Below, one piece after another: positions 1 to 22,730 of a stretch of DNA of 22,730 nt (position 1 is the first letter of the stretch; the number at the start of each line of letters is the position of its first letter). Source of the DNA: Bugula neritina (Eukaryota > Animalia > Bryozoa); assembly GCA_964035545.1 (NCBI GenBank), contig CAXIUT010000071.1:1-22730 (forward strand), given 5' to 3'. Position numbers and translations under genes: made by a program. The notes below the pieces were generated by a model that saw nothing but the letters and a program-made list of their open reading frames with translations, did no database searches and was not told the DNA's origin.

Positions 1-93
1 CCCAACCCCAACCCCAACCCCAACCCCAACCCCAACCCCAACCCCAACCCCAACCCCAACCCCAACCCCAACCCCAACCCCAACCCCAACCCC
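1..93 (+). repeat. Left telomere, (CCCCAA)n
   Basis: Perfect C4A2 repeats at the window start. This is the Tetrahymena-type ciliate telomeric repeat. Confidence 0.98.
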
Positions 94-188
94 TTAGATA
101 TTAATACAAAATAAAAGATAATATATTGGATTCTTTATATTTTATATTGATAGACGTTTTATTCGTTTCAATATGTTATATTTTTACT

Positions 189-1079
189 ATGCCACCTAAA
201 AAAACAGAACCACCCAAATAATAACCTGTAAAAGGCAATCAAGGTAAAGGTACTCTTCTACTCATGCAGGAGATCCTAAAGGACTCAATAAAAAGGAACA
301 ACCTGCCAAAAATGAAAAAGATAGTAACTTTTTATCTAAGTAGATGGTAAAAATGGTGGAAAAGGAGTCGATAAATCGATCGATAAGAAAGGAGGTAAAG
401 ATGCTGGCAAGTCACTTGATAAGAAAGACGCAGTAAAAGGAGGAGATAAAAAAGATGGAAAGGATGCTGGTAAAAAAGATGGGAAAGATGCAGGTAAAAA
501 GGACAAAAATGAGCCTTCTAAAGGAGATAAAAAAGATAATAAAAAAGATCTTTAAAGAAGCAAATCAGCAGGAAAGCTAGATCCTAAGAAAGATGCTAAA
601 GGAAAACCAGTATAAGAAAAAAGTCCAAAGGGAGGTAAAAAACTAGACTTAAAGGAGGATAAAAGTGCAAAAAATCTTAAAAGTATTGAAAAGGATGGTA
701 AAAACAAATAGTTGAGAGATTCTAAGAGTAAAGATCAAAGCAAAGGAAATGATAATAAAGGTAAAAAAGACGATAAAAATGATAAAAAAGGTACCAAAAT
801 AATAAGATAGGAAAAAACCAGAAACCTGAACCATCTAAACCAAAGAAAGAAGAAGATATTATCAAAGACAGTGGACTTCTTGAGGCATATGAGTTATTTT
901 TAAGAGCAGTTTGTAAGCATGGACTTCCTGATGGAAATGTCTATGAGTTTGCTGCTCAGCAGATCTAGAAATATGAGAGGAAGAAAAGAGCGATCGAGCT
1001 GAAGGCTAAGGCAGAGCAATAGATTGAAAGAGCAGCTAGAAAGAGAGAATAAAGGATGCATTCGATATAAAATGACTGA
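189..1079 (+). CDS. Lys/Asp/Gly-rich low-complexity protein (276 aa) with a short helical C-terminal domain; introns 250-269, 324-343, 791-810
   Basis: Open from ATG to TGA with TAR=Glu after removing three 20-nt GT-AG introns. Contains KKDGKDAG repeats. The C-terminal SGLLEAYELFLRAVCKHGLPDGNVYEFAAQQI loosely recalls RIIa/Dpy-30-type docking helices (inference). Confidence 0.8.
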
Positions 1080-1201
1080 TATTGATGATTTACTTAAGGC
1101 TACTTCCTTTGAGCCATAAATTTACTTAATCTTATGAAATAAATATATAGGATATTCGGGTAATCATCTGCTAGATATATATTTTGATATTATTTTATTA
1201 G

Positions 1202-1813
1202 ATGGTTGAGAAGTTGAGTAGTTTCGGGGAGGCATTTGTTTCATATGGTAGTTACCACTATGACACAGTGTAAAATATATTTTATTTAGTAACAAGTGGA
1301 TTCATATCTTTTGTGTTCCAATTATAGCTGCTACATTGATTAGTGGTGCAAGTTATATTCCTGTTTCTTATGAGTTTCAAGGTTATAGGATAGGAGTCGA
1401 TGTAGTTTTGATGTCAGTTGTTCTATTTTACTACTTTTCTATCAACTTTGCTTTTGGCGTATTTTCTTGATAAGTTAGATGGGGATGTTGGTATTGTTAT
1501 TGTTGGGTATTGCTGGATGGCAGACTGCTTTTCAGGGAATGTAAGAAGGACTGTTCTTGAAATGGGTGTTGGGTATTCATATTTTAAGTTGGGTTTTTCA
1601 ATTCATTGGTCATGGAGTTTTCTAAAGTATTAATTTAAAGATTTAGAACGAAAACCTGCTTTAATGGATAATTTGACACAGATCATGAATGCGCCTTTGT
1701 TTGTGGTGGTGGAATTGATGATGATGGCTGGGTATCGGACGAATTAGACTGATGAGTGGATGAAACTTATTACCAAAAGGGTTATGCAGTTTAGAGAGGG
1801 AAAAGTCAAGTGA
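1202..1813 (+). CDS. MPO1: Mpo1-like / DUF962 membrane protein (2-hydroxy fatty acid dioxygenase family), 183 aa; introns 1270-1289, 1459-1478, 1627-1646
   Basis: Family motifs YGSYHYDTVNKWIHIFCVP and [23 protein letters not shown] (the E is TAA 1623-1625), plus hydrophobic segments. Confidence 0.88.
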
Positions 1814-1973
1814 TTGATTCATCTTTTGTTCAAATATACTTACTATAAAAAGAATGAAAGTATTATGAAATGATTTAAAAAGATATTTTCAAATATTAGA
1901 GTTAATATGATAAAAAGATAATTGAAAGATCGGTTTAGATGATCATTTTTTGTTTAAAAGTGGTTGTTTCAGT

Positions 1974-2684
1974 TCATTTTATTCTTTTAATTTACTTTAA
2001 GAGATTACTTTTTATTTATGAGATATAAATAGTGCAAAAATGAATGTAAAAAGTTCTTATCATTATTTTTACTAAGTGATTACTTTATTTTCTTTTCTTA
2101 TTTTATATATTTTTATTGTTTATTTTATATTTTTTCAAATTAGATTGATCATGTTATATTTTTACATCTTAATTTTATTGTTTATTTTTAGATTATTGCA
2201 TTTATTTCCTTACTCTAGTTTTTCGTTGATTTGATAGTAGTTTATTGAAACATTCTTCAAGATTTTACTTGGAACAAACTTCGTTATCTTTGTAGAATTC
2301 TATTTGCTTTTTAAATGAGTATTTTATAAAACTTTCCTCTTACCAAAAAGTCTAACAAGTCTTATTATACAGTTAATATGCTCGATCTGGATTCTACGAC
2401 CACTGCTTGTACATGAAAAATGCATCGTTATGACTATTTTTCAAGTCATACAAAACTTTTTGAAATATTGTTAAGTTATTTAGTTCATCTTCTAATAATA
2501 CTATAAATTGAAATGATAATTATTGGCTATTTAGAAGTTATTTTTATATATAATTTTATTCTTTACCTGATTATTCTTTTTGGGAGGAATAACTTTTGTT
2601 ATTTGTAGTATATTGACTTTGATTTAAATTTTATTGTATTGATTTATTTTAAGTAGCAAAAAGATTAACAATATTTTATTCCAA
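1974..2684 (-). CDS. Hypothetical protein, apparent paralog of the upstream gene; start uncertain (TTG at 2684, first ATG only at 2414)
   Basis: TGA-free frame from 2741 to the stop at 1974-1976. The motif FQKVLYDL..FMYKQWSENPDRAYELY is shared with gene 2742-3230. Confidence 0.6.
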
Positions 2685-2741
2685 TGAATTAAGTTAAAGG
2701 TAATATTTATTTTAGATAATTAAAATAATAATAGAGGGATA

Positions 2742-3230
2742 TCATTATTTGTCAATAAGTTTTTGGTAACTATAATCGGCTAATTCAATTGAAGATGGTT
2801 TTTATTATTTTTTATTAAACCCGAAACAATTCTTTATCTTTTCCAGAAAACTTGGACCTTATTTTATTTTAGTATTTTTTGATTTGTTTTTCTTCTTGAT
2901 TACTTTTGACTCCTTTTAAGGTGACTTATCTTTTTTTTAATTTAATAAACTTAATGTCCTTTTTTATTTCCTCCAAAATGATATCAGAACCATTTAAAAA
3001 TAGCATACATGTTTTTAAATTGTACGATCATATTTTTCCTCACCTAGTTTTCTTTTTTACTCTTAAAATTGTTGTAAAACTCCTAACTGATTTACGAAAT
3101 CCATCATATCGTACAGTTTTCTAGTTCTAACTTTATTTTATTTCCAAAGTTTAAACATAAAGTTGTGACGATTACTTCCTTATTAGGCTAAATCTAGCAT
3201 GAACATTTTGAATTCTGATATACTGGCCAT
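2742..3230 (-). CDS. Hypothetical protein, 162 aa
   Basis: Intronless ATG-TGA ORF with TAR=Glu: MASISEFKMFMLDLAEEGSNRHNFMFKLWKENKVRTRKLY...YQKLIDKE*. Confidence 0.7.
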
Positions 3231-3283
3231 TCAATAAATATTATATTGATGATTTCTAAACTATTTATAAATAATCATTTTAA

Positions 3284-4121
3284 TCATTTTATTGTTATTT
3301 CCTAACGATCTGTTTACACTTTTTTAGTATTATTTGAATATTTTTTTTTTATTTATTTCATTTATACTGATGCTTTTTAATTTTTTTAAAATGTTTGAAT
3401 ATTATCTTAATTATCTGAAGTATCAGTTTATTTAGATTTCCTGAAACAGAAAGAACAACTTTAACAACAGGAAAAAACCCAGCAACAAGTTATTACCAAA
3501 CAACAATATCCTATTTCCTTGAAATCATAGTATATTTCAACAAAATACTCACAACAATTCTTCCTTCGACAACATTAAATAATAATCATTATAACTGCAA
3601 CTGCCAAAAGAGAAATAGATATTATATTTTCAATATTTTTAAGCTATTAGTCAGTCTGAAGTGTTTGGACTATCTTTGTAAGGGCTGCTAAAAGGATCAT
3701 CACGATAGGAATAATTTTAAATAAAAAGGCGCATCGATTCCCTATTTTTGTTTGGTTTTTAAGATATTTCGTGTATTTCAAAATTTTTTATCTTTGCAAT
3801 GTTTCATTCTACAGTTGTTTATCTTCTAACACTTACTACCCGATTAAATGATATTAAAATTTCAAACATTGCTTTAGATCGATTGATATTAGTTTCTTTC
3901 AAATTAATTCCATTGAGAATATAAATAATTTTCTTTTGATTCGACAAAGTCATTTCCTTGAAAGAATGTAATATGTCATCAGGTTTATAGCTTTAAACTA
4001 AACTAACTAATTCGTAATGGTTTCTTATTGACATCAATAGTGTCTAGGAAATTTGATTTCTAATTTTCTATTTTTATGGAATGGTTGGAAGTAAACGTTA
4101 TCCCGATTCTGGCTACATCAT
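3284..4121 (-). CDS. Hypothetical membrane protein (about 278 aa) with two hydrophobic helices and a Cys-rich segment; needs a +1 frame correction near 3839-3841
   Basis: MMEPESGERLLPTIP...MFEILISFNR / EEVLEDK...AFLFKIIPIVMILLAAL...IISISLLAVAVIMIIIECCRRKNCCE...CCLVITCCWVFSCCESCSFC...EITIK*. Confidence 0.65.
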
Positions 4122-4287
4122 TGTTGATAGTTGATATCTATTATAAATATTTTTATAACCTCAATTCAATCAAATAAAAAATATTTCTAAGAAAAGTAAA
4201 TTTAGGAGTATGATTTTGAAGTAAAGATATTATTGTAAATGCTTCTGATATTTTAAATATATTTAAAATCATATTTAATCAATAGAC

Positions 4288-6089
4288 ATGAAAGCTCCTG
4301 TGATGGTCATGAACACCAACTCCAAAAGATAAACCGGAAGAAAAGCACAAATAGCTAACATCCAAGCTGCAAAGGTAACTTTCCTTACCTGAAGACACTC
4401 CCTGTCTTCTCTCTTTCCTATCTTCATCATTTATTCAGGCTGTTGCTGATATTGTTACCTCCACTCTCGGCCCACAATCTATGCTCAAAATGCTTCTAGA
4501 TCCAATGGGAGGTATTGTAATGACTAATGACGGGTACTTTTGCTTTGATTTAGAAATGCCATATTGCGATAGATTGACGTTCAACATCCAGCTGCTAAGA
4601 GTGTGATTGAGTTGGCTCGTGTGCAAGATGAGGAAGTTGGAGATGGAACTACTTCTGTTATCATTGTGACTGGATAGCTTATGTTGGCTGCCCGCCCTTT
4701 TATGGAAATGAATATTCACCCCACTATTGTTGTTAGTGCTTACTACAAAGCTCTTGATTTTGCTAAAAATATCCTCAATAGCATTGCTAAACCTATCGAT
4801 ACAAACAAGGATGAGGAAGTCCTAATGGCTCTTCAAAGTTGTATTGGAACTAAGTTTGCCAGTAGATGGGGAAAGATGATTTCTAACTTGACTATCAAAG
4901 CTACTAAAACTATCATAAGAGAAGGAACTAAGAACAAACTTAACCTTGAAATCAAGAGATATGCTAGAATTGAAAAGATTCCAGGAGGAACTTTGGATGA
5001 CAGTTAGGTATTGGATGGAGTCATGGTAAATAAAGATATTACTCACCCTAGAATGAGAAGACAAATTAGAAACCCAAGAATCATCTTGTTAGATTGTCCT
5101 TTGGAATACAAGAAGGGAGAGAGTCAAACTAATATGGAATTGAAAAACTAGAATGCTATGTGTGAAGCTTTAGAACAAGAACAACAGGAAATTGCTTTTA
5201 TGTGCAATGATATTCTCAAGTGGAAGCCTGATATCGTTATTACTGAGAAAGGTGTTTCCGATTTGGCTCAACATTTCTTGCTTAAAGGAAACGTTTCATG
5301 CATTAGAAGAATCAGAAAGACTGATAACGTCAGAATCGCTAGAGTTTCTGGAGCTAAAATTGTCAATAGAGCTGAAGAAATCCAAGAATCAGATGTTGGA
5401 ACAGAATGTGGTCTTTTCGATATCAGAAAGATCGGAGATGACTACTTTTCTTTCTTTGTAGAGTGCAAGGCTCCCACTGCTTGTTCTATTTTGTTGAGAG
5501 GAGCATCAAAGGATGTCCTTAATGAGATGGAAAGAAACCTTCATGATTGTCTTGGAGTATCGAAGAATCTTTATACTGATGCTAGACTCGTTCCTGGAGG
5601 AGGAGCTGCTGAGATGGAGATTTCTGCTCGCATGAATGAAGAAGCTAACAAATACGAAGGAATTGAACAACTGCCATTCAGAGCTGGTATTTATTTAATA
5701 ACATAGTGGGATATGCTTTGGAAGTTATTCCTAAGACTTTGGCTACTAACTGCGGTATGGATGTTGTGAGAATTATCACTGAATTGAGAGCTAAGCATGC
5801 AGAAACTGGAAATGCTTCTTTCGGTATTGATGGAAACAACAAGAAGATTAGTGATATGACTGACGTTAATGTTTGGGAGCCAATAGCTGTGAAAAATCAG
5901 ATCATTAAGACTTCTGTTGAGGCTAGTTGCCTTCTTTTGAGGATTGATGACGTTGTTTCTGGAGTTAAGAGAAAGGAGAAAGAACAGAAGCCTGGTCCTT
6001 CTATGGGAGGTATGGGAGGAATGCCTGGAGGTATGGGAGGCATGGCTCCAGAAGCAATGGAAACATTTGGTGATGCAAGAGATGGATGA
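4288..6089 (+). CDS. CCT3: T-complex protein 1 subunit gamma (CCT/TRiC chaperonin), 565 aa; introns 4375-4438 (64 nt), 4534-4553, 5687-5706
   Basis: Motifs TLGPQSMLKMLLDPMGGIVMTNDGNAILRE, QDEEVGDGTTSV, YARIEKIPGG, LEYKKGESQT, ITEKGVSDLAQHFL and LLLRIDDVVSG are diagnostic of CCT gamma. Confidence 0.98.
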
Positions 6090-6203
6090 TCGTGTTACAT
6101 CAATAAATATTAAACTCATTATAGAATGTTACTAGATAATTAGTATCAATAATCTTTACAAAAGTGAAATATAATTTATTGACTACAGATAATCGAAATA
6201 ATT

Positions 6204-7227
6204 ATGAGTCGAGAAATTATTGAAGAGTAAGAACGATAAGAACGAAAAAAGAATAGACAATCATAATAAAAAACACGCAATCAAACAACTAGTAAAAAAT
6301 AAAGAGAAAATCCTTCTTAAAGAAGACCAAGACCTGAATACTAGGAATAACCATCTCATTCTTCCAGAAGATCAAGACATCAAGAATAATAACCATCCCT
6401 TTTTCAAAGAAGACCAAGACCCGAACACTAGTAGTCATCTCATTCTTCGAGAAGAGCTAGACCTGAGAAGCGATCTCCATCTCTATCTTAAAAAATGTAC
6501 ACTAATCGATATAAAGTTTATTAATGTAAAATAAAAAGCAACGATAGATGAAAAATAGAAATTACAGTAAAGCTGAGCATTATGAAAACAAAATAAAAAG
6601 AGCCAAATCAGATTTAGCTAGTAGGAGAATCAACAAGTTGGTTTAAAACCAGAAGTATTAAAGAAGGGCTTTAAGTTATTCTTATAAGAACACTTTGTAG
6701 CAGATTCAATAGGCTTGGAATAATTATTTTTTTTAGTTAAATCAAAAGTAGGCTTAGATTTTTGAGGAATTTGAGAAAGAACAAAAAAGAGAAGTTATCA
6801 AGGTAGAAAAAAAAGTAAGAAAACGTTGTAAATCTTTGCCTGCTTCTACTAGATAGATATAGAGTTTGAAAGAGAAAGAGTATTTTTTGAGGAAGAAAGG
6901 AGATTTCAAGCATTTGAGGTATGTTAAAAATCAATTGGCCTAGACAGTATATATTTTATGAGATAGGTGTTGAAAGAGAGAAGAAAGAGAGCTAAAATAA
7001 TCCAGGAATATACATATTTATAGTAAGAAAGAATAAACGTAGCTGCATCTAAGAAATATAGTGCTTTGGTGAGCAAATTAGACTAGTTCAGGAAAGATAA
7101 GGAGAGGACATATTTGCGATAGGAGAAGAAGTTGAGACAAAAATACAAGAACGCAATGCAGAAGTTGAAACATGACCAGACGATGGAATATTAGAGTGTG
7201 AAAATCAGAATGACTATTCAGTATTGA
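6204..7227 (+). CDS. Hypothetical coiled-coil protein (327 aa) with N-terminal RRPRPE..EPSHSS repeats; introns 6497-6516, 6947-6966
   Basis: Open from ATG to TGA only after removing two 20-nt introns. E/K/R-rich helical composition. Confidence 0.75.
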
Positions 7228-7274
7228 CTATATTGACTTGATTTTTATTTTAGAGGAGAATAATATATACTAGT

Positions 7275-8111
7275 ATGAATCCGGAATAAAAAATAGAGGC
7301 AATTATTGGTCGCAAAGTCTACAGCGGAAAGGTTCTATATCTTACCAAATGGCAAGGTTATCCTGAAGAAGAGGCTACTTGGGAGTCTGTCAAATTACTT
7401 AAGGAATACAAACATCTCATCAGACACTATAATCTGCAAAATAGAAATCAAATGAACAAATAAGAAGAAGATAATGAATAAGGGTAGTCTAATATGCTAG
7501 AACTTCAGAAACATGAGTCCTCTATGGTTGGCTAGGAAGAACTTAGTCAAGCAATTTTGCCGGCAAAAATTTAAAAATAAAGAAAAGACCCCCTAGAATA
7601 GGTCCAAACTGTGAAGAAAACAAGAGACTTACAGGTTGTGAGAAGAAGAGGTCGTCCTCCAAAGAGAAAATTATTCTAAAATTAGGAAGTACCCCGCCCA
7701 ATCAAGACAGAAGAGAATGTAATTGAATACAAAAACTTCTAAAATGATGTTTCTAAGTACATTCTACCACTTGTCCCTGATCAGTTCAACATTGTGAAGA
7801 AAGAAGAGGTGATAAATGATATGGGCAAAGTCAATCTGGGAAATTAGGACGAGATGATGGGAAATAAGGACGAGGTGATGGGAAATAAGGATGAGATGAA
7901 TCTAAATATAAAGGTAGAAGACGGGGAGAGCAATTTGGTCAAAATATTTTATGCTGATAAGAATGAGAAAGGAATTCTTGAATATACTATTGAGGAGAAG
8001 GGAGGGCATTTGAAGAAGCTACCATCAGAGGAGATATTTTCATTGTACCCTAGGAGTTTGGTGAGTTTCTTGGAGAGCAAATATTTCCCCAGAAAAGACA
8101 CTTTCCGTTGA
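7275..8111 (+). CDS. HP1-like protein (278 aa): N-terminal chromodomain, AT-hook, chromoshadow-like C-terminus
   Basis: Chromodomain IEAIIGRKVYSGKVLYLTKWQGYPEEEATWES; AT-hook RRRGRPPKRK at 7641-7670; C-terminal LPSEEIFSLYPRSLVSFLESK resembles the end of the HP1 chromoshadow domain. Confidence 0.85.
7839..7898 (+). repeat. Coding 21-nt tandem repeat, about 3 copies (GN[E/K]DE[M/V]M)
   Basis: ggaaattaggacgagatgatg / ggaaataaggacgaggtgatg / ggaaataaggatgagatg. Confidence 0.85.
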
Positions 8112-8135
8112 TTTTATCAGATATTGAATCATTTA

Positions 8136-9749
8136 TCAATCATATCTAATTTATAATCTTGATTTGATAATTGTATAGGGGTTGGGGTTGGGGTTGGGGT
8201 TGGGGTTGGGGTTGGGGTTGGGGTTGGGGTTGGGGTTGGGGTTGGGGTTGGGAGGGTAATATTAGGTTTATAGTCTCATTTTATTTGAAGTTTTTTTCGA
8301 AAGACTTGTATTTGGGGTATGTTTTTTTATCTCGAAGTATTGATTGTTGATTGTTTATAGAAGATTATGAGGTTTATTTGTATTTTTTGGTTTTATTTTG
8401 ATGGTTTGTGATAGTTTTAGTTTTTATTTTGAATATTTTTTTTAATATAAAAAGTGTGTTTATTATGGTAGAATTGTTTATGTTTTTAATTTATTTTTAA
8501 TTATTTTATTCTTTTTGTTTTTACTATTTGATCTCTTTCTCTTTTTTCCTTTCTTTTTAGGTTTACTTTTAGAAAAAGAACGATTGTTGATATCATAGCT
8601 ACAATCTTCTGAAAGACTAGTTTCAATGGACTATTTAAGTTTGATTTAGGTAGATTTAGTATTAAGAGTATGAAGAATGACAGTTAGAGTTATTTTTTTG
8701 GAAGATGCTATTTTGAATGGGAATTGATTTTAATACTATTTGATGAGAGTTGATGTTTCTTAGCAGATAGGTAGATATTTTTTAATAATATAAATGCTAA
8801 GTACAACATTAATTAGTATACTTTTTTAATCTATATTTTTATTACTTTATTTTTGTATATTGTAGATTTGGTTTAGTTGATGGAATGTTAAAGTATTAAT
8901 TATTTTTATTTGATTCATTTGATCTGTTTTGTTGTTTTTATTTTATTCTTCAAAAAGATTCAATTTTAGTTATGAAAGCTATCTGAAGGATATTATCTTA
9001 GACCTTTATTTGTTTTGTTTATTTGATATTTGGCTTTGATTTTGGAGCATTTCAGTGATTAATTTTTAAATTACTGACTTTTTAATAGATAGAATATTCT
9101 TTTTATTATTAAAATGCTATCTTAATTAGCAAAGTGTTATCAATTAGTCTAATTATGATTTTTACTCATTACTCACACCTTTTATTTGATTTTATCTGTT
9201 TTGAAAAGAGTAAAGAGAACGAACTAAGTCAAATATTTTTAAAACTGAAGCTAAACTGACCTAAATAGCATGAATTGATAGACTGACAGTACTGAGATAA
9301 TGATAGAATTTAACTAATTGAAACTACCAGTTCCACAAAGAGTTAAATATAGTGCCTTTCATTGTTTACTATTCTTCTGCATCCATGAAGCCTAGTTTGA
9401 TTTTTTATTATTCAATCTAATTGACTATTATGTTGACAGCTGAAAGTAATATTTAACTTGCCAGTTCTTCTTTCTTATTCTTTACTTGAATTAATGCTTT
9501 GTTATACAATATCTTTAGTTAGTTTTTCTTTATATTTCTTTTTACTACTGGATTATCTTGATGAAGAGAAGTGAGCTGTTTATGGAGATGGCTGATAGCT
9601 TCTTGCAGAGATAGGAGTTAGTTGTACTTTTGTTGGGTGAATAGACTATGGGCTCTTCTTTAGGCTTATCTGATTCGTTTGGGTATGTCAGCTGGATATT
9701 ATAGGAGGTACTTACAGGGAGAGGATTCGTAGTAGTGTAGTTATTGCAT
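8136..9749 (-). CDS. Hypothetical protein (537 aa as written) with a basic NLS-like segment; its frame runs through the internal telomeric tract
   Basis: TGA-free frame from ATG 9749 to TGA 8136-8138, ending ...SKPKKKGKKRKRS...MRLETEYYPP(NP)12YTIIKSRLEIRYD*. The 3' end is less certain because an out-of-frame TGA lies at 8276-8278. Confidence 0.65.
8178..8252 (+). repeat. Internal telomeric tract GGG(GTTGGG)12
   Basis: Perfect G4T2 repeats in the same orientation as the right telomere, with no adjoining C4A2 tract. Confidence 0.97.
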
Positions 9750-9787
9750 TCGAAGAAAGGTATAATTATAAAGAATAAAGAAAAATA

Positions 9788-12700
9788 TCATTTACCCATA
9801 GTTTATTGACTCTAAGATCTTTATGATTCTTTTAATGAAACTGTGTCTCCTATCTAGACTCCACTTTTTTATAATTTTTAAGTGAATTGTATGTTTTTAT
9901 TTTATGTTCTTTTTATCCAAGGGGCTTCTATCTTCTTTTCTATTGATTTTGGACTGAGTTCTTATAAAATAAATTATGCAGATATTGGCAACTGAAGAGA
10001 TGGTTTTGGAAAACGCGGAAAAGGAATACTAGGTCTAAGAAAGATTCTTATCTAAACTTATTATTTATTTCTCAAACTAATGGAACGATAGGGAAGATAG
10101 TTTGAAAGTAATTTTGAACAGTTGAAGCCTAGTGTTTATTTGAGATCTGGAAGACATTAATCTTGATCAAAGTTTATCTGTTAGAGTTTATTCATGGTTT
10201 CTTTGACACCGAATTTGTCTTATTTTCCTACTAGAGCTTTGAGAGCAAGGATGGCTTTGGGTTGTTAGTTAATAAGCAAAATACAAAATACCCAAATTGT
10301 ATCTAAGAAGTGCTTGCGTATTTTATTATTAACAAGTGAAGAGTTCTCTTTGCAAGTATTTAAGCAAGATACAATATTTTTATTCCACATATAATTCCAG
10401 GCAAATGATCCATTTTTGGTAGCTATCTTGTAGAAAGCAATCCTATGGAAAGCTGATATGTAAATTCATGATATTATTTTTAGATTACTAATTGAGATAC
10501 TGTCCTTCGAATGCACTTTGAATGATAGTACCTGATATTCCACCTTAACTGAACTATCCTTCATAGATAGCGATAGCCTATGACATCATTTTGGTTTAGT
10601 TGGTTTGATTTTATATTTTATTTATTGAACGGATGGCTTAGTCATATGCGCCATTCGAAAATAATATCTTTGACACCCATAAAGATATCTAGTCTTGTTT
10701 TGTTTATAGCTAGATATATTTTTGGAGATCTTAAAAACAGTTTTAAACTAGTATGTCGTTTTTACCCTTTGATTATTTCTATAAAGAATGTTCTTGTTGG
10801 TTTGTTTATTTTAAATGGACTGATTTCATTAGAACTTTTACTGAGTCTTATTAGTTATTTTTTTATTAACTTAAAAGTAAAAATGCTATGCTTCTGCCTA
10901 ATAAAATCTAAGGCTGTTTTTATTCTAGTATAAGGCCTGCACTAAACTATTTGATTGCTTCATAGTAGTTACCTAATTTGATTTAGAGGACACCTTTGAT
11001 CCATAGCCATTTCCATGAACAATCTTCTGCTACTTTTAGTGCCCGATCTAGCTACTATTTACTCTAATTCAATCTGCTCAGTAACAATAAAATCAATGAT
11101 TTAAAATAAAGAGCTAAAGGATGTGAGCCAATAACAGAGTGATAGTTTTCCATTAATTATAGAGTAGACTATAATATTTATTTGAAAGAGGCTTAATTTT
11201 ATCCTAGCTAATCTTATCTATCTTTCCCTTCTATTGCCAACTTTACTAATAGAGATACTTTATACAATAAAGGCTATACAGGTATTTTGCCATATTTATG
11301 ATAGTATAAATCAGTACAAGCACCGTATTTTGATAAGGCATCATCTTGCATCTCATTCTCTGCCATCAGTAGTCCCTAGCAAAGATATTTGTTATATGAG
11401 ATATCGGATTATCTACCGAATACGTCTTTGAGATAATTTTAGTATTATTAATAGGTATCAAGGGCTGCAAAGAAGTTGTTTTGGAAGAATTATCCGTAAG
11501 CTTTGAATAACAAAATTAAAGGATAGATAAATTATTTTTATCTGCCTACATAGAGTTACTATTATTTTTAGTTTATGTATTATGTTTGTACTCTTTGTTG
11601 ATCTTTTTTTGAATGGCTTATTATCTTAGTTCTCACTCGAGTTGACTATATTTTAGGGACTTTTCTTAAAACTGATTTAGTTGAAAAATATCTCAATTTA
11701 TTTCCTCCTTATTTCTATATTGATTTTGATATTTTGGCTTTTGCTCCAGGACTACCCACAACCAAGGCCTTTCTTATTTAAGATGTCTAGTTGTATCTTG
11801 ATTTAGGTTGTGAATTTTATCTTTTTATTTTTTGCAACTTTTTGTTATCTTCATTTCTTTTAACGTCTGTAAATATTTTAGTAAGAATTGTAACTCCTTC
11901 ATTATAGTTTGATTTGATTATATACATGAATGCCTATACTACAGTACCCCACTAGTCCATCTTTATGTTACAAATTTAACCCAACTTTACAACATTTAAA
12001 GCCTAGTAAAATTGATTGTTCTAAAGATAGAGTTGTAATAATTTTTTGTATGCTTTCTTCATCAAATTTATGTTTCCTTGAACTCGTAAAGAATATTCAA
12101 GATGAAGAAGACCTTATTATCTTTTTTATAACTTTATTTAACAACATCCTAGATAATAATAATAGTCACAACTCTTAGAATATTGTCCCTTGCCCACCTA
12201 CAATAAATAGTGATAACTTTAAGGCCATCTCTAGAGTTGATACAAACATATTCCAACTTTCAATTCCATCTAATGTCTGAGGACTTCAGTCCCTTAGTGA
12301 TGTCCTAACAGTTATATTCCTCTTAAGTATGGACCAAGGGCTTTATCTGGTTTTCCTTGAGCTCGATAGCAATCTCCAAGCGAGTGATGAGCTAGAAAGG
12401 TGGCTGTTGATTTATCGATAAGAGCTTTGAAATCTTGTTATGCTCTGTGGTAGTATTTGAGAAGGAGATAGAGTTTTCCTCGAAAGCAGATGGCTTATTC
12501 GAATCCTTAATATCTACGGATGCATTAGTTGACAATATCGAGGCTTTAAGTTACTCTTCCTTGATAGATAGTTTTTTACCCATTTTGTTGAGAGACATTG
12601 CTGATAGTAACATGGCATTAGGTTTGTTTTGATACTAATCTGCAATAATGGACAGATGGCTGAGGGCATTTTAGACTTGTCCAACTTTGAGTTCTGATAC

Positions 12701-12934
12701 TGCGCAAAGGTAGAGAGCCTAGTTGTGTCTTGGGTTATTTGAAAGGAACTGATGAAACAACTTGACTGCTTATTTGAGGTCTCCTTGGTTATTATAGATA
12801 TTTTTTGCTGAGATGAGGAGTGAGTCGTTTTCTGTCAGGAGAGAGGACGACTTTTTAGGGGAACGAGGTTCTTTTTTATCTTTGTTAGATGAGATAGCAA
12901 GAGATTTGTTTCTTTTGTGGACGTTGAAATTCAT
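9788..12934 (-). CDS. Large tetratricopeptide-repeat protein (about 1040 aa); intron 12560-12579; +1 frame discontinuity near 10259-10261
   Basis: TPR-like units such as AHHSLGDCYRAQGKPDKAL, WIKGVLEIKLGNYYEAIKEFSAGL and YNLGILYFAY. C-terminal LRPSIPFP...IEAPWIKR. Confidence 0.85.
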
Positions 12935-12995
12935 TCTATGATGTTTATTATATATGATCAAATCAAAAGGAAAATTGGATTGTTAATGTGAGAAA

Positions 12996-14167
12996 TCAAT
13001 CATTGAATTGCTTAGATTATCCGTTAGCCCATCGATATAAGTACCTACCTGATAATCTTCCCTAAGGATTGTCCAAAAACTATCCTTCAGCTCTGTCTCC
13101 TATTCCGAATTCATATAATCCTCTTTGTCTGATGACTCGGCCATCTCTAATCATCACTATTCCATCAAACTTATCTCCGTTATCGTATGTAAGGTTTCCT
13201 TTGAGTTATAGACTGTTGTTTCCATTGTAATCTGAGGTAAAATCTCCTCTGAGAAGTACTTTTCCAAATTTTATAACTCCATCTCCTCGAATACTATCAT
13301 TGTCAAAGCATCCTTCATAGACAGCTCCTTTCCAGTGATATATTCCTCTTCCATGCTTTTTACCTTTGACTAACGATCCTTAATACCTTCCCAACTCGAC
13401 ATTGTATTCATCATAATAGGTTACTTTTCCTTGTTGTAGTTCGTCTGATTGCCAGTTGCCTTCGTAGACTTGTGTATATCCATTTTATGTTTTTCTGAGT
13501 GATCCAAGTCCTTATCTATAATCTTTTTCCCAGTTCCCTACAAACTACCCATTTTTAAATGTCAACTTTCCTTTCCCACTTTTGAAATCATTAAGCCAGT
13601 ATCCAAAGTAATGTGCATTGTTGGGGTAGTAATGTAGTCCTAGTTGTGACTTTTTTCCGTTTTACCAGGCTCCATAGTAGATCATTTGTCCTTTTTAATA
13701 CTAAAATTTTCCTAGTTTTCCAATTCCATTGAACTTTCCATTGAGGAAATCACCGAGATAGATGATTTGGCTATTGGGATCATAGTTATGAAAGACGTAG
13801 ACGCCCATTCCTTCCATTTTTTTATTTTTCCACTCTCCGATATACCTATCTCCATTTCTAAAAACATAAAGTCCAAAATCGTCTTTAACAGAAGAGTGGC
13901 ATTATCCCAACTAACACTGCAAATCTTTTGTTTATCTTTATATTTTGGCAACTATCTAACACTACATTTACATTTTTATTTCATGAAGAGAAAGCTGTCG
14001 ACTTCTTACTGGAAATTGAGAGTAGGTTGTAGATATTTTTATTATTGGTTGCCTTTAAGATGACTATGTCTATCATCTGGTCGATAGGTACTGTGCACTT
14101 GTTTTAGTCCACTTATTTACTATCGTTTGAGGAGTTAGTTTCTTTGGCCTAAACTGGTTTTACTCAT
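12996..14167 (-). CDS. MORN-repeat protein, 383 aa; intron 13952-13971
   Basis: Repeated MORN units YIGEWKNKKMEGMGVY, YFGYWLNDFKVGKG, YEGSLVKGKKHGRGIYHW and YEGCFDNDSIRGDG. Confidence 0.92.
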
Positions 14168-14222
14168 GCGTTAGAGTATAATTTAATATCTCTATGATAG
14201 GTTGATGTAATAATTAGATTGA

Positions 14223-15766
14223 ATGTAAAGAGGAGGGGGATTTAATAGTCGACCTTGTAAATTTGGAGCTGATTGTCGAAAGTTAGCTACTGGAACTTGT
14301 ACTTTCTATCATCCGCCTAACCAACAACCTAACATGAATCAACCTGCCCAACACGGTCAATGGGAACAGCAAGGAAATCCTAAAGGAACTGGTTTTGGAC
14401 ATCACAAAAAAAACTAATACAACAACTACAATAATAACTACAATGGACCACCTCAAAACTATCCTAATAAATTTACTTAACCTAACCATTACCAACCTGG
14501 TCATAATCAACCTGGTCATAACCAACCGGGTCATAATCAACCGGGTCATAATCAACCGGGTCATCAAAATCCTCGATTCGGGAATGATCGACCGCCTCGT
14601 ACTGACGATCCTGTATAGCGTCAACTGTGTAAGATGTATCATTTGGGACTTGAGTGTAAATTCGGGTAGAAGTGTCGAGGTAAGCATGGTTTTTTGATAA
14701 ATAATTCATAGCTGATAAATCGATTTCAGATGATGAGAAATGTGCCTTTAGGTTTGATAACTCGATTGACTAAATTTATAAATGGAGGGAAAGAATATTT
14801 TGCTATGAGAAATGACAATACCATTAACTTCTTTCAATTCAGCTGCTAAACCAAACAACTAGCAGATGTGTTTAAATACTAGTTGCCCTGTAAAGATAAA
14901 AAATACAATTTTTACGATCACAAAAATTAAATTATTTACTTTTCTACATAAAATCCTTTAACTCATTTTGAGGATATGGGTTTTTATAACTGTTTGACTC
15001 AACAGTATTGTTTCATATAAAATTCACATGTAGGTAAGATAACAGGTATGGCTCATCTAAAATAAAATGTTCTCATTACTAGTTCTATGAATACTTAACT
15101 CAAAGTATGGAATATATCAGAAAATAACTAAATCAAGTTCTACCACTAGGCTACTTAACTCTTAAAAAGTAGTTTTAATCCTCTAAATGCCAACATTGAA
15201 CTCTACTTTGTTGATGTTAATCAAATAAATGGCATGCTAATAGTTAGTATTGGAACATCTGATGGAAGAGTCTTGTTCTTCTTAGGATAAACTCTCGAAT
15301 TTAAACAAGTTCAACTTGGTTAGCAGTACGTAACATATTTTATATCGAGGCTAAAGTATTTAAGTTGAGGTATTCGACTCGGCATGAGGTGCCTACAGCT
15401 TTGGTTCTAACCTGGAACCAACAAAAAACTTTCTCTAGCATCATGGAAGTAGATCTTGGCAATTTCCAAATACGCGCTTTGGTTGAGGTGAAGACGACTG
15501 AAGATCAACCCAAGGCAATGCTATGCCAATTTTAAATGATACATGGCTACCTGATGGTGGCCAACTTGAATGGGTTTGTTTCCATTTACGGATACCCTGA
15601 TTCTTCTCAAAAGCTGGGTGGATTTATCCATCAAAATCCAATAAGTGACATGATTGCTTCAGAACAGGAGCTGTCAACTACAAAAATAAAAATAAAAACA
15701 CTGTTTATCTTGTAAAAGAAAACAGAACAACGTTAAGGATCTCTAGGGATCTACGTGCTTAAATGA
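14223..15766 (+). CDS. CCCH zinc-finger + Q/N/P/G low-complexity + WD40-like protein (ZFWD-like), 507 aa; intron 15330-15349
   Basis: Fingers CKFGADCRKLATGTCTFYH and CKMYHLGLECKFGEKCRGKH (C-x8-C-x5-C-x3-H). WD repeat SHVGKITGMAHLKENVLITSSMNTELKVWN, followed by beta-rich repeats. Confidence 0.8.
14493..14564 (+). repeat. Coding 15-nt tandem repeat, about 5 copies (QPGHN)
   Basis: caacc[t/g]ggtcataa[t/c] units in frame within the CCCH-WD40 gene. Confidence 0.92.
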
Positions 15767-15796
15767 TCATCATCACATTAACCATCCATTCCTCAC

Positions 15797-15940
15797 ATAT
15801 TTATCACTTTATTGTTTCTTATATTTATCACTTTATTGTTTCTTATATTTATCACTTTATTGTTTCTTATATTTATCACTTTATTGTTTCTTATATTTAT
15901 CACTTTATTGTTTCTTATATTTATCACTTTATTGTTTCTT
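15797..15940 (+). repeat. Intergenic minisatellite, 6 perfect copies of a 24-nt unit
   Basis: (atatttatcactttattgtttctt)6 between the CCCH-WD40 stop and the CDC14 start. Confidence 0.97.
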
Positions 15941-15985
15941 TTGTTAGTTATACCTAATATGTTCTTTGCCTGATAAGTTAATATA

Positions 15986-17303
15986 ATGAATATAATGCTA
16001 GACAGGAATATTCCCAAGACAGTGATCCCTATTATTCCTCGTATCTTTTGTTCTATGTAGAAAAGTTCTACTACTTGGCTGATCTCAATCCTCCTAAAGA
16101 TATTCCTAATGCTTTCTTCTTTAATGTTGACAATGTACCTAGTCCTTTATTTAGGATCTAGTCTATGAAGGCTTCTTTTAAGATTTTGGACCTTTGAATC
16201 TATCTAAAATTTGGAAATATATTAACTAGGTCTCTAAGTTTTTAAGTGATCCTAAGTTCAAAAAAAATATTTTCTATCATTTTACCTCCACTCATTACAC
16301 CAAATGCACCAACTCTGCTCTTCTTGTCTGTTGCTACTTGGTACTACTTTAAATATTTAGATGGTAGCGATGAACAAGACAGCTGAGTAGGCATTTTAGC
16401 CTTTCAAGCAAGTGTAATTTAAGGCGTTTCGAGATGCAGGGTATGGTCAATGTACTTACAAATGCACAGTATTGATGTTTTTAATTAGATTTTGGATTGT
16501 CTTAAAGGTCTGCAGTATGCTATGAAGTTAGGATGGTTTAATTATAAAAAATTCGATTTGGTTGAATATGAACACTACTAGAGGATATAGAATGGAGACA
16601 TGCATTGGATAATTCCACATAAATTTGTAGCAATGAGTTCACCATACGATAAATCAAAAGATAATCATGATGTATGTCTGTTTTTATCAAGAATTCAGCT
16701 TTTAGTCCCAACGATTATATCCCTGCCTTTAAAAAACTAGGAGTTTCTGCTGTAATAAGACTTAATAATCAAACTTATGACAGCAATCAGTTCAAATAAA
16801 AGGGAGTCAGACATTATGACCTCTTCTTTACTGATGGAACTTGCCCTTCCAAAGAAATTGTTGATTAGTTCTTGAATATTGCATAAAAATAACCTGGAAT
16901 CATAGCTGTTCATTGTAAAGCTGGGCTAGGAAGGACTGGAACTCTTATTGGATGCTATGCCATTAAACATTATCATTTTAATGCTGCTGATTTTATTGGC
17001 TGGATTAGGCTTTGTCGACCTGGATCTGTTTTAGGTCCTCAGCAATTTTTTTTATTAGAAATGGAATAAAAACTTAAAATATCTGGTGATAATTCACCTC
17101 TATGGGGCGATACTAAGTTAAAATTAACTTAGTTATAAGTAGCTCAGCAGTTAAAGGTATTAATGGTGATATATTAGAGTTTAAGTATCAGTAACAAAGG
17201 GAAGATGAGTGAATAGTAGAAGGTAATCGGGTTGAAAGGGTAGAAGAATCAAGGAAACAAGTTGGTTTAAGCTAAAAAAAAGCACTAAATCAAAAAGATG
17301 TGA
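15986..17303 (+). CDS. CDC14: Dual-specificity phosphatase Cdc14 (about 405 aa); introns 16041-16060, 16135-16154, 16341-16360, 16469-16488, 16672-16691
   Basis: Motifs [41 protein letters not shown], catalytic [12 protein letters not shown] and [13 protein letters not shown]. Confidence 0.97.
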
Positions 17304-17331
17304 TATTTATTTACTCAAAAATAATTTAGTT

Positions 17332-18090
17332 ATGACAGGTATTTTAGATTGTTCTTAGATATTTTTGTTAGATAATATTATAGTTGGCATATCTATGGGA
17401 TTTCTTGCAAAATTTAACTCATTTACTGATGGATTTGCTAAACTGACTCTTATAGTCTTGGCTTTTCTTTTGGCTTCGATACCCATTGTCTTTCTTCTGG
17501 GAAACGAAAAGATTCATCATCAGAAATGGCATGATGGTCTTTCTTAGTATTCTGATAGAGAACAACAAATCAAAGAGGCTAAAAATGTTGATTTTGCTAA
17601 TATTTATTTGAAAGATGATGGAAATTTGGGTAAAAAGGATATCCAGAAAACACTTGAATTAGCAGATTATATATGTTATCAGTTGGATGAACAAGGTGAA
17701 ACGGTAGTTAGGAGAAATTTGTAGTTGAAGAGTAAGAAAAAGAGTAAAAAAGGAAATTAAGTTGATATGCCTCATTTCAAGGTGTCTCATACTTTGCTTT
17801 AAGAGCCTCCGCTTAGCGATTTGAAAGACGCTATATCTGAGTATATTGACTTTTAACACTACTCATTAAGTGGTAAATATTACGTGATTGTTAATTTTGG
17901 GTCAATGTAGTCTCATCTTCTTGAGGAAATATAAAAAATAAAAGACCATAATCCTTATTACAAGTTCATTGTTGTGAGTGCTTTTCCTATCAAACATCAA
18001 CTATTTGCATAAAAAGTCATTTAATAAGTATAAAATACTTAAACTATAAACGCAGAAGAGCCTTAGCCATAAGAGAACTAGTAGTTGTGA
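17332..18090 (+). CDS. Hypothetical single-pass membrane protein (start at 17332 or 17395)
   Basis: TGA-free ORF with the hydrophobic segment LTLIVLAFLLASIPIVFLL and an acidic C-terminus. Confidence 0.75.
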
Positions 18091-18129
18091 TGTGATAATT
18101 GATGATAATAATTATATTTATACTAATAA

Positions 18130-19467
18130 TCATTATGTTTTTTTTTTTATGACAGCTTCTTTTGTGATTTTATCAACGCTTTAATATCTTTACTTTCTTA
18201 TTTATTCGATGACGAGATTGAGTCGGTCGATGCATTGATCTTTTTTTCTAATGGCCTCTCTAAACAGTATTTCCTCTTTGATAAATTATTTTTATATTTC
18301 TATTAACTTTCTTTAGTACTGTTTTGAATTGTCAATAGAGTGTTCTTCAATTGATTAATTGGACGAGTTCTTTTTTATTTTGGAGCATTTACAGGTTTTT
18401 AAGAACATGTTGAGCTATTGATTTTATTATTGTAATTTGCTGACGATATCTAGTAGATTTTATATTTTTTATGTGTATTTAGCTATTTACTAATCTTATG
18501 ACTACCTGAACATAGATGATATGTAGCCTTAATGATAGTTTTTAGATGACTGCAACTTATCATTTTATAATTATAGCTATATTATTCTTTATCTCAACTT
18601 CTATAACTATTACTTCTAGTGGTTGGCTTCGTCTTCATATTGAATTATCATGTCCAAAAACTATTATATTTGATTCTTTGTGCTACTTATTTGTTAATTA
18701 TTCTACTATACGATTATTCTTATCTTATTTTAATACTCATTCTATATATTTGTTTTTGTCTGTTATTCGTGTTATACTGTTTATTTTAGATTTTATAGTT
18801 GAGATGTGAGTTGTTCTTTATCTTCTAGTAGTTTTTTAATCATATTCGAGTACTAATCGAACATGAGAGTTAGTTCTTATTTATTTTTTTTGAGGGCTAT
18901 TTATAATTTATTTTTGAGGATGAGTTTTAATTACTGTAGAGAATTTCTTAATAATTTATTTTATTTTGCCATATCATTGTTATCTTTTATTCCCATCATC
19001 TACCTCTACACCTGGCTTATTGAATTATACAGCAATTATTCTAACTAATTCTAGTTATTATTCACCATGTCTACTATCTTATTCTTATTCATTTTCTAAT
19101 ATTAGCTATTTTAGTTATTTCTTTCTTTTAATATTGGTTGTTTGAAATACTATATTTATTTTGTTCTTTTGTTATTTAAGTTGGTTTTTCTTTATTTTAG
19201 TGGACTTTAATGAAGACAAAAGTTTTATTTGTTTATTATGTTTTTGTTCTATTGCTATGGACATGCTTTCTATGATATCAATTTATCTATATAGTATTTT
19301 TTAAATGCCTTTAAATATGATTTTCTTGATTAGCTATTTTCTTTAATAAATAGATAGATACTTTTGAACTATGCGGTTGAGTTGTTTTATTTTGAGAGGG
19401 AGTCGTTGGTGTGGGCGGTGGTGCGAGAGGTGGTTGAGGTTTTTTGGTATTTTTGGAAGTAAGACAT
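18130..19467 (-). CDS. Hypothetical coiled-coil protein, 445 aa
   Basis: Intronless ATG-TGA frame with TAR=Glu. E/K/N-rich heptad-like composition. Confidence 0.75.
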
Positions 19468-19565
19468 CGTAGCTGTTAGACTATTTTATAATAAGGTCTA
19501 AAAACTATTAATTTTATAATAATAAAGCTATTATCATTGAAATAACTTATAATTATAACAAATCA

Positions 19566-21385
19566 ATGAGTGTGAAACTACCTATCATCAAAAAATAAAC
19601 CATCCCGAACGATTCATCTATCATCAATGAAAATTAGTCTTTTAATATTGTAAATCCTCCTTCGTAAAACCATCCTGAAGAATAAGATTATTAAAATAAT
19701 GCTGAATTTTAGTAGATTGAAGAATCTGCTCCTCAGCAACCCGTATAATCAATAACTGTACTTAAGTCGAGAGCAGAACCGATTGAAAACGAGTTGAGAG
19801 TGGAAGTAGAGATGAAGAAAGAAGGAGGCGTACAAGTTTAACCTGATAAAAAGTCAAAATTGTAAGAATTAGAGGAAATATATAACTAGAAGTAAGTGAT
19901 AATAGATTTAGATTAAAGTAGACCTCTCAGTTGAGGTAGAGAGTAAACTAAAAGAAGAAAGATCTTAAAAGTATTGGAGATAAAGTGGATAAAGATTTGA
20001 ATAAAAGTTTATTGAAAGCAACTAAAACTAATACAGTCAATATTCGAGATATTTTTTCATCAACTCCAAAGATAATGAGTCAGAAAGGAAGTCTATTAAA
20101 TGAAGAATTGAAAAAGATGCGATTGGCTATTAAAAAAATAAAGATAGATATCCAGAAAGTCAATGAGGGGATGTTAGATCCAGTATCCCAGATGAATTAA
20201 GAACGGGGAGCAGAATTAAAAACTCGAATAAGGAAAACTGATTTTGATTTAAAGGTTTAGGAGAATTAGAAGAGTATGCTTGAAGAATAGATATAGCGGG
20301 GAGGGAGAGATATCAATGATTAGTAGTAAAAGATGAAAGCAGAAGACATTAGTAGAATGAGACAGCAACTTGGATAGCTTCAGAACAATATTAAGTAATA
20401 GAAGTTAAAAATATATCAGTTATAAAAGAAAGATATATTCTTGATGTAAAAAGCTCAATATATTCAAGAAATAGACGGACATAAATATACTAAAAGAAAC
20501 AAAATATCATAAAGTTAGAAGTAGAAGTTGTAGCAGTAAATAAAACAGCTAATATCTGAGATAAACGATACTATGGATGAGAGAAATAAAACATAATCTT
20601 AAAAGAAACAATTAACAAAACACTTGATAGGTGAGGCTTCATCGATGTAGACTAAAAATTGGTAGTTATGTAACAAGTTGAGAGAAATTGATGCGTATTT
20701 GCTTCAGTATTACTAGAAGAAGACAAGGAGGAAGGAGGTGAGACCTTTGTAGAAGTCAATAGATGTGATAGAGAAGTCGGTATCAGGTACGATATAGATG
20801 CATAATACTACTATTAATGAGAATTTGAATAAGAGTAAGTTATCATAGAATGATAAGAATATAAGAGGAGTTGAAACACTAGTTGAGAAGAAGAGATCAT
20901 ATGAATTTGGTTCTAGATAGTTAATTTAAAACGAAATAAATATGTCTGACTAATTTCTAGGTCCAAAGATAAACATAAAAAGCATTACAATAAGATGCGA
21001 TAAATCTAAAATATACAGTATATCTGCTAGATATTTGAATAGTTATCAAAACGAGGTGAATGGATTTACAATAGGATCAAAATCAATACCCTAGACAGCA
21101 TAGACATTATAGCTAAAGTTGATAAAGTAAGAGGTGATAAATTATGTTCATACTGGTTATTCATAGTAGAAAAGTATAATATTTTTATTATTGGTGACAT
21201 CTTAGGGGAAGTAGTTGAAGTGGGGGAATAAATAAAATCATGCTAAAAGTTAACAAAAACATATCAAAAGGTATTAATCGAGCTATATTAAATGTAAAAT
21301 GATCTAATTCTAACAATAATAAGATAAGTTTTTATCCTTTTTGGCTGGCTTTACTTTAGTTACCACTTATCTCACAGCTAAATGA
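19566..21385 (+). CDS. Coiled-coil protein with a C-terminal jacalin-like beta-prism domain, 599 aa; intron 19892-19911
   Basis: Long E/K helical region, then IKSITIRCDKSKIYSISARY...EEVINYVHTGYSEEKSIIFLLLVTSEGKELKWG...LAGF. The strand pattern resembles jacalin domains (by eye). Confidence 0.7.
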
Positions 21386-21427
21386 TTTTTTATATCTTAT
21401 GGTTCATAATAATTAAGGGAATACTCA

Positions 21428-22483
21428 TCATTTTCCTTTCTTTCCTCTCTTAGCTCCTTTTGCCTTTCCTTTGGCCTTGGCTTTTGGCTTAGCTTTAGAT
21501 TTTGGCTTGCTCTTCTTCACTGACTTTGATTCGGCCTTCTTGACTGCTTTCTTTATACCTTTTGACTTTTATGATTTTTTAACTTCAACCTTTTTAGGTT
21601 TGGCTGCTGATTTAGGTTTAGACTTAGATTTAGAAGATTATTTTTGTTTGCTTTGACTTCCTTTTCTTTTTCTAGCAGCTTATTCTCTAGCTTATTTTTT
21701 CTTTTGTTTTAACTATTATTTTAATCTTCTTCTGGCTTATACTTCTTATTTACGTTTCATAGCTCTTGCTAGGACAGCTTTTCTTTTTTATTATCTTTTT
21801 TATTGTCTTTTTTGTTCTCTTTAAAGATTTCTTTTGGCAGCTCTTTTGACTCTTTATTCAGCCTTATGTAGTCTTCTCATTTTAGCTCTGTTTTCTTTAG
21901 TGATTCCATATTTTTTAAGTATTTTTTATTTATCTTAGACAAGCTGTTAATGATATTTTTAAAGTCTTTGTTCGTATTCAGCGATTCTATCTGAATTATC
22001 GATGTCAAGATCATTTTTTTATTTTTAATATTAATCTTCTAATTTTTTTTTTTCTTTTTGGCTTAAAGATTTCCAATCATTTTTGACCATCTTATTTATC
22101 TCAGATGAAGATGCATTCTTGTATTCTCTAGAATATTGAGCATATCTTTTTTTAACAAATCTTGAGTGAGGAACCAAAGGTTTCTTCTTTCCAGATAACT
22201 TTTCATACTAACTCCACAAATTATTCTTTTATCTCAGTCTAACGTTATAGATCTTTTCATAGTAGTCTTTTTTGTTGGCTGATAAGTTTTTCCATTAGAG
22301 TGCGAGTGATCTAGTGAGGGCATTCCAATCTTTTTCTCCTTTGGATCTTTCTTAGCTGGATCTTTCGAGGAAGAAGCGCATGTAGGGGTTCATGGGGGCT
22401 TTGGGTCTTTGAATGTCTGAGATTCCAAGTGAGGTTTAGAGATAGCGTTTGTATTCTTAATAGCTGTTGTCGTCCTGTTTCAT
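21428..22483 (-). CDS. Two-HMG-box protein with a charged helical linker and a Lys/Ala/Ser/Pro-rich histone-H1-like tail, 351 aa
   Basis: RPKAPMNPYMRFFLE...LALEWKNLSANKKDYYE and KKPLVPHSRFVK...MVKNDWKSLSQKEKKKLE. Tail KKSKPKSKAKPKAKAKGKAKGAKRGKKGK*. Confidence 0.9.
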
Positions 22484-22543
22484 CAAAAATTAGAGATAAG
22501 ATTTAAGAGGTTATGAACTATTTAAGTAGTTTTGATTAATAAT

Positions 22544-22571
22544 TACCCAATCAGAATTCAAAGTCCAATCA
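22544..22571. promoter_or_regulatory. Two CCAAT boxes (CCAATCA) upstream of the HMG gene
   Basis: TACCCAATCAGA at 22544-22555 and CCAATCA at 22565-22571. Close to the TATCCAATCARA element I recall from Tetrahymena histone promoters. Confidence 0.5.
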
Positions 22572-22636
22572 TTTCAAATCATCATTAACAAATATCAAAA
22601 CTACTATTGCAGCCAACCATATTTTAACATAACATC

Positions 22637-22730
22637 TTGGGGTTGGGGTTGGGGTTGGGGTTGGGGTTGGGGTTGGGGTTGGGGTTGGGGTTGGGGTTGG
22701 GGTTGGGGTTGGGGTTGGGTTGGGGTTGGG
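22637..22730 (+). repeat. Right telomere, (TTGGGG)n
   Basis: G4T2 repeats to the window end, with one G3T2 variant near 22717. Confidence 0.98.

Follow-up and report, generated by a model that had tools for sequence, protein, structure and literature searches.

An internal telomeric tract in a ciliate somatic chromosome most likely marks an alternative telomere-addition site

The window, i.e., the whole stretch of DNA analysed here (22,730 nucleotides), is an entire somatic chromosome of a ciliate and has a telomere at both ends. The CCT-gamma gene of the window (4555-6089, plus strand) contains four in-frame TAA/TAG codons, which align mostly with glutamate in its homologues, and the sequence supports a peritrich-type code in which TAR encodes Glu and TGA is the sole stop. 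A 20-nt intron is present in this gene at 5687-5706. Four sequencing runs from three studies contain part of the words sampled from the window (fractions: X1, 0.96; X2, 0.79; X3, 0.59; and X4, 0.48) and none of the four is recorded as RNA. The features that bear on the internal telomeric tract are as follows.

1-93: left chromosome-end telomere, C4A2 as shown and (GGGGTT)15GGG on the G strand; 93 nt, 15.5 repeats
7275-8111, plus strand: chromodomain (HP1-like) gene, last of the genes in the left block, with its stop codon TGA at 8109-8111
8112-8177: spacer of 66 nt between the stop of the chromodomain gene and the tract; ORF g1 ends within it on the minus strand, with its last 13 codons and its TGA (8136-8138)
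8178-8252, plus strand: internal telomeric tract, (GGGGTT)12GGG; 75 nt, 12.5 repeats, perfect
8253-8257, plus strand: irregular G-rich bases, A-GGG-T, just past the tract
8136-9749, minus strand: ORF g1, free of TGA with TAA/TAG read as Glu, which crosses the tract as (NP)12
8253-8915, minus strand: 3' third of ORF g1, about 660 nt or about 220 codons; minus-strand composition 51% A and 5.4% G
14223-15368, plus strand: CCCH zinc-finger-like gene of the right block, with a homologue in the related species R1
22639-22730: right chromosome-end telomere, G4T2, 15.5 repeats minus one G near the tip; 92 nt

The chromodomain gene matched the Pfam Chromo domain at 7290-7460 (E 1.1e-12), and Pfam detected no chromoshadow domain in it. 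Its homologue in a relative lies on the minus strand of contig L024 (8914-8005). Short, tandem, coding-like repeats were seen at two places: the CCCH gene carries (PGHNQ)n at 14460-14560 (plus strand), and a minus-strand ORF called with translation table 11 (15793-16017) has a recurring NNKVINIR unit.

The initial annotation gave the letters and position of the tract correctly, with TATA on its left and A-GGG-TAAT on its right; the right junction is a telomere repeat that runs into AGGGTAATATTAGG. No such tract arose in 100 shuffles, and the only other telomeric tracts in the window are those at the two chromosome ends. The G strand of the internal tract points to the right, the same direction as that of the right-end telomere, and, as the initial annotation also observed, no C4A2 partner was found next to it. 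The end of a telomere-bearing transposon was considered as a source of the tract and rejected, as there is neither a partner tract nor an inverted repeat.

The internal tract has the repeat unit of the chromosome's own telomeres, present 12 times plus GGG compared to 15 times plus GGG at the ends. All three tracts open with GGGG, immediately preceded by an A/T base, and close in GGG. The DNA preceding the three tracts was compared and no common motif was seen. At 75 nt vs. 93 and 92 nt, the internal tract is exactly three repeats shorter than the terminal telomeres and falls outside their length class; the shortfall might reflect the difference between duplex and G-overhang length or the way reads were handled. 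The unit from 1 to 8252 is capped on both sides, by C4A2 at its left end and G4T2 at its right end, and thus resembles a complete chromosome of 8.25 kb. If such an isoform exists, the 66-nt spacer at 8112-8177 would be its subtelomere or trailer.

The G-rich bases just past the tract deserve separate consideration. GGG has a frequency of about 0.005 per position on the plus strand, and a GGG so near the tract is expected by chance in about 1-2% of cases. The A-GGG-T could be a native G-rich seed, microhomology at a junction or a final repeat laden with errors. The right-end telomere itself contains an error near its tip (GGGTT), and a garbled repeat of this kind would be consistent with a consensus built from read tails. 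The position of the GGG, one base past the tract, hints at a homology-guided junction, which would fit a real rejoining equally well.

The initial annotation described a minus-strand ORF with no TGA ahead of the tract and a stop at 8136-8138, and a frame scan bore this out. With TGA as the sole stop, the frame stays open between 10166 and the TGA at 8136-8138 and has a Met at 9749, and the C-terminus reads YYPP(NP)12YTIIKSRL-E-IRYD before the stop. The distance of 24 nt between this stop and that of the chromodomain gene was likewise confirmed; the other two convergent spacers in the window measure 39 nt (18091-18129) and 42 nt (21386-21427). The tract had further been called frame-preserving. 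The frame is indeed kept, but this is uninformative, since the frame survives any insert of complete 6-nt repeats and any replacement of equal length. Removal of 72 nt does leave YYPPYT, as had been calculated, but this arithmetic is not evidence that an empty site exists.

Whether the frame around the tract is translated was evaluated by a codon-usage score for which nine other ORFs of the window served as the training set. The score preferred the g1 frame only from 9749 to about 9075. For 8253-8915, the scores of the three frames were -7.4, -9.4 and -7.9, and no frame was preferred. With G at only 5.4% on the minus strand, TGA is rare in this segment, so a long open frame is unsurprising there; the segment represents a Lys/Asn-rich tail of very low complexity or else non-coding DNA that lacks an earlier stop. 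The absence of a coding signal around the tract for about 660 nt means that nothing suggests selection on the NP repeat. No canonical 20-nt intron that would shift the g1 frame to the TGA at 8276-8278 was found on the minus strand of 8253-9690. A 25-nt intron candidate at 8821-8797 would end g1 at that TGA, but its length is atypical. The case for a coding tract is weak given that hexamers keep the frame, the last 220 or so codons show no frame preference and the repeats are perfect.

Relatives of the window were reached through a CCT-gamma search, which gave contigs of at least two related species (R1, comprising L023-L026, and R2). The CCT-gamma matches came from other species only, with amino-acid identities of at most 95%. 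One such protein, P0125 (in the cluster of P0003), is a peritrich-like CCT-gamma fragment that NCBI lists under a Bdellovibrionales metagenome-assembled genome, with the label hypothetical protein; evidently, ciliate contigs contaminate some bacterial bins.

Translated comparison showed that the chromodomain gene of R1 lies on the minus strand of its contig and that the homologue of the CCCH gene starts about 90 nt past its stop. R1 keeps the chromodomain gene together with homologues of 14600-15694, 18140-19341 and 19849-21073 in the order and orientation of the window, and has no counterpart of 8112-14222 between the chromodomain and CCCH genes. In the window, this segment is 6.1 kb long and holds three minus-strand genes. 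The MORN-like gene of the window (12996-14072) is convergent in both R1 and R2 and lies there right after CCT-gamma. Gene order around the tract differs from that of the two related species at every junction (compared with L024 6466-11448 and L013 9174-11824), which places the tract at an evolutionary synteny breakpoint.

The conserved linkage in R1 indicates that the two blocks belong to one locus, since a join of unrelated chromosomes would not reproduce the gene order, and a random chimera of two unrelated chromosomes is unlikely on these grounds. The adjacency in R1 skips 8112-14222 and thus does not show 8177 and 8253 as direct neighbours. Sequence comparison detected no homologue of g1 or g2 on the contigs of the related species; for g1, the comparison covered 37 related loci including the rest of the R1 scaffold. 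Nor did any of the approximately 37 contigs of related species contain an internal G4T2 tract.

Other database searches with parts of the locus gave no matches. Exact look-up of the proteins of three window ORFs (7854-8111, 5158-5706 and 4681-5004) found none on record. Word searches with the ORF over the tract plus the right flank (8171-8350) and with the tail of the chromodomain gene had no match. A right-flank 24-mer was absent from metagenome, genome and viral contigs, a left-side 24-mer was absent from genome contigs, and a protein-guided scan of metagenomes was also negative. By these searches, the organism itself is absent from the collections that were covered.

The tract is best read as a telomere cap because it is oriented like a true telomere and starts and ends in the same register as one, because 1-8252 is capped at both ends and because the repeat is undecayed. 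Most likely, as judged from these sequence features, it marks a telomere-addition site at 8177/8178. We consider it somewhat probable that this site gives rise to an isoform of about 8.2 kb, that an assembly artefact placed the cap inside the longer contig and that (NP)12 is a product of the assembly. In the macronucleus of this peritrich-type ciliate, the locus would then exist in at least two lengths: the long chromosome, about 22.7 kb, and a short form. The short form (1-8177 plus telomere) would arise where the DNA breaks at 8177/8178, 66 nt past the chromodomain gene, and gains a telomere de novo, and the 75-nt tract would be its cap. Assembly or consensus building would have put this cap over, or into, the native sequence of the long form, in which case the tract would not be physically internal and (NP)12 would not be made.

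Both the existence of the short isoform and the origin of the internal position in assembly are what we infer from this evidence. Telomere tails ought to be clipped during a standard consensus step, which counts against an artefact and makes its exact mechanism a guess. The three-repeat shortfall and the G-triplet past the tract are not explained by an embedded cap. The initial annotation had offered, as its alternative, a fragmentation site yielding 1-8252 that was merged into the contig by a chimeric read or by assembly. The fragmentation site fits better than the insertion it had put first, whereas a chimeric read of unrelated chromosomes is opposed by the conserved linkage.

The first of the competing explanations takes the tract to be physically internal, the result of a programmed or accidental break at TATAGGG that was extended by telomerase and then sealed by end-joining, perhaps via GGG microhomology. 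The telomere-length scar left behind would add (NP)12 to the tail of the g1 protein if the ORF is real. The flanks do belong to one conserved locus, the ORF keeps its frame and ends 24 nt short of the convergent gene, G-triplets stand on either side of the junction (GGG-A-GGG, with the chance of about 1-2% given above), and perfect repeats fit a recent somatic event. Yet preservation of the frame is automatic for multiples of a hexamer, the tract closes in the GGG register of real telomeres, and, as a matter of general knowledge, capped telomeres usually resist end-joining. We regard this origin as unlikely. Its wider form, in which programmed or spontaneous breaks are extended by telomerase to a defined telomere length and re-ligated to a neighbour, leaving co-oriented, frame-neutral scars across the somatic genome and some of them in reading frames, is doubtful to a similar degree.

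A laboratory chimera would account for a tract that is one-sided, of telomere length and in the register of a natural end. Here the end of a finished 8.25-kb chromosome would have been joined to a fragment of neighbouring or overlapping DNA, by ligation or by template switching in whole-genome amplification, and the assembler would have accepted the read; template switching would be in keeping with the GGG at the join. The runs that contain words of the window are small (about 300-680 million letters), and in a different study the DNA for another peritrich genome was amplified with REPLI-g (PMC12411067). Against such an event, a partner joined at random would hardly ever contain the genes conserved next to the chromodomain gene, and the ORF remains in frame over the join; we judge it rather improbable. 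Highly improbable is a germline-encoded, inherited interstitial telomeric sequence translated within g1, for which the passage of the ORF through the tract can be cited, since the twelve repeats are perfect and show no decay, and there is no coding signal around the tract, no g1 homologue among the examined relatives and a start and end register that is that of somatic telomeres.

Nergadze et al., in 2004 and 2007, reportedly attributed short interstitial telomeric sequences of vertebrates to telomerase acting during double-strand-break repair, and the reported mechanism is the one proposed in the initial annotation: telomerase adds repeats at a break, end-joining seals it and the flanks stay intact. 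Unlike the tract in the window, the vertebrate tracts are said to be germline events that decay over time and usually consist of a few repeats. We know of no in-frame coding insert of this vertebrate type in a somatic chromosome of a ciliate. In the Tetrahymena micronucleus, Cherry and Blackburn are said to have described, in 1985, internal C4A2 tracts at the ends of Tel-1 elements. These reportedly share with the window the same repeat unit at non-terminal positions in a ciliate genome, but differ in that they are confined to the germline, linked to transposon-like elements and eliminated from the macronucleus.

For Oxytricha, which differs in having nanochromosomes with C4A4 telomeres of fixed short length, we are aware of no report of caps within consensus sequence. 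Alternative fragmentation and chromosome isoforms are described in Oxytricha, where one germline locus gives longer and shorter telomere-capped somatic chromosomes, much as is proposed here (PMC3558436, PMC6937825). The minichromosomal macronuclear genome of Blepharisma stoltei has alternative telomere addition sites (ATASs) inside contigs, and, as is proposed here, telomere-bearing molecules whose ends fall inside longer contigs give nested isoforms in a gene-dense somatic genome with tiny introns (PMC9942806). Unlike the present tract, the ATASs of B. stoltei were seen as telomere-ending reads mapped inside contigs, and the repeat was not reported in the contig sequence; its telomere unit, CCCTAACA, and its ciliate class also differ (PMC9942806). 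Paramecium shows telomere healing and heterogeneous chromosome ends, with de novo addition of G4T2-type telomeres at internal positions of macronuclear scaffolds, but its telomeres are a mixture of G4T2 and G3T3, and telomere-anchored reads were used to find the sites (PMC13076228).

Chromosome isoforms that arise by alternative telomere addition are a known kind of ciliate biology (PMC9942806). If instead the tract is physically internal, processing of the somatic genome would regularly seal repeats made by telomerase into chromosomes, reading frames included, and this would be new in ciliates. Should the tract be an embedded cap, as we favour, 8177/8178 would be a real alternative chromosome end in a little-studied group of ciliates with small chromosomes. 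The gene models of the assembly that run over such tracts, (NP)12 included, would then be off by about 25 residues, and internal telomeres of this kind would need to be masked ahead of annotation.
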